This document shows, piece after piece, positions 1 to 64,000 of a stretch of 64,000 bases of DNA. The notes beneath the pieces are model-generated. The model was not told where the DNA came from and ran no database searches. It saw only the letters and a program-made list of their open reading frames with translations. Source of the DNA: a virus (lineage: Duplodnaviria; Caudoviricetes). The position numbers were made by a program, and so were the translations under genes. The stretch is taken from positions 1 through 64,000 of IMG/VR virus record IMGVR_UViG_3300031998_000040; one strand, written 5' to 3'. Numbering within the stretch: the stretch's first letter is position 1; each line of letters opens with the position of its first letter.

Positions 1-478
1 CAATTTCCTGCTGGGCCTGCTCCACGGTATAGGTGACGTTCCCCCACTTGGGGTTCTACACCTGCTCGAAGGACAGATAAGGGGCAAGCGATCCGATGTT
101 TTCATCGAAGAAAGCCCGCAGACCGGACAGCTTCTCCGCCTTGCGCTGCTCGGCGTATTTGTTGATCTGCTCGCTGAGGTTGGTTTCGCTCTCGTAGCAG
201 ACGGCGGTGAGTGCCTTGCACTTTTCCTCGAATGCCGCCAGCGGAGCGGAGAAGTCCTTTTTGATTGCCTTTCTGTAGTCGTCGATGGTCTTTTCAACCT
301 TGCGAATTCTGGCAAGCGTGTTTTTCCCTTCGCTGATGTCTTCCTCGCGGAGGACCAGCTTCTCGTAAGGCTGCATCAGCTCCCGGAGCTGGGCTTCCAC
401 TTCGTCGAAGTTTGCCTCAAGGACCAGCGACTTCACCGCGTCCAGCGGCGTAATCAGCTTGAATTCCAAATCAGGCAT
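1..478 (-). CDS. DUF1351-like protein (recombination module); in-frame TAG at 56-58 but frame continues off the window edge
   Basis: Coiled-coil 'ANFDEVEAQL..KNTLARIRKVEKTIDDYRKAIKK..PLAAFE' typical of DUF1351; after the TAG the frame reads NPKWGNVTYTVEQAQQEI. Confidence 0.7.
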
Positions 479-716
479 CTTCGCCCTCCGTTTCCGGCAT
501 GACCTCGAGGATTTCCTTGCACTTGAAGCCAGGTTCCGGGCAGTTCACCGCCACAACAACGGCCTCACTCCGGTCGCTCTTGTAGGTGGGGGCATAGACC
601 TTCTGCCCCAGCCGCAGGTTCAGCTTCGTCTTGTAGGTATAGGTCTTTCCCGTGGTAACGCCGTCGCTGGCCGTGTACTTGACCTCGACGTACTCGAATC
701 CGTCATACTGATTCAT
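471..716 (-). CDS. small hypothetical protein
   Basis: RBS GAAAGGAAGG before MNQYDG; overlaps the next start. Confidence 0.7.
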   Translation of the reverse strand: MNQYDGFEYVEVKYTASDGVTTGKTYTYKTKLNLRLGQKVYAPTYKSDRSEAVVVAVNCPEPGFKCKEILEVMPETEGEDA

Positions 717-733
717 TCTTTTCCTTCCTTTCT

Positions 734-1375
734 TCAAAACCGAATCGGTGCTCCGGGGCGCTTCCCGGTCTGTACCGATTCCCAAAATTCTTCCTCTTGC
801 TGAAGCAGCCAAGCCATGTCTTCTTCGCAGTCTGCGCGTTCATAGCGGTATTCCCGCAGGATAATGTCTCCGCTCCGCGTCCAAAGGGCTGCTTGCAGGA
901 TGGCGAAGTCAAAGCCGGTTGCCAAAAGCTGATGGCAGATTTGGGCATAGTAGTGATTCGGCGCTTTTCCGTCCCACTCTGCCCACGACGCTTTCCCATT
1001 TGGGCTGGCCGTCTTGACTTCCAAAATTCCCGTCTTTCCATCATCGGGAAAGAATTCGCCGTCCAGTGTCGCAAACAGCCAGGGGCGATCTTCCTGATAC
1101 AAAATGTCGAAGGGGTGATATACGATTTTTCCGGGGTGAAGGGCCGCAAAGAAGTTTCGCACCGCTCCCTCCATGTTCACCCCGCGCTGCACTTCCGCAT
1201 TGTCGGAAATGTCCTTGGCCTTGCGGATTCCTCGCTTGAGTTCCCAAAGTTCGTTCTTTGTCGTCCACGGGGACATCCCGCAGACCGCCGCCGCTTCGCT
1301 GGCCCCGATCCCCCGTTCCGAGCGTCCCGCCAGCCAGGATGCCCGATCCGGGTAACTGATTCGCTGTAGTGCCAT
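734..1375 (-). CDS. YqaJ-like viral recombinase exonuclease
   Basis: WLAGR..GIGASEAAAVCGMSPW, ATLDG, LEVKT, YYAQ motifs. Confidence 0.92.
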   Translation of the reverse strand: MALQRISYPDRASWLAGRSERGIGASEAAAVCGMSPWTTKNELWELKRGIRKAKDISDNAEVQRGVNMEGAVRNFFAALHPGKIVYHPFDILYQEDRPWLFATLDGEFFPDDGKTGILEVKTASPNGKASWAEWDGKAPNHYYAQICHQLLATGFDFAILQAALWTRSGDIILREYRYERADCEEDMAWLLQQEEEFWESVQTGKRPGAPIRF

Positions 1376-1390
1376 GAGTTGTTCCTTTCT

Positions 1391-2022
1391 GATTCATTGC
1401 CCAGCCAGGTAAGGCTCAGCCCCGCTTTTCCGTTACTTTTCCGTGTGGTCCATGCTTTGCTGTTCCCCTGCGTTGCTTCTCGTTGCTGTTCCCCTGCGTT
1501 GCTTCTCGAAGCACAGCGAGTCTGCGCATTGCCATTGCTGTACCAGTCGGGGCAAATCCACGCTCCTCTTCGCCGTTGCTTTGCGTGGCTAAACATCGCT
1601 GTTCCGCTGCCACTCATGGCAGAACGTAACGATGCCTTTCCTACGCTTTGCCTATCCGTGCTTTGCCGTTGCCGTTACACGCTACGCACTACCATGCTCC
1701 GCCGCTGCTTCTCTACGCATCGTCTGGCTCTTCGGTGCCGTTGCATTGCTGAGCGGTGCAAGTCCATTCCCTTGCCGTTCTAAGCAGAACATATCTTTGC
1801 CTTAGCGGAGCGGTGCCCGTCCCCGCAGTGCCCATCCGTTGCCGTTCCTCGCTGAGCCAAGCCATGCCATTGCAACGCAAAGCGACGCAACGCAATGCAT
1901 GGAAAAGCCTTGCTAGGCCGCTCCAATCCTTTCCGATGCATGGATTATTGTTGCAATGCCCCCGGCAACTCAGACCTGTGCTTCTCCCTTGCGTGGTGCT
2001 GCGGTTCTACGCGAGGCGATTC
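1391..2022 (-). repeat. periodic non-coding array: ~18 units, mostly of 4-7 G[C/A/T]NNN pentamers, each closed by a GCARNG-type hexamer; candidate guide-RNA array
   Basis: Minus strand parses in phase, e.g. GCAAA GATAT GTTCT GCTTA GAACG GCAAGG | GAATG GACTT GCACC GCTCA GCAAT GCAACG; runs from the cas7-like stop codon to the yqaJ RBS. Confidence 0.88.
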
Positions 2023-2703
2023 TTATGCCTTGTTGCCACCGACAACCTTACCGTTGTCGTCCAGTTCCTCCCATTCAAAGCGGCCTTTGCCGGAGTTGCG
2101 CCACTGGCCGAGACCACGCAGGATACCGTAGTCCAGCCATTCCCGGACAGCCGCCTTGTGGCTTTCATCGAGGCATACCACGTCAAAGGTAAGCACCGCA
2201 CCCGCAGGAACTTCGTCGCTGCTGGCGAGGCTGACGCGCTCACCCTGCATGGTCTGCGCCCGCAGGGGGCGCTGGCAGTCCAGCATTTCTCCGTCAAAGG
2301 CGATGGGGATTTTCCGGGGCTGGACGAAGATCAGACCGTCGATGATCTTCTTGTACGCGGTCAGCTTGCCGCTTTCGTTGGAAGCCTTTTTTGTAGACTT
2401 CTTCTTGCCCTTGTCATCCACGATGTCCTCTTTCTTGGAAAGACGGGCCAGCATGGAACAGGCGTCCTTGAAGAAGCCCTTGATCTGGTAGTCGTACACG
2501 AAGGGGGTGCCGTCCTCCAACCGGGGGAACACCGTGCGTCCCTTCTCTTTCACGGCATCGGTGCCAAGCACTTCGATCTCTTCCGTCAGCGTAGCGGCGT
2601 CCGGCGCGTTCTTGCCGATAAAGTCGGCGTAGACTTCCGCGTTCGCTGGGGAAGTCCCCAGCATACCTTCCAGCGTGGTGATCCTGATGTGCATTTTTCC
2701 CAT
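2023..2703 (-). CDS. stand-alone RAMP/Cas7-like protein (Csm3/Cmr4-like fold)
   Basis: N-terminal strand MHIRITTLEGMLG, 'PFVYDYQIKGFFK' helix motif, 'EVPAGAVLTFDV', C-terminal Gly loop GLGQWRNSGKGRF; no other cas genes in the window. Confidence 0.8.
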   Translation of the reverse strand: MGKMHIRITTLEGMLGTSPANAEVYADFIGKNAPDAATLTEEIEVLGTDAVKEKGRTVFPRLEDGTPFVYDYQIKGFFKDACSMLARLSKKEDIVDDKGKKKSTKKASNESGKLTAYKKIIDGLIFVQPRKIPIAFDGEMLDCQRPLRAQTMQGERVSLASSDEVPAGAVLTFDVVCLDESHKAAVREWLDYGILRGLGQWRNSGKGRFEWEELDDNGKVVGGNKA

Positions 2704-2800
2704 TGAGTTCTTCCTCCATTTGTGTTATCATGGAGGCGAAGGGGTCAGACCTTTCGCCTCATAGCCGTTTCGGACGTGCCACCGTCCGGGCGGCTTTTTT
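2703..2800 (+). promoter_or_regulatory. antisense sigmaA promoter, two hairpins and terminator (putative ~65-nt sRNA)
   Basis: TTGAGT-17-TATCAT with TG extension (2703-2731); hairpins GAGGCGAAGG/CCTTTCGCCTC and AGCCG..CGGCT followed by TTTTT. Confidence 0.5.
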
Positions 2801-3009
2801 CATTTGTTCAGGGTGTATCTTGCGTACCGCGTTGGATCGCCGTGACGGTCCACCCCGGTTTCCAGCTTGGAAGTGATGGAGTGACCATCCCTTTTCAAAT
2901 CCCAAATTCGAGCACCCAAACGGGTACACCCAAATTCCGTTATGGCTTCCCACGGGGTAATGCTCCCGTGCTCCTCCATATACTTCAGGACGCGCTCTTT
3001 GTCGGTCAT
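2800..3009 (-). CDS. winged-helix HTH protein
   Basis: VLKYMEEHGSITPWEAITEFGCTRLGARIWDLKRDG. Confidence 0.8.
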   Translation of the reverse strand: MTDKERVLKYMEEHGSITPWEAITEFGCTRLGARIWDLKRDGHSITSKLETGVDRHGDPTRYARYTLNK

Positions 3010-3584
3010 GCTGTCGCCTCCAACTTCTTCGCCGCGTGTTTCTCGCGCCGCTTGGCGTTGATCTCGTCCTTGTGCTTCTCCCACCAGGCGCGTTTGATTG
3101 CCTTGCTACGTTCAGGGTTGGCTTTCCGCCAAGCCGCGCTTCTCGCGTTGTTTTCTTCCCGGTGGTCTTTGGTGTACTGGCGAGAGTAGGCATTGTGTTC
3201 GTCCTTGTGGTCGATGTGGTATTGCCGCTGGTATTCTGCGATGGATTCCCGGTTGGCGTCTGCGTAGGCTTTCCGGCGCTCCAAAATGTCCGGTTTGTGT
3301 TCGGCGAAGTATCGCTGCCTGTATGCCTTGATTTCATCCGCGTGGGCTGCAGCATACTCACAGTTCCTCGCAACAATGCGCTCTTTGTTCTTCCGGTAGT
3401 ATTCTCGGTCCGCTTTCCGCTTCCGCAACCGCTTCGGTTCGGCTCGCTCGTCGAGGATGCTTTGGTCTCGGAGTCGGGCGGCTTCCACTTCGGAAGGGTC
3501 GTAGTCGTGCTGTTCTTCCACTTCCGCATCGAACGCTGCCAGTTCCGTCAGTTCCTCCGGGGTAAAGGGAATAAAGGCACTCAC
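3006..3584 (-). CDS. charged repetitive helical protein
   Basis: REYYRKNKE/RQYHIDHKDE-type repeats; GTG start coupled to the upstream stop. Confidence 0.65.
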   Translation of the reverse strand: MSAFIPFTPEELTELAAFDAEVEEQHDYDPSEVEAARLRDQSILDERAEPKRLRKRKADREYYRKNKERIVARNCEYAAAHADEIKAYRQRYFAEHKPDILERRKAYADANRESIAEYQRQYHIDHKDEHNAYSRQYTKDHREENNARSAAWRKANPERSKAIKRAWWEKHKDEINAKRREKHAAKKLEATA

Positions 3585-3691
3585 CCCAGCATCACCGCCC
3601 CGCGAATAATCATCACCGCCGCAAACAGGAGCAGCCCCCACACGCCGCCGCAGATGATGGCATCTATGATGCGTTCTTCCTTGTCGCTCAT
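3581..3691 (-). CDS. 36-aa membrane peptide
   Basis: MSDKEERIIDAIICGGVWGLLLFAAVMIIRGAVMLG; coupled to both neighbours. Confidence 0.55.
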   Translation of the reverse strand: MSDKEERIIDAIICGGVWGLLLFAAVMIIRGAVMLG

Positions 3692-3888
3692 TGCGCCACC
3701 GCCCTTGCTATCGCCGTCTTTGTGACGCGCCCTGCCGGGAAATCGTACCGGCGCTTCACGGTTCGTGGGTTAACGCCGAGGAACGCTGCGATTTCCTCGC
3801 GTGTCAGCAGTTCCCGTCCGGGGAATGTCTCGTCCAGCCGTGCCAGCGTTTCTCTGAAATCAGGATGTTCACGAGCCATCAGCGGCAC
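3688..3888 (-). CDS. excisionase-like HTH protein
   Basis: LLTREEIAAFLGVNPRTVKR. Confidence 0.65.
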   Translation of the reverse strand: MPLMAREHPDFRETLARLDETFPGRELLTREEIAAFLGVNPRTVKRRYDFPAGRVTKTAIARAVAQ

Positions 3889-4429
3889 CCGCCTTTCTTC
3901 CGCTCAGAAGGAAGTCAATCGTAACTCCGAAGTAATCGGCGACCTTCTGAAGCGTAGTAATGCTCGGAGCGGAGTTCTCCCAGCCTCTTACCGTGCCGTT
4001 TCCAAGGCCGGCCTCTTTTTCAAGTCGGGCTACGCGGATGTTCCTTTCGCGGCACAGCGCCATGACATTCTTGTAGACTTTATTTCCATTGTCAGAAGAA
4101 TGATCCCGCTTGGTATATTTTCTTGGTCGCAGTCCGTATGACCATGCGTGGGCTGAGTTTTCCTTTGCTGTAACCCACTCAAGGTTGGATACGTTATTGT
4201 TTCTCTTGTTTCCGTCTTTGTGGTTTACCATTGGCTTGTTCTCTGGATTTGGAATAAATGCCTCGGCTACCAGGCGATGAACCATACGGCTTTTGTCAGG
4301 CATCTTTACCGTTGCGTAACCCGCTGTGTCTGTGATTGTTGGAGTACATTCCGTATTCCCAACCAGGCGAAAAACCGCACCGTTCTCGTAAACCCTGATT
4401 TTTCCTTCATAGATATCCCGGAATCTCAC
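3869..4429 (-). CDS. HNH endonuclease fused to an XRE HTH
   Basis: VHRLVAEAFIPNPENKPMVNHKDGNKRNNNVSNLEW plus C-terminal LEKEAGLGNGTVRGW..LQKVADYFGVTIDFLL. Confidence 0.85.
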   Translation of the reverse strand: MRFRDIYEGKIRVYENGAVFRLVGNTECTPTITDTAGYATVKMPDKSRMVHRLVAEAFIPNPENKPMVNHKDGNKRNNNVSNLEWVTAKENSAHAWSYGLRPRKYTKRDHSSDNGNKVYKNVMALCRERNIRVARLEKEAGLGNGTVRGWENSAPSITTLQKVADYFGVTIDFLLSGRKAGAADGS

Positions 4430-4644
4430 TTCGGCTCCTCCCCTCGGCTTTCTGTCGCATTGCGCTGTTTCAGCCTTTCCAAAGCCTCTTTCATTTTTGC
4501 TTCCACGTTGGGAGAAACCGCCTTTCCGTGAAGGACCTGGCTTACATACTTGGGGTTGATCTTTGCTTCTGCGGCCACTTCCTTGATCTTGAATCCGGCG
4601 TTATGGATTTCTCCGATAAGTTCGCCGGTCCACTGTTCAGGCAT
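4426..4644 (-). CDS. Cro-like repressor
   Basis: IKEVAAEAKINPKYVSQVLHG HTH; divergent from cI. Confidence 0.75.
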   Translation of the reverse strand: MPEQWTGELIGEIHNAGFKIKEVAAEAKINPKYVSQVLHGKAVSPNVEAKMKEALERLKQRNATESRGEEPK

Positions 4645-4675
4645 AATATTTCTTACCTCCTTCCTACATTGGCAC

Positions 4676-4704
4676 TTGACTTTGGTTAGGTGCTGGGTTA
4701 GAAT
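4676..4704 (+). promoter_or_regulatory. rightward (cI) sigmaA promoter
   Basis: TTGACT-17-TAGAAT; two GGTTAG boxes in the spacer/-10. Confidence 0.65.
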
Positions 4705-4784
4705 AGCTATGCCACTAACTAAATCCAGACCCAGCGGCCTAACCATGTCCGGCTGACTTCTTACCGAAATCAACTTTCCCCTCC

Positions 4785-4812
4785 ATTATACTAACCTTGG
4801 TAAGAATTGCAA
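4785..4812 (-). promoter_or_regulatory. leftward (cro) sigmaA promoter
   Basis: TTGCAA-16-TATAAT on the minus strand with a GGTTAG box abutting the -10. Confidence 0.65.
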
Positions 4813-4868
4813 GCCAAAAATCTTATTTTGGTTAGGTTCTACTTTCTGCACAAAATTGGAGGTGTATT

Positions 4869-5432
4869 TTGGTGTTTTTGCATATATTCGGTGCGCTGTG
4901 TGAGAAGAACGGAGAGTCCAAGAGCGCCGTTGCAAAAGCCTGTGGATTGAGTAATTCAACCGTTACAAAATGGAAAAAGACCCAGGCTGTGCCTGAGTCT
5001 TCTACGCTTATGAAGATCGCCGAACATTTTGGCGTCACCGTGGATTACCTTCTCGGCTCCACTCCGGAGTCCTATCTTCTCGGAACAGAGTATCAATTAA
5101 AGGAGGCGGAAAAGGCATACGACAAAGAAACCAACCCTGATAAGCGTGACGAGCTTGGCGGTTTGATTGACGTTCTGCGTGATTCTGTTGAAGATCAGAA
5201 GCTTGCGATCTCCGCAGCAAAAATGCCCGTTACCGAGACCGGCAACGGGCGAAAGGAAATGCCTGTAAATATCAATGATTTTCTTCGAGCGTTCTCGTCA
5301 CTTCCAGAAGAAGATCAGAAGGGTCTTGCCCGGATTGTCGAGCTTTACCGCAATACCGGATCAGCCGCATCACAAACGATTGCGCTTCTGGTGTCATTGC
5401 TTGAAAATCAGCAGCCACCGTCTCAAGATTGA
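4869..5432 (+). CDS. CI-like XRE repressor
   Basis: SAVAKACGLSNSTVTKWK..LMKIAEHFGVTVDYLLG; upstream of the integrase. Confidence 0.88.
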   Translation: MVFLHIFGALCEKNGESKSAVAKACGLSNSTVTKWKKTQAVPESSTLMKIAEHFGVTVDYLLGSTPESYLLGTEYQLKEAEKAYDKETNPDKRDELGGLIDVLRDSVEDQKLAISAAKMPVTETGNGRKEMPVNINDFLRAFSSLPEEDQKGLARIVELYRNTGSAASQTIALLVSLLENQQPPSQD

Positions 5433-5445
5433 TTACTGGTTCCAT
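5272..5445 (-). CDS. 57-aa ORF antisense to the cI 3' end (putative antirepressor)
   Basis: Strong RBS AAGGAGGG; MEPVINLETVAADFQAMTPEAQSFVMRLIRYC... Confidence 0.55.
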   Translation of the reverse strand: MEPVINLETVAADFQAMTPEAQSFVMRLIRYCGKARQSGQDPSDLLLEVTRTLEENH

Positions 5446-5608
5446 TGATTATCCCTCCTTTTGGTTTACTGTACTACGCTACGGTGTCGGATTATCTCGA
5501 AATTCGTCTATCCATTTTCTTTTTATCTCTCATTTCGAGTATAGCACGTATATGTGTCCATTTTAACGGACAGTCGCAAATGCGTCTGTTTTCTGTCAGG
5601 AGGATATT

Positions 5609-6640
5609 TTGAACTACGCCAAGCTTTTCACGAAGCGAAAGGACGGAAGCTATCAGGCAAAGTATAAGGATTCGTCCGGGAAATGGCGCACCGTCAGTTC
5701 CACCGATCCGAAGAAGCTATTTGAAAGGCTGGAGGAATTAAGGAAGCCCAAGCCGATAACCTTCGGTCTGCTGATTGACGAGTGGCAGGCAGAGCACGAT
5801 GCTGAATCCGCGTTCAAGACGGCGGAGACGTATGCCGCTCCATGCCGTCGTCTGAAAGACGAGTTCGGGGATATCCCCGCAGACGAGATCAAGCCACTGG
5901 AGTTGCAGAACTTTCTTGGGAGAATGGCTAGGCAGAAGTACAGCCGGAGAAACGTACAGCTTCACCTTACCGTGATCCGCCTTGTCTGCCAGCGGGCGGT
6001 CCTGCTGGGGAAGCTGGATGTAGATCCTTCTACCGTGCTTTCTGTTCCGAAGGGTTTAACGCAGAAGCGACGGGAAGTGCCGGAGGATGCCGCCCTCGCC
6101 GCTGTGCTTGCATCTCAGAAAGAAGAGATGGGGTTGTATGCTCTTACCCTTCTCTACACCGGGCTGCGCCGCGGCGAAGCGCTGGCTCTCAAATATGAAG
6201 ACATAGACCGCAAGAACCGGGTCATCCATGTGCGTCGGTCTTTGCAGTTCGTTCCGAACTTCCCGGAAGTCAAAGAGCCAAAGACGGCAGCCGGTATCCG
6301 TGACGTATATTACCCGGAAGCCCTGGACAAGCTTTTGCCAAAAAAGAAATCGGGGCCGGTGTTCCCCGGTCCCGATGGAAAAAACTATATGAATAAGGGC
6401 AACTTCATTTACCGCTGGCAGAAGTATTGCGAGGCCATCGGTCACAACATCACGAGTCACCAGCTCCGACACTACTATGCCACTGCCATGTACGAGGCGG
6501 ACGTTCCGGTGCTTGCGGCGCAAGCCCAGCTCGGCCACAAGAACGCTTCGACCACGATGGGGATATATACCCATCTGCGGGATGCCAAGCGTGACGAGGC
6601 CAACAAGAAGATAGACGAGTATTTTAACAAAGCCAAATAG
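5609..6640 (+). CDS. int: tyrosine integrase
   Basis: TGLRRGE, KT, HQLRH, LGH, IY catalytic motifs; arm-binding-type N-terminus. Confidence 0.95.
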   Translation: MNYAKLFTKRKDGSYQAKYKDSSGKWRTVSSTDPKKLFERLEELRKPKPITFGLLIDEWQAEHDAESAFKTAETYAAPCRRLKDEFGDIPADEIKPLELQNFLGRMARQKYSRRNVQLHLTVIRLVCQRAVLLGKLDVDPSTVLSVPKGLTQKRREVPEDAALAAVLASQKEEMGLYALTLLYTGLRRGEALALKYEDIDRKNRVIHVRRSLQFVPNFPEVKEPKTAAGIRDVYYPEALDKLLPKKKSGPVFPGPDGKNYMNKGNFIYRWQKYCEAIGHNITSHQLRHYYATAMYEADVPVLAAQAQLGHKNASTTMGIYTHLRDAKRDEANKKIDEYFNKAK

Positions 6641-6673
6641 ACTCGTCAACTACCCCTGCACGAGCGCAGGTTA

Positions 6674-6977
6674 TTGGTGGATTTGGTGTAATTTTTGGTG
6701 TGAAGATAGCGTAGACGTAGCTATATCGTGCTTTCTTCCTGCATTTCGTGCAGGTTATAAGAGGGTTCACACGGCATGTGCGGGGCGTAACATTTCAAAG
6801 GAATTAGTGCCGTGTTTTCTGATGATTTGCAGAAAATCCGGTACTTTTTCTTTGCTTTAACACTCTCAAATGCGCGTTTTTGCACGTTACATAATCGGAC
6901 ATTCTTAGACATTTAAGATACATTTCTTGGTGGATTTCTTGGTGGATTTCGGCATTTGGTGGGTTTTTTGGTGTGAA
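6674..6977. other. attP-like region with arm-type repeats
   Basis: TTGGTG-core repeats at 6674, 6683, 6695 and 6927, 6939, 6956, 6968 flanking a ~220-bp centre just downstream of int. Confidence 0.7.
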
Positions 6978-7039
6978 ATATGCTGTTTATGTCCTGTTGA
7001 ATTGTAGCACGTGTAGAGTAGAAAAGGAAGGGGCTGGAA

Positions 7040-7342
7040 TTAACCAGTCCCTTCCTTTTTTGCTTTCTTTGTTCCTACCCTCAACCCGAATATCTCGAAG
7101 TTAGGGTTTATTCCCCAGTCTCGCAACAGGTCTGCCCTTCTGGCGGCAGTAATGAGCTTCATGCCATTTCCCCGTAGAATTTCCAGCCTCCTCATGTGTT
7201 CGTCGCAGTCGAAGCCGCAGCCACGGCATCCGCCTCTCCGGACGCACTCGCGCTCGTTACGGACTCGACCTTTATCCCCGCACAAGCAGTTTGGCATTTC
7301 TGATGTCGGGACTTCGGTGTATTGCGGAACGTAGATGCTCAT
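7040..7342 (-). CDS. Cys-rich hypothetical protein
   Basis: ORF coupled within the leftward operon. Confidence 0.6.
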   Translation of the reverse strand: MSIYVPQYTEVPTSEMPNCLCGDKGRVRNERECVRRGGCRGCGFDCDEHMRRLEILRGNGMKLITAARRADLLRDWGINPNFEIFGLRVGTKKAKKEGTG

Positions 7343-7629
7343 TCGGCGTCACCATCCTTTGTCATATTGCTCTCGAACGGACGCGGGAGTTCATGCCAGT
7401 CGTAGTTGTTCAGGAAATAGTGCCAGTAGCACCCATTAACGAAGTCGATGATTTCGTCACGTTCCTTTTCGAGACGCTTCACTTCCTTCGCAATATTATC
7501 GGCACGGACGGCCAGCGCCGACACGACGGAATCAGGAATTGATTCGCAAAACCGTTTACGGTTAATCTCTTCGTCCGTCAGTTGGCTGTCATCTGCCCAT
7601 ATCAGTTCACTATAAGGTTTGTACTTCAT
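7339..7629 (-). CDS. hypothetical protein
   Basis: ORF coupled within the operon. Confidence 0.6.
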   Translation of the reverse strand: MKYKPYSELIWADDSQLTDEEINRKRFCESIPDSVVSALAVRADNIAKEVKRLEKERDEIIDFVNGCYWHYFLNNYDWHELPRPFESNMTKDGDAE

Positions 7630-7819
7630 CTCGTATTCCCCCAACTCTTGAGTTCCAGTCCCGGACCGCCTGCATCTTTCCTCCGTTGACCCAGGGATGA
7701 TAGATACGACAATTCTTGCAGCCTACCCACCCGTGCGGGAACGGTTTATATACGTTCTTCTCCTGACCCTTGGCCCCACAGGAGGGACATTCTATCAGTT
7801 CGTAGCTTCGTCTTGCCAT
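7610..7819 (-). CDS. Lar-like restriction-alleviation Zn-finger protein
   Basis: LIECPSCG..VGCKNC..AVRDWNSR. Confidence 0.6.
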   Translation of the reverse strand: MARRSYELIECPSCGAKGQEKNVYKPFPHGWVGCKNCRIYHPWVNGGKMQAVRDWNSRVGGIRDEVQTL

Positions 7820-7826
7820 GTCGTTA

Positions 7827-8324
7827 TCACAACCCTTCTGGACGCTGGATGCCTATCTTCGCAAGCAGTTCCCAGTTGGCAGGCTTGTACTCGTTGCACC
7901 ACTTTTGCACCGTAGATTCGTGGATGCCGATCAAGGAAGAGATATCCGCGTATGTGGCGTTGTTCTTAATTTTGTATTCGAGGATTGCCGCCCTTTGCCT
8001 GCCCTGCGCTTTGGCCTTATATGCTTCCGAAGCCATCCGCCTGCGGATGCGTTCCCGGTCATAGGGCTTCACGTCAAGCGGAAGTTCTTTTCTCGGCCTG
8101 CCCATCTTCTTGGAAGCTATGGTTGCCTTTTTGGAGTTCTCTGCGTTCTTTGCAGTCGTGAGCGTCATGCTATATTTCCGCCGCGTTCCGTACTCACGCT
8201 TCGTACATCCTTCTCCGGCTGGGCATCCACGGGTTTTCCCGGTAACATAGTTGTAGTCGCAGCACTTCCCCATAGAGTTCGTTCCGAGGTAAGCACAGCC
8301 TTTGCAGTATTCGTCAACCGGCAT
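7827..8324 (-). CDS. Cys-rich N-terminus plus HTH protein
   Basis: CCDY..GKTRGCP; TYADISSLIGIHESTVQKW. Confidence 0.7.
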   Translation of the reverse strand: MPVDEYCKGCAYLGTNSMGKCCDYNYVTGKTRGCPAGEGCTKREYGTRRKYSMTLTTAKNAENSKKATIASKKMGRPRKELPLDVKPYDRERIRRRMASEAYKAKAQGRQRAAILEYKIKNNATYADISSLIGIHESTVQKWCNEYKPANWELLAKIGIQRPEGL

Positions 8325-8336
8325 CGGTCGTCACCC

Positions 8337-8654
8337 CTAATCCGTGAAGTCTTCCATCGAGAACGCCCAGGTCTTTCCGTAGTCCTTGAAGAAGTATCGG
8401 TTATAGTCCGGTCCAGGCATACCCCAAATGTAGATTAGCGAGTCCTGAGATTGTTGTGCGACAAACAGATCCCTCTTAGGAATTCCCATGATTTCGTCCT
8501 TATGGTGGTCCATGCCGTACATCGTCCCGTAGATCACGCCGTCGTCTGGCAGCGCCGCGTACCGCAGCTTCAGCACGTCTTCTCTGTCCATATCAACCGG
8601 CATCGGTATCGACCTCCCGTCACCAAAGCGTAGGCTGTTCCATAGCGACGACAC
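8337..8654 (-). CDS. hypothetical protein
   Basis: ORF ending in the common phage motif DYGKTWAF; start uncertain. Confidence 0.6.
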   Translation of the reverse strand: MSSLWNSLRFGDGRSIPMPVDMDREDVLKLRYAALPDDGVIYGTMYGMDHHKDEIMGIPKRDLFVAQQSQDSLIYIWGMPGPDYNRYFFKDYGKTWAFSMEDFTD

Positions 8655-9501
8655 TGGCGCAGTTCTTTACCGCCTGCTGGAAGTAGCTGGGCTTCAACTC
8701 AATGCCGATGGTCCTGCGTCCCATTTCCAACGCCACATAAGATTCGCTGCCGATTCCGAGAAACGGCGTCAGAACGATGTCACCGGGATTCGTCCAGAGG
8801 TTTAGCGCACGGCGGATGACCGTCAACTGGAGCGGGCAGATATGCCGTTCATCCTTTTCGTCTCTGGCCGACGTGTGCTGCAAGGTGTCTGACGGGTTGA
8901 TATCCGTCCAGATCGGGCTGGCATACTTCTGCCATACAGCAACAGGGAAAGAATCGTTGGTATGGGTAACAGGTTCCGGGTTTTCTCCAGGCTTCCGCAT
9001 CGTCACCAGGTAATCCGGGATTCCCTGGCGGGACATACAGCTATCCTTTTTGAGCTGCTTGTGAAGGAGTCCGATGGCCTTTGTCCGCTGCATGGCCGTT
9101 ACGGGGTCTTTCCAGATGCAGACCTGGCTATGGAGTATGAATCCGCAGGATTCAAACAACCGGATAAGTTCCCCCCTGAAATCGCGGAGGCCGATCACGC
9201 CGTCACGTTCCTTGCTGAGAGGAAGGTCCATGCAGTGAAAAGAAATCAACCGTCCGGGAATCAGGACGCGGTAGAGGTCTTCAACGATGTATTTGAACTG
9301 CGTGTAAAATTCCTCAGTCGTCCGGCAGTTCCCAAGGTCCCTCTCACTGTTGCTGTAAGTGTAAAGGCTGGCAAACGGTGGGGAGAATATGGAGTAGTGG
9401 ATGCTGTTGTCCCCAAGCCCTTTCAGGAGTTCTGCGCTGTCACCGTTATATAAGGCATAGCGTTCTCCTATTGCCTGATCTATCACGCCGATATTGCCCA
9501 T
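8620..9501 (-). CDS. amino-DNA methyltransferase (N4-C/N6-A, beta class)
   Basis: FSPPF catalytic motif, HICPLQL, VLTPFLGIGSE SAM-binding motif. Confidence 0.9.
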   Translation of the reverse strand: MGNIGVIDQAIGERYALYNGDSAELLKGLGDNSIHYSIFSPPFASLYTYSNSERDLGNCRTTEEFYTQFKYIVEDLYRVLIPGRLISFHCMDLPLSKERDGVIGLRDFRGELIRLFESCGFILHSQVCIWKDPVTAMQRTKAIGLLHKQLKKDSCMSRQGIPDYLVTMRKPGENPEPVTHTNDSFPVAVWQKYASPIWTDINPSDTLQHTSARDEKDERHICPLQLTVIRRALNLWTNPGDIVLTPFLGIGSESYVALEMGRRTIGIELKPSYFQQAVKNCASVVAMEQPTLW

Positions 9502-10871
9502 TGTGGCACCTCCATCATTTCAGTGGTGATATAGGATTCCGTCATCCTGACGGTGTGGTGGATCTCCGCTTTGAGGATTTCTTTGGTGTACTGCACAAGC
9601 TCACGGGTCATGCGTTGTGCGTCTTTCTGCTTGCGTTCGATGTTCTGCTTGACCGCACCTTCGGCTTCGCTTGTGATGATATATACCGTCACTGGGCGGT
9701 GTTGACCGAACCGCCAGCATCGGCGGACCGCCTGATAGTATGCCTCGAAGCTGTCCGAGAGACCCACGAAGATCATGGTGTTGCATTGCTGCCAGTTCAT
9801 TCCCCACCCGGCAATGCTGGGCTTGCTTACCAATACGCGGTTTTCACCGGAGGTAAAACCGTTCATGGCTTTTTCCTTGTAATCCGGGGTCTGGCTCCCC
9901 TTGACTTCAACGGCTCCGTTGATTGCTTCCGTTAAGGCTTCGCTCTCTGCGTTCAGGTCGCACCATACAAGTACCTGTTCATCGGTTTTGTTGGCGATTA
10001 TCGAGGCTTCACGAACGCGATCTTTAAGACTGTTCCTTCGAGCGTCGCGGCGTTCGTTCAAGGTCTGTGCGGTCTCGCAGAAGAACATGAGCTGTCCGTC
10101 TCGGTCACTCATTTCGTCAGACTTTGCAACGATCTCTTTGATTCTCAACTCAGGAAGAACAAATGCGCTTCCGTCATATCCAAGGTCTTCCGGGGTAGTC
10201 ATGCAGCAGGCCCAGGATGCTACCCACGCAAAGAACTTCTGCTCAGCGTGACCTTTCAGCCTCCACTTCGACGTGTTGCCTCCGTCATGGCAGAAGAACG
10301 TGGAAAGCATTTCCGGCTGCGTCATGATGTTTAGGAAGTCAGCGTGTGTTCCGAGTTCCATGTAGTCGTTCGGGCTGGGCGTTGCGGTGCAACACAGCTT
10401 GTAGGGAGTATGGCGGAACTTGTTGGTCAGCATCCTTCTGGTGGCGCTCGTCGAATCTTTGAGGATTGAGCTTTCGTCCAGAATCACGCCGGAAAAAGCA
10501 TCTGCGTCGAAGTGTTCCAGCATTTCATAGTTGGTGACGTTGACACCACTTTTAACGTCTTTCTGTGTCCGGCACACCGTCACGCCGATTCCAAACTTTT
10601 CACCCTCTTTGGATGTCTGCCGCGCCACGGCCAGCGGTGCGCAGACAAGAACCGGCTTCCCCGTATGCTCAACTACCTGCTGTCCCCATTGGAGCTGCAT
10701 GGCGGTCTTCCCAAGGCCACAGTCCGCAAAGATTGCGGATTTACCTTTCAGGAGCGCCCACCGCACGATATCGTTCTGCCAGTCAAAGAGCAGAGGGTTT
10801 CTTCGTGTAGGCTCAAACCCGCAGGATATTGACTTTATCTCTTTTGTTTTTATGAAGTCGTTATAGTTCAT
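9483..10871 (-). CDS. SNF2-like helicase
   Basis: ADCGLGKT, LDESS, TATP, QAVRRCWRFGQ. Confidence 0.9.
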   Translation of the reverse strand: MNYNDFIKTKEIKSISCGFEPTRRNPLLFDWQNDIVRWALLKGKSAIFADCGLGKTAMQLQWGQQVVEHTGKPVLVCAPLAVARQTSKEGEKFGIGVTVCRTQKDVKSGVNVTNYEMLEHFDADAFSGVILDESSILKDSTSATRRMLTNKFRHTPYKLCCTATPSPNDYMELGTHADFLNIMTQPEMLSTFFCHDGGNTSKWRLKGHAEQKFFAWVASWACCMTTPEDLGYDGSAFVLPELRIKEIVAKSDEMSDRDGQLMFFCETAQTLNERRDARRNSLKDRVREASIIANKTDEQVLVWCDLNAESEALTEAINGAVEVKGSQTPDYKEKAMNGFTSGENRVLVSKPSIAGWGMNWQQCNTMIFVGLSDSFEAYYQAVRRCWRFGQHRPVTVYIITSEAEGAVKQNIERKQKDAQRMTRELVQYTKEILKAEIHHTVRMTESYITTEMMEVPQWAISA

Positions 10872-11016
10872 CGTTCTCCCACCACCCTATGCTCAGTTCT
10901 CCGGTCAGCACGTTGCGCAGTATCTGCACCGTGCAGTTGGTATGAAGTTCTACTTCTTCATAGAGATTGACTTCGACGGTTTCTTCTCCGTTCTGGAGTT
11001 CGGATTCGTCATCCAT
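10861..11016 (-). CDS. small acidic hypothetical protein
   Basis: MDDESE..NCTVQILRNVLTGELSIGWW. Confidence 0.55.
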   Translation of the reverse strand: MDDESELQNGEETVEVNLYEEVELHTNCTVQILRNVLTGELSIGWWENDEL

Positions 11017-11401
11017 CGCCCTTCTCCGGTTCAACGATTTTTTGAAAATTCTTAAAGGCTTCGTGAACAGCTTCCTGGTCAAGTTCCAATTCCACCGTGC
11101 GCCTGCCCATCTGTTCCTTCAAGAACCAGCACAGGAACGCGGCGTTCGTCGCTAAGTGCCACAGGTGCGGCAGGCCGCTCTCCGGGTCTTTGGCTGTCCA
11201 GTCCGTCCATAAAGCTACGCAATGGCGCAGGAGGGCTTCGTGGAGCATCGACGGGTCAAGCCGCTGCCAGTTAAGGGGGTCCGCGTATTTTTGCAGTCCG
11301 TACCGTCTCACCTCCGCAATCGCGGTGATGATCTCCGGCGGCACGATGCTCATTTGGAGCTTTCCTTTGTCGTCTTTGGCTCCGGGAAGTTTCTCAGGCA
11401 T
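11009..11401 (-). CDS. DUF5664-like dATP/dGTP diphosphohydrolase
   Basis: GAKDDKGK..YGLQKY..NW..DPESGLPHLWHLATNAAFL. Confidence 0.85.
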   Translation of the reverse strand: MPEKLPGAKDDKGKLQMSIVPPEIITAIAEVRRYGLQKYADPLNWQRLDPSMLHEALLRHCVALWTDWTAKDPESGLPHLWHLATNAAFLCWFLKEQMGRRTVELELDQEAVHEAFKNFQKIVEPEKGDG

Positions 11402-11424
11402 TGTTGCTTCTCTCCTTCGTTTAT

Positions 11425-11499
11425 TGGCAGGGATGGCAGGATTCGGACCTGCGAGTAACTGGTTCAAAGCCAGATGCCTTACCGCTTGGCGACATCCCC
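11425..11499 (-). tRNA. tRNA-Gln(UUG)
   Basis: Cloverleaf GGGGATG..CTGG CTTTGAA CCAG..CATCCCTGCCA with encoded CCA. Confidence 0.9.
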
Positions 11500-11803
11500 G
11501 TGTCTCACAATATCGGCGGAGGAACGGTAGCCGTAACCCTACACCACGCCAGGGCACTCACGAGTTGGCCCGCGTCGCCACGCCACGTCCTCACCTTTGG
11601 TTGAGGCTCCCAAAGCCTCCGCCGCTACCACGGAACTTTTCAGCCCTGCGCCCGCACAGGTCGCATCCGTTTCTTCTCAGGCCGGAGCCAGCCCACTATT
11701 CATCATCCGCCGGGATTGTGCGCTCCCGCACGGTGAAGCCCTTCTGCGCCCCGACCGGTGAAATGGGGGGTGGCCGCTTTGTGTAGGCGCAGCATATAGG
11801 GCG

Positions 11804-11877
11804 TGGAGCGAGTGACCGGATTTGAACCGGCGCTCCCAGCTTGGAGGGCTGGTGTTCTACCTCTGAACTACACCCGC
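11804..11877 (-). tRNA. tRNA-Gly(UCC)
   Basis: GCGGGTG..CCAGC CCTCCAA GCTGG..CACTCGCTCCA. Confidence 0.9.
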
Positions 11878-11884
11878 GCAAAAA

Positions 11885-12259
11885 TGGAGGAAGGTGATAT
11901 TGCAGTCCATGCGCCCCCCGGAGTCGAACCAGGAGACAAGCGGACTCGAACCACTCTCGCACACCTTCGCGGGACCGTCCCGCGTGGACTCCACTGTTGC
12001 CGTCTGTTCCGTGCTGCCACCCGAATTGCCGTTTTACACTACTCCTGTCGGTTTCGTTTCGTAACCAACCTGCGTTTCTCCGACACTCACCCGGCTCGTC
12101 CGTCCGGGACTGCACATATTGCATCGGCGCTTGGCTGGAATATTGGCTTTGGAACCCCGCCGCGCTTGGCCTTATCACCGACCCTCGTGCGTTTCGCGGC
12201 TTACCAAGCCGCCGCTATCCGGATAGCAGACACGAATCCAGCTTCTCGCGCTTCCTCCA
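11885..12259 (-). ncRNA. ~375-nt highly structured RNA (ROOL/GOLLD-like candidate)
   Basis: Closing stem TGGAGGAAG/CTTCCTCCA, inner TGCAGTCC/GGACTGCA, many hairpins, two T-loops; lies between tRNA elements. Confidence 0.65.
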
Positions 12260-12275
12260 CCGCTTGCGGGGTTTG

Positions 12276-12366
12276 TACCGGGGGTGGGACTCGAACCCAC
12301 GACCAAGGGCATTCAACAGCAATATCCCTTCTCGCTGTAAAGCTCTACCGACTGAGCTACCCCGGC
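12276..12366 (-). ncRNA. tRNA-like RNA with an expanded, pseudoknotted anticodon domain
   Basis: Canonical acceptor, D and T arms; 41 nt between D and T arms instead of ~23; no encoded CCA. Confidence 0.7.
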
Positions 12367-12371
12367 ATAAT

Positions 12372-12730
12372 GCCGGTCTTTCCCGGCTGTCCATTGGTCT
12401 ATTCCGATTGTCGTGTGGTCAGGAGACACACCCTCCGGCGCTCACATTTCTTGCATGGTTTCTGAGCGTTCCCCGTAGCCCCATGCGCACCCGGCTCTTT
12501 CCTTTGTCCCCGGCGTGTCCGAGTCATCCGGGAGGCCCCCTTGTCAGAGGAGGGAGAAAAAACGGGTTTAATCACGGTTTGCCCACCGTCCAGGGAGAGG
12601 TCTTATCCCCGGCTCTTATACCTTGCGGAACCTCTGGTGCCGGACCAGGGAATCGAACCCTTGCAGCGTATCGCTCCTGTGGCTTGCGCTCGTCCTCGTC
12701 CGGCATGGTGCCGGTCTATTCCCGGCAGTC
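12372..12730 (-). repeat. GACWGCCGGGAA(T)AGACCGGC hairpin motif: copies at 12372-12391 and 12710-12730, degenerate copy at 12393-12412
   Basis: Each intact copy sits a few nt 5' of a tRNA-like element. Confidence 0.7.
12635..12704 (-). ncRNA. tRNA-like RNA with acceptor stem, T arm and CCA but no canonical D or anticodon arm
   Basis: GCCGGAC/GTCCGGC-ACCA; AGGG TTCGATT CCCT. Confidence 0.6.
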
Positions 12731-12739
12731 AGCGATGTC

Positions 12740-13456
12740 TTACAGCATCACGGTTACGTTCGGCATGTCCTGAAGCTGCTCCTGAAGCCATGCCTTTGCG
12801 GTGTTCCTGGCGGTCAGCTTCCACATGCCGCCGTCCGCTTCCCGGAACGTGATGCCGCGCTCGGAAATACGGATCAGGAAGATGCCCTCCGGCTGCTCGA
12901 TCTCCTGGAAAGTGCGGTAGGGGCGAAGCTTGACCAGCGGCTTGATCGTCGTGTTCTGCGCCAGCGCCGCGCCTTTCTGCGTCACGATGGTGGAAGCGAT
13001 TCCATTGTCCGTGTACGTCACCTTCGCACCGGTGGTGATCTGGCTCAGGAGCTGGAGCGTGTACTCGCGGTCGCCGCCGTCCTGGAACCGGGTCATCAGC
13101 GCCACGGCTGCCTGGTCGAATCCCATCTGCACCTCCGGCTCCCAGCCGGGGATGTCAATGGCTCTGGCGTTATACAGGATGTTCCGCTTCCATCTGGAGT
13201 CTTCACTGGGGGAGTCATATACGTCAACCTCGTCGTGGCCGATGACGGAAACGAAAATCTGACGGCTCTGCTGCTCTTTCTTCACGAGCTGCACCAGTGC
13301 GTCCAGGCTGTTGAGCCGCACCGTCGCTGGGGTGTCAACGGTCGGGCGCAGTTCCTCGGTGTGATCGGTGTAAAGAACGTAGGTATGGCCGTCCTCCGTA
13401 TAGACCAGCGGGCTGCTCATTTCCTCGATTTTTTCTATTGCTTCTTTCAGCATCAT
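12740..13456 (-). CDS. conserved phage protein (usual partner of the upstream ORF)
   Basis: LRPYRTFQEIEQPEG.F..R..EADGGMWK motif. Confidence 0.8.
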   Translation of the reverse strand: MMLKEAIEKIEEMSSPLVYTEDGHTYVLYTDHTEELRPTVDTPATVRLNSLDALVQLVKKEQQSRQIFVSVIGHDEVDVYDSPSEDSRWKRNILYNARAIDIPGWEPEVQMGFDQAAVALMTRFQDGGDREYTLQLLSQITTGAKVTYTDNGIASTIVTQKGAALAQNTTIKPLVKLRPYRTFQEIEQPEGIFLIRISERGITFREADGGMWKLTARNTAKAWLQEQLQDMPNVTVML

Positions 13457-13470
13457 CTGTTGTTACCTCC

Positions 13471-13821
13471 TTACTTGGCAATCCGAAGGATCGGTGCCGG
13501 TTCCTGTTCGTCTCCGTCGAAGCTGGCCTGCCCCGGAATCTGCGGGGTCATTTCCACCACGGAGAAATCTCCGTAGCTCCCCTGGCTGGCGTACAGTGCC
13601 GTCTTCACAGGGACGGTAGGCTGAAGAACGCTCTTTGCCGTAACGCTGACGCTGATGGTCTGGCGCTCGTCGTCAGGCAGGAACTCCACCGTCAGCGTGA
13701 TTTTCCTCTTTGCCGAAGCTTTCGTGTTCGGGTCGAGAATGTTTTGCAGGACGCGGCCCATCTCATAGTCAACACGTTCCGTAATTGCGCCGCGAGCCAT
13801 TTCAAGGATGCTCTTTTCCAT
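13471..13821 (-). CDS. conserved phage protein (often annotated replication terminator)
   Basis: GAITERVDYEMGRVLQNILDPNTKASAKRKITL. Confidence 0.75.
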   Translation of the reverse strand: MEKSILEMARGAITERVDYEMGRVLQNILDPNTKASAKRKITLTVEFLPDDERQTISVSVTAKSVLQPTVPVKTALYASQGSYGDFSVVEMTPQIPGQASFDGDEQEPAPILRIAK

Positions 13822-14006
13822 GTTGTTTCACTCCTTTCCTGTGTATTTCAGTATCCAGCCGATCATCGGCGGGAACTGCATCGCTTTGGCAATCCAAGCA
13901 TATCACGCGCATTGTGACCTCGTAAGATTCGGGGCGGATTGCTGGCGGCACTGTCGATCTTTGTGCCAAACCTGCGCCTCCGCCCCGTATCTACTCAAGT
14001 GGGAAT

Positions 14007-14477
14007 TTAATCTCCGTCGTTCCCGGAGTCACGGGGCATCACCCCCTTCTCCACCTCGATCTTCGGCTCCGGCCCCCAAATGTAAACTGGGTCGGCGTCA
14101 ACCGTCCAGCTTTCCCGCTTGTCCTCCGGGAGCTGGTGCCAGAAGAAGTTGCGGATGACCGAGTACATATCGAACGCGATCATTACTTCCTCTGTCTTTT
14201 GAAAGTGCTCTCCATTTCCGCCGGACGCCGCCCGCATTGCCAGATCGAGCAGTTCACGGCAGGCGTCGCGCCGAAGGATGCGCCGGTCGAACTCCGGGTC
14301 GTCCGGCTTGTATTCATAGTTCAGCCAAGCCAGGTCTTCCGCCATGTCCCACGTCTGGCCTATGCACATCCGAGCCCACTTCTCACATACATTCTGTAAC
14401 AGCCGGAGCTGCCGCTCGTTCAGGGTGATGGTGTACTTCTGCTCCGCAGGCTTCTCCGTTTTCTTTCTCGCGCTCAT
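14007..14477 (-). CDS. hypothetical protein
   Basis: ORF with RBS, coupled. Confidence 0.7.
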   Translation of the reverse strand: MSARKKTEKPAEQKYTITLNERQLRLLQNVCEKWARMCIGQTWDMAEDLAWLNYEYKPDDPEFDRRILRRDACRELLDLAMRAASGGNGEHFQKTEEVMIAFDMYSVIRNFFWHQLPEDKRESWTVDADPVYIWGPEPKIEVEKGVMPRDSGNDGD

Positions 14478-15226
14478 TTCTCCATCTCCTTGTTTCCAAA
14501 TAACTCTGGATACTTGGACTTATCCAAGCCAAACCGAACTATATCCTCTCGCAAATCGTACTTCTTTGGTACGATTCCATACCGCTCGTACATGGTAATC
14601 CGGAGCTTGGCTTTTCGTTCTTCCTTGTTATCGTTCCATTTCTTCGACAAATACTCGCTCATGTTTTTGTCCTGCATACCACGCTTGGTGTTCTCGCTCA
14701 TTTTCTTTCTGGTCTCTGGAGAATACGTTCTTGTTCTATTGGATTCTATGATTCGCCGCCTACCGTCCTCGCTAATGTTTGGTATTCTTCCATTCAAGGT
14801 ATCGGCTATCTTTTTCTTATGGTTTTCAGACAGGGGAACGCCTTTGTGTATTTTGGACATACGTTCCCCGGTTCTTCGTTTGTTCTCCTCGGAAACCTGC
14901 CGCCCGTTTGCCCCTTCTCCACCAAGCGTCTGATTGTATCCGTATCTTTGATCGGTGGTATTCATTTCTGAAATGAGCCGGATTTCCTCCTTTTTGGCAT
15001 CTTCCTCCGAAAGACCATTCTGAATTATTTCGGTAGACACGCTACTCCACCCATACTTGTCAATGGCGTGCATCATTATGGGTTGGTTTGCGTATCCTTT
15101 ACCGTTACGAAACCGCCGCTTAATGTCGGAGGAAATACCAACGTATTTCTTTCCGTTTGGAAAAGTGTGGATATAAATAGCGTATTCCTTTGCCGCGCCC
15201 TTTGGCTCGTAGATGGGCGGTTTCAT
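14474..15226 (-). CDS. GIY-YIG homing endonuclease with NUMOD3-like repeats
   Basis: IYIHTFPNGKKYVGIS, GYNQTLGG, SEENKRR/SENHKKKI; lower GC. Confidence 0.88.
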   Translation of the reverse strand: MKPPIYEPKGAAKEYAIYIHTFPNGKKYVGISSDIKRRFRNGKGYANQPIMMHAIDKYGWSSVSTEIIQNGLSEEDAKKEEIRLISEMNTTDQRYGYNQTLGGEGANGRQVSEENKRRTGERMSKIHKGVPLSENHKKKIADTLNGRIPNISEDGRRRIIESNRTRTYSPETRKKMSENTKRGMQDKNMSEYLSKKWNDNKEERKAKLRITMYERYGIVPKKYDLREDIVRFGLDKSKYPELFGNKEMEK

Positions 15227-15244
15227 TATCTTTCACTCCTTCCG

Positions 15245-15496
15245 TTATTCGGTGCCATTATTCAGTTCTCGCCCGCATACCGGACAGAATCTGATGGGGA
15301 AGCTGCCGTGTTCCCCCTTATCTTCTTCGTCGTTCAGGTAACGCAGGAATAATGCGTGATAGGGAGGATCAACAGTCCCTTCACGTTCCCCCGTCGTAAG
15401 GTTGATTCCGAAGAGCGGCATGATTTTCACGCAGTCCAGCTCCCACTCCCCGTATTCGTCCTCGATTTTCCCCCGCCCTGCGCAGAAGTCACACAT
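15245..15496 (-). CDS. Zn-ribbon protein
   Basis: MCDFC..IRFCPVCGREL. Confidence 0.7.
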   Translation of the reverse strand: MCDFCAGRGKIEDEYGEWELDCVKIMPLFGINLTTGEREGTVDPPYHALFLRYLNDEEDKGEHGSFPIRFCPVCGRELNNGTE

Positions 15497-15498
15497 CG

Positions 15499-15747
15499 TT
15501 ACTTTCTCCTTGATAAGTCGTCGAGCACTTTTTTTAGAAGAATTACGGGTGTCAATACCACAAATATAACCGTCATAAACGGCCAAAATACCAGGCTGGG
15601 AATATAGCCTCCGTCTTCTTCCCTGTACCACTCTTTCCAGTTCTCATATCCGTTCATCTTCGCCCATAGCGCGTTGATGCCAAAGCCTACGAGCAGATAA
15701 AGAACGCAGGCTTGAATAATCGCTGAGATTACCAGAATCAGTTTCAC
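15499..15747 (-). CDS. small membrane protein
   Basis: Two hydrophobic segments. Confidence 0.65.
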   Translation of the reverse strand: MKLILVISAIIQACVLYLLVGFGINALWAKMNGYENWKEWYREEDGGYIPSLVFWPFMTVIFVVLTPVILLKKVLDDLSRRK

Positions 15748-16064
15748 TGTTCCTCACCCTTCACGTTTTGGTTTACACAATCCTTTGCGACAAACACGCC
15801 CCACTTTTGGATGTCAGTCTCGTGCGTTTCTTCGCTGACCGGGATGCCCAAGAATCGCAGACGGTTCTTCGCTATAATGGCGTCGTTCTCCGTCTCCATG
15901 TGTACCATCATTACCGGCCCCGCCGGAGTGACGCCAACAAGCCCCTCAAGGTCTCGGATGGCAAGCACCGTCTCGCGCCACCGCCTGCGACGCCGCACCA
16001 TGAAGAACGGCGGCATACGCCCCGTCAGCGCCGCAAATGTCCACCGCTTCGGTTGTTCACTCAT
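15744..16064 (-). CDS. hypothetical protein
   Basis: GGAGG RBS before MSEQPKR. Confidence 0.6.
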   Translation of the reverse strand: MSEQPKRWTFAALTGRMPPFFMVRRRRRWRETVLAIRDLEGLVGVTPAGPVMMVHMETENDAIIAKNRLRFLGIPVSEETHETDIQKWGVFVAKDCVNQNVKGEEQ

Positions 16065-16296
16065 GTTGCCTCCTCGTATGCCCAGTGCAAAGGTAAACGT
16101 CGTGGATGGCCTCCCCCGCCCTTTCGCACTCAAAGCAGCCTATACAGTATCCGCCCTTGCAGCCTTTCCACGCGGAGTTATTCGTACAGTCTTGACACAA
16201 ACACCGCCGATTCCCGTATGGGCAAGTCGCTTCTTCGGTTATGGAACGCATAACGTCTCTCACGATGTTGCCTCCCCTCTCAGCCATTCCAGCCAC
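16057..16296 (-). CDS. Cys-rich hypothetical protein
   Basis: Multiple CxxC motifs; start uncertain. Confidence 0.5.
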   Translation of the reverse strand: MAGMAERGGNIVRDVMRSITEEATCPYGNRRCLCQDCTNNSAWKGCKGGYCIGCFECERAGEAIHDVYLCTGHTRRQHE

Positions 16297-16646
16297 TTAT
16301 CTTCGCAGTCTTTCCCGTGCCTGCACTCGTCGAAGTTTTCTACTGCGGGGCATCCCTCGCAGTCTGCAATGACGCGGAACCACGCCGCCAGTTTTTCGTC
16401 GCTCTTGCTTCGTAGCATGTCCCTGTGGGTTTTGGGTTTCTTCGGAGTCCAATGTTCGCAAACCTCGTCAGGCCATCCTTCACACCATTCCTTGACGGCA
16501 GGTTGTCCGCAGTTCTTGCAGGTCTTTTCCTTCGGCTCTGGTTTGGGATCGTCGTACCGATTCAGGTACTCAGGCTTGCTGGCCGGACACTCTCCGCACG
16601 GAAGCATTTCATAGGGGCCGCAGCCGCCTTTGCGATAGCACGTCAT
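16260..16646 (-). CDS. Cys-rich hypothetical protein
   Basis: MTCYRKGG..THRDMLRSKSDEKLA..WLEWL. Confidence 0.65.
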   Translation of the reverse strand: MTCYRKGGCGPYEMLPCGECPASKPEYLNRYDDPKPEPKEKTCKNCGQPAVKEWCEGWPDEVCEHWTPKKPKTHRDMLRSKSDEKLAAWFRVIADCEGCPAVENFDECRHGKDCEDKWLEWLRGEATS

Positions 16647-16822
16647 TTCTTTCTCTCCCAGTATTCTTTCTGCTTCTTCTTTGCCTTTTTGATGATGGCA
16701 GAGACGGCAGCGGACACGCCGACGAAGACAGCGCAGAGAACGATGACCACGGCTGCGATAACAGCGAACAGGCCCAGGTCTGCCAGCCGCCAGGACAGCC
16801 AGAATTTGATTGCCTCTTTCAT
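16643..16822 (-). CDS. small membrane protein
   Basis: MKEAIKFW..LFAVIAAVVIVLCAVFVGV; RBS GGAGG. Confidence 0.55.
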   Translation of the reverse strand: MKEAIKFWLSWRLADLGLFAVIAAVVIVLCAVFVGVSAAVSAIIKKAKKKQKEYWERKK

Positions 16823-17211
16823 GCGTCCTCCTTCGGCTCATACACCTCGCACCCCCAGGAATCGGGATCGTCTCCCACCATCCATATCGCCTTGCCCTCG
16901 TTGGCAAACGCCATGCAGATGTGTCCGTCCATAGGGATGTGTTTGCAGCCCTTGCCGGAATAGTCGTACTTCTCCAACCCATAGTTTCTTTTGCAGTTGG
17001 AACAGCACGTTTTCTTGACGATGGTATAGATGCTGACGCTCTTCCATTTGGGGCCAAGCGTCTTTACCTCCCGGTACAGCTCCTCAAACTCTTTGTCCAT
17101 ATCGTCAATAGCCACCAGCGCGTCGTAGCGCAGTTCCGCGTTCATCACCGCCTCGCCTACGGTTTCCAGCCCGCAGGCATCGGCCAGCTCACAAACTTCT
17201 TTCAGAGTCAT
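16819..17211 (-). CDS. hypothetical protein
   Basis: MTLKEVC.. ORF with RBS. Confidence 0.6.
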   Translation of the reverse strand: MTLKEVCELADACGLETVGEAVMNAELRYDALVAIDDMDKEFEELYREVKTLGPKWKSVSIYTIVKKTCCSNCKRNYGLEKYDYSGKGCKHIPMDGHICMAFANEGKAIWMVGDDPDSWGCEVYEPKEDA

Positions 17212-17659
17212 GTTTCCTTCTCCTCTCCCTCTCCAAAAGATGCTCAATGGTGTCCGCCGCCGCAAGCATCATCCGATACTGGCAAAGCGGTTTGGGCGTA
17301 TTGCTGTTCTTTCCGAATATCACACTCAAAGAGCATTTGCCGCAATTTCCTTCTGCACACCCACGCACGTTCCGAATAATAGACTCCGGTTGCAGACCGC
17401 CCCGGTGGTCTTCCCTGCGCGGGTCATAGTCCGGATTTCCTGAGTAATCATCCCATGCCGTGCGTCGGTTCCACTTCCCCACCGCTTCAGCCGTAGTTTT
17501 GGCCGTAGGGCTTGTCATGGCCCCGCAGTCCTCGCACACGACGTAGTAGTAGGTGTCCGTGGTGAATGGAGGGTCATAGGCTCGCACATTGCCGCTTCCG
17601 CCGCAGTATGGGCAGCGTTCGATGCTGCCGTCGTCAAAGTCGTTGGAATCGTAACCCAT
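17189..17659 (-). CDS. Lar-family restriction-alleviation protein
   Basis: CPYCGG..YYVVCEDCGA..EAVGKWNRR. Confidence 0.75.
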   Translation of the reverse strand: MGYDSNDFDDGSIERCPYCGGSGNVRAYDPPFTTDTYYYVVCEDCGAMTSPTAKTTAEAVGKWNRRTAWDDYSGNPDYDPRREDHRGGLQPESIIRNVRGCAEGNCGKCSLSVIFGKNSNTPKPLCQYRMMLAAADTIEHLLERERRRKHDSERSL

Positions 17660-17910
17660 TATTCTTTGGCCTCCTGTCTCAGCCATTTGAGCCAGCACTT
17701 GACTTTCATTTCGGTTCCTTCGCAGGAATCAAGGGGAAAGCACAGCTCCTCCAAGTCTTCGCCGGGAGGACAGCATGGGAGAGTTCCAAAGAACTCAGCC
17801 AGCTCTTCGTCACTCTTAGACCGTATGCGGTCGGCGTGGGTCTTCTTGCAGAGCTTTTTGAAAAGTTCCCTTTCGGCCTTGCCAACCCTTCTCAAGTCTT
17901 TGTCGTTCAC
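17659..17910 (-). CDS. hypothetical protein
   Basis: THADRIRSKSDEELAEF..CWLKWL, similar to the C-terminus of 16260-16646. Confidence 0.65.
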   Translation of the reverse strand: MNDKDLRRVGKAERELFKKLCKKTHADRIRSKSDEELAEFFGTLPCCPPGEDLEELCFPLDSCEGTEMKVKCWLKWLRQEAKE

Positions 17911-18218
17911 GTCGTACTCGCTCCCCCTTCCTCGTACAGCAAGTCATACGGTTTGCTAGTGGCATTTATGTCCTTAGCAGGCTCTTCTTTGCTGGAAGGG
18001 TCGAAGATCAGTTCAAACCTCGGCCGGCTCTTTCCGTCACGCTCCACGGTTTCCAGCCACATATACGCCGGACGCGCCCATACCGCGTCGCCTCCGTCGT
18101 TGCTCGTGTAGATTACGAGTTCTTCTGCCGTATTGGTGTGATACGCCAGATACAGCACACGGTAGACGCCACCCTTGAAGTGACGCCATATCTGTCCAGG
18201 TCGAATTTCAGGTTTCAT
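17907..18218 (-). CDS. DUF1653-family protein
   Basis: WRHFKGGVYRV..HT.T.EELVIY..WARP. Confidence 0.85.
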   Translation of the reverse strand: MKPEIRPGQIWRHFKGGVYRVLYLAYHTNTAEELVIYTSNDGGDAVWARPAYMWLETVERDGKSRPRFELIFDPSSKEEPAKDINATSKPYDLLYEEGGASTT

Positions 18219-18424
18219 TCCTCTTCCTCCTTAAAGTCCGGGCACACGCCGCGCATACCCGTTTCGATGTCCCCCTCCAGGTCGCACACGAATCCATAGG
18301 GACCGTTGGTATAGTCGTAGAAGATGTCCGTCAAGTGCTGGCAGAAGAAGCAGCTCTTGGGGTGCGCTTTCACCGCATAACCGGGGCCGCGATAGATGCG
18401 AGTGTGTTCGTTATTCGGCATCAT
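18215..18424 (-). CDS. Cys-rich hypothetical protein
   Basis: CFFCQH..DIFYDYTNGPY. Confidence 0.6.
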   Translation of the reverse strand: MMPNNEHTRIYRGPGYAVKAHPKSCFFCQHLTDIFYDYTNGPYGFVCDLEGDIETGMRGVCPDFKEEEE

Positions 18425-18690
18425 TCTTCCTCCTCTGCCTCATTGTTCCCGTATTTCTCCAAGACTTCCCCAGTCAGAATGTCATGCCCCATTTCCAGGT
18501 CGAATCCGTCAAACGCTCCGTGCTGCAACAGCTCTTGCAGCAGGAAGAAATGAGCGCGAACTGGTCCGGTACATTTGGCGTCGAACATGAGCTTTGATAT
18601 TTCACCGATTTCCTTGCGTTCAAGCTCAATCACGGCTTTCCCGGCATCAGCATCAACTTTGTAAATTATCATGCTTCCTCCTTCTGTCAA
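18421..18690 (-). CDS. hypothetical protein
   Basis: ORF in operon. Confidence 0.55.
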   Translation of the reverse strand: MTEGGSMIIYKVDADAGKAVIELERKEIGEISKLMFDAKCTGPVRAHFFLLQELLQHGAFDGFDLEMGHDILTGEVLEKYGNNEAEEEE

Positions 18691-18840
18691 AGATAGCGTC
18701 GAGCAATCTCGTCTGCGATCTCTTTCCCGTATTTCTTGCAGTCGTGTTTATAATCAATCAACTGCCCCAAAGGTACGAGGATGATTGCGACGGCCAATCC
18801 AAGAAACGGGAAGCTCCACCACGGAAGACTGAATAAGAAG

Positions 18841-19215
18841 TCAATCATTTTCTTCCTCCTCCGGTGGCTCTACGGCCTCATAGGTTTTCTCGAAGATATC
18901 CGGCTTGCAGGGGTAAAATTCCCCGTTCACGCCCTTGATTATGTAGTCACCGGGCATGGCTTTCATGTCACCCTCCAGGGTGCAGATCGTGACACTGAAA
19001 ATTGGAGGGGCCTTGCCGAGCGTCCACGCTTCATCGGACTCCAGATTCATCTTGGCTTTGTCCTCGCCGATCCACCGCACCACGCATGGCACGTTGATGT
19101 TATCGAGCTGTACTGCCTCGACGATAACGGGCTTTTTCCGATACTGACGAACATCAGCTTTGATCGTATAGTATTTGTCGATTTCATGCTCGACCATCTT
19201 TATGAATTCTTCCAT
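18841..19215 (-). CDS. conserved phage protein (PGDYII motif)
   Basis: YRKKPVIVEAVQ..PGDYIIKGVNGEFYPCKPDIFEKTYE. Confidence 0.85.
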   Translation of the reverse strand: MEEFIKMVEHEIDKYYTIKADVRQYRKKPVIVEAVQLDNINVPCVVRWIGEDKAKMNLESDEAWTLGKAPPIFSVTICTLEGDMKAMPGDYIIKGVNGEFYPCKPDIFEKTYEAVEPPEEEEND

Positions 19216-19360
19216 TTCTTTTCCTCCTTTGTTAGCTTATATGGTTTGCAGAGCAGCCTATCCAAGAACGTGATATATCCCGGCCCACCCGTTGCACATT
19301 TCTTCGATTGGCAGGTGTTGTTTTCGGGATGATAGTAATTACATTCCTTGCAAGGATTCC

Positions 19361-19549
19361 TCACAGGGCTTCCTCCTTCGGCGTCTCTGGCTCATACTTC
19401 GGGCATTTTTCTCCCACTTTGAGCGGGTACTTCCCGCAAGCATATGTGTGGTTGCCATTCATGTAGATTGTAAAGGTTTTTCGGTTTTGGCACGTTTGAC
19501 ACTCAGGCGAGAGCTGATACCAATACCCTTGATTCCATAGGCGGCTCAT
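19361..19549 (-). CDS. small Cys-containing protein
   Basis: RBS GAGGAGG. Confidence 0.55.
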   Translation of the reverse strand: MSRLWNQGYWYQLSPECQTCQNRKTFTIYMNGNHTYACGKYPLKVGEKCPKYEPETPKEEAL

Positions 19550-19718
19550 TCTTCCTCCTCCGGCGGCTCGAACGGAACCCGCTTGATCTTCACCCGCTGC
19601 TCATATCGCCATCCACACTTCGGGCATCGCCACGCCGGAATAGGCGGGTAGGTGGCAAAAACCATATGTTCTAGGTCAGCCCCGCACTCAGGGCAAGTCT
19701 GGATGATGATGGTGTTCT

Positions 19719-20192
19719 TCATGCTTCCTCCTTTGTGTCTCTCAGTCCTTTATGCCGTTTCTTGTGGCATTGTTTACAAAGCGTCACAAGATTCTCCGGT
19801 TCGTCTCCACCGCCTTGAGCGACGGGTACGATATGGTGGACTTCAAGTTGCCCGTCGTCAATCGGGACGGCCATCCCGTACTCGTTTATCATCGCATGAA
19901 ACGTACCGCAGTCTTGGCAGGTGAACTTATCCCGGTACAGTATTCTCAACGAATAAGCGTCCCTTCCGCGATTCCAGACCGTTGCGTTTTGAAACTCGCG
20001 CCTGCAATCGTCAGAACAGTATCGCCGCCTCTTGTTGTTTACTTCTCCGCCGCACCACGGGCATTGATTCTCTTGCTCATAAACGGGAGCGAAGAATTCT
20101 ACGCTTTCACTGCCATACATCTTGATTGCATCGCTAAGTGCTGGGAATGGTCGGCGTGTTCCGTGACGCTCCCAATAATGGAGAATCTTCAT
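19719..20192 (-). CDS. HNH endonuclease
   Basis: RDKFTCQDCG..LEVHHIVPVAQGGGDEPENLVTLCKQCH. Confidence 0.88.
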   Translation of the reverse strand: MKILHYWERHGTRRPFPALSDAIKMYGSESVEFFAPVYEQENQCPWCGGEVNNKRRRYCSDDCRREFQNATVWNRGRDAYSLRILYRDKFTCQDCGTFHAMINEYGMAVPIDDGQLEVHHIVPVAQGGGDEPENLVTLCKQCHKKRHKGLRDTKEEA

Positions 20193-20641
20193 GTTTCCTC
20201 CTTCGGCGGCTCCGGAGGCTCCGGCATTGGCATCCAGTGTGTGACCTCCAAGACCTCTCCATCACCAACAAACCGCTCAATGCGTACACGCTTCCAGTCT
20301 CGAAGCCGATAAGCTCTGCTATAGAGAACGGGTTCGGCTTCTTTTTTCCCCTTAACAGCGCCGATTACCTGCACATAGCAAACATCTTCATCCTCCGGAA
20401 GCGGAGGTTTTTGCTCCGTTACGGGAATCCAGCGAGGCAACATCGCTTTATAGTCACACGCTTCTTTGTACCAATCATCGGAACAGCCCTTGTAATGTTT
20501 AACAGTCTGTTGCAGTTCCTCTATGGCATCGGCAAGGTGATTCATTATTCCCGTTGTTCCTTGACATCCACCAACGGGGCAATTTATGCAAGCATCTTTC
20601 TCAGCACAATACCTCGCCAGATTCACCAGATCCTCATACAT
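20189..20641 (-). CDS. DUF551-domain protein
   Basis: RWIPVTEQKP..VTHWMPMPEPP. Confidence 0.8.
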   Translation of the reverse strand: MYEDLVNLARYCAEKDACINCPVGGCQGTTGIMNHLADAIEELQQTVKHYKGCSDDWYKEACDYKAMLPRWIPVTEQKPPLPEDEDVCYVQVIGAVKGKKEAEPVLYSRAYRLRDWKRVRIERFVGDGEVLEVTHWMPMPEPPEPPKEET

Positions 20642-20814
20642 CCTCCTGCCCTCCGTCCCGATCCCACTTCGTCTCTCTCGCCCACCGCCTGCACCATCCC
20701 TCAAAGACCATCACATAGCTGATGTAGTGACCGTCTATCTCACAATGGCACGTCACCTCACCCGGATTCCCCGTGCGGATATTCCTCCGGCAGTTGCAGC
20801 AGCATCGCTTTCGG

Positions 20815-21057
20815 TCAGGCGTCGTCCTGCCCTCCCCACGGGTTCAGCATCTTGTGTAGCCTGTTCAGCTCGCGCCGCAGCCGGATAATGTCGTTCTGCT
20901 TCCGCGTGTGATACCAGATGCCGTAAGCGTATTTGTCGTCCGTTTTATCCGCCTTGATTTCCGCGTTCAGCCTTTGCATGAGTTCAAGGCAGAAGTCGGC
21001 TTGCTTAATGGTCTTCTTCGTATCAATCGCCATTGTGCTGCCCTCCGTCCTCGTCAT
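20815..21057 (-). CDS. hypothetical protein
   Basis: ORF in operon. Confidence 0.55.
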   Translation of the reverse strand: MTRTEGSTMAIDTKKTIKQADFCLELMQRLNAEIKADKTDDKYAYGIWYHTRKQNDIIRLRRELNRLHKMLNPWGGQDDA

Positions 21058-21259
21058 GAGCTGCGATTGCTGTTCTTACTCTCATTTCTGATGATTGTGG
21101 GTTCACATAGATTTCGCAACCAGTCAGCCAATCGCAATCCTCCACGTCGATGTCATGCTTTCCAATAAAACCATCTACGACTTCACAGGCAGAAGAAAGA
21201 AGTTTCGCATATCTTGTTCTCCGTTTTAACGCCTCGTCAACATATTTCGGGATTCTCAT
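21023..21259 (-). CDS. hypothetical protein
   Basis: MRIPKYV.. with RBS. Confidence 0.6.
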   Translation of the reverse strand: MRIPKYVDEALKRRTRYAKLLSSACEVVDGFIGKHDIDVEDCDWLTGCEIYVNPQSSEMRVRTAIAAHDEDGGQHNGD

Positions 21260-21993
21260 TCCTCCTGCCCTCCGTCCTTGCGCTTGCCATCAGCGCAGTA
21301 CCGAAACGTGTACTTTCTCCCGATTGTTCTCCGTAAACAGCACATACCCACCGTTGAAGGATTCAGACCGTAGTGTTCTGCCGCCGCTCTGATGCTGGTG
21401 AACTCTTCTCCGGTTTCTAGGCAAACCACTCGTTTCCCAGCACCTTCTTCGCTGTTTTGGTAGGCTTTCACAGAGGCAGAAATGTCACGCTTTTGCTCGT
21501 CTGACATTGTGCGTCCGCGCATTTTTGCAGACAACCGCTTTAGTGCCGTTCCATACGTTAAGTTATATTGATTCGTACACCATTCAAGGTTGTCTGCTCG
21601 GTTATTGGTTCCATCTTCATCCTTGTGATTAACTATGGTATATTCTTCGGGCTTTGGGTTTTCTACAAACGCTGTAGCCACCAGTCTGTGAACATACACG
21701 TCATGACCTTTCCCTTGCCTTTTGAGCCACACCGTTTTGTAGCTTGTGTTAGGCTTTTGTCTGACGGTCTGGTGAAGTAGATTCCCATTCTTTTCTCTGA
21801 CTTCCCCAAAGTTTGATACTTCATACCTTTCGTCATATCCATCCAAGGGCTTCCAGACCACCTCCACCACATCGGCGGCGGGGATCGCTCTTAGCCGGTC
21901 TGTGTCTGAGCATGACCCACCGCAAATATTCCGCTCTGTGCAGTCGGAGCAAGTTGCCTCGATTGCCGCCCCGCGCCGGATATAGTCATCCAT
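21256..21993 (-). CDS. NUMOD4-HNH endonuclease embedded in a small phage protein
   Basis: WKPLDGYDERYEVSNFG, VHRLVA..VNHKDE..NN..NLEW, NUMOD1-like C-terminus. Confidence 0.88.
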   Translation of the reverse strand: MDDYIRRGAAIEATCSDCTERNICGGSCSDTDRLRAIPAADVVEVVWKPLDGYDERYEVSNFGEVREKNGNLLHQTVRQKPNTSYKTVWLKRQGKGHDVYVHRLVATAFVENPKPEEYTIVNHKDEDGTNNRADNLEWCTNQYNLTYGTALKRLSAKMRGRTMSDEQKRDISASVKAYQNSEEGAGKRVVCLETGEEFTSIRAAAEHYGLNPSTVGMCCLRRTIGRKYTFRYCADGKRKDGGQEE

Positions 21994-22435
21994 CGTCGCG
22001 TCCGCCTTTCTCTTTGTTCTCACCTATGAACGGAAGATACGTCTTTGGCTTGAAGCACCACTTTCCGTTTCCATGTTCGTCCACCGGGAGTTCTTCATAA
22101 CCGAGTTCGTGCATTTTTTGCACATACTCCGGAGCCACCTGTATATACGGCTGCATAACGCCGTGGCCGCAGCAGCATCCGATGGTGCGGATTCCGTTCT
22201 CGTCAAGCACTTCGATTTCCGGTCTGATGCTGGTATCTACCGAGATTATTTTCCCGTCGGATTTCACCATGTAGCTGTAGCACCGATACTCTCCGATCCG
22301 GCTTTCACGGCATACATAGTCGTAACGCAACGAGGCCAGCGTCAGCTTATCGAAGCTGTTCAGCCAATCTTGGGTAAGCAAGTAGTCTCTCACCGCCCTG
22401 GCAAGAAACAGCCGCGTAGTCTTCCATTCATCCAT
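21986..22435 (-). CDS. hypothetical protein
   Basis: GIRTIGCCCGHG motif. Confidence 0.7.
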   Translation of the reverse strand: MDEWKTTRLFLARAVRDYLLTQDWLNSFDKLTLASLRYDYVCRESRIGEYRCYSYMVKSDGKIISVDTSIRPEIEVLDENGIRTIGCCCGHGVMQPYIQVAPEYVQKMHELGYEELPVDEHGNGKWCFKPKTYLPFIGENKEKGGRDDG

Positions 22436-22673
22436 CGTCTCTCACTCCGTTCCATTCTTGGATCATGGCTTCTCGGTCGTCCCAAAAGTATCGGTCTGAC
22501 GAATACCCGCACGACGTACAGTAGATGTACTTCCATCTGCCGCCATTGTTTATCCAGCCAGTATCATCTGCAATTCTTGCTCTACCACCGCAGCGCGGGC
22601 ACGGCTTCAATTCGTTTGTTCGGCCTAGAATTCTGCCGATCATGGATTGAACGTCGATTGATTCTTCTCCCAT
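22428..22673 (-). CDS. Lar-family protein
   Basis: ELKPCPRCGG..IYCTSCG..QEWN. Confidence 0.75.
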   Translation of the reverse strand: MGEESIDVQSMIGRILGRTNELKPCPRCGGRARIADDTGWINNGGRWKYIYCTSCGYSSDRYFWDDREAMIQEWNGVRDDG

Positions 22674-22676
22674 CGT

Positions 22677-22994
22677 CTACTCTCTCCACGGCACGACCCG
22701 TACGCTGACCGTCACGATCCGCAGTTCCGGGTTCACTTCCGATTTTTCCGTCTTCACTCCGCAGTAACCGTCGTCAATCAGCAGTTCCGCCAACGCCACC
22801 GCCAGTTGCCGCTTCGTGATGTTTTTCATTTCTTCAACGTCGCCTATCGTCTGGTACGCGCCCCTTGCGCACAGCGTCACCGGCGTCGCCTGGTACACGT
22901 TTACCGGGTACGGAACCGTCTCCGTCTCCGTCTCCGGAAGCCCCAGCCTCCGGCACACCCACCGCCGTATCTTCCGCTTCGTCTCCAGCTTCAT
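22677..22994 (-). CDS. hypothetical protein
   Basis: ORF in operon. Confidence 0.6.
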   Translation of the reverse strand: MKLETKRKIRRWVCRRLGLPETETETVPYPVNVYQATPVTLCARGAYQTIGDVEEMKNITKRQLAVALAELLIDDGYCGVKTEKSEVNPELRIVTVSVRVVPWRE

Positions 22995-23347
22995 TCCAGC
23001 TTGACCCCCATTGCCTCTTTGAAGAACTCGGCCATTTTCTCACGGACGACCTCCGCCACCTGCTTCTGAACTTCTGCCTTTACAGCTTTCTCGATGACCT
23101 CTTTGAGTCTTTCTTTACCGCTCCACCCGTATTCAGCCTTCAACGCCTCGTCGATTCTCTGCTCGATTTGATACTTGATAGCGAGGGGAACCTGATAATT
23201 GTTGATGGCTCGTTCAGCCGCTTCTTCCCCATATGCCCGGATTTCGGCTTCAATGTCCTCTTTGCTGAGTCCAAGGCCATTCTTGATGTACTCTTTCACA
23301 GCCTTGTAGGTGTCCCGTCCGGAAAACTTGAAATACATATCTTCCAT
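22991..23347 (-). CDS. hypothetical protein
   Basis: GGAGG RBS. Confidence 0.65.
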   Translation of the reverse strand: MEDMYFKFSGRDTYKAVKEYIKNGLGLSKEDIEAEIRAYGEEAAERAINNYQVPLAIKYQIEQRIDEALKAEYGWSGKERLKEVIEKAVKAEVQKQVAEVVREKMAEFFKEAMGVKLE

Positions 23348-23348
23348 C

Positions 23349-23621
23349 TTAATTCCTCCCAATCGCAGACAAGATGGCTTCCGTCATCACCTTGTCCATA
23401 TCCACCTGCCCAACCACCGGGAAATGCTCCCGGTCATTCTCCAAATCGTGTGTGTAGTAGGAGGCTTTTGAAACCTTCCACTTTTCAATGTATGGATAAA
23501 GCATCAGCCTATAGCCATACGACGTTGCTGACCGCATTCCCTTCGCGGGTATCGAGCCTTGGTAGACAAAATATGTCTCATGCCCCGCCCACAGGTTTCG
23601 GAATACCGTTCCTTTTTTCAT
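23349..23621 (-). CDS. hypothetical protein
   Basis: ORF in operon. Confidence 0.6.
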   Translation of the reverse strand: MKKGTVFRNLWAGHETYFVYQGSIPAKGMRSATSYGYRLMLYPYIEKWKVSKASYYTHDLENDREHFPVVGQVDMDKVMTEAILSAIGRN

Positions 23622-23942
23622 CTATGTCACCCCTGTACTCAAACTTCTCACAAATTCCACGGCAGCTTCCAAGCTCCTTATTCTTGAGCTTGCATCCGCC
23701 CTCCGGCATCTTCATTCCATAATGCCGCCAGTATGTCCAACAGAAGTGTTTGCACTCATAAATACGGTACTTGCGCTCATCCATCACATCACCGCCTGTA
23801 TCAGATGCCGTACACCGCAGGCTATCCAAAAACCACCGAGGCTTACGAACAGCTTGAACCATTTTTCTTTCTTTGCGAAAGACGAGGCAAGGAAAGACAA
23901 TCCACCAAGCGTTACCCAAATCATCGCCAACTTCATCATCAC

Positions 23943-24674
23943 TCACCATACGAATTCCGGGTGCGCCGCCATGAACGGCTTCACTACTTCTTCAATCGCA
24001 GCCTCAGCGGTGGCTTTGTCCTTGAAATAAACAACGCCCTCAACACAGTGCGCGTCGTTATAGGAGACACAAAGGGCGCTGTTTTGCGTATGGAGATAAA
24101 TGTAGCAGTGGTCTTGGGGATTCTGAGAATTCCAAGCATTATCACCGCCGTGTTCCTCGCTGTACCGCCAAAGCAAACGGTTCAGCGTCTCGTGCAGCGC
24201 CCGCTGCTCCATCATTCCCTTGTCGCGGCAATAATTGGCGGCTGAATAGCGTTCGTCGTCAGCTATCGTTCCCGTTTCGCAGCCAGTGAATACACACCCT
24301 TCCGCAGTGATGAAGTGGTAATCGTCACTGCGCATCCGCTCGAACGGGTTCTCCGACACCTGCCTCGCCATTTCTTGCAGCGCCACTTCCGCCTTGATCT
24401 TCTCTACCAGCTCCGCACTCAGCTCGTACTCTTTCCCATCCAGAATTATCTTGTTCATCTTTTCTTCTTCCTCCCTTATAAGTTCCAGCCCACGCGCATC
24501 CCAAGTAAAAATATTGCCTTCCAGCAGAACCCCACGCGGGCCGGTGAACCCTCTGACGGTGTAGGTAGCGCCGACATACCTGGACATATCCGAAGCCCAC
24601 CCACTGCAATAGTTATCAATACCGCTACCGTCGAGAATTCGCACCTCGTCTCCAACCCTGAGTTCTCTGCTCAT
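23943..24674 (-). CDS. hypothetical protein
   Basis: SH3-like N-terminus LRVGDEVRI; internal RBS before MNKIILDG. Confidence 0.7.
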   Translation of the reverse strand: MSRELRVGDEVRILDGSGIDNYCSGWASDMSRYVGATYTVRGFTGPRGVLLEGNIFTWDARGLELIREEEEKMNKIILDGKEYELSAELVEKIKAEVALQEMARQVSENPFERMRSDDYHFITAEGCVFTGCETGTIADDERYSAANYCRDKGMMEQRALHETLNRLLWRYSEEHGGDNAWNSQNPQDHCYIYLHTQNSALCVSYNDAHCVEGVVYFKDKATAEAAIEEVVKPFMAAHPEFVW

Positions 24675-25811
24675 TCTCCGCTCACGACCCCCTGCCCTAT
24701 ACTCGCAGCCATGCTCTCGCTACCCTGCCGCGCCGCTACCGGCACCCCGCCCAGCCGCTGTACCCATGCTACCATGCACCCAACGTCCCTCGTAAGATTC
24801 CCACTCCAACCGCAAACTACCCCCCACCCCCTCCCCGAAGGGGACGCGCCAAATTTTTTCCGGCACCCCTACGCCATCACGCGGCGGTACGGTCCGTCAG
24901 CTACCGAACGGTCATGTAGCGGAAAGGTTCAGGCCATGTTCTGATGAACGGTTATGCGCGGGAAAGGGCTTCGGGTGTCCGGCCCTGGGTTCCTGGCCTC
25001 CCGTCTGGAAACCGGGGGCGGGGCGGCGGGGCGATTCGTGCTCATTATGCCTATAATGGCATCATATCCGGGCCCGCTGCCGGGGCCGCTGCGGGGCTCC
25101 GCCGGTGCTGCCGCTGCCGGTCCAGGGCTCCGCCGGTCTGCCGGTCCTGCTGCCGGTGATCCGTCGAAGGAACTGCAGAACAGGCGACGGCGGGAGGTAC
25201 TTTTCCGCCGGTGCCGGTTCTGCTGGGATCGGTCCGGCGGACCGGCTGCGGGTGCTGGGGCTGCGGTTCCGGTCCGGTGCTGCGGTTCCGGTCCGGCTGC
25301 GGTAGCTGCTGCGGCTGCGTCTCTGCTGCGGTCTACGGTAGCATGTCGGATTGTCAACGGGTCCAGAGGTCCGGGCGCGTTACGTTCCGGGCGCGGTCCT
25401 GGGCGCGTCTGCTCGCGCGTGCGCGTAGGCGTGCGGGCCGGGGCGCGGGTATGCTGCCGGGGGCGGGCGGGCTCCTGGGGGCGTGCTGCGGGCTTCCTGC
25501 TTTCGACGGGGCTGATTCTGGCCGCGCTGCTTTCATACGGCGGCGGGATCGGTCCGGGCTTTCTTCGGGGCCGTTCCTTCCCTGCCGGTTTTCATACGGG
25601 GCCGGGGCTGCTGCAATCAGTCCGGGCGTTCTTCGTCTGCCGGTTCTCATACGGGCCGGGGCTCCGTTTCAGCTGGAGGCGCTTTCCGTCTCGCTGCCGT
25701 CTGACTGCGTGATTTCATACGGGCAAAGAGGACCGGCGGCCCAGGGCGGGCCGCCGGTGCTGCTGCGGGGCTCTGTTCTGTTGTCGCTGCGGCTCCAGGC
25801 CGCTGCCGGTG

Positions 25812-27059
25812 TTACCTGCTGCGGGCTGCGCTGCGGGCCTGCCGTGCTGCGAGCTTTGCGAGGCTGCGAGTTGCGACGGCTTCACGGCGGGCGGTCTCCG
25901 CTGCGGTCTCGGCGGCCTTGGCTGCGTCCTGGGCGGCGGCGCTGCTGCCGGTGCTGCGGGTCATGGGCTCCGCCTGGGGCCGCTCCTGGGCCGCCTGGGG
26001 GCGGCCCTTGGGGGCGGGCTTGCTGCCGGTATGGAGGGCGGCGGCTGCGGTGCTGACGGTGCCGGGGTTGCTGCTCGCGTTGTCGGGGCTCCAGATCCGG
26101 GGCCGCTGCCGGGGCTCCGGCTTCTTGAGGTCGTCTCCGCTCATCCATGCCTCAATGTTCCGGGCTTCGGCGCTGCGGCGGCGCTGCATCTTCTCCAGGC
26201 GCTTTTCTACTGCCTGCCGGGAGACTCCGAGGCCGGTCTTCATCTGCTGCGGGTCAAGGTCCATAACTGCGGCGACGGCTGCAAGCTGCTGCGGGCGGTC
26301 CTTGGCTCCGCCGGCGATTTCAATATGACTATATCCGGCTGCGGTCATCTTCACGGTGAAAAGGTCCTCCGGGCTGCGGGCGTAGCTCTCAATCTCGGCG
26401 CGGTTGAGGGCTGCGGGCTCGGGGCTCGGCAGATGGGCGGCGAGGCTGAAGTCGGGATCGTCAAGACTCGCGGCGTCCGCTGCGCTGCGGCTGGGCTTGT
26501 CGCGGTACTGATTCGAAAGACGTTGGCAGGCGGCGCGGGCGGCGCGGGCGAGGAGGATTCCGAGGGGCAGGTCTTCCGGTTGACGGTCTAGGCGGGTCCA
26601 GGCTTCGGCGGCGATTGTATCAAGTGCCGCCTCCCAGGGCTCAAGCTCCATTCCTCCGGCGCTGCGGGGGATCATCCAGTCTGCCCAGGCTGCCGGGGCC
26701 GGGGTCTTGATCTTCTCGCCGGTCTCGGGGTCCTCGGTAATCTTGACGGCGCGGGCGGCGTAGCTGGGGCACCTGGAGGCGAATTTCCGCAGGAGGTCAA
26801 GCTGCGCCTCTCCGGGCAGGGCGTAAAACTCCTGGAGCGTTTCCGGCTGCGCCGGTTCCTGCTGGGCTTCTTCCCGGGGGGCCTGCTGCGCTTCCTGGGC
26901 GGCGCTGCTGCGGGCGTCCTCCCAGGCGAGGCGGAGGGCGGCGGCAAAAGTTGCGCGGCGGTCTGCCTCCGGCCATTTTTCCAGGGCGGCGCGGGTCATT
27001 GTCCAGGCGGCGCGGAAAATCTCGGCGCGATTCAGGGCGGCGGTGGTGGTCTTTTTCAT
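25812..27059 (-). CDS. phage sigma-70/ECF-like factor
   Basis: Region-2-like ALDTIAAEAW..LARAARAACQRL..SLDD; region 4 TAAGYSHIEIA..LGVSRQAVEKRLEKM. Confidence 0.65.
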   Translation of the reverse strand: MKKTTTAALNRAEIFRAAWTMTRAALEKWPEADRRATFAAALRLAWEDARSSAAQEAQQAPREEAQQEPAQPETLQEFYALPGEAQLDLLRKFASRCPSYAARAVKITEDPETGEKIKTPAPAAWADWMIPRSAGGMELEPWEAALDTIAAEAWTRLDRQPEDLPLGILLARAARAACQRLSNQYRDKPSRSAADAASLDDPDFSLAAHLPSPEPAALNRAEIESYARSPEDLFTVKMTAAGYSHIEIAGGAKDRPQQLAAVAAVMDLDPQQMKTGLGVSRQAVEKRLEKMQRRRSAEARNIEAWMSGDDLKKPEPRQRPRIWSPDNASSNPGTVSTAAAALHTGSKPAPKGRPQAAQERPQAEPMTRSTGSSAAAQDAAKAAETAAETARREAVATRSLAKLAARQARSAARSR

Positions 27060-27135
27060 TGGTCTACTTCCTTTCAATATTTCCCGGCCTGCCGGGGCGG
27101 GTCCGGGGGCCCCGTTAGGGGGCCTGCTTACATAT

Positions 27136-27164
27136 AATATAACTCCGGGATTATGTTTCGTCAA
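27136..27164 (-). promoter_or_regulatory. sigmaA promoter of the sigma-like gene
   Basis: TTGACG-17-TATATT. Confidence 0.65.
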
Positions 27165-27604
27165 GTGCTTTTTGAAAAAAGTTTCGCTTGGGGTTGCTTA
27201 TCCTGTTTCAGCGCCGCCTCTTAAGGCGTCCGGTTCCGCTGGACTCCGGGCCGGGCCTGCTGCGGCAGGCCGGGGCCGGGGCTCCGGCAGGGGGCGCCGA
27301 TCCGGTCTGTTTGAACTTCGCCGGTTTTCATACGGGCCGGGGCCGGGCCGGTTCTCCGTCTTGCTGCCGCCTGCACGGGTGATTTCATACGGGGGCCGGG
27401 CCTGCTGCGGTTCCTGGACTCGGCGCTTTCATACGGGGCCGCCTCCGGCGGAGGTCCTGGAAAATCCCGGAAAACGCCTGGAATATCCCGGAACATGCCG
27501 GAAATTTTTTCTTGGATGGGGTTGCATATCCCGATCCAGCGTCGCCCTTAAGAACAGCAAGCGAAACACAAATCGAACATCAAAAATCGAGAGGAGACAC
27601 AAAC

Positions 27605-28219
27605 ATGAAAAAACTGACCTACGGCGTAAACGGCGCAAAGCTGAACAGCTACCTGAAGACGATCCGCAAGAGCGGGGAGGCGTTGGTCCTGCGAACGGTC
27701 CGCGACGCCTACGACGAGGATCACGTCTGGCTGCTGACGCCTTACATGGCCCTGAGAGTTCCGGCAGGCTGGATATACAAGGAAGTCATGCAGCCCTACA
27801 CCCTGACGGACGCGCCGGAGTTCGGCGAGTACAAGGACCTTCAGGGCGGCAGCCGGGACGGGGAAAGCCTGGTCCGGGCCGTGGAGGACATCATGGCAAA
27901 AGCAGATCGGACGGCGAAAAACACCGGCTTCACGGCGGAGCTTTGCGGAGCGAAAGCAGGGGCAAAGCAGGTGCGGGTCTTCGCCCTGGAAGACGGGACG
28001 CCGGTGGCCGTCAACGAGGACATGGCGGCCATCTTCGAGCGCGGGCAGTTCGTCACCTATCGCGGCACGACGAGCACCGGCCCCATCGTCGTTGAGGGGG
28101 AATACATCAAGGGCATCTTGCTTCCGATCCGCATCGGCTCGGAGCTGAAGGGCCGCATGGAGGCCCTGTGTGCCTGCTTCGCCCTGCCTGGGGCAAGGAG
28201 GGAGGAACAGGCTGCATAA
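27605..28219 (+). CDS. early hypothetical protein
   Basis: GAGGAG RBS, MKKLTYG. Confidence 0.75.
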   Translation: MKKLTYGVNGAKLNSYLKTIRKSGEALVLRTVRDAYDEDHVWLLTPYMALRVPAGWIYKEVMQPYTLTDAPEFGEYKDLQGGSRDGESLVRAVEDIMAKADRTAKNTGFTAELCGAKAGAKQVRVFALEDGTPVAVNEDMAAIFERGQFVTYRGTTSTGPIVVEGEYIKGILLPIRIGSELKGRMEALCACFALPGARREEQAA

Positions 28220-28319
28220 TTATTCGGCGAACAGAAAATGAAATCTTGACGGTTTTTCAAGCGCCGGACTTGGAGGGGTCCGGCGCTTCATAAAGCTATC
28301 AAGTTTGGAGGTCAAAAAC

Positions 28320-28601
28320 ATGGTACGCAAGGACGTTTTCAAGCTGGCGGAAAAGCTGAGGACGGAGACCGGCTTCCCCGTCTGGCAGCTTTACGACTGG
28401 CTGATGGAAGTGGGCCGCGCAAAGAGCGTCAATCCGGCGCGGCTGGATTACATCACCGGGCGCAAGATCGTTTTCGTCAAGGGCGAGCGCGACGGCTATT
28501 GCATGGAACAGTACAACGCGCCGCGCAAGTGGGAACCGGGATACACCGGCCCGGACTATGAAAGCATGATCCTGGCGCGGCAGGAAAACTATATGGACTG
28601 A
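28320..28601 (+). CDS. hypothetical protein
   Basis: GGAGG RBS. Confidence 0.65.
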   Translation: MVRKDVFKLAEKLRTETGFPVWQLYDWLMEVGRAKSVNPARLDYITGRKIVFVKGERDGYCMEQYNAPRKWEPGYTGPDYESMILARQENYMD

Positions 28602-28613
28602 GGAGGACTGACA

Positions 28614-28799
28614 ATGCGCAAAACAAAAATCCGCAACCTGGCCGCCGGGATTGCGTTCCTGGGCTTTCTGCTGACGCTGACAGAGCTTCACGGCGGCCCC
28701 TGGGCCGGGACATTTCTTGGCACGGCGCTTTTCATACTGGGCGCTCTGGCGGCCCTGAGAATCAACAACAAGGAAGGGAGAGCGAAAAATGGAAAATAA
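28614..28799 (+). CDS. small membrane protein
   Basis: Two hydrophobic segments. Confidence 0.6.
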   Translation: MRKTKIRNLAAGIAFLGFLLTLTELHGGPWAGTFLGTALFILGALAALRINNKEGRAKNGK

Positions 28800-29058
28800 G
28801 ATCAAATTCATCTGCGAGTTCATCGGCGGCCCGCTGGCCGGGACGATGCCGCTTGAACAGGCGGAGGCTATGACGGACCGGCGCAGCGCGGACCTGAGCG
28901 AGATCAGGAAGCGCGGCGGCCTGGTACACCGGGAAGAATTGGATAACAAGCCGGAGTTTGACGGCTATGCCGGTCCCATGTGGGACGGTATGCGCGGCCC
29001 CGGTCGTGCAGTCCTGCGCTATGAGACCTGGGAGGTCTACGACATGCTTTCCCGCTGA
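28789..29058 (+). CDS. hypothetical protein
   Basis: RBS plus ORF. Confidence 0.65.
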   Translation: MENKIKFICEFIGGPLAGTMPLEQAEAMTDRRSADLSEIRKRGGLVHREELDNKPEFDGYAGPMWDGMRGPGRAVLRYETWEVYDMLSR

Positions 29059-29177
29059 ATTTCGGCGGGGTAAATTTTTGAGGGGGGTTGCATATCGAAT
29101 TTCAGCGTCGCCTCTAAAGACAGAACACGGGGCCGCCGGTACAAGGCGGCCCCGAAAAAACGGAAGGGAGAAACAAA

Positions 29178-29609
29178 ATGGCGAAACTTACGAAAGAACA
29201 GGCTTTGAAGTGGGACGCGCAGCTTTCCGGCGGCTACCATCTGGACATCCAGAAATACGTCGTATGGGGCGAGAAAACCGCCTCCCTGAAGATCGAGCTC
29301 TCGGAGGACAAAATCCTGGAAGCGAATCTGAGCTACCGGGAGGAGCGCAGCGGCTACCGCTACACGGGGAGGCAGAAGCCGGTCCTCCATCTGTCCATCT
29401 GGAACGTGAACCGGGAGACCGGCGTGGGGACTTCTCACGGCCTGGGGGCGTTCATCGACGTGGGGGAAGTGCAGGACAAAAAGAACTGGAAGCACCTGTG
29501 CGCCCTGTCCGGCGAGTACACCGCCGAAAAGGTCAAGGCGCTGGCGGCAGAACACTCCGGGGAGCTGGGTGCGTCTTCCATCATCGACTGGCTGGAAAAA
29601 GCGGGTTGA
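29178..29609 (+). CDS. hypothetical protein
   Basis: RBS plus ORF after a promoter motif. Confidence 0.7.
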   Translation: MAKLTKEQALKWDAQLSGGYHLDIQKYVVWGEKTASLKIELSEDKILEANLSYREERSGYRYTGRQKPVLHLSIWNVNRETGVGTSHGLGAFIDVGEVQDKKNWKHLCALSGEYTAEKVKALAAEHSGELGASSIIDWLEKAG

Positions 29610-29677
29610 AGATTTTTCGAGCGCCGGGGATTTTTTCCGGCGCTTCATAAAGTCTTTAACAACAAGGAGGAAACACA

Positions 29678-30484
29678 ATGGAGAACACAAAGCAATACAC
29701 GATCCGGGACATCGAGGCGATTTCCGAATGGCTGGCAAAAGCTCTGGCCGAGGAAACGCTGACGATCAAGGAACATACGGTTTACCTGGTGGACTTCGGC
29801 GGCTACTTCGGATATTCCTGCCTGGTATTCAAAAACGGCCATCATATCCACTACGCCAACGACTACGCCCTGCATCACAAGCACACCAAGTACAACGACG
29901 ACGGGACGACGGAGGCCGTGGAGATCGGCAGGGAGGAACTGCGGCAAAGGTACATCGACGCTTTGAACTTCAAGCTCTGGACGGAGGAGGAGATCACCGG
30001 CCCGCTGAAGGACTACGACGAATATCAGGCAAAGAGCCGCTTCCTGCATAGCTACTACGGGATGCGGGAGGACTATGTTTCCATCTTTGGGGACTTCCGC
30101 ACCGACGACAAAGTGCAAGCCTACCGCAACCGGACGGCTGGCATGATTATGAATCCGGTTGCTATGGCCTACTTCTCCCCGGATAAATCCGCCTTTGTGG
30201 AGCATCACAAGGCACTGTGGGAAGCCCTGGAACAGCGGGCAGCGGAGCTTGAACAGGACTACGACTACCTGAAGACGGCGTTCCTGCGGGAAATGTACGA
30301 TCACGAGTATGGGATCAACTGGCAGGGCGACTGGGATGTGCTTTCCTGCTTCGGAGATATCGAATACCGGGATGAGGACGGTCTGACCGGCTATTTCGAT
30401 CAGCTGGAGTTTAACGACACGCAGCGCCGCGCCTACATGGACGCACGGCGGCAGTATTACAACGAGACCCGCGACTGGAATTGA
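29678..30484 (+). CDS. hypothetical protein
   Basis: AAGGAGG RBS; AFLREMYDHEYGINW motif. Confidence 0.75.
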   Translation: MENTKQYTIRDIEAISEWLAKALAEETLTIKEHTVYLVDFGGYFGYSCLVFKNGHHIHYANDYALHHKHTKYNDDGTTEAVEIGREELRQRYIDALNFKLWTEEEITGPLKDYDEYQAKSRFLHSYYGMREDYVSIFGDFRTDDKVQAYRNRTAGMIMNPVAMAYFSPDKSAFVEHHKALWEALEQRAAELEQDYDYLKTAFLREMYDHEYGINWQGDWDVLSCFGDIEYRDEDGLTGYFDQLEFNDTQRRAYMDARRQYYNETRDWN

Positions 30485-30557
30485 AGCCTTTTCGAGCGGC
30501 CCGGCCCTGCGCCGGACCGTTCCAAAAAGTCTTTAATTCGGAGAGGAGAAAACGAAA

Positions 30558-31391
30558 GTGAAAATCGAAACGAAATTTGACATCGGAGAGCGCGTGAACT
30601 TCATGTGCTATCGGACGAAAGAGCCGATACTCACGGACGGGAACATTCGCCGCATAATCATCCACGGCGAGAACAGCATAAGGTATTCCGTAAATTATCT
30701 TCTGAACGGTGAACACCTTATTGCAGACTTTTGGGAATGTGACCTGGAGAAGTGGAACTTCGGGAAGGGGAAAACGCTATGACAAAACAAGAACACATCC
30801 GCCTGCTTCGGGCTCTGACAGCCGCAGACAACGCTTTCCACGCTTCGCTGAGAGAAGCCGGTTATGATGTGAGTTATTCGATTTACGACGGTCATACCGG
30901 GAGTATCTACGACATGTCAAAGCCGACATGGGATCGCTGGCCCCTGGGAGCGCTGACAATCAAGTGGAGTTTGAGGAAGGAGAAATCGGAATGACAATTC
31001 GGCAGTACGCAAAGAGCGTGGGATTCAAAATCGTGGGGAAACTGCGGCCCATGTCTACAAGCTACAAGCCCAAGGGCCTGCGGGAGAATTTCTGGATGGA
31101 TGAAGCGGGAAACGAATACTACCGCTCCCACGACGGGGAAAGCGCCTGCATCATCACAAAGGATGGAGGCGTTATCTGATGGACCATATCGCAAAGCTGG
31201 AAGGTTCCAATGAATTTTTCGCCCGCCGCGCCGCCTACAATGCAAAGGTAAAGCTGCGCCGGGGAGATACGTTCCGGGCGCAGAAGCACCTGAACATAGC
31301 TGACGCCTGCCTCCGGGCCGGGGGCGTGACTGCTTCCACGGCGTCCAGCATAGCGGCCCTCAAAAAAATATTTGCGGAGGGGGTTGCATAA
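30558..31391 (+). CDS. four small hypothetical ORFs (30558-30782, 30779-30994, 30991-31179, 31179-31391)
   Basis: Overlapping start/stop codons and RBSs. Confidence 0.6.
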
Positions 31392-31478
31392 TCGTTTCCA
31401 AAATTACCGTAAAGAGCGTGGAACATCGCGCTTGCCCTGCGCCCGCTGCCCTGATATAATCGGCTCGGAGGTGATACA

Positions 31479-31730
31479 ATGCCGAAACAATCACCGGCGC
31501 AAAACGCCGCAAATGAACGCTATAAAAAGAAAAACTATGACCGCATCCTCCTTCAGTTCCCCTTGGGATCGCGGGACCGCCTGCGGGCGCTGGCGGCGGA
31601 AGCTGGATTCTCTTCCGTCAATGCCTACATCGCCGATGTCCTGGAGCGCGAGACCGGAGAACATTTCACGCTGCGCGGCGAGTTGCCGTGGAAGGCTGCG
31701 AAAAGCACAAAGAGCAAAACCGAAAATTAA
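31479..31730 (+). CDS. Arc/RHH-like DNA-binding protein (copy 1)
   Basis: NERYKKKNYDRILLQFP..SVNAYIADVLE; own promoter TTGCCC-17-TATAAT. Confidence 0.75.
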   Translation: MPKQSPAQNAANERYKKKNYDRILLQFPLGSRDRLRALAAEAGFSSVNAYIADVLERETGEHFTLRGELPWKAAKSTKSKTEN

Positions 31731-31839
31731 TTTTCAATGGGGTTGCATATCGAAAAACCAAATTACCTATAAGCACAGAGAGAACCGGCTTGTCCATCAT
31801 GGACGGGCCGGTTTTGATTTTCTGGAAGGAGAACACATC

Positions 31840-32592
31840 ATGGAGCAGAAAAGAAAGAAAATCAATTACGTCGTGAGGGAAGTTCCGGCGGAAGCTGCGG
31901 AACTGCACTGGGTATTTGACGACGACGGCCTGACGGAACTGCGCGGCGACTGGAACTGCAATCTTTTCGTCGTTACCCCTCGCGGCTATCGCAGCTTCAA
32001 CGAAAAGACCTATGAAAATGTCCAGTGGGAAGCCGATCACATCATCGACGGTTTTTCCGATATCGCGGACAAGAATTTCTACTACTGGTCCAGCTACAAG
32101 GACGTAATGCGGCGCATCGGGATTACCTACAATCCCCGGAAGTGCCACGCCCTGAAAGAGTGGGCCAAGGACGCAGACACGGCGGAGCCCGATGATATTG
32201 CCGCCTATCTCACCATCATCACCGGCAAGAAATGGAACTGCATCGGCGTCAGCGGCTACTGCCAGGGCGATTATGCGGATGTGGTCTACTGCGAAGACCA
32301 TTACAAGGAAGAAGATGCAAAGTATTACGGCGAGTGCTGGCTTGGCTGCGCCACGGAATACTGCCTTGTCGAGGTGGAGAACTATTCCGAACCGGAGGAC
32401 GAGGACGATGAAGCGAACTACACCGAAGGGGATGTATGCTATGGCTATGTCGTTTCCGATTCTCAGGCATGGCGGGATGAAGACATCAAGCGTCTTGTCT
32501 GCCAGTGGGCCGGAGTACCAGAGGAGGAAACAGTCCTGGAGCGGATCGAAAGCACGTCCTACCACACGTCCTACCATTACCGCACGGCATGA
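31840..32592 (+). CDS. acidic hypothetical protein
   Basis: GYCQGDYADV motif; RBS AAGGAG. Confidence 0.75.
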   Translation: MEQKRKKINYVVREVPAEAAELHWVFDDDGLTELRGDWNCNLFVVTPRGYRSFNEKTYENVQWEADHIIDGFSDIADKNFYYWSSYKDVMRRIGITYNPRKCHALKEWAKDADTAEPDDIAAYLTIITGKKWNCIGVSGYCQGDYADVVYCEDHYKEEDAKYYGECWLGCATEYCLVEVENYSEPEDEDDEANYTEGDVCYGYVVSDSQAWRDEDIKRLVCQWAGVPEEETVLERIESTSYHTSYHYRTA

Positions 32593-32608
32593 GAAAGGAG
32601 AAAGTGAT

Positions 32609-32998
32609 ATGGCACTGACCTGGGAATGGAAAGAAAAATGCGGCGAGGTTATCGTGGAACAGAAGACCGAAAGCGGGGACTGGCGGCAGTTCCCGCTTTC
32701 CCTTTACAAAGGAAATGCGTTCCTCATCATGCTGGCAGAGAACGACGAGGACAACACCTATCAGATGTTCGGATTCTTCGCCGACAAGGAACACGCCAAA
32801 GCCTGCCTGGGCCTGGCCCGCAGCAAGAGCAAGCACGATATCGGAGGCAATCTCTATGATAAGCCGTACATGCGCTTCACAAAAATCCGGCTGAACAAGG
32901 CCAAGTATCCCTACACCAAGGAGCTTGTGTCCCTGCTGGCTCAGGCTTTCGACAACATCACCATCGAAATCTATTCGGAGGAGGAAAAACCTGAATGA
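32609..32998 (+). CDS. hypothetical protein
   Basis: RBS plus ORF. Confidence 0.7.
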   Translation: MALTWEWKEKCGEVIVEQKTESGDWRQFPLSLYKGNAFLIMLAENDEDNTYQMFGFFADKEHAKACLGLARSKSKHDIGGNLYDKPYMRFTKIRLNKAKYPYTKELVSLLAQAFDNITIEIYSEEEKPE

Positions 32999-33267
32999 GG
33001 ATCGAAGTCAATAACGGTGGCAGTATGGAGATCGTCCGCACCGGCCACGGAATCGCCGTCCACCATCGCAATTCCGACGGCACGCTTTATGACATCGACA
33101 CTTATGGCGACGGTGAGATCGTCATGGTTTTGAACCTGCTGCGGTATATGCGCGACAACGGGATCAAGAGCGCCCTTGTTCCCTACGGCCACGAAGATGA
33201 AATGCGTCGGTATCTTTCCAACCTTCTGAACAACGGGGACCTTCTGGACTTCCGCATCTTCCAGTGA
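32995..33267 (+). CDS. hypothetical protein
   Basis: Coupled ORF. Confidence 0.65.
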   Translation: MRIEVNNGGSMEIVRTGHGIAVHHRNSDGTLYDIDTYGDGEIVMVLNLLRYMRDNGIKSALVPYGHEDEMRRYLSNLLNNGDLLDFRIFQ

Positions 33268-33380
33268 ATCTTACGGCAAGCAATAAACAAAGCGTAAAAT
33301 AAAAATTAGGAGGGGGTTGCATATCGCAAAGCTGAGTTACCTATAAAAGCGCACAGAAAAAAACGAAAGGAGAAAACGAA

Positions 33381-33938
33381 ATGAACACCTGCAAGTTTCT
33401 CGGCATCTACGCTGACGCCATCGAAGCGGCGGCTGACGATTGCGAGGCCGCTATGGAAAAGCTGGGCTTTTCCCTCAGCGAGATCGACGATATGTACGAC
33501 TTTGCAAAGCAGGACTTTGAGGAAATCGGGAGCCTGAGCGACATTACCAACAGCGTCATTTCCTGCCTTTTTCGCAGCGCAGAAACCTCCATCCATGAAA
33601 AGTACCCCGGCCTCCGTGTGGACTACTATGTGAACTGCCACGATTCTTCCTTCGACGTGGAAGATCTTCCCGACCCCATGACGGAGGGCAAAATCCGCGC
33701 CGATTGGGAAAGCGCATTGGCTACCATGGACTACTACGAAATCTCCGAGGCAATCGAGTGGGGCTTTTACCCGGAGGATTTGCGGAAGCTCATGCAGCTT
33801 CACCGTGCGGGAGAAAGACGGAACAAGATCGAAGACCTGCTGACCGACTGCAATTTCCATTCCTTCTGCGCCTGCCTCAGCGACGGGGACTATGCCGGTG
33901 CCGAGAAGGAAATCCGTGAAATGGAAGAGGAGGACTGA
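33381..33938 (+). CDS. acidic hypothetical protein
   Basis: IEDLLTDCNFH motif; follows a promoter motif. Confidence 0.75.
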   Translation: MNTCKFLGIYADAIEAAADDCEAAMEKLGFSLSEIDDMYDFAKQDFEEIGSLSDITNSVISCLFRSAETSIHEKYPGLRVDYYVNCHDSSFDVEDLPDPMTEGKIRADWESALATMDYYEISEAIEWGFYPEDLRKLMQLHRAGERRNKIEDLLTDCNFHSFCACLSDGDYAGAEKEIREMEEED

Positions 33939-33943
33939 ACATC

Positions 33944-35831
33944 ATGGACAAGACGAAGAAATATGACTTCCCGCACTTCATCGACAACGCTACCGGAAAG
34001 AAATTCTCGGTAGATGTCAGCTACAAGATCGGCGGTCGCTGGTATATATACACGACCGTTTTCTGTGACGCAGAACTGTGGAGCGCCATCAAGAACGCCT
34101 ATGAAACCGATGGCGTCACCGAAGTCAAGACCAAGATGTGCAAGTCTAAGGAGGACTGAACATGACCGCACCTGAATTTGGAGGAACCTTTTTCGACGTG
34201 GCCCGCTGCATGGGGGCAAAAATGTACTGGGGCGCTCGCGGCGTGATCCGCTATGACCGCTATACCAATAAGCGCACCCTGGAAATCTACCCAGACCGGC
34301 AGGGCTTTACGGCGGACGATACCACGGACAAGCCTGCTTTCGTGGACTTCATCAACAAGGAACTGATCCCCCACATGGAAGAAAAAGTCCGGCTGTATTC
34401 CACCGAGCGTATCAAGCTGGAAAGCGCGGACGGAAAATTCAAGGCGCTGGCGGAGGACCGCAATTCCGGTGGCTACCTCTACGTCGGGGCCTGGGCTGTG
34501 TGAAAGGAGGACACAATGAGTGCCTACACGAGCATGAGCGGCTATCTCAAAGTAAAAGTCTACCCTGAAACCGGACCGGCTTTCTATGTGCTGGTCCCGG
34601 ACGAAGTGGAAGACATTGACGAATTTCTGGACGAACACCTGAAGAACGTATCTAACTGGGACGAAGCATCGTACTGAAACGGAAAGGAGGACACAATGGA
34701 CGTATTCGACTTCTGTAATCTCTGCACCGACGATACGGTGGAAGTCCGCATTTACGACATGAATCCCGCCGTCGAAAACGAGGTTTTCCGGGGAAGCATG
34801 TGGGACGCAGAGCAAAGCGCGTTCTCAAACTACGAAGTTCTCAGCTTCGACCTGGACCCCCGCGAAGGGCTGATCCTGAACATCGACACATCCGGAAGCT
34901 GAAAGGAGGGCAGAACATGGAAAAGAAACCGTTTATCGTTCACTACACCGTCACCTACCGAAACACCGCTCTGGTCTATGCGGACAGCAAAGAACAGGCA
35001 GAGCAGGACGCGATGGACCTCTATCAGGAGGACTATGTAGACCCGGAGGACAACGGCTACGACGGATGCGACATTGACGCTTCCCTGGCTTCTCCGGCTG
35101 AGGAAGAATATTACAAATACGACGCCTACGACTGGGAGGCGATCTGTCAGGAAACGCAAAGGGGGTATCACCGTGTCTAAGGAACTCACCGCCATCTTCC
35201 GTAAGTACGGCCTGTACTACGAGCTGGGCAACGCCTGGAACCTCACCGCCTATCCCCTGTGAATTTCGGAAAGGAGAAATCACATGAAGTCCTGTGATAA
35301 CTGCAAGCGCCGGTATTACCGGAACCCCTGGGACAAGCTCATTGAGACCTGCCTGCACTACGAAATGAGCGTGGAAGAAAACGGCAAGGACCCGGCCCGC
35401 GTAGCCGAGAGCTGTCCGCAGTACGCCGAAGGGACGCCGGATTGCTTTGACCGGGAAGAAGCGCGGGACTACTCCCCCTCCGCTCCCTGGAACGCACCCG
35501 GCATGAGCCCCCGCGATTTCTACTGATTTCGGAAAGGAGAAAACGACGAATGAAGCTCACCTACTACAACAGCGCAAAGTTTGAGAAGACCACCACGGTG
35601 GAGGTCTCCGCCATTCTCAGCACCCCTGAGCCGGACGAACTCACCGACAATGACCGGGCGGCGCTTCGGTCTGGGGATATGATCCCAATGTGCAACTTCG
35701 CCGTCAAGGGGGATAACTACCCGGCCTCCGCGCATTGGATGGCTGTTCCCTGGAACTGGGTCATTGAGATCATCGAAGACTCCGGCTCTGGCTGGATAGC
35801 GTCCGGGAAAAGCCCCAGCGATTTTTATTAA
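33944..35831 (+). CDS. run of small hypothetical ORFs (33944-34159, 34162-34503, 34696-34902, 34917-35180, 35284-35526, 35550-35831)
   Basis: Each has a GGAGG/AAGGAG RBS; 34917-35180 is DpnD/PcfM-like. Confidence 0.65.
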
Positions 35832-35919
35832 AACTTTTCCCCACGGGGTTGCATTTCCCGTTTCATCGCCGCCTCTTAAGGCGCACCACAAAAACACAAA
35901 ATGAAAAGGAGAAAAGAAA

Positions 35920-36870
35920 ATGCCTGCTGAAGTCGAATCTATGATGTACACCCGCGAGAAGCCCTGGCACGGGCTCGGAACGATGGTCGCCGAGGCTCCC
36001 ACCTCTGCAGACGCTCTGCGCCTGGCCGGTCTGGACTGGACGGTGGAGCAGCGCCCTGTCTTCCTGGAAAACGCCGCCGTCCCCGTCCCCAACTATAAGG
36101 CGAATGTCCGGGACCGGGACAACAAGGTGCTGGGCATCGTCACCGACCGCTATCAGGTGGTCCAGAACGCGGACGCCTTTTCCTGGACGGATGAACTGAT
36201 CGGCGGCGACGTGCGCTACGAGACCGCCGGTTCCCTGCGTGAAGGGAAAAAAATCTGGCTGCTGGCGAAGATGCCTGCAGCGAAAGTCGCCGGGGATGAT
36301 GTGGAGCCATACCTCTGCTTCTCCAACACCCACGACGGCAGCGGCGCGGTGAAGGTCTGCATGACCCCTGTGCGCGTGGTGTGCAATAACACCCTCAATC
36401 TGGCGCTGAACTCCGCCAAGCGCTCCTGGGCCATGAAGCACGTCGGGGATATGACCGCCAAGCTGGACGAGGCCCGCCGCACCCTGGAGCTGGCCGACCG
36501 CTACATGATGCACCTGGACGGCGCGGCCCTCCAGCTCGCCAACGTCACGGTCACGGACGAAAAGCTGGAGAAGATCCTGAGCGAAATGTTCCCGCTGAAG
36601 GAGGACGCCACGGAGCGGCAGAAGAACACCGTCAAGGCGGTGAAGGACGAGTTCATGATCTGCTACTTCATGCCGGACCTGGCGAAGTTCCGGGGCACCG
36701 GCTGGGGCGTGGTGAACGCCATGGCGGATATGGTGGACCACTCCAAGCCCCGGCGAGATACCGGAAACTACCGGGAAAACAACTGGGCCCGGATCATGGA
36801 CGGACACGAGCTGGTGGATCGCGTGACGGCGAAGGTCATGGATATGGTGGGTGGCCTGGTCCTGGCCTGA
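35920..36870 (+). CDS. DUF932/DUF945 phage/plasmid-like protein
   Basis: REKPWHGLG, YQVVQN, ETAGSL..GKK.W, NTHDGS, RVVCNNTL. Confidence 0.92.
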   Translation: MPAEVESMMYTREKPWHGLGTMVAEAPTSADALRLAGLDWTVEQRPVFLENAAVPVPNYKANVRDRDNKVLGIVTDRYQVVQNADAFSWTDELIGGDVRYETAGSLREGKKIWLLAKMPAAKVAGDDVEPYLCFSNTHDGSGAVKVCMTPVRVVCNNTLNLALNSAKRSWAMKHVGDMTAKLDEARRTLELADRYMMHLDGAALQLANVTVTDEKLEKILSEMFPLKEDATERQKNTVKAVKDEFMICYFMPDLAKFRGTGWGVVNAMADMVDHSKPRRDTGNYRENNWARIMDGHELVDRVTAKVMDMVGGLVLA

Positions 36871-36925
36871 CAAAACACAAGGCGGGGAGGAAAAATCCTC
36901 CCCGCCACCTCGAAAGGAGAGCGAA

Positions 36926-38062
36926 ATGAAAAAGTGGTATATATGCCAATATGGGCAGCATCATATTCAGGCCCCGCATGAGTGTCGCCCGATTGGTGTC
37001 GCCATTCAGAAAACAGCCGTCGATAACAAAACCGATCCCGGTTTTGAAGATATGTCAGCTTTCAGCGATTGGCTTTCCAAAAAGGGTCTTTGCGCCTTTG
37101 GCGAAGGTTATGCAAATACCCTGGGGGTTCGTCCCCAACAGTCTTTTCCGATCTTATATGAAGGGAGATAGAGAACATGAGCAGATGGACGATCAAAGAG
37201 CTTTCCACCCTGAACAGCTTCGATTTCGCCGGGGCGATCCTTTTGGAGCGCCGGGGCCCGCTGAACCCCATGTCTCCCCTGTACCGGAAGCTCTCCGAAT
37301 CCCGTGTGGAAATCCTTGCCGCCGCCGAGCGTGAGCGCATGATCTTCGACTGTGAATCCTCCGACTGTGCCTATAACCACGGCGGCGAGTGCCGCTTTGC
37401 CCGCGTCCACGAGCGCAGGCCGGAAATCTCGATGGAAAACGGCTGCGCGGAATACTTCTGCGCCGACTGAAAGAAAGGAGAGCAATATGGGCCAGCGTTC
37501 ACAAATCTATCTGCGCCATAACGGCGACCTGGTATTCGCCAACTACTACCAGTGGAACTACGGGGAGCGCATGGTCTCCCGCGCCCGCTGGGGCATCGGC
37601 TATATCAAGCAGTTCTCGGAAAAGGGCTATGAATGGGTGTTCCGTGACCCGGCCTACGTCCTGAAAATGCGCCGCTTCTTCGACGTGAACTTCGATATGC
37701 ACGACATTCAGATTTCTTCTGACATTCTCAAAGAGCGTGAAGAACAGTTCCCTGACGAGGATTTCAACGACTTTGTATTCGACACGCAGGACAACAACGA
37801 CGGTCAGCTTTTTGTGGATATTCGCGGGGAAAAAATCTTCTACGCCTTCACGGACGGATACCGCATCCGCAAGATCATGGACGCCGAAGCCTATATGGAA
37901 TGGGATGCCGGTGACTGGCGCAACAGCGAGTATATCAAGCCGGAAATGAAAGCCGCCTGCGAAGCGAACATCAAGGCCATTCCCGAAATGGCAGAACTGA
38001 TGACCCCCGAACAGCTTGAGGATTTCGTCCACGGCTACAGCGACCCCGTAAAGCCGTTCTGA
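36926..38062 (+). CDS. three hypothetical ORFs (36926-37171, 37177-37470, 37487-38062)
   Basis: RBSs; MGQRSQIY..YYQWNYG..DNNDG in the third. Confidence 0.65.
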
Positions 38063-38076
38063 GAAAGGAGCAACAT

Positions 38077-38595
38077 ATGAACTACGCCTACATTCTGTCT
38101 CAGCTTCCCATTTCCGACGACCGATGTTTCCGCGACTATGAAAGCATCATCACCCACTTCGGCTCCGTCGATCCCGCCGGATATGTCTACGCCGACGCCG
38201 GGATCGTCGAAGCGGACACGCCTGCCGAAGCCTGCGAAAAGCTCTTTGAAATTTACAACATCAACCATCCTGCCGACTACGAGGGGCGCAGCATGAGCGT
38301 CAGTGACATCGTAAAGCTGTCCTCCGACGAATCCCCCTTCTGCCGTGACCTCTGGTTCTGTGACAGCATCGGCTTCAAAAAGCTGAATGATACACAGGCT
38401 GCATCCCCTGAACCTGCGCGTCACAAATACAATGTCACCTTCACCATCGACGGGCGCTATTCCGTTGATGTCGCGGCCGCAGACCGGGCGGAAGCAAAAG
38501 AAATCGCGGAGTGCAGTTTTGAAGCCGCAAACTTCGGCCCCCTGGAAATCGTAGATTCCAAAATCTCCATTGTGGCAGGCTATCCCGGAACATGA
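38077..38595 (+). CDS. YodL-like domain protein
   Basis: EKLFEIYNINHPADYEGRSMSVSDIV..WFCDSIGF. Confidence 0.8.
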   Translation: MNYAYILSQLPISDDRCFRDYESIITHFGSVDPAGYVYADAGIVEADTPAEACEKLFEIYNINHPADYEGRSMSVSDIVKLSSDESPFCRDLWFCDSIGFKKLNDTQAASPEPARHKYNVTFTIDGRYSVDVAAADRAEAKEIAECSFEAANFGPLEIVDSKISIVAGYPGT

Positions 38596-38885
38596 AAGGA
38601 GCAGCGCAGAGCATGAAATCCATATCCGGTAAATTCTCCCGCGTTTCCGCCACGGACTACCATGACGGCGTTGTGCTTGTCGGTCTCTGCGGCAACGTGT
38701 GGCCCCACGACCTCACGACCGAGCACAAATACTACATCATGAATTTCTATAACATGAACCCCTGCCGCATCACTCTATGCGCCGAGTGGCCGGAGGGCAT
38801 AGAGCCCGCCTATCCTGCGGCCAAGAAAAATTTCGTCAACGGGTTTGTCCTGCTGGATAACCGTCCCCCTGTCGCGGAATCTTGA
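38592..38885 (+). CDS. hypothetical protein
   Basis: ORF; start uncertain. Confidence 0.5.
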   Translation: MKGAAQSMKSISGKFSRVSATDYHDGVVLVGLCGNVWPHDLTTEHKYYIMNFYNMNPCRITLCAEWPEGIEPAYPAAKKNFVNGFVLLDNRPPVAES

Positions 38886-38931
38886 CACGTCCGCCCGCTC
38901 ATGGTAAAGTCAGCGCAAAGGAGGGCTTTTG

Positions 38932-39189
38932 ATGGCAGATAACAAAGCAAAGTATAAAGCGAACCGGACGTACCGGGCGAAACACTATGACCGCATCGAA
39001 GTCCAGATACCCGCAGGAGCCAAAGAAAAGCTGAAGGAGTTTGCGGAACAGGCCGGGGAAAAGAGCCTTTCTTCCTGGCTCATGGGTTTGATCGAGCGCG
39101 AGACGGGGATCTCACTTGTCCTGCGCGGTGAGCTTCCCTATTGGAAGCCTGACGAACAATCATCCAAAGACAGCAGCGGGGCCGATTGA
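38932..39189 (+). CDS. Arc/RHH-like DNA-binding protein (copy 2)
   Basis: NRTYRAKHYDRIEVQIP..LIERETG..LRGELP; promoter TTGACA-17-TAAAGT. Confidence 0.75.
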   Translation: MADNKAKYKANRTYRAKHYDRIEVQIPAGAKEKLKEFAEQAGEKSLSSWLMGLIERETGISLVLRGELPYWKPDEQSSKDSSGAD

Positions 39190-39267
39190 ATAATCGGTCC
39201 CGTTTCCGTGTCATAAATGACATGATATATCAAATCTAAAAAAACGAAATGGAAGGAGGTATGACAT

Positions 39268-40556
39268 TTGGCAAAACACATCTGTACCGTAAAAATCCCC
39301 CGCTCCGTCTATGATCGTGTAAACCGCTTGCTGGCGTTTGGTACTCCCTTTGAAGAAATGACGGACGAAGAAATGAGAGACGCCGGTGTGCGCGACCACT
39401 ACTGCGAGGGAATTTTCACAGCGTTCTTCGACGATGGTTCCCACCTGAACTTCGACCTCTGTTCCGGTTCTTCCAACTACTTTGACGACGCAGTATGGAC
39501 GAGCGCGGACGGACGCACCGACGTGACGTTGGAATGTGCTTTCGAGCTGTCCGACATCGAAGTGGAAACTGATGGAGAAGTCTACGTCGTCAATCTGAAT
39601 ATCAGCGATTGATCGGAGGCTGAAAATTTTGGCTTTCACTTCACTTTCCCGTCTTAGAATGATATGATATTTCAAATCTAAAAAACGAAAGGAGCCATGC
39701 TTATGACCCTTCTTGACCTTATTCGCAAGCTGCACGCGGAGGGCAAGCCCGCCGCTGCCTATGATCTGTTTATCTGCGACACCTCTCTGATGACGCCGGA
39801 GGAGGCGGTGAGCGCCAGCGCCGACGATACCACCGTCCGCATTGTTGATCCTTTCATTCCCCCTCAGTACCTAGAATTGGGGGATTATCCCTCCTATGTC
39901 TATGTAGAGGACGCCATGACCTACAAGAAGATGACGCGGCTGAAGGAGAAAATCCCCACCCGCTATCCCCGCCTGCTGGTGGCTCTCGCTTCCGACCGCA
40001 ACGCCAGTTTCTATAAGCGATACAAAGGGAAGCACTGGAAGGACATTCCGCCGATAGAAGTTCAGTGGGCCACGGAAGATAATCTCGTGGAGCTCCTGCT
40101 GGATAAGGGCGGAAACTTCCGCGAGATGGCCTACGCAGGTTACGAGGGCATTGACGACGCCGTGACCTATTATCCAGTCCGCTCCCCCTACGGCTGCGTG
40201 TTCTCCTGGCAGGGCGACATCACCCGCGACCCGCTCCCCGAAGGGCTGACCCTGATCGAAAAATAAAATTTTATCCCACGGTTGCATATCGCAATCCTGA
40301 GTTACCTATATAAGCGCAACGCCTGCCCGGTTTTCCGGGCGGGCGATTTTCTTTTCATGAAAGGAGAAACGCCATGCGCCTGAGAGACGCAAAGAAGCTG
40401 CACAGCGGTGATGAAGTTACCGTAAAGCGCACAAAAGAAATCCTGCGCGTGATCGAAACCGAATTCGTTTCCGCTCAGGACATTTCAAACGGGATTGCCG
40501 GTCTCTCCGTCTTTTTGGAAGACGGAAACTGGTATGGCTACAAAGAAATTTGCTGA
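39268..40556 (+). CDS. three hypothetical ORFs (39268-39612, 39697-40266, 40374-40556)
   Basis: RBSs present. Confidence 0.65.
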
Positions 40557-40571
40557 AAGGAGCGATCTCCA

Positions 40572-41168
40572 ATGACACTCACCTTCACAGCGTCCCCCAT
40601 GTCCAAGCCCGACGATCTCAGCCTGAAAGCGTCCCTCGCCTGGGACTACTTCTTCAATAACGGAAGCTGGTTCTGCACGGAAACCGTCGACGGCAGCATC
40701 ATCATCACCGACGAGACGCGCAATCTGAGCGGCGCTTTCGTTCTCCCCGACTATACTTCCTTTCTTGAGTGGCTGGAATCTGACGCCACGGACAAGCTGG
40801 CGGAAGACCCCGCCGAGTATTTCCGTGCCTGCGGCGTCGTGCCGGACAACCTTCTCTCCGATTCCGTGGTGCAAGCCCTTCTCGCCACCATAAACGCGCC
40901 TGAGACCTTGGACGTTCCCCCTGTTTCGGCGGAAGAAAAACCGGAACCTCCCGCTCCAGCATCCCCGGAGCCGAAGATGCAGGATTACTATGTGACCTTC
41001 GCCATCGACGGGCGTTATACCGTCAAGGTCGAGGGTAACTGCCTTGACGCCGCAAAGGACAACGCCCAGACCTTCTTCGAGGCAGAAAACTTCGGTGAGC
41101 TGGAGTTTGTGGATTCCAAAATCATCATCGTCGAAGACGAGCAGGGCAACTTTGTCTACGAAAGCTGA
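40572..41168 (+). CDS. hypothetical protein sharing a C-terminal domain with the YodL ORF
   Basis: VTFAIDGRY..FEAENFGELEFVDSKI. Confidence 0.7.
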   Translation: MTLTFTASPMSKPDDLSLKASLAWDYFFNNGSWFCTETVDGSIIITDETRNLSGAFVLPDYTSFLEWLESDATDKLAEDPAEYFRACGVVPDNLLSDSVVQALLATINAPETLDVPPVSAEEKPEPPAPASPEPKMQDYYVTFAIDGRYTVKVEGNCLDAAKDNAQTFFEAENFGELEFVDSKIIIVEDEQGNFVYES

Positions 41169-41182
41169 AAGGAGAATTCACC

Positions 41183-42207
41183 ATGCCCACCATCAAGGGA
41201 ATCGTCGAATACATCATCCCCTATTTCGGAAACCGCCGCTCCCTCCCCTACGGAAAGTTGCTTGTTTCAAATGGCAGCCACGAAAAAATCTGCCCTATCA
41301 TGGAGGACAGCGACGGGCAGTACGTTGTCTTCGACCGGAAGCGCCGCTACCTTCGGAACGCGGGGAGCCTTTATTCCCCCGTCTTTGAATTCGTCTGCTG
41401 AAAGGATAACTTGCGAATGAGAGAGAAATTTCACAAAATCCTGATGGACGTTTACCGCGACGCGATTGCCGCCGCAAAAACCCGGCATGACGCGGACTGC
41501 ATCGGTTGGCTGGCCCACGATGACCCGCGCATTGATTCCACCGATTATGAGGAGCTGTATAAACTGATTGAGTTCCGCCACTACCCGGAAGGGCAAGCCG
41601 CCCGTTGGGAATGGAACAGCATCTAAATTTACCCCGCCCTATTCCCCCGCCGTCCAAAACATGCTATGATATTTCAAAACATTTCGCCAGTCCGTTTTAT
41701 CGTACACCGAATCTCGCAGAATGAAAAGCGAAAGGAGCGTGACCCTGTGAAACGTACCAAATACAAGGGCTATATCATCGACACGGACAACCTCGGCCGC
41801 CCGTATATTTACAACACATCCTCGCCGTATTCCGAAGACTCCGACCATGTTTTGATTTACATTGACCCCACACGTCAGCTCGATCAGGCCAAGGCAATTA
41901 TCAATGACCGCATTTCCACCGGCCAGGATACACGCCATGCCATGATAAGCCCCGTGGACGGGAAAATCGTTTTGATGTAAAGGAGGACTCGCCCATGACC
42001 TACCACTATTTCTGCGGCAACTGCGGCAAACATTTCGCGTCCGAAAAACCGGAGCGCGATTCCAAAGGCTACCTCAATGAAATCCCCTGCCCGGAGTGCG
42101 GCGCACACGACACCTACCCGGACACACCTTCCGGCGCAACAAAGAGCGTCCTGGACCAGCTCGATTACGAAGACCGCCTGATCGAACAGCGGGAAGACAC
42201 CGACTGA
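41183..42207 (+). CDS. four small ORFs (41183-41401, 41411-41626, 41747-41980, 41995-42207 Zn-ribbon)
   Basis: RBSs; CGNCG..CPECG in the last. Confidence 0.6.
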
Positions 42208-42336
42208 GCCGCACGTCAATCTTGCGAAGTACATCCCCGCCATAGTATAATGAAATCGAATCATTCATTTCGGATTTGAAAAAACGAGCCTTGCCCCACC
42301 GGGCGAGGCTCAAATTGTTTTAAGGTGGAATTGTTT

Positions 42337-42804
42337 ATGCCTGATTACAAGCGCGGAGAAATCTACTATGTCGCCCCCAACTATTCCGAGACCGGCTCCG
42401 AAATCTGGAGCGGACGCCCCGCCGTCATCGTTTCCAATGACGAACTGAACCGCTGCCGCAACTGCGTGGAGGTGGTCTACCTCACCACCCGCCCGAAGCA
42501 GGATTCTCCCTGCCATGTGATCCTTCATGCCACCGGGAAGCAGTCCACCGCCCTGTGCGAGCAGATTTCCACCGTGGACAAGGTGCGCATGACGTTCAGC
42601 GGCAACGTCCCCTGCGCCTGCACGAAGAAGGAACTTGCGGAAATCGATGCCGCCCTTCTGTACTCCCTGTCGCTGGACGCCCCGGCCCCGGTGACGACCC
42701 TCGACCTCGACAAGACCCGTCTGCTGGCCGAGCGTGACATCTACAAGCGGATGTATGAGGACCTGCTGGAACGCTTCACCGGCGTCGTCAGCGTAGGCGC
42801 GTGA
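42337..42804 (+). CDS. PemK/MazF-family toxin-like protein
   Basis: KRGEIYY..GSEIWSGRPAVIVSND..LTT..ALCEQISTVDK. Confidence 0.88.
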   Translation: MPDYKRGEIYYVAPNYSETGSEIWSGRPAVIVSNDELNRCRNCVEVVYLTTRPKQDSPCHVILHATGKQSTALCEQISTVDKVRMTFSGNVPCACTKKELAEIDAALLYSLSLDAPAPVTTLDLDKTRLLAERDIYKRMYEDLLERFTGVVSVGA

Positions 42805-42818
42805 AATGGGGTAGTCGT

Positions 42819-45404
42819 ATGAGCAGATATATCTGTGATTCCTGCGGTGCTTCCTTCAACTTCTCCATATCCCCGTCTTTCTGCCCGATATGCGGGAAAG
42901 AGGGCACGGCGTCTCGTGACATGCGTCGGGCAAAGGAAACCGCCCAGCGCCTCATAGCGGAGCTGAACGGTGAGGACATCCCGGTGCTGGAATCCCTCCA
43001 CGCCGGGTATATCGCCCAGCTCGCCAAGATCAACGCAAAGCTGGAAACCCTGCGGCAGTACAAGAAGCGGGGGATCGTCTCCCCGGAGGAAATTCCCGTT
43101 GTCGTTTTGAAATCGGCGCGTGACGCCCTGAAAGAATACCGTGAACAGCGGAGGGAGGAAAAGAATGAGCATACTGATTAAGGAACTTCACCTTCCGTCA
43201 GAACACCTCTACCCGCTGCACTTGACAATCTATTCCGATGGCTCTGTCTTCTGCGGTCACGGGATCGGGAAGCGTAGCTATGAGGCTATCGAAGTCCCCG
43301 TTCCACATGGGAGGCTGGTAGACCTGGACGTGCTGGAGGCTCACGGAGATTGCCTGTCCAAGCTCTGCGTTGATTATGATGCCCCTCCGGGTAACAGGGC
43401 TTGGCGTGAGTGCGTCCCGTTCGACGATATTCCAACAATAATTCCGGCAGAGGAGGAAACGACATGACCCTTTACGAGAAGATCATAAACAAATCCCCGG
43501 AAGAACTGGCAGAGCTGTTCGCCGCCCGCGATATTGCCTTGACGGATATCATCTTCAAGCAGGTCGAAAGAACCCTGCTCGAAAAGCGCGGAATCAGAAT
43601 CGACTTCACCAAGCACTTCAAACCCGATCTTCTTGCTACGAAACAGGACGTGCTGAAAGGGCTGAACACGGAGGTGCCCGATGCCGAAGAATAAACCGTC
43701 TCTCCGCTCCGTCCGCCAGTCGAAGAAGCGAGACCCGGAGCAGCTCTACAACACCCTGTGCGGTATGTACCCGCAGTACATGGCGGAAGAATACTTCAAG
43801 AAGCTGATGGGCTATGCCCCGCCGCAGGAGTGGCGCAAACCCGAAACACCGCTGCACATCTTTTCGGAGGATGAAAAACATGGAACGACTGACTAATGCT
43901 TCCACGCACGAAGCGCGGAGTGATGTAACGATACGCGAAATTCTCTCCCGTCTCGCTGCCTATGAGGACGCAGTTGAGAAGGGCCATCTCGTCGTTTGCC
44001 CCTGCAAGGTTGGTGACATGGCATACTACATTCGCGGAACGACGATTTACGGAGACACCGTTGAGCGCATCGTCATTGACGGCCTCGACAATCAGATCGT
44101 CCTGAACGCCAACCGTGCCTACCTGTTCTGCGACGTGGGTGGAAGTCTGTTCTTCTCCTACGCCGAAGCGGAGGCGGCCCTCAAAAAACGGAAGGAGGAA
44201 TGATTATGGGATGGGATAATGTCGCGTGGTCTCGTGAGGTCGGAAAGACCTTGGAAGAACGCGGTTTCTTCGGAATTGCCCAAAAGAATTACGAAATTGC
44301 GGGTGAGCTGGAAAGGCTCCGCTCCGACCTCCGCCTCTGCCGTAACGAACTGTGCCTCCGCTGCGGCAACTACACGGAAGCCCACAAGGGAGCCTGCGAC
44401 GGATGCCGATGGAAGGACATGGGGGATTGACCGATGCCCAAATCCAAAAAAGCGAAGCACGGTTCCGGCAAGCTCCACAAGCCGAAGCCACTGACCTACG
44501 ACCCGGTTTACACGGACGGCCTCACCGAAAACCTTCGCAACGCTCTGAAAGCGAAGCTGACCCTCAAGGAGCTGATTGACCTGGAACTCCAGCTCCGCAA
44601 GGCTGTGGAGCAGACCGCCCGCCGCGCCACCTTCGATACTCACAAAACCACATGGGCGGTGACGCTCCGCGTCCTCCATGACCGCTTCGGCTTCGAGGCG
44701 GAGGACAAGCGCAAGCTCTACGACGCCAGCTTGGAATACCTGAAAGACATCCGGGACAAGCGCATCACGCTCCAGGAAATGCTGGACACTCTCTACAATG
44801 AGGACCACATAAATTTGTCATGGGATGACGAGGAGGATTTGTAATGGGAGAAATCAAAAACGCAAAAATCGAAAGCGCGTCGATCACGATGGAAGACCAC
44901 GGCTGCCTGACCTGGTGGCTGTATCTCGACGGCGGCGGCTGGGGAGTCCACATCGGCGGCTACTGCATCGGCCACGGCTACCTTGGCGCGGACCACTTCG
45001 ACGGCAGCGCCAAGGGCATGGAAAGTATCGCCCGCGTCATGGACACCGTGGGCGTCTCCCGCTGGGAGGACCTGCCCGGAAAATATGTCCGCGTCGCAGA
45101 CGTTGGCTGGGGAACTACCATCACGAAGTTCGGCAACATCCTGGAAGACAAGTGGTTCGACTGCCGGGAATTTTTCTCAAAGAAAGAGGTATGACCAATG
45201 ATGATAAAGCTCACTGCTGCGGGCAACGCAATGATGGAACTTTGGCTGAACACGTCCGCGATTTCCAGCGTGTTTCAGCCGACTGAGAACGAGCGGGATA
45301 TGGGGATTGGGGCGAAGGTCTACATCACCGGCGAGGACAATTCCCCCTGGCTCGTCGCCGAATCCGTCCGCGAGGTCGTCAATCTCATTGAGGGGGCGGA
45401 ATAA
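42819..45404 (+). CDS. run of hypothetical ORFs (42819-43181, 43165-43467, 43464-43694, 43681-43896, 43880-44203, 44200-44430, 44434-44844, 44844-45194, 45198-45404)
   Basis: Tightly coupled ORFs with phage motifs (HGRLVDLD, RLAAYED..PCKVGD, CRNELCLRCG). Confidence 0.65.
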
Positions 45405-45601
45405 TGAAACTCTACGCTTACGGTATGCGCCTGCGCGGCTTCTCCCCCGGCTGCCAGCCGATGCAGGGTCTCGTCCGCCGTGTGGATTCGTCAGGCAAAC
45501 ACTTCTGCATTCTCATATACGACCGTCCCTTGACCGAGAAAGAAATGCGGGACTACGAGCTGGACGCCATTAAAGCCTGTCCTATTGAAGACGCAAAGTG
45601 A
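45404..45601 (+). CDS. DarA C-terminal-like domain protein
   Basis: YGMRLRGFSPGCQP..ILIYDRPLTEKEMRDYEL. Confidence 0.65.
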   Translation: MKLYAYGMRLRGFSPGCQPMQGLVRRVDSSGKHFCILIYDRPLTEKEMRDYELDAIKACPIEDAK

Positions 45602-45680
45602 AAAATAAATCCTCCGGGCCGCTTCCATTCCCCCGGAGGATTTGCTATCATCAAAACAAAAATCGAAAAGGAGAAATCAC

Positions 45681-46052
45681 ATGACAATTAACAACGGCTG
45701 GATATCCGTACTCGATACCGAACACCGCCCCGAATCCGGGGAAGAAATCCTCACCCTGTCCTATGTCGGCGACGAGCCGGATTCCCCCGACCCATTTGCC
45801 GATCCCGACGACCGGGCTTATTGCCTCTGCACCTACTTCTACCCCGGCGATCAGGCGGACCAGGAAGCCCCGCCCCACGTCGGCGCGACGCTGGACGACT
45901 GCATGGAAACCGTCACCTTCGATGCCGAGGGCTTCTATGTCTATGAGATCGGCGCGAGGGGAATTCTGGAGTGGCGCTGCGTCAAGACCGCCGCGGAATC
46001 CAAATGGGGCATCGCCTGCTGGAAGCATCTGGACTACCCCACCGGCGAATGA
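45681..46052 (+). CDS. hypothetical protein (DUF551-like ends)
   Basis: GWISV..P; ACWKHL. Confidence 0.6.
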   Translation: MTINNGWISVLDTEHRPESGEEILTLSYVGDEPDSPDPFADPDDRAYCLCTYFYPGDQADQEAPPHVGATLDDCMETVTFDAEGFYVYEIGARGILEWRCVKTAAESKWGIACWKHLDYPTGE

Positions 46053-46115
46053 GAACATTCCAACCGTACTTCCAACAATTCAGTCGAAAATGAAAAAACG
46101 AAAGGAGAAATACCA

Positions 46116-46754
46116 ATGAAAAAACTGACCGTTACCGCCATCGTTCTTTTTCTCCTGCTTTCCCTCTGCGCCTGCGGACCCAAGGAAAAGCCCTGCGAGC
46201 ATGACTGGGTTTTGCAGACCGACTTCCACCCCACCTGCACCGCCAGCGGCTATCAGGACTTCACCTGCTCCATCTGCGGAGAGACCTACCATCTGAAGAC
46301 CGCTGACGCCCTGGGCCACACGCCGAAGAACACAAACTATACGAAGATTTCCAATCCTACCTGCACGAAGAACGGAAGCCGGTCCAACGTCTGTTCCGTC
46401 TGCGGTGCGGAATACACGGAGACCGTCCCCTCCCTCGGACACAACTATGTGGACGGTAAATGCACCCGCTGCGGAGACAAAAAGGACAGCGGCGTTCGCC
46501 TTGACGACGCGGAAGCCTTTACCGTTGCGGAGGCGATGGTGAAGCAGAAGCTGAAAGCCCCCTCCACCGCCAAGTTTTGCCTTTACACGGAAGCCACCAT
46601 CACCCACGACAAGGACGTTTACACCGTCTCCGGCTGGGTGGACGCGCAGAACAGCTTCGGCGCGATGCTCCGCAGCAACTGGACCGTCACCTTCACCGCA
46701 GTAAAATCCGGCGGCAAGATCGGCGGCGAACACGGAACCGTCGAAATCGACTGA
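46116..46754 (+). CDS. lipoprotein with Cys/His repeats
   Basis: Signal peptide with lipobox LCAC; PTCT..G..CSVCG..LGH repeats; LKAPSTAKF..VDAQNSFGA domain. Confidence 0.8.
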   Translation: MKKLTVTAIVLFLLLSLCACGPKEKPCEHDWVLQTDFHPTCTASGYQDFTCSICGETYHLKTADALGHTPKNTNYTKISNPTCTKNGSRSNVCSVCGAEYTETVPSLGHNYVDGKCTRCGDKKDSGVRLDDAEAFTVAEAMVKQKLKAPSTAKFCLYTEATITHDKDVYTVSGWVDAQNSFGAMLRSNWTVTFTAVKSGGKIGGEHGTVEID

Positions 46755-46762
46755 TGTTCCCC

Positions 46763-47000
46763 TTGCAAAACCGCTGCGCCTGTGTTATACTATGTGTAAC
46801 AACAGAGCGGCGGTCGGCAAACCGCCGTAGCAGGTAGCGGTGTGCAAGTACCGCGGCTTTTCTTTCGGCTATTATACCCTTGCCGGGGTATTATAGTGGG
46901 TTGAAATACCCTTGCCGCTTCTTGCTTGCACAGGAGGCGGCATAAAATTTTCTTGCGAAACGGTCCGTTCTCCGGCTTCCTGCGGAGGACGGACTTTTTT
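46763..47000 (+). promoter_or_regulatory. promoter, kissing-loop leader RNA and terminator
   Basis: TTGCAA-17-TATACT; loops CGGCAA/TTGCCG and TGCAAG/CTTGCA; GTCCG..CGGAC-T6. Confidence 0.65.
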
Positions 47001-47017
47001 GCAAGGAGGGTTCGGAA

Positions 47018-47347
47018 ATGAAAAAAGAAAAAAGCAGCAAACCCGGCGTGATGATCTACTTCGATATCCGCCGACAGGTCGAACGGTTGTCCCTCGAACA
47101 GCGCGGAGAACTATTCACCGCAATTTTGGACTTTGCTGAGAACGGAACGGAACCTACGCTGGATGAAATGACCGGAATGTGTTTCGACGGTCTCCGCCCC
47201 CGAATCGAAATGGACGGGAAGCGGTACGAAAACAAAGTTCAGAAATCCAAATACGCCGTTTATGTTCGTGAGACGGAAAGGCACGGGGAAATTCCGCTCG
47301 ACTACGCAGATTGGGAGCGGAGCCAAGAGCCTGAGTTCTGGCTGTAA
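47018..47347 (+). CDS. DUF6291-like protein (replication-initiator N-terminal domain)
   Basis: LSLEQRGELFTAILDFA..G.EP..F..I..D..RYE. Confidence 0.7.
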   Translation: MKKEKSSKPGVMIYFDIRRQVERLSLEQRGELFTAILDFAENGTEPTLDEMTGMCFDGLRPRIEMDGKRYENKVQKSKYAVYVRETERHGEIPLDYADWERSQEPEFWL

Positions 47348-47494
47348 CATCGTCCGATATCGTTTGATATCGCCCGATATCTAAATAAACGTAACTCAAC
47401 TCAGCGTAAAGAAAAAATAAAAAGAAAACCAACCACAACGCCAGCACATCGCAGATGGATGCGTTGCATCGGCCGATACGAAAGGAGCCCCCAC

Positions 47495-48427
47495 ATGATT
47501 TACACACGCGCCGCCGCCGCGTTCCTCAACTACTGCCGAGCGTCCGGCATGACCGCCGCCACCGTGGAGAACCACGAGCGCAACCTCCGCCTGTTCTCCG
47601 AGACCGTCGCCCTGCCGGACGCCGACGCCGAGATCACCGTCGCCCACATCGACGAATACAAATCCCTGCTCCACCTCCGGGGCCTGAAGCAGTCCACCGT
47701 CCGCGCCTACCTCGAATCCCTCTGCCTGTTCTTCGCGTGGGCCACCGAGCGGAAATACTGCGCGGAGAATCCCTGCACCCCCTCCGCCGTGAAGACCAAA
47801 GTTCCGCCCCCCGCGCCGTACAACCATCTGCTCACCCGTGAGGAAATGGCTGCGCTTCTCTCCCCCGTCTGCCCCAAGGGATGCACGAAGAAACTCTTCA
47901 ACCGCAACCATGCCATCGTCACCGTGCTTCTCACTTCGGGCCTCAGAAATTCGGAACTCCGGGAGCTGCGTCTCTGCGACCTGATTCCCTCCGAGAACCG
48001 CCTCATCGTCCGCTGCGGCAAGGGCGGCAAGACCCGCTCCGCCCCCTACCCCCCGGCGGCGCAGGATGCCGTCGCCGCTTGGCTCGCCGACCCGCTCAGG
48101 CCGTCTTCGTTGCCCTCTGACGCGATTCTTTTCGGGAAAGGTACGAACACCGCCTCGTGGCAGATGTTCAGCAGGACGGAGCTGAGCACGATGGTGGAGC
48201 GGTTTACCAAGACGGTGCTGGGAAAGGACTCCGGCGTCCGCACCCACGCCCTCCGCCACGCCAACGCCAGCTATCTGTGGGACAGCGGCATGAGGATGGA
48301 GGACATCCGCGATCTACTCGGTCACAGCGATGTGAAAGTCAGCCAGATGTATATTTCCCGCCTGCGTCCTCAGACCGCAACCGAATCCGCCACCAATGCG
48401 TTCGCGGCTCTGAGCCAAGCGGTATGA
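47495..48427 (+). CDS. XerC/D-like tyrosine recombinase
   Basis: GLRNSE, GKGGK, HALRH, LGHS, QMY. Confidence 0.92.
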   Translation: MIYTRAAAAFLNYCRASGMTAATVENHERNLRLFSETVALPDADAEITVAHIDEYKSLLHLRGLKQSTVRAYLESLCLFFAWATERKYCAENPCTPSAVKTKVPPPAPYNHLLTREEMAALLSPVCPKGCTKKLFNRNHAIVTVLLTSGLRNSELRELRLCDLIPSENRLIVRCGKGGKTRSAPYPPAAQDAVAAWLADPLRPSSLPSDAILFGKGTNTASWQMFSRTELSTMVERFTKTVLGKDSGVRTHALRHANASYLWDSGMRMEDIRDLLGHSDVKVSQMYISRLRPQTATESATNAFAALSQAV

Positions 48428-48443
48428 ATCAGGAGTGATTTCC

Positions 48444-49262
48444 GTGAAAGAAAAACTAGACCTCACCGGCAAACAGTTCGGTGATTGGACGGTTCTCTAT
48501 GAAGAACCGCAGGAAGGGTATGTCAGGAAGTGGCGTTGCCGTTGTGTCTGCGGTGCCGAGAAAACCGTATATCAAGGTAATCTTACCCAAGGGAAAAGCC
48601 ACGGATGCGGGTGCGCTGCTCGAAAGCTCACCGGTGAACGAGCAAGAACGCACGGGAAAAGAAACACCAGGTTATACAATATTTGGGTGCTTATGAGGCG
48701 CAGATGCTACGATGAATCCAGCGTATCTTACAAGAATTATGGAGGTCGCGGAATATCCGTTTGCGACGAATGGCTTGGCCATGACGGATTTCAGCACTTT
48801 TGGGATTGGTCCCATGAAAACGGATATAGCGAATCTGCGTCTCCGAGAGACTGCTCTATTGACAGGATTGATGTAAACGGTAATTACTGCCCTGAAAACT
48901 GTCGCTGGATTGATATGCGATCACAGTCCAGAAATAAACAAGGCACTCATTGGGTAGAGTTTGGTGGCGAGACAATTTCACTTGCTGAATTTTGCGAGAG
49001 ATACAACGTCGCTCCTGCTCTAGCAAGTGCAAGATTTCAGCGTGGGTGGTCCCCTGCCGAAGTCATGTTCTTCCATCCGAAATATCTTCCGAAATTGATT
49101 GAGTACAAGGGGGAAACCAGAACACAGCGAGGGTGGGCCAAGCACTTTGGAATAGACCACAGAAAGCTCCAGTACCGCTTAAATCATGGGTGGACATTTG
49201 AGCAGGCGATAGGCATTGCTCCTCCGCCAAATAGGTACTCCAATTCTCAAAAAGGAGATTAA
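48444..49262 (+). CDS. HNH-like homing endonuclease
   Basis: YKNYGGRGISVCDEW, SIDRIDVNGNYCPENCRW; lower GC. Confidence 0.8.
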   Translation: MKEKLDLTGKQFGDWTVLYEEPQEGYVRKWRCRCVCGAEKTVYQGNLTQGKSHGCGCAARKLTGERARTHGKRNTRLYNIWVLMRRRCYDESSVSYKNYGGRGISVCDEWLGHDGFQHFWDWSHENGYSESASPRDCSIDRIDVNGNYCPENCRWIDMRSQSRNKQGTHWVEFGGETISLAEFCERYNVAPALASARFQRGWSPAEVMFFHPKYLPKLIEYKGETRTQRGWAKHFGIDHRKLQYRLNHGWTFEQAIGIAPPPNRYSNSQKGD

Positions 49263-49465
49263 ACACCATGCGCTACCTCGACCGTCTCCGCCCCACCGCC
49301 CCGACGGACCACGCCGCCGACGCTTTCGCCGCCCTCCGCGCCGCCGTCTGACCGCAACCGTTTGGCTTTTCCGAACAGTTGCCACCAACGCCAAAGGGAC
49401 TGGACGCCTCACCGCGCCCGGTCCCTTTTATTTTTTGCCCTTTATATATAGCTTGCTACCAATCC

Positions 49466-51292
49466 TCAAGTCGCCGGAACGACCGTGTTGCTGGTGTAAT
49501 AGGTCGTGTTGATCGTCGGCGTCCCAGTGAATGTCCCACCGGTTCCGGTGAACATATCCGTCGCTACTTCCGATCCATAGCCAGGGTTTATAATGGTTCC
49601 TGTCCCATTGATCGGGATTCGGTATTGTGTTGCATACTCTGCTGATTGCGTTTCTGATAATTTTATCTTTATACATCCACGATACATTTCGTTATAGCAC
49701 ATGGAATACAGTTCCGTTGGCCTCAACGCGCTTAATGATGTTAATGCTGTGCATCCATAATACATACCTTCACATGAATAGACGCCAAGCATCGTAGCCA
49801 TGATTTTTGGCGGGGTCACAAGGCTGGTACACCCATAAAACATATTGCAGCATCCCCAATAGTCTATTTGACTTGCTGTAATATCAGGCACGTCCACAAG
49901 GCTGGTGCATCCGTAATACATATGTGAACATGCTTCTTGCCCAATTATACGTGTCGATAACTTTGCTGCTTTTCTGAGTGAAGTACATCCATCGAACATA
50001 TGATAACAGGACTCAGGTGTAAGATCGCTTGTTATATCTGGTGCTTCCAAAAGTCCGGTCCCGGAGAACATATAGCTATACACACTGGTATTCCATATAT
50101 TGCCGCTTCCACGATATGTCTTGGCTGCAAGCGGAGACGGTGCCGAAACAAGGGCAGAACACCCATGAAACATATAGGCAAAACAGCTATCGCGTGTTTC
50201 TGGATGCCCACCTGCTGCTACTGTTTCCCAGTCCAAAAGGGTTTCAATATTTCCATCTGCTTCAACAGAAGAACCCGTAATTACCCAGTGAAACTCAATG
50301 CTATTTACTCCCGTAATCACCGTATTCCCCGTACCGCGCATGAAAATCTCGTTGGTGTCCCCAGAGGAAATCGTAGTAGTTCCGTCCCACTCAGTCCACG
50401 TCATTCCGTCTGCGGAATAGTACAGCGCCCCGTTCCAGTCTTTACATGCTCTGTATTTTCCAATCGTAAAGCTCTGCGGAGAATGGAACCGTACATAGTT
50501 CTTGTTCACTCCCAGTTCCTCCACCGTGCACTGCGCCGTCATGTTCCCCGGAACGCCGCCCCACGCCATCGCCGTCAGCACCCCGCCGTTGTTGTAGACG
50601 TGGACCGCACGGACGCCACGGCTCATAAGGTCCTCCATCTGCGTGGGCGTGAACTGAAGCTCCACATGGCTTTTCTCCGTCACGGTCGGTCCCGTGACGG
50701 TGATGATCTTCGTATAGGGGCTGGCTGCGCCGCTCCATGTCCCCGCCATGGCGACGGTCCCCCGCCGCAGCGAAGGATTCGCCTCGCTGTATTGCAGCAC
50801 GTTCTCCACGTTTCCGAGACCGGCTTCTTCTGCCGTGACCTCGTGCGGATTGTTCCGCCGTGCAAAGTGCGCCGCCGCCGCGTCCGCGATCCGCGTCTCC
50901 GTCCAGTGGGTCGAATCCCAGGCTTCCGGCGTGTCGATGTCGGTGTTGGCTCGGTAAAGGATTCCGCCGTAGATGCAGAAGTCCCCCTCTGCGTAGGTCG
51001 AGGAGCTGTCATAGGTGTCTGCCAGGTTCTTCTCGATATCCCGCTCCGTCACCCAGATGTAGGCTTCCCCGTCCTGCGCCGTCATCTGCCAGATCGCCGG
51101 GGGACTGACGCTCGTATCGGCGTAGAGCTGACCCACGCCACCCGCCGTTGCGGTCGTCGGCGCTCCGCTTCCGCTGAGTATCTGGCTGTTTTCGATGGTG
51201 CCGCTCATGGCCCGCAGCTCCGTCGGACCGATGGCAGGCGGTACGCCGTTTACCCAAACCGGCGCGGCGTAGTTCCCGTTATACATCGGCAT
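49466..51292 (-). CDS. tail fibre/adhesin with a CBM-like module and BspA-like repeats
   Basis: YAEGDFCIYGGILYRA..WDSTHW; repeated (C)Y.MF.GCTSL..P. Confidence 0.75.
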   Translation of the reverse strand: MPMYNGNYAAPVWVNGVPPAIGPTELRAMSGTIENSQILSGSGAPTTATAGGVGQLYADTSVSPPAIWQMTAQDGEAYIWVTERDIEKNLADTYDSSSTYAEGDFCIYGGILYRANTDIDTPEAWDSTHWTETRIADAAAAHFARRNNPHEVTAEEAGLGNVENVLQYSEANPSLRRGTVAMAGTWSGAASPYTKIITVTGPTVTEKSHVELQFTPTQMEDLMSRGVRAVHVYNNGGVLTAMAWGGVPGNMTAQCTVEELGVNKNYVRFHSPQSFTIGKYRACKDWNGALYYSADGMTWTEWDGTTTISSGDTNEIFMRGTGNTVITGVNSIEFHWVITGSSVEADGNIETLLDWETVAAGGHPETRDSCFAYMFHGCSALVSAPSPLAAKTYRGSGNIWNTSVYSYMFSGTGLLEAPDITSDLTPESCYHMFDGCTSLRKAAKLSTRIIGQEACSHMYYGCTSLVDVPDITASQIDYWGCCNMFYGCTSLVTPPKIMATMLGVYSCEGMYYGCTALTSLSALRPTELYSMCYNEMYRGCIKIKLSETQSAEYATQYRIPINGTGTIINPGYGSEVATDMFTGTGGTFTGTPTINTTYYTSNTVVPAT

Positions 51293-51322
51293 GTTCCGTC
51301 ACGTTCCTTTCCGTCTTTCCCG

Positions 51323-52030
51323 TCATTTTCCGTCATCATCCCCGCGTATGAGCCGCACGATCATCTTGAAGAACCGATAGAGGATGACGCAGATTTCGGC
51401 GCGGGTCGCCCCCTGATTCGGCTTGAAGCTCCCGTCCGGGAATCCCTTGATAATCCCGTTTTCCTGCGCCCATCGGATTTCAGTTTCGGCGTAATGCCCG
51501 GTTACATCGTCTACTACAACAGGTTCTGGCTGATAGTTCGGACGGCATACCCCGACCACGTTCTTGACGCTACGCAGCTTCTTCGCCACACAGCCGCCGT
51601 TATATTCTTCTTGCGGAGTTCCCTCCACGCCGGGGGTCGTATTCCCCTCGATGGTGTACCAAGTCCCGGCCAGCTTGCCTTTCTCGACAACAAGGCCGCA
51701 ATGCTCCGTGTCGAGTTCGCCGTTCACCTTTTTTCCAGAGAAGTTCAGGATCAGGATGTCGCCGACCTGAATCTCGGAGTTCGGAACGGTTTGGCCTTGT
51801 TCTCGGTAGCAGCGGAGAAGCGTCCGGCACGAAGCGGTCTTACCGCCGTTGTAGAACGCCATCCGTTCACCGGCCTTGTTAAACCAATAGGCGGGTGCCA
51901 TAACACACCACGGCTGCCCGTTCACGCCATACCATTCACCGAACTTTGTCTGATTACTGTTCGGTGGGAATTCTGTATAGCCGAGGTCTTCCAGCGCCGC
52001 GTCAATAACCGCTTGCTTGCTCATACTCAT
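51323..52030 (-). CDS. endolysin (CHAP-like domain plus SLH)
   Basis: GQPWC..HCGLV..TIEGNT; SLH GIIKGFPDGSFKPNQGATRAE. Confidence 0.9.
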   Translation of the reverse strand: MSMSKQAVIDAALEDLGYTEFPPNSNQTKFGEWYGVNGQPWCVMAPAYWFNKAGERMAFYNGGKTASCRTLLRCYREQGQTVPNSEIQVGDILILNFSGKKVNGELDTEHCGLVVEKGKLAGTWYTIEGNTTPGVEGTPQEEYNGGCVAKKLRSVKNVVGVCRPNYQPEPVVVDDVTGHYAETEIRWAQENGIIKGFPDGSFKPNQGATRAEICVILYRFFKMIVRLIRGDDDGK

Positions 52031-52688
52031 TCTCCTTATGCCACTCATAACCACGGTAGGATTTCAGGTGTCCATTAGCGGCCTGTTGCACACACCAACG
52101 GTCATAACCGTGTTTATCAGCTTCCACAGCGGATGCGAAGCGAATGATTTCTCCTGTCTGGTTATGAATTCCAATAACCGGGATTGAACGAACCCGTCTG
52201 AGTTTTTCAATACCTTCCTCTGACCAGTTCTTTTTCTTCCCTGTCAGACCAGCAGAAACCCTGAGATTGTGAGTGCCGTAGTTGCAGTTATACTTTGCCG
52301 TACACCATTCCAGATTTTCAACACAGTTATTGTGCTTGTTCTCGTCCTTGTGGTTTATGAACGGTAGCTCTTCTGGATTAGGTATGAACGCTTCAGCGAC
52401 AAGGCGATGAATCTTCACGTCCTTCCGCACTCCGTTCACGCAAAAGTTGAGGCACAAATACCCTCGCCGTTCTATCGGCCTGAGGATATGCCAATCACGG
52501 TTACGAACACGACCCATGTTGCTGACTTCGTATCTGGTTTCGTAACCTTTGGCTGGTCTCCACTCCTCCTGCTCCCCTTGCAGTTCAGGCCACCATTCCG
52601 ACCAGTATTCGACCCGATTCGACTCAGCCGGGTCTTCGTGTACGCCCAGCTCTCCCCGGGCGATTTCGATTACTTTTGATAGGCTCAT
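52002..52688 (-). CDS. NUMOD4-HNH endonuclease with a lysin-like N-terminus
   Basis: EEWRPAKGYETRYEVSNMG, HRLVA..NHKDENK.NN..NLEW. Confidence 0.88.
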   Translation of the reverse strand: MSLSKVIEIARGELGVHEDPAESNRVEYWSEWWPELQGEQEEWRPAKGYETRYEVSNMGRVRNRDWHILRPIERRGYLCLNFCVNGVRKDVKIHRLVAEAFIPNPEELPFINHKDENKHNNCVENLEWCTAKYNCNYGTHNLRVSAGLTGKKKNWSEEGIEKLRRVRSIPVIGIHNQTGEIIRFASAVEADKHGYDRWCVQQAANGHLKSYRGYEWHKENEYEQASGY

Positions 52689-52699
52689 GCTGTCCTCCT

Positions 52700-53089
52700 T
52701 TACGGCGGCGTTGTCGTGACCGTCGGGGCGTTCCCCTCAAACATGATAACGCCGATGTGCATATTGCCGCTGGCATTTACTAACCGGATGACATTGTTCC
52801 CCTGCGGCGTTACGGTCGTACCCGATTGCGAGATCGCCAAAAGCGTGACCATTTGCAAATCCGAGGTGGACCCGCTGTTAAAAATGTAAAACCCGCTCTT
52901 TGCAACGGCGACAGTACCGACGCCGGTAAACGATATCAGCCCCGTTTTGATGCCTGTCGGAAATACCAGGTAGTATGTGGCATTCGCAGACAGGTTAAAC
53001 ATGGCGGATGCGGATATCCCGCCGATGCCAAGCAGCCCCTTTTCCTCCGGTACGCCTGGCAGCGGTCGTTCTCCCGTCCCGCTCGCCAT
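52700..53089 (-). CDS. tail-region hypothetical protein
   Basis: ORF in the structural operon. Confidence 0.6.
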   Translation of the reverse strand: MASGTGERPLPGVPEEKGLLGIGGISASAMFNLSANATYYLVFPTGIKTGLISFTGVGTVAVAKSGFYIFNSGSTSDLQMVTLLAISQSGTTVTPQGNNVIRLVNASGNMHIGVIMFEGNAPTVTTTPP

Positions 53090-53347
53090 TTATTCTTCCT
53101 CCGTCTCAGCCGCAGAGGCCGCAGAGTGCTTATAGCATTGATGGTAGATGGGAAATCCCTCCGCTGTCATCAGGATCGCAGCATGGGACGGCAGCTCGCT
53201 CACAGCAGCCGCCGCAAGAACCTCATGATACTTGCTTTCTCCCTTGAGACGTGCCTTTTCGGGGTTTTCGTCATAGGCAAAATGGACAATATGCCCGTAT
53301 TCTCCGTTATCGTATTGCTGGATCTCCACGATGTAATACTGTTTCAT
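53090..53347 (-). CDS. small tail-associated protein
   Basis: YYIVEIQ..AESKYH-like motif. Confidence 0.65.
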   Translation of the reverse strand: MKQYYIVEIQQYDNGEYGHIVHFAYDENPEKARLKGESKYHEVLAAAAVSELPSHAAILMTAEGFPIYHQCYKHSAASAAETEEE

Positions 53348-53348
53348 A

Positions 53349-54689
53349 TCAATTCCCCTTTCTGACAAGCAAAATGTTTGCCGTTGTCGCTGCCGTCGCG
53401 GTGCCGCTCAGGGTAAAGCTCCCTGCCCCCGTTGTCCAAGTAAACCCCGCTGTGATATAGCTCGGATCAGCCCACTCTATCCGGGCAAGCACATAGCCTG
53501 CGGTGATTTTTGCGTCGGAAATGCTCAATATCTGCTGACTTGTCCCAGCAGAAACCGCAACGGAGGAAAACCAAAGTCTCCCGTCCGCGATGTTGTTTCC
53601 CGCCCCATCCCGGTCCGCTACTACGCCGTCTGCGCTGGTTGCGGTTGTTGGCTCTGAAACTTGAAGCGCCGTGAAATATGACGATATATTCTTGTAGGCA
53701 CTACGGTCTGATGACAGTAGATTATAGAACAAGACATATGATGGTGCGAGTTTGTGGATATAAAGTGTTACCGTCTCCGTTGTCTGGTCTACGGTATATC
53801 GGATATCGTTCACAGAATATCCGTTTTTTGCCCACCAGCGAACAGTCGCACTGATGCTCCCTCCGTTTTCGTGATGGAATCGACAGTTCAGTAGCCCCTG
53901 GTATGCATTCTTACCATCCGTGAAAAATAGCAGAAATTTCGTAGTTTCATTATTTGGAAGCGTGAACTGCATAAACTGAAACCAAACTCCGTCAGACCCG
54001 CTAAGGCGATAGATATACCGCAGATTGCTTGCACCAACCGCAGTCCCGCCGGAAGCCAGCGCCCCCACATCCGCAGCCGTCAGGTCGAAATCTCCCGTCA
54101 GGGGATGCCCGTTGATCTCCAGTGCAGCCGCCGCCCTGGTCGTGTCCGTTGGATGGACGTGTCCGCCGTCTGCCCAGTTCCCCGTACTGCCGGGGCTGGC
54201 CGTGCCGTCCATCTGCGGGTTGGAAGAATAAGCAGGAGGAACGGTAGGGATGACTCCGTTTGCGAGATCGCTTGCCGGGATGCCGCCGGACGGCTTCTGA
54301 TATGCCGTGTCCGCTTTATTCAGCGATGTCTGCACCGCAGAGGTCATATCCGTAGACGGAATACCCCCGCTGGGCTTGCTGTATGTGCCGTAATCCGTTC
54401 CGGGCGTTGCGGCAGATATGCCGCCAGCACCGTCACCCTTGAGGATGCCATTAACAAGGATTTCGCTCTGCGCCCCCACGTCCGACGCATCCAAAACGAT
54501 ATCGTCATCCAGAGCTTCGCCGTTGATCGTCCGGCTGCTTGGCACAAAGAATCCCGCGAACTGCTGACGAAGCCACGCCAGCACCGTTGCAAAGGTGAAC
54601 CGGCTGTTTTCTCCGCTGTGCAGTCCGACAATGGCGTCCGACGCTTCGACGTTGTTCGCCTGCGGGAACTGGCTGTATTTCGTAGCCAT
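53349..54689 (-). CDS. tail fibre protein
   Basis: RTINGEAL..LDASDVGA, YQKPSGGIP repeats, HVHPTDT. Confidence 0.8.
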   Translation of the reverse strand: MATKYSQFPQANNVEASDAIVGLHSGENSRFTFATVLAWLRQQFAGFFVPSSRTINGEALDDDIVLDASDVGAQSEILVNGILKGDGAGGISAATPGTDYGTYSKPSGGIPSTDMTSAVQTSLNKADTAYQKPSGGIPASDLANGVIPTVPPAYSSNPQMDGTASPGSTGNWADGGHVHPTDTTRAAAALEINGHPLTGDFDLTAADVGALASGGTAVGASNLRYIYRLSGSDGVWFQFMQFTLPNNETTKFLLFFTDGKNAYQGLLNCRFHHENGGSISATVRWWAKNGYSVNDIRYTVDQTTETVTLYIHKLAPSYVLFYNLLSSDRSAYKNISSYFTALQVSEPTTATSADGVVADRDGAGNNIADGRLWFSSVAVSAGTSQQILSISDAKITAGYVLARIEWADPSYITAGFTWTTGAGSFTLSGTATAATTANILLVRKGN

Positions 54690-54699
54690 AGCTGTACTC

Positions 54700-54867
54700 C
54701 TACTCCGTGATGATGTATTCTCCGGTCTCTGTCACGATATCGTCTTCATCCTCGGTGATGATGTAGCTGTTCGACGGCGGAGGGGGTATCCTTCCCTGCG
54801 GCGCACGGCCCAGCCGAAGACCCGCCTGCAAACCCGCGAAAAAACTTTCAATGTCGAAGTTCGTCAT
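54700..54867 (-). CDS. 55-aa tail-associated peptide
   Basis: MTNFDIESFFAGLQAGLRL..YIITEDEDDIVTETGEYIITE. Confidence 0.6.
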   Translation of the reverse strand: MTNFDIESFFAGLQAGLRLGRAPQGRIPPPPSNSYIITEDEDDIVTETGEYIITE

Positions 54868-55403
54868 ATCGCCCTCACATTTGCCGCCTCCAGCATGGCG
54901 ACGACGATTTCCGGCGGGGGCGGAGTGTCCCAGTTCGGATATCCCGCCGTTCTCCCCTGCGCGTCAAATACGGGGAGGTCCGTGTTCAGAGACGTGCCGC
55001 CGCCCCACTGGGAATTCTGGTTGAATCCGGAGTAGTACCACGTCTTCCCCAAATAGCTGCAGGTTCCCTTGACGCTGGTCCACCATCCGTCTTCCGTGTT
55101 GAGATACAGGGTCATATACTGCGGGTTGGTGGAAATAAGGAAGATGCCGATCCAGTCGCTCCCGTATCCGGGAGTTGACCCGTTGATAAGGTAAACGCCG
55201 ACGCATTGCCCGGAATTCACCTTGATATAAGGCGATCTGCTGCTGTGGTCCGCCGTCGCCAGGATTCCGGGCAGCGTCACCAGCCATTCTGAATCCGCCG
55301 TCCAGCCCATCGGGTTCCCCGGTGCCATCGGCATCGGCGGCGTCCAGAGCGTCCGTCCGACCGCGAATCCGGCGAGAAAGCTTTCCTTGTCGTAAGGCAT
55401 CAC
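54864..55403 (-). CDS. tail-associated protein
   Basis: YDKESFLAGFAVGR N-terminus shared with the downstream peptide. Confidence 0.65.
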   Translation of the reverse strand: MMPYDKESFLAGFAVGRTLWTPPMPMAPGNPMGWTADSEWLVTLPGILATADHSSRSPYIKVNSGQCVGVYLINGSTPGYGSDWIGIFLISTNPQYMTLYLNTEDGWWTSVKGTCSYLGKTWYYSGFNQNSQWGGGTSLNTDLPVFDAQGRTAGYPNWDTPPPPEIVVAMLEAANVRAI

Positions 55404-56410
55404 CAGGTCACCGTCGTTTCGTGTCCGTCTCCGTCCGTGATCTTGACCGGCCTGCCGCCGCTGTCAAAGTCCACAAGGAAGGTGTGGCTCGCTCCACCGT
55501 CCACCGTCTCGGAAAAGTATCCGTTATCCCATGTCGAAAAATTCAGCGCCGTGGGCTTTCTCAGCCCGTACAGGTCCATATAGCCTGCGTCCAGCATTTT
55601 CAGCCCCGCATCTTTGCCGCTGCTGTCCGTGAAGCTCATGTCGAAGCCGTCGCTTGCTTTCTTTAGGATGCTTTTGGTCCGCCCGTTGGCGTCCCCTTCG
55701 CCGAAGGTCAGCGTGGGTATCCCTGCGCTGTCGTAGGCGAAGGATGCTTTCACCGTGTCGGAATAGGTGTAGGTATAGACCGGCCAGTCCGTGACGACGA
55801 AGGAGGAATAGATGCGGTCTCCCGCCACGTCCACGGGGGACCCGTCCGGCAAATGACCGGCAGGCTGCGCCTCCCAATACAGATTGTTGCCGTATCGGTC
55901 CTGCGCCTGCACCGGCGTCTGCGACGTGACGGTCCCCGTGACGAATTGAAAATAGCCGTCCTGAATCCTGAGATAAGTGTCATCGGAGGTATCCTGCAAA
56001 AAGTATTTGCGGACTCTGCTGCTGGTGCTGAGCCTGTCGGCGGTGATCTGTGCGATGCCCCCAAGGTCGTTCACGCTGCCTCCGCCGCCACCGCCGCCGT
56101 CCCCGAAGCCGCTCATGTCCGTGCCGCAGAGGATAAAGGCGTTGCTGGCGTCGCCGAGCTGGATGACCAGCACCTGCTTCCCCGGCTGTGCTTCCGATGC
56201 CAGGGCCGGTGGGCAGCGCAGCGTCATGCTCACGCTGTCAAAGGGTCTGCTGACCGTCAGCGTCCCGTCCCCGTTGTTGGCCTCTACCGTGGCCTTGTAT
56301 CCGTTCAGGGAGTGGTTCAGAAGTTCGGCGGTGACTCTGGGGCCGATATAGCGTTCAAAGAGCTGCTTTGCCAGCTCCGCCATCGCCTCGATCTCGCTCC
56401 GTCCTTCCAT
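55400..56410 (-). CDS. tail/baseplate protein
   Basis: OB-fold-like N-terminus, Gly linker, beta-rich C-terminus. Confidence 0.65.
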   Translation of the reverse strand: MEGRSEIEAMAELAKQLFERYIGPRVTAELLNHSLNGYKATVEANNGDGTLTVSRPFDSVSMTLRCPPALASEAQPGKQVLVIQLGDASNAFILCGTDMSGFGDGGGGGGGSVNDLGGIAQITADRLSTSSRVRKYFLQDTSDDTYLRIQDGYFQFVTGTVTSQTPVQAQDRYGNNLYWEAQPAGHLPDGSPVDVAGDRIYSSFVVTDWPVYTYTYSDTVKASFAYDSAGIPTLTFGEGDANGRTKSILKKASDGFDMSFTDSSGKDAGLKMLDAGYMDLYGLRKPTALNFSTWDNGYFSETVDGGASHTFLVDFDSGGRPVKITDGDGHETTVTW

Positions 56411-56475
56411 CTGTCACCACCCCCTTCCGATGTTTCGATTGCCCGTCTTGCGCGTCGTCCTCGCCCCAGCGGCCG

Positions 56476-57828
56476 TCACACGAACCAGAAAATGTAGGCG
56501 GATTTATAATTGCTGCCGGGATCATCTGTCGTTACGGTGCTGCCCGCCGTGTAATTCTCTGCGTTGATTGTTCCTCCGCTGGAACTGTTGAACGTACCGT
56601 AAAGAACCATCCCGGAATTTGTGTTGGTTCCTGTGCATACCGCGTCCGCCGTGGTAGCCGCCGCGTCGATGGTGTCGTATGCGGTATCCACCAGCGCATA
56701 CAAAACGCTTGTGTAACCGGAATAAGAAGACAGGGAAACACCGAAGCTGTCGCCGGAAGTAACATCAACATCGAAGCGCATGATCCGGTAATTTCTCCGG
56801 TTCGTACCGCTGCTTTCATATGCGTGATATGCCAGAGATTCCCCAGTGATTGCAGTGCCGTTTTGTGTCGCGGAAATATTCAGGTCATAGGTGGAAGCTT
56901 CGCTGTTCAAGGCAATCACAAACAGCTTGTAGCTTCCGTTGGAATTCGTAGTAAAGGAAACACTTGTCGCTCCGGAACCGCTTTTCACGATTGCCGCTCG
57001 GTTTTCTGTCGGCGCAATATACAAATATGCCGTTCCAAGGCTTATGGTGTCCCAGGAAGGTATATCATTAAATTGATTTACGGCAGCAATACTGGTAAGT
57101 GCGCTTGGATTCTTCAGCGTTCCGTCGTCTGTATGTCCGGCGACAGAACCTCGGACAAGGTACTGATTGTAACTTTCATTGTTATGCTTCAGAAGAAGGC
57201 AACTGCCCGTACTAAGATTGCTTCCACTCGTGCGTCGGATAAGCGTTTCTTGTTGCGGTGTGAAGAAATTGAGATATTGCCACACGGTAGGCAAATAGCT
57301 TGAATCAACGTAATCATACGATGTTGTGATAAAAAACATTCCCGGATAATTGGGAAATTTAACGCTCACCTTGAAAGCAAATGCGGTTTTCAGACGTTCT
57401 GTGTCGATTGCTGTCCCGCTGTTTGCGGGGATATAACCGCACAAATCCTCGAAAACAAGCGGAGAGTATTTGTCAGAGATTACAACGGCAGAAACCATAA
57501 TTGCCTGGGTGATGCTGATGGTTGTGGTCGACGTTAATGCACCATAGTATATGTCAAGGCGTTCGGAGGTATAGATTCTAGTGAGATCTGATACCGGTAT
57601 CGGAGTGATATCACTTGTTGATTTTGTAATTCCGATGATGACTTTTTTCCCAATGGCGCTTTCTCCCAATATACCCTCTTGAACAATATTTCTAGTCGTG
57701 CCCGTTGTTGAATCATAAAACCATCCACTTCCACTCGTTGATTCCAAAAACGGACCGTCAAAAAGTCCAACGGCAGGCGTTCCGCCGCCGCCGCCGCCCA
57801 TCATGATCGGATTTCCCCAAATGCTCAT
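56476..57828 (-). CDS. putative receptor-binding/tail-associated protein
   Basis: MSIWGNPIMMGGGGGG start; Ser/Thr-rich; lower GC. Confidence 0.65.
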   Translation of the reverse strand: MSIWGNPIMMGGGGGGTPAVGLFDGPFLESTSGSGWFYDSTTGTTRNIVQEGILGESAIGKKVIIGITKSTSDITPIPVSDLTRIYTSERLDIYYGALTSTTTISITQAIMVSAVVISDKYSPLVFEDLCGYIPANSGTAIDTERLKTAFAFKVSVKFPNYPGMFFITTSYDYVDSSYLPTVWQYLNFFTPQQETLIRRTSGSNLSTGSCLLLKHNNESYNQYLVRGSVAGHTDDGTLKNPSALTSIAAVNQFNDIPSWDTISLGTAYLYIAPTENRAAIVKSGSGATSVSFTTNSNGSYKLFVIALNSEASTYDLNISATQNGTAITGESLAYHAYESSGTNRRNYRIMRFDVDVTSGDSFGVSLSSYSGYTSVLYALVDTAYDTIDAAATTADAVCTGTNTNSGMVLYGTFNSSSGGTINAENYTAGSTVTTDDPGSNYKSAYIFWFV

Positions 57829-58613
57829 ATCGTTTCCTCCACTGTGCATAGCACGGTCATTTCCGCTTGCGGCGCTTCCCCCAGGGCGTAGGCCGTCAGC
57901 GTTCCCGCGTTGTTTTCGATGACGAGGCCCGTCACCCCGCCGTCAATGAGACTTGTGATCTGCGCAGCCGTGGGCAGCAGGTCGATCTTGCTGTTTGCCG
58001 TAACCGAAGCGCCCAGCACCGTCACCGTCTGCGTATAGGGGCTTGCTTCCCCCGTCCACGTCGTACCGAGCGTGATGCTCCCGGTCTTCTTCGGCGGATT
58101 ATCCTCGCTGTACTGCGTCACGTTGGCGACGTTTCCCAGTCCGACCTGCGAAGCCGTAACGCCGTGGGGGTTGTCCCTGCTGCGCTCGTGTTCGCTCAGG
58201 TCGCTTGCGAGATAGGCTCTCGCCCAGTGCGCCGCGTCCCACGCCTCCGGCTCGGAAATGTCCACCGTCGCCCGGTACAGGATGCCGTTGTGTAGCCGGT
58301 ATGACCCCCGCAGATACCCCGTCGAAGGGCTGTATTGAAGCGCCAGGTTGATGTTCGGGTCGTCATTCAGCGCCCACACGTTCGCTTCCGTCGCGCTGAC
58401 CCGGCACTGCCATATCTGATTGGGAGATACCGAGATATCCACATAGAGCTGGCCCACCTTGCCGTTTGTGTACTGCGTCGGCGCTCCGGCCCCGTAAAGT
58501 ATCTGATTGTCCTCGATGGTTTGGGACATGGCCCCAAGCTCGTCGTCGTTGATGGCCGGAGGCTGCTGGTCCATCCATTCCGGCGCGATGTATTTCCCGT
58601 TTGTGACCGGCAA
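57825..58613 (-). CDS. tail fibre N-terminal module (paralogue of 49466-51292)
   Basis: Colinear similarity over ~260 aa. Confidence 0.75.
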   Translation of the reverse strand: MPVTNGKYIAPEWMDQQPPAINDDELGAMSQTIEDNQILYGAGAPTQYTNGKVGQLYVDISVSPNQIWQCRVSATEANVWALNDDPNINLALQYSPSTGYLRGSYRLHNGILYRATVDISEPEAWDAAHWARAYLASDLSEHERSRDNPHGVTASQVGLGNVANVTQYSEDNPPKKTGSITLGTTWTGEASPYTQTVTVLGASVTANSKIDLLPTAAQITSLIDGGVTGLVIENNAGTLTAYALGEAPQAEMTVLCTVEETI

Positions 58614-58656
58614 ATCCCCCGGCCTCCTTTCCCGTCTCCCGTCCCCCGCAGGACCG

Positions 58657-59106
58657 TCACAAAAACTTGTGCTCCCTCGCGCATTCGTCGTAGACCTTCC
58701 GTATGATCTCCGAACTCCGCAGCGTCAGTTCGTTCTTGAATTTCGGATGGTCTGCGCAGTATTGGTCGTAGACGGTGATATCCTGCAAGCACTGCTCGAA
58801 ATTCCCCTGCGTGTGCAGGTGCTTCGGCTCGTTGATAAGCTCGTCGGCAAAGCGTAGTATCCTCGTCCGGCATTGGACGGCGTAACGCTCGTCATCAGCG
58901 GCGATGTGGTCTTTCAGTTCCTTCTTCACGTCGGAAAGACTGTCCAGTATCTGCTTCAGCTTTCCCTTCTTTTCGTCCCGCTTTGCCCATATCCGGTTGA
59001 TGACAAGCGTGATAATGCCGAAGACTCCGCCGATGATCGCCGCCATGACCCCCGCCGTTTGCAGCAAGGAAGCAAAGGTTATGGTCTCACTCGCCGCGTT
59101 CTCCAT
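58657..59106 (-). CDS. holin-like membrane protein
   Basis: N-terminal TM helix; RTRILRFADEL..H..F..DI..Y..YC. Confidence 0.65.
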   Translation of the reverse strand: MENAASETITFASLLQTAGVMAAIIGGVFGIITLVINRIWAKRDEKKGKLKQILDSLSDVKKELKDHIAADDERYAVQCRTRILRFADELINEPKHLHTQGNFEQCLQDITVYDQYCADHPKFKNELTLRSSEIIRKVYDECAREHKFL

Positions 59107-59323
59107 CCTCCGGCTCCTCCGTCTTCTTCTTTTTCTTCGCCGCTTTCTTCTTCGGCGCGGGTTTTTCCTGCTCGGCTGCTTCCGTTTCGGGAACTTCAAT
59201 CTCCCGGATTTCGGCGATCTGCCCGCTCAGCTTCCGCACCCGGTCTTCCCCCGTCAGCCAGTATTTCCCGGCTTCTCCCGTGATCTCCCGTGTGCTCCCG
59301 TCTTTGAAAACCAGAATCTTCAT
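59087..59323 (-). CDS. small basic protein
   Basis: RBS GAAAGGAG. Confidence 0.6.
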   Translation of the reverse strand: MKILVFKDGSTREITGEAGKYWLTGEDRVRKLSGQIAEIREIEVPETEAAEQEKPAPKKKAAKKKKKTEEPEDGERGE

Positions 59324-59393
59324 AATATCCTATATCTCCTTTCAACGGCGTTTTCGCGCCAATTTATAAAATGCGTTCTCAGAAACACCCGTC

Positions 59394-62300
59394 CTAGTCC
59401 TCATCATCCTCCGTCAACGGCCACTCCGTCACCGTCGCCGTCGGGAAGTCCTGCACGGATACAGCGCTGATCGTCATTGCCCCGCTGTGGGCCAGCGGCC
59501 TCGTGTATCCCTGGATCAGATGCCGTTCCACAGGATTCCCCGGCTTGTCCGTCCGAACGATCTCTACCAGGCTGTTCAGGTCAATGTGCATCATTTGGGT
59601 GCAGCTCACGCTCACCGCCTTTTGGAGTACGCTGGAGCGCTTCAGCTTCCATTCCGCAAGATCCCGGCATTGGGTCGATGTGGCGTATCCGCTGGCGCTT
59701 TCGTATTTCGTCTTCCGACCGATGATGCCCACGTTCGTGTCGCTCCGTGGGTCGTAGTTGGTGGCTCTGCCTCCCGGCTGGTGATAGTCGTCCAGCATTT
59801 CCCCGACTACGATATAGTCGTTGTAAACGTCCTCTTTCTTGACGGTATATGCCATGCCGAGAAGCTGCGTTTCCTCCGGCGTAAAGCGCCAGAGGACCGG
59901 CTTGTTCGTGTCCAGAATGTCATCCTGGCTGGGGTCGATCCTGAGCCGCCCCGTGTTGTCGTAGCCCACCCATGCGTTCACCATACCGGCCAGTCCGAGG
60001 ATAACCTGCGCGACGGTCCCTCCCCCGTTGATCGTCAGGGTATAGGGGCTGTCGGTCATATAGGCGGTGGTCCCGTCGGTCAGCTCCTGTGTCTTGTCGT
60101 TGTAATATTCCGTATATACCGGGGCCATGTTGTCCAGAGGTCGTCCGTTTCCCCGGTCTTCCTCCAGCAGCGCTGTGATGGGTTCAAAAATATTCGTTCC
60201 AACAGCGACTTCGTAGGTCCCCTCCAGGTTCCCGGCCAGCGTCCCGTCCAGCGCCGCCCACTTGTCCAGCAGGCGGTAGGTCACGGTCTTCGTCTTCGGG
60301 TCGATCTTTTCCTGGGGGTTGTCGATCAGGAACACCCCCGTCTGCCGGTAGTATTCGTTTCCGTCTGAAAGCACCAGACCCTCGTCGATGGCGATTTCCT
60401 GCCCGAACCACACCTTTCCCAACGCCGTCTCGTATTCCAGATCGGCGTTGTCCAGCGTCACCGTGGCGCTGATGCGCTGCCCGTTCTGAAGGTTTGCCGT
60501 CACGCTGCCGCTTGCGATAAAGGTCCTGCTTCGCTTGTTCCGGGGATTGTTGTCCAGCGCAAATGCCGTCGTCCCGTTGGGGTTCAAAAACCGCAGGCGG
60601 CACAGCTTGACGAAAGGCGTCCGAAGCTGCCGCAGATAGTCCTGCTGCCGGTCGATGGTGGTGTAGTCCCGTCCGATCAGAACGTAGAGGACCGCCGGTT
60701 CGCTGTCGTAGTATCCGCTTCCCGGAATGGAAGCCGTCAGGGAGTAGACGTAGGTCTGCCCCGTGGTGAGTCCGGTGTCCGTATAGGTCTTGGCCGTCCC
60801 CTGATAGAGGAGGGTCCCATCCCGCCTGAGCGTATAGGTCACGGTCGCCCCGTAGCTCCGCAGGTCCCAGTTCAGCGTGGTGCTGGTCTGCGTCTGTCTG
60901 GCTTCCAGCAGCGTCGGTGTTTCGAGCTGCGGCATGGTGGATACTGTGACGCTTTTCCCCGTGCTGTCGTAATAGCCGCTGGCCTTGGCAACGATCTTAT
61001 AGGTATAGCTGCTCCCCGGCGTGGTCGTCCGGTCCGTGTAGCTCGTTCCCGTTACCGTTCCGATCTTCTTTCCGTCCCGGTAGATGTCGTAGCTTGTCGC
61101 CCCCGTCGCCGCTGTCCAGTTCAGCGTCACGCTGCTCACCGTCTGGCTGGCGCGAAGGTTCGTCACGTTGGGAAGCTGCGGCTTGTTGCTGGTGGTGATG
61201 CTTGCCCCGTCGCTGTCCCAGCGTCCGCTGGCCTTTGCCACGACGGTATAGGTGTGGCTCGATCCGGCACCGCCCGCGTTGTCCGTGCATTTCGGTGTGC
61301 TGACGGTGGTGAATTCCGTCCCGTCCCTGCTCACCGTATAGCTGGTGGCTCCGGTAACGGCGTTCCATGTGATTGTCGTATTTTTCGCCGTGTAGGCTGC
61401 CTTCAGGTTCGTCGGTGCAGGCAGCTTTTCCTGCGAAGTGAAGGTGATGACCACCGGTTCGCTTTCCGCGTAGTCGGTGGAATATGCCGCGATCTCCCGC
61501 GTGTATTCCGTCCCGTCTCCAATCCCCGTCTCCGTATATGGGGATTGCGTCACCGTTCCCAGCAGATGACCCTGCCCGTCGTAAATCCGATAGGCGCTGG
61601 CGTTGGGAACGGTGGTAAAGGCGATCTGCACCGTACCCTCGGTCGGGTAGCTGATGCCCGTCACCGTCGGCGTGGGGAGCTGCCCCTTGATGACCGTGAT
61701 GCGGATATATCCGCCGTCCCTGTGCCCGCTGCTCGATGTGGTCCCGTCCGGCTCCGGGATGGGGTCTCCTTCGTCGTGTCCGCTTTTCGTCACGGCGTCC
61801 GTCAGCCAGTAAGCGCTTCCCAGCGCGTAGCCCGACGGCGTGTTCCCCGCCGTCTCCGCCGCGAGGACGAAGCCGCTTCCGCCAGCGCCGCCCATGTGCA
61901 CCTCGGCGTATCTTTCGCCGCTACTCTCGTAGTATTGGAATCCTCCTGCGCCGCCGCCGTACCATCCGCCGCCGCCCTTTCCGATTTCCGTATGATAGTG
62001 ACCGGACCAGTAGCCTCCGTTTCCGAAGCTTCCGTTCACGGAATGATGGCCGCTTTGCGTGTATCCCGTGCCATTCGAGCCGCCGGTGGTCTGCGATCCG
62101 CCTTGTCCGTAATATGCTTCCGTTCCTGCCGACGAACCGTTTTCTCCGCCTCCGGCACATCCGTTTATGTCATATGGTATGGGGAACGGCTGGGGATATC
62201 CGTCCGGCCCGATTCTGTATTGTGCGCCGCCGTCTTCTCCTCCGCCACCCGCCACGAGAACGCGGTTGTTCAGCGCATCACGTTTGAGGCGGATATCGCT

Positions 62301-62651
62301 TGCCCCTCCGGCTCCGGCATAAAACCATGTGGAAGACGACACTTGGTGGTATTCCGCGTTTCCGCCGTTGTATCCAACCGTACCGGCGCGTAGATAGACT
62401 GCCGTGGATGCGCTCAGCGTCAGCGTTCCTCTGGCATAGCCGCCGCTGCCGCCCACAGGGATCATTTCCGCCGTGCCCCCGCTTACGCTTCCAGCAACGC
62501 TTCCCCACGCTTCCAGCCGGTATTCCCCTTTTGGAAGCGTCATACTCAGCGTTTGTGCGCTTCTGCCGTCTTCGCTCCTGTAGGGATAGTTCAGGATATC
62601 CCCGGTCATGAACCGTTCCGGTATTCCGTCCCAAAGATTGTAGGTAGCCAT
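59394..62651 (-). CDS. large tail protein: Gly-rich domain, Fn3 repeats, DUF5048-like C-terminus
   Basis: YRLEAWG..GGGGWYGGG; WNAVTGATSY/YDIYRDG Fn3 repeats. Confidence 0.82.
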   Translation of the reverse strand: MATYNLWDGIPERFMTGDILNYPYRSEDGRSAQTLSMTLPKGEYRLEAWGSVAGSVSGGTAEMIPVGGSGGYARGTLTLSASTAVYLRAGTVGYNGGNAEYHQVSSSTWFYAGAGGASDIRLKRDALNNRVLVAGGGGEDGGAQYRIGPDGYPQPFPIPYDINGCAGGGENGSSAGTEAYYGQGGSQTTGGSNGTGYTQSGHHSVNGSFGNGGYWSGHYHTEIGKGGGGWYGGGAGGFQYYESSGERYAEVHMGGAGGSGFVLAAETAGNTPSGYALGSAYWLTDAVTKSGHDEGDPIPEPDGTTSSSGHRDGGYIRITVIKGQLPTPTVTGISYPTEGTVQIAFTTVPNASAYRIYDGQGHLLGTVTQSPYTETGIGDGTEYTREIAAYSTDYAESEPVVITFTSQEKLPAPTNLKAAYTAKNTTITWNAVTGATSYTVSRDGTEFTTVSTPKCTDNAGGAGSSHTYTVVAKASGRWDSDGASITTSNKPQLPNVTNLRASQTVSSVTLNWTAATGATSYDIYRDGKKIGTVTGTSYTDRTTTPGSSYTYKIVAKASGYYDSTGKSVTVSTMPQLETPTLLEARQTQTSTTLNWDLRSYGATVTYTLRRDGTLLYQGTAKTYTDTGLTTGQTYVYSLTASIPGSGYYDSEPAVLYVLIGRDYTTIDRQQDYLRQLRTPFVKLCRLRFLNPNGTTAFALDNNPRNKRSRTFIASGSVTANLQNGQRISATVTLDNADLEYETALGKVWFGQEIAIDEGLVLSDGNEYYRQTGVFLIDNPQEKIDPKTKTVTYRLLDKWAALDGTLAGNLEGTYEVAVGTNIFEPITALLEEDRGNGRPLDNMAPVYTEYYNDKTQELTDGTTAYMTDSPYTLTINGGGTVAQVILGLAGMVNAWVGYDNTGRLRIDPSQDDILDTNKPVLWRFTPEETQLLGMAYTVKKEDVYNDYIVVGEMLDDYHQPGGRATNYDPRSDTNVGIIGRKTKYESASGYATSTQCRDLAEWKLKRSSVLQKAVSVSCTQMMHIDLNSLVEIVRTDKPGNPVERHLIQGYTRPLAHSGAMTISAVSVQDFPTATVTEWPLTEDDED

Positions 62652-62725
62652 TCCATCCGTTCCTTTCTGCCAGCCGCCATCGGTCGGCAGTCAATTCCCG
62701 TCCGCCGCAGGTCGTAGCTCTCGCC

Positions 62726-64000
62726 TTACACGTCCACGGCCCAGATTCCCTCCTGCGCCGCGTCCTCCAGCGCGATCCACGGAACGCTGACCGTCTGTGC
62801 CAGCGCTTCCGTCTTCTCGCTTGTCGCCGCCGTCACCGCACCGTTCAGGCGGATTCGCATAACGTCGCCCTTGCTGCTTTTGAGGAAAATGGGGTTCTCG
62901 CTGACGCTGAGGGCCATCAGCGCGTTTCTGAGCGCAAGGCTGTCCGTATATCTCCCGGAGGAAACCGTTCCGAGGAGGGCTTTCAGCGTCCCGCTGCGAT
63001 AGTTCTGCGGCGCAGGCTGTACCGTGGGGTTCGGCGTGAAATTTTGAAGTACGCTGGGGGAGTTGTTGTTGCTGACGCTGCCGCTGTCCATGTTGTAGCG
63101 GAAGTGATACTGCGCGTTCACCGTAAAGGTTCCGTTGTCGTTTTTCACAGCCGTCAGCAGCGTCCAGCGGTAGAACAGCGGTCGTATCTGTTCGCTCCGC
63201 ACGGGCGTCCCGATGATTTCGGAGGATGCGTTCGCCGCCGCCGCAATGTAGTCGTAAGGCCCTTGACTGCTGGCAGCGCCGTAGTCGATGATGCTGCGGA
63301 TTCCGATGCCCACGTCCGCCACCTTGACGAGGACGCCGCTGTTTCCCTGTTCCCTGAAGATAAGCCAGCGGCTCTGGCCGGAAACCGTGCTCATGTTCTG
63401 CCATCCGACGGCGATGCCGTTAATGTCCTTCTTCACGCCCACGGTCACGGCCCCCGCCGTTTCTGCCACGCTGTACTGCACGTTGAAGGTAGCCCATCCG
63501 GTGTCCAGAAGGACGCCGCTGCTGGTCTGCGCCGTCGCCTTGAAGCTGTAGGTATAGCCGCTTCGGAAGCTCTTGTAGGTGCAGGAATACACCGCCGCCC
63601 CGTAGATGTTTCCGCTGTCGTAGACCGGGTGATCCGTGTCGCTCCCCTGCGCGATCTGATAGCGTATCCAGTCCAGCGTGTCCCCCTGCTGCTGCGCGTA
63701 ATTGAGGTAAAAGGTGTAGCTACTGGCCGTGACCGTAGCGGGCACGGTCGTCAGCGTGAAGGTGGGGTTCCGCCGGGTGATGAAAACGCTGGCGCTCGTC
63801 TGCGTCACGCTCTTTTCCGTCCCGTTGTCGTCGTAGTATTGGGTGATGACCAGCTTGTATTCCTGCCCGTTGACGATCCCCGCGCCGGAAAGCGCCGTTG
63901 CGGGGATCGTGTAGCTGAAGTATTGCAGATTTCCAAGCGCGTCCGCGCCGTAGAAGGGCGTGGGGAAGCTCACCTTCCCCGTGGTGTATTTCAGCGTGGA
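62726..64000 (-). CDS. tail protein (5' end outside the window)
   Basis: Beta-rich ORF open to the window edge, within the structural operon. Confidence 0.7.
   Translation of the reverse strand, partial: STLKYTTGKVSFPTPFYGADALGNLQYFSYTIPATALSGAGIVNGQEYKLVITQYYDDNGTEKSVTQTSASVFITRRNPTFTLTTVPATVTASSYTFYLNYAQQQGDTLDWIRYQIAQGSDTDHPVYDSGNIYGAAVYSCTYKSFRSGYTYSFKATAQTSSGVLLDTGWATFNVQYSVAETAGAVTVGVKKDINGIAVGWQNMSTVSGQSRWLIFREQGNSGVLVKVADVGIGIRSIIDYGAASSQGPYDYIAAAANASSEIIGTPVRSEQIRPLFYRWTLLTAVKNDNGTFTVNAQYHFRYNMDSGSVSNNNSPSVLQNFTPNPTVQPAPQNYRSGTLKALLGTVSSGRYTDSLALRNALMALSVSENPIFLKSSKGDVMRIRLNGAVTAATSEKTEALAQTVSVPWIALEDAAQEGIWAVDV

What the first reader, a model, noticed from the sequence alone, without database searches (positions are those of the whole stretch)
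1391..2703. Stand-alone Cas7-like gene plus a pentamer-periodic array: candidate phage RNA-guided system
Seen: a 226-aa protein with RAMP hallmarks (Gly loop GLGQWRNSGKGRF) is followed, from the first base after its stop codon, by ~630 nt that parse on the same strand almost entirely as G[C/A/T]NNN pentamers. A hexamer (GCAACG, GCAATG, GCAGCG, GCAAGG, GCAGGG, GGAAAG) resets the phase, usually every 5-7 pentamers, giving ~18 units mostly 31-41 nt long. The NNN positions vary and the G position is nearly fixed. No cas1/2/5/6 or classical CRISPR repeat is present. Known: Cas7 polymerises on guide RNA with a fixed nucleotide period. Inference: each pentamer is one subunit footprint, NNN carries target information, and hexamers delimit individual guides. 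From memory (unverified) this resembles phage VIPR systems with GGY/NN motifs, but the code here looks different (GC/NNN plus hexamer punctuation).
Basis: partly seen in the sequence, partly recalled or inferred. Interest (0 to 1): 0.96.

Follow-up and report, generated by a model that had tools for sequence, protein, structure and literature searches.

The report
Phage VIPR system with staggered guide array
A temperate gut-phage genome carries a Cas7-like protein gene followed by a fast-evolving array of five-base repeats. This matches the VIPR RNA-guided silencing systems described in 2026 preprints, here in a less-studied form whose reading rule and targets are still unknown.

Summary
A 226-aa gene (2023-2703, minus strand) is followed from the first base after its stop codon by about 560-630 nt of same-strand pentamers, G-[C/A]-N-N-N. 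An extra G closes each run of 5-8 pentamers, giving 5n+1 units of 26-41 nt that end in GCAACG-type hexamers.

In 65 of 69 loci encoding this protein or a relative (the window plus 68 from species genomes), a coding-strand period-5 G array abuts the gene. Arrays turn over far faster than the gene.

There is no cas1, cas2 or CRISPR array, and no conserved accessory gene. The context is a phage early operon beside the cI/cro switch.

This is a member of the published VIPR family. Its features match the "YNNNG" repeats and "staggered arrays" that the preprint mentions but did not test.

My target searches were inconclusive, so the decoding rule is open. Novelty: new member of a known kind. Interest is moderate.

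The parts
2023..2703 (-). vipr-like gene, 226 aa, stand-alone RAMP (Cas7-like) protein
2077..2115 (-). codons for the glycine-rich loop GLGQWRNSGKGRF (residues 197-209)
   Evidence: G197, G199, Q200-S204, G205 and G207 are invariant in alignment A1 of close relatives; in the diverse alignment A2, G207 is invariant and G197, Q200-N203 and F209 are nearly so. The loop aligns to SUSP1 CGVGDWRPRFGRF. In SUSP1, D177, W178 and R179 contact G1, G2 and Y3 of the repeat (paper 10.64898/2026.04.26.720927).
2209..2283 (-). codons for the predicted thumb beta-hairpin (residues 141-165), containing invariant R145
   Evidence: Secondary structure of the model: strands E141-151 and E154-165. R145 is invariant in the diverse alignment A2. 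Equating R145-P146 with SUSP1 R138-P139 is my motif-level inference; hhalign did not align this stretch.
1466..2022 (-). variable vrRNA-like array: G-[C/A]-NNN pentamers in abutting 5n+1-nt units, each ending in a GC[A/G]ANG hexamer
   Evidence: The same architecture is found family-wide. The interior differs from relatives whose protein is 95% identical. The predicted RNA fold is no more stable than shuffles (z -0.5). No Rfam match.
1376..1465 (-). array trailer, conserved in the closest relatives, running into the ribosome-binding site of the YqaJ gene
   Evidence: Nearly identical in L155, L156 and L157 while the interior units differ.
1457..1508 (-). perfect 26-nt tandem duplication, equal to one whole 5n+1 unit (GAACA GCAAC GAGAA GCAAC GCAGGG)
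   Evidence: TRF: period 26, 2.0 copies, 100% match. Parse. It shows that arrays grow by whole-unit duplication.
1868..1933 (-). atypical 13-pentamer unit; in its 3' half (1868-1900) the opposite strand also reads as GCAAC/GCAAA-type pentamers (an inverted piece of array)
   Evidence: conserved in L155. The plus strand shows a lag-5 G signal of 0.31-0.34 here.
734..1375 (-). next gene downstream: YqaJ-like phage recombination exonuclease
   Evidence: Pfam PF09588, E 1.4e-24. Syntenic in L155 and L156.
2800..3084 (-). upstream neighbour: small winged-helix protein (HTH_39). Not a conserved partner.
   Evidence: Pfam PF14090, E 1.5e-17. Relatives of it turned up in only 2 of 148 related loci, about 3.6 kb downstream of vipr rather than next to it. 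No gene was called between the 214-aa gene and vipr in L155. An HTH_39 gene does sit directly upstream of vipr in one 95%-identical relative.
4426..6640 (.). lysogeny module: cro-like HTH (4426-4773, minus), cI-like repressor (4869-5432, plus), tyrosine integrase (5609-6640, plus)
   Evidence: Pfam matches. This places vipr and its array in the leftward early operon of a temperate phage.

Best explanation
This is a VIPR (Viral Interference Programmable Repeat) module of a temperate phage. It consists of a Vipr protein, a minimal Cas7-like RAMP, and a 'staggered' array of guide RNAs in the gene's 3' untranslated region.

Proposed mechanism, step by step:
1. The gene and array are transcribed together from the phage's early, cro-side operon. 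This is inferred from two facts: the array starts at the base after the stop codon, and no promoter-like or terminator-like site lies between gene and array.
2. Vipr protomers polymerise on the RNA, one per pentamer. The invariant G would sit between the thumb arginine (R145) and the G-loop tryptophan (W201), as G2 does in the SUSP1 structure. The next base (C or A) would sit against R202. The aspartate and histidine that read the first G in SUSP1 are Q200 and T17 here, which would explain why only one G is fixed. All of this is inferred from homology.
3. Each unit reads as G(MNNNG)n, so every variable segment has an anchor G on both sides. Abutting units therefore create a G|G junction and a +1 phase slip. 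The slip ends one filament and starts the next, or marks a cleavage site. The result would be guides of 5-8 protomers, about one turn of the six-protomer helix. This is inferred.
4. The exposed variable bases would read double-stranded DNA of competing phages, prophages or satellites and silence transcription. This follows from the SUSP1 experiments and from the absence here of any nuclease or helicase partner. Neither the targets nor the number of bases read per pentamer were determined.

For: Link to an experimentally characterised Vipr: hhalign E 9.6e-5 and 1.8e-4 over the whole length, with the G-loop aligned. Residue roles come from the cryo-EM preprint.

Array: period-5 G on the coding strand, unique within the 98-kb record.

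Association: 65 of 69 loci (the window plus 68 relatives, down to about 42% identity) have a coding-strand lag-5 G signal above the 99th percentile of controls within 300 nt of the gene. It lies downstream in 55 and upstream in 15.

Family-wide pattern: pentamer G 93% / C 55% or A 29% / N N N; hexamer G-C-R-A-N-G; unit-length modes 26, 31 and 36 nt; 975 six-nt spacings against about 60 four-nt spacings.

Hypervariability: pairs with Vipr at least 99.5% identical share on average 39% of units, and 15 of 32 such pairs share none. Differences are N substitutions, 5-nt indels and whole-unit gain or loss, with the G frame preserved.

Context: a virus record estimated complete, carrying integrase and cI/cro. 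More than 580 IMG/VR contigs encode a relative.

No cas1/cas2 profile match and no CRISPR array.

Literature: the VIPR family, its YNNNG/NNNNG repeat variants and its staggered arrays with 1-nt overlap are described in 10.64898/2026.04.26.720920.
Against: Sequence similarity to SUSP1 Vipr is weak (hhalign probability 48-58%).

The canonical GGY/NN repeat and the structured 3' tail of type II vrRNAs are absent.

No accessory (vap) gene is conserved.

No guide-target matches above shuffled controls were found under any of about 50 reading rules in 4 Mb of related phage DNA. Five exact pattern scans of IMG/VR gave nothing above chance.

If only two bases per pentamer were read, a typical unit would specify just 8-12 nt.

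Nothing here shows that the array is transcribed, processed or bound. The preprint's staggered arrays were themselves not confirmed by small-RNA sequencing.
Confidence: 0.85

Rival explanations
1. The same protein-RNA filament forms but does something other than silence DNA. It might bind or cleave RNA, as its closest structural relatives (Csm3 of type III CRISPR) do, or regulate the phage's own early transcripts.
For: The best structural matches are RNA-targeting Csm3 and type VII Cas7. The array sits in the 3' UTR of an early operon. One unit (1533-1573) and its variants in L155 and L156, read as contiguous triplets, resemble a ribosome-binding site followed by a start codon.
Against: The characterised family members bind double-stranded DNA. 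The decoded ribosome-binding-site-like string has the sense, not the antisense, polarity of an mRNA. Such strings are no commoner among 1,119 units than in shuffled units (2.4% against 2.1%).
Confidence: 0.07
2. The periodic tract acts as DNA rather than RNA. It could be a protein-binding or structural platform whose G phasing (mean spacing 5.16 nt, so two spacings equal 10.3 bp) follows the DNA helical repeat.
For: The mean anchor spacing is close to half a helical turn. The tract lies next to recombination genes.
Against: The signal is strand-specific and always on the coding strand of the RAMP gene, directly abutting it. Unit lengths vary from 26 to 41 nt rather than being fixed. The variable positions are hypervariable while the frame is kept. 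The partner protein has an RNA-binding RAMP fold.
Confidence: 0.03
3. The tract is a decaying or selfish simple-sequence expansion with no function, and its position next to the gene is incidental.
For: Unit duplication occurs (1457-1508). No targets were found.
Against: The association with the gene holds in 65 of 69 loci across several phyla. The G frame and the terminal hexamer are maintained despite rapid sequence turnover.
Confidence: 0.03

Closest known systems
VIPR type II system of Escherichia phage SUSP1 (Vipr = AVU07_agp039, NC_028808.2; bioRxiv 10.64898/2026.04.26.720920 and .720927)
   Same: Both have a small stand-alone RAMP protein with a thumb and a G-x-G-[D/Q]-W-R...G-R-F loop. 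Both are phage-borne and lack cas1/cas2 and a CRISPR array. Both have same-strand 5-nt tandem repeats with fixed G and variable N next to the gene. One protomer per repeat is expected.
   Different: The repeat is G-[C/A]-NNN rather than GG-Y-NN, and D177 and H17 of SUSP1 are Q200 and T17 here. Units have 5-8 repeats and directly abut (5n+1) with no 40-nt structured tail, whereas SUSP1 vrRNAs have 9-16 repeats plus a pseudoknotted tail. There is no vap gene. Sequence similarity is detectable only profile to profile (E about 1e-4).
'Staggered vrRNA arrays' and YNNNG/NNNNG repeat variants mentioned for other VIPR types in the same preprint (fig. S17, S18; methods)
   Same: The fig. [quoted passage not shown] That fits the G|G junctions and the +1 stagger seen here. 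YNNNG in their register equals G-Y-NNN here.
   Different: The figures and data tables are not held, so I could not check that this protein clade is one of their seven types. Position 2 here is C or A (amino bases), not strictly a pyrimidine. The preprint reports no small-RNA sequencing and no targets for staggered arrays.
Cas7 backbone subunits of Class 1 CRISPR effectors (Csm3, type VII Cas7, Cas7-11 domains)
   Different: The period is 5 rather than 6. There is no crRNA repeat handle, no Cas5/Cas6/large subunit, no adaptation genes and no Pfam Cas7 match. Guide information is interleaved with fixed bases instead of being contiguous.
Non-canonical VIPR-like period-5 clusters found by a genomic language model (bioRxiv 10.64898/2026.10.21.760802)
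   Same: These are period-5 arrays with a Vipr-like fold encoded nearby and repeat motifs that depart from GGY/NN.
   Different: The motifs listed there (GAC/NN, CAC/NN, WGT/NN, TGH/NN) keep three constrained positions and about 10 repeats. Here only one or two positions are constrained and the units are shorter and staggered.

Membership tests
VIPR (Vipr protein + vrRNA) | Homology to an experimentally characterised Vipr protein | tested here: inconclusive
   hhalign of this family against SUSP1 Vipr or its family gives E 9.6e-5 and 1.8e-4, probability 58% and 48%, over the full length with the G-loop aligned. phmmer and tblastn do not connect them directly.
VIPR (Vipr protein + vrRNA) | Tandem 5-nt repeats with conserved G and hypervariable N, beside the gene on the same strand | tested here: met
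   Window. Family: 65 of 69 loci, with composition and unit structure. Hypervariability.
VIPR (Vipr protein + vrRNA) | Canonical GGY/NN repeat | tested here: not met
   Only one G is fixed (93%). The next base is C 55% or A 29%, and the base before the G is G in only 27%. The preprint allows 'a related consensus' such as YNNNG or NNNNG, so this does not exclude membership.
VIPR (Vipr protein + vrRNA) | Minimal non-CRISPR locus on a virus or other mobile element | tested here: met
   Virus record with integrase and cI/cro. No Cas1 or Cas2 profile match. No CRISPR array. More than 580 viral contigs carry relatives.
VIPR (Vipr protein + vrRNA) | Accessory vap gene in an operon with vipr ('typically' present) | tested here: not met
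   No neighbour family is shared by more than 47 of 149 loci, and that one is a divergent cI-like repressor.
VIPR (Vipr protein + vrRNA) | Array-derived small RNAs that co-purify with the protein | not testable with these tools
   Needs small-RNA sequencing and a pull-down.
VIPR (Vipr protein + vrRNA) | Gapped (1-nt skip) recognition of dsDNA targets in competing mobile elements | tested here: inconclusive
   About 50 reading rules were tried on 1,039-1,119 unique units against 4 Mb of related phage DNA. No excess over controls survived multiple testing. IMG/VR scans gave chance-level hits or none.
VIPR type II (SUSP1-like) vrRNA | 9-16 repeats followed by a conserved structured 3' tail | tested here: not met
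   Units have 5-8 repeats, abut directly, and end in a 6-nt GCRANG motif. The fold energy of the array is no better than shuffles, z -0.5.
Class 1 CRISPR-Cas effector (Cas7) | CRISPR repeat-spacer array and other cas genes; 6-nt guide periodicity | tested here: not met
   No Cas1 or Cas2 profile match and no repeat-spacer array in the record; other cas families were not searched. The period is 5. No Pfam Cas7 family match even at E 10.

The most novel reading that the evidence does not exclude
This very large gut-phage Vipr clade may use a reading logic different from the solved GGY/NN system. It would have one anchor G per protomer, three exposed bases (possibly all read, giving 15-21 nt of address from a guide spanning a single helical turn), and self-delimiting 5n+1 guides that need no tail or ribozyme. 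If so, it would be a second, denser 'noncontiguous code' and the shortest natural programmable DNA-recognition modules known.
Probability: 0.3. Interest if true: 0.75.

Novelty: new member of a known kind. Interest (0 to 1): 0.45.

Why it matters
VIPR systems were described only in 2026, and only the GGY/NN type has been tested and solved. This locus belongs to a very large clade: more than 7,600 protein clusters at 90% identity, 1,632 at 50% identity, and more than 580 IMG/VR contigs. Most come from gut Clostridia and Coriobacteriia phages.

The arrays in this clade use a single fixed G, three variable bases, and short tail-less units punctuated by an extra G. Three things are worth working out:
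- how many bases each protomer reads;
- how the units are cut or delimited;
- what the guides silence.

The answers would extend the published code, could give more compact programmable DNA binders, and would show what gut prophages fight over. The array turnover seen here (identical proteins with entirely different arrays) also offers a strain-level marker of phage conflict.

Tried and rejected
1. Coding region. Rejected: the period is 5 rather than 3, relatives differ by indels of 5 and 5n+1 nt, and the ORFs across the tract are not conserved.

2. Known RNA family, hammerhead-interspersed array or structured tail. No Rfam match, and the fold z-score is -0.5.

3. Pfam, PHROGs and PDB sequence searches of the protein. 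No hits.

4. Conserved accessory gene. None was found. The upstream HTH_39 gene is not a family-wide neighbour.

5. Target and reading-rule inference, all inconclusive:
- All cyclic 2- and 3-base read-outs with target periods from 2 to 5 (2-5 for 2-base, 3-5 for 3-base read-outs), tested against 149 related loci with reversed or shuffled controls. The only nominal signal was positions 3-4 with a 1-nt skip in 7-pentamer units: 9 hits against 3.4 expected, P 0.01, not robust across 9 tests.
- Two-unit tandem targets with gaps from -3 to +9.
- Five exact IMG/VR scans. The 9 and 71 hits were chance-like and heterogeneous, and other guides were not enriched in the hit loci.

6. That rule gave no excess locally (3 against 0 perfect, 20 against 22 with one mismatch) and no IMG/VR hit for unit 1573. 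Contiguous decoding of that unit and its two relatives does read as SD-N8-ATG/CTG-ACAAAT, but such strings are not enriched among all units.

7. Stop-codon avoidance in the variable triplets. TAA, TAG, TTA and CTA are depleted but TGA and TCA are not, so this is probably TpA avoidance.

8. Covariation of the Q200 residue with a GG repeat. Untestable, because all 141 loci that yielded a parsed array have Q; the locus search itself used GQWRN as a pattern.

9. Assigning one of the preprint's seven types. Not possible: its figures and data files are not held.

Full report
**Observation.** The minus strand of the window carries a 226-aa ORF at 2023-2703. Its product contains GLGQWRNSGKGRF at residues 197-209.

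The 632 nt that follow the stop codon (2022 down to 1391) show a strong period-5 signal for G on that strand. Autocorrelation is +0.44, +0.30 and +0.27 at lags 5, 10 and 15, and +0.33 at lag 26. The phase of the G moves forward by one base every 26-41 nt.

A dynamic-programming parse that rewards G anchors 5 nt apart and penalises slips splits the tract into pentamers G-[C/A/T]-NNN. These are grouped in units that each end in a hexamer: GCAACG four times, GCAATG, GCAAGG, GCAGCG and GCAGGG twice each, and GCTAAG, GCGTAG and GCCGGG once each. Unit lengths are 26, 31, 36 and 41 nt, plus one 66-nt unit. There are 104 five-nt spacings, 19 six-nt spacings and 1 four-nt spacing.

Within the whole 98,344-nt record, the nine strongest of 3,928 windows for this signal all lie in 1395-1994 on the minus strand.

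**The protein.** Pfam, PHROGs and PDB sequence searches find nothing. The family is nevertheless very large:
- more than 7,600 clusters at 90% identity;
- 1,632 clusters at 50% identity with E<=1e-3;
- more than 580 IMG/VR contigs.

**What is known.** bioRxiv 10.64898/2026.04.26.720920 describes phage-encoded Vipr proteins. These are minimal RAMPs found by structure search. They bind vrRNAs made of GGY/NN pentamers and recognise dsDNA by a rule in which every third target base is skipped, thereby silencing competing phages and satellites.

The companion cryo-EM preprint shows one protomer per repeat in a six-per-turn helix. G1 is read by H17 and D177, G2 sits between R138 and W178, and Y3 sits against R179.

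The first preprint also states that some loci have NNNGG, YNNNG or NNNNG repeats. It further states that some arrays are 'staggered', with vrRNAs meeting at positions that overlap by 1 nt. Unlike the other two array architectures it mentions, this one was not confirmed by small-RNA sequencing.

A later preprint found 21 period-5 clusters with other non-canonical motifs.

**Link to Vipr.** I located the SUSP1 system (NC_028808.2) through its GGYNN runs. Its Vipr is AVU07_agp039. Profile comparison of the window's family with SUSP1 Vipr, and with an alignment of 33 SUSP1-like proteins, gives full-length alignments with E 9.6e-5 and 1.8e-4, at probability 58% and 48%. The glycine loops correspond: GLGQWRNSGKGRF here against CGVGDWRPRFGRF in SUSP1.

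W and R, which contact G2 and Y3, are kept. D177 is Q, and H17 aligns to T17. I infer that the single fixed G here is the equivalent of G2, that the C/A after it is the equivalent of Y3, and that the former G1 position has become free. Equating invariant R145-P146 with SUSP1 R138-P139 is a motif-level guess, not an alignment result.

**The array is a family trait.** I fetched 68 loci from species genomes and 80 from IMG/VR.
- In 65 of 69 loci (the window plus the 68 species-genome loci), the coding-strand G autocorrelation at lag 5 within 300 nt of the gene exceeds the 99th percentile of 2,388 control windows. The signal is downstream in 55 and upstream in 15.
- The relatives go down to about 42% identity. 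They include MAGs labelled Clostridia, Coriobacteriia, Planctomycetota, Verrucomicrobiota and one archaeon.
- Pooled composition is G 93% at position 1, C 55% or A 29% at position 2, and near-even bases at positions 3-5.
- The closing hexamer is G(99%)-C(78%)-R-A(66%)-N-G(77%).
- Units bounded by hexamers peak at 26, 31 and 36 nt.
- +1 slips outnumber -1 slips by about 16 to 1.
- Many arrays begin at or within a few bases of the stop codon.

**Hypervariability.** Pairs of loci whose Vipr proteins are at least 99.5% identical share on average 39% of units, and 15 of 32 such pairs share none. Below 90% protein identity no unit is shared. Two contigs of one MAG (L040 and L041) encode identical proteins with entirely different arrays.

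Side-by-side arrays differ by substitutions at N positions, 5-nt insertions or deletions, and gain or loss of whole units. The G frame and terminal hexamers are always kept.

The three closest relatives (95% protein identity, same YqaJ gene downstream) share only 2-5 of 21-28 units with the window. Their array ends are conserved, their interiors differ, and their gene-to-YqaJ intergenic regions, which hold the arrays, are 698-931 nt against 719 nt in the window. Among near-identical unit pairs, changes fall about equally on positions 3, 4 and 5 (113, 106 and 108). They are fewer at position 2 (90) and position 1 (46). The 26-nt perfect duplication at 1457-1508 is one whole unit.

**Context.** The record is a virus record that CheckV rates complete. 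Running leftward from a cI-like repressor (4869-5432, plus strand) and integrase (5609-6640, plus strand), the operon contains:
- a cro-like HTH (4426-4773);
- an HNH-HTH protein;
- a small HTH;
- a 211-aa protein of unknown function;
- an HTH_39 winged-helix protein (2800-3084);
- the vipr gene and its array;
- a YqaJ exonuclease (734-1375);
- DUF1351.

No promoter-like or terminator-like site on the minus strand separates gene and array. No neighbour is conserved across the family. The commonest neighbours are a divergent cI-like repressor (47 of 149 loci) and a 263-aa protein I did not run against any family library, which I guess to be Bro-like from its sequence (41 loci). There is no Cas1 or Cas2 profile match, no CRISPR array and no second RAMP gene.

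**Mechanism.** The best-supported reading is a VIPR module. Writing each unit as G(MNNNG)n gives every variable segment an anchor G on both sides. Abutting such units produces the observed G|G junction and the +1 stagger. This matches the wording of the preprint's staggered-array legend.

Units of 5-7 pentamers correspond to about one turn of the published six-protomer helix. With no nuclease or helicase partner, silencing by binding is the likely outcome.

All of this is inference from homology. Transcription, processing, binding and targeting were not and could not be tested here.

**Targets.** I tried hard and failed.
- About 1,400 unique units were tested under all cyclic 2- and 3-base read-outs with target periods from 2 to 5 (2-5 for 2-base, 3-5 for 3-base read-outs) against 4 Mb (both strands) of related phage DNA. 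Nothing robust emerged above reversed or shuffled controls.
- Tandem two-unit targets also gave nothing.
- Exact IMG/VR scans for window units gave no hits or chance-level, heterogeneous hits.
- Unit 1533-1573 and its two relatives, read as contiguous triplets, look like a ribosome-binding site plus start codon. But such strings are not enriched among units overall.

An information argument favours reading more than two bases per pentamer, because two bases would give only 8-12 nt per unit. That is not evidence.

**Verdict.** It belongs to a kind of system already published, in a form the publications mention but have not characterised.

Noticed in passing
window 1868-1933: Inside the array, a 13-pentamer unit has a 3' half whose opposite strand also reads as GCAAC/GCAAA-type pentamers, so it looks like an inverted piece of array. 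It is conserved in the closest relative L155. In the transcript it could pair with ordinary unit ends.
   Followed up: partly
window 1533-1573; L155:3086-3126; L156:1312-1352: Concatenating positions 3-5 of this unit's pentamers gives GAAGGAG-N8-CTG-ACAAAT. The two relatives give AAAGGAG-N8-ATG-ACAAAT. These look like a Shine-Dalgarno site plus a start codon, and the differences fall mostly in the spacer. Such strings are not enriched among all units (2.4% against 2.1% in shuffles), so this may be chance.
   Followed up: partly
family-wide (loci L001-L154): The mean spacing of anchor Gs is 5.16 nt. Two spacings equal 10.3 nt, close to the DNA helical repeat, and the modal unit of 6 pentamers equals one turn of the published six-protomer Vipr helix. 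I could not tell which coincidence, if either, matters.
   Followed up: no
L040 and L041 (two contigs of one Ellagibacter MAG): Two vipr loci encode 100% identical proteins but have arrays of 23 and 32 units with none in common. They could be two prophages or strain variants differing only in their guide repertoire.
   Followed up: no
window 2735-2795, minus strand: Two hairpins lie between the HTH_39 gene and the vipr start codon. One is a G+C-rich stem flanked by an A run and a T run, so it looks like a terminator on the plus strand. They might modulate read-through into vipr and the array.
   Followed up: no
window 11428-12366: Three tRNA genes on the minus strand pass the Rfam gathering score. 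Earlier notes of this scan describe further tRNA-like RNAs beside them.
   Followed up: no
variable triplets of about 6,100 pentamers (loci L001-L154): At pentamer positions 3-5, TAA, TAG, TTA and CTA occur at 0.53-0.67 of expectation and TTT at 2.4 times expectation. TGA and TCA are not depleted.
   Followed up: partly
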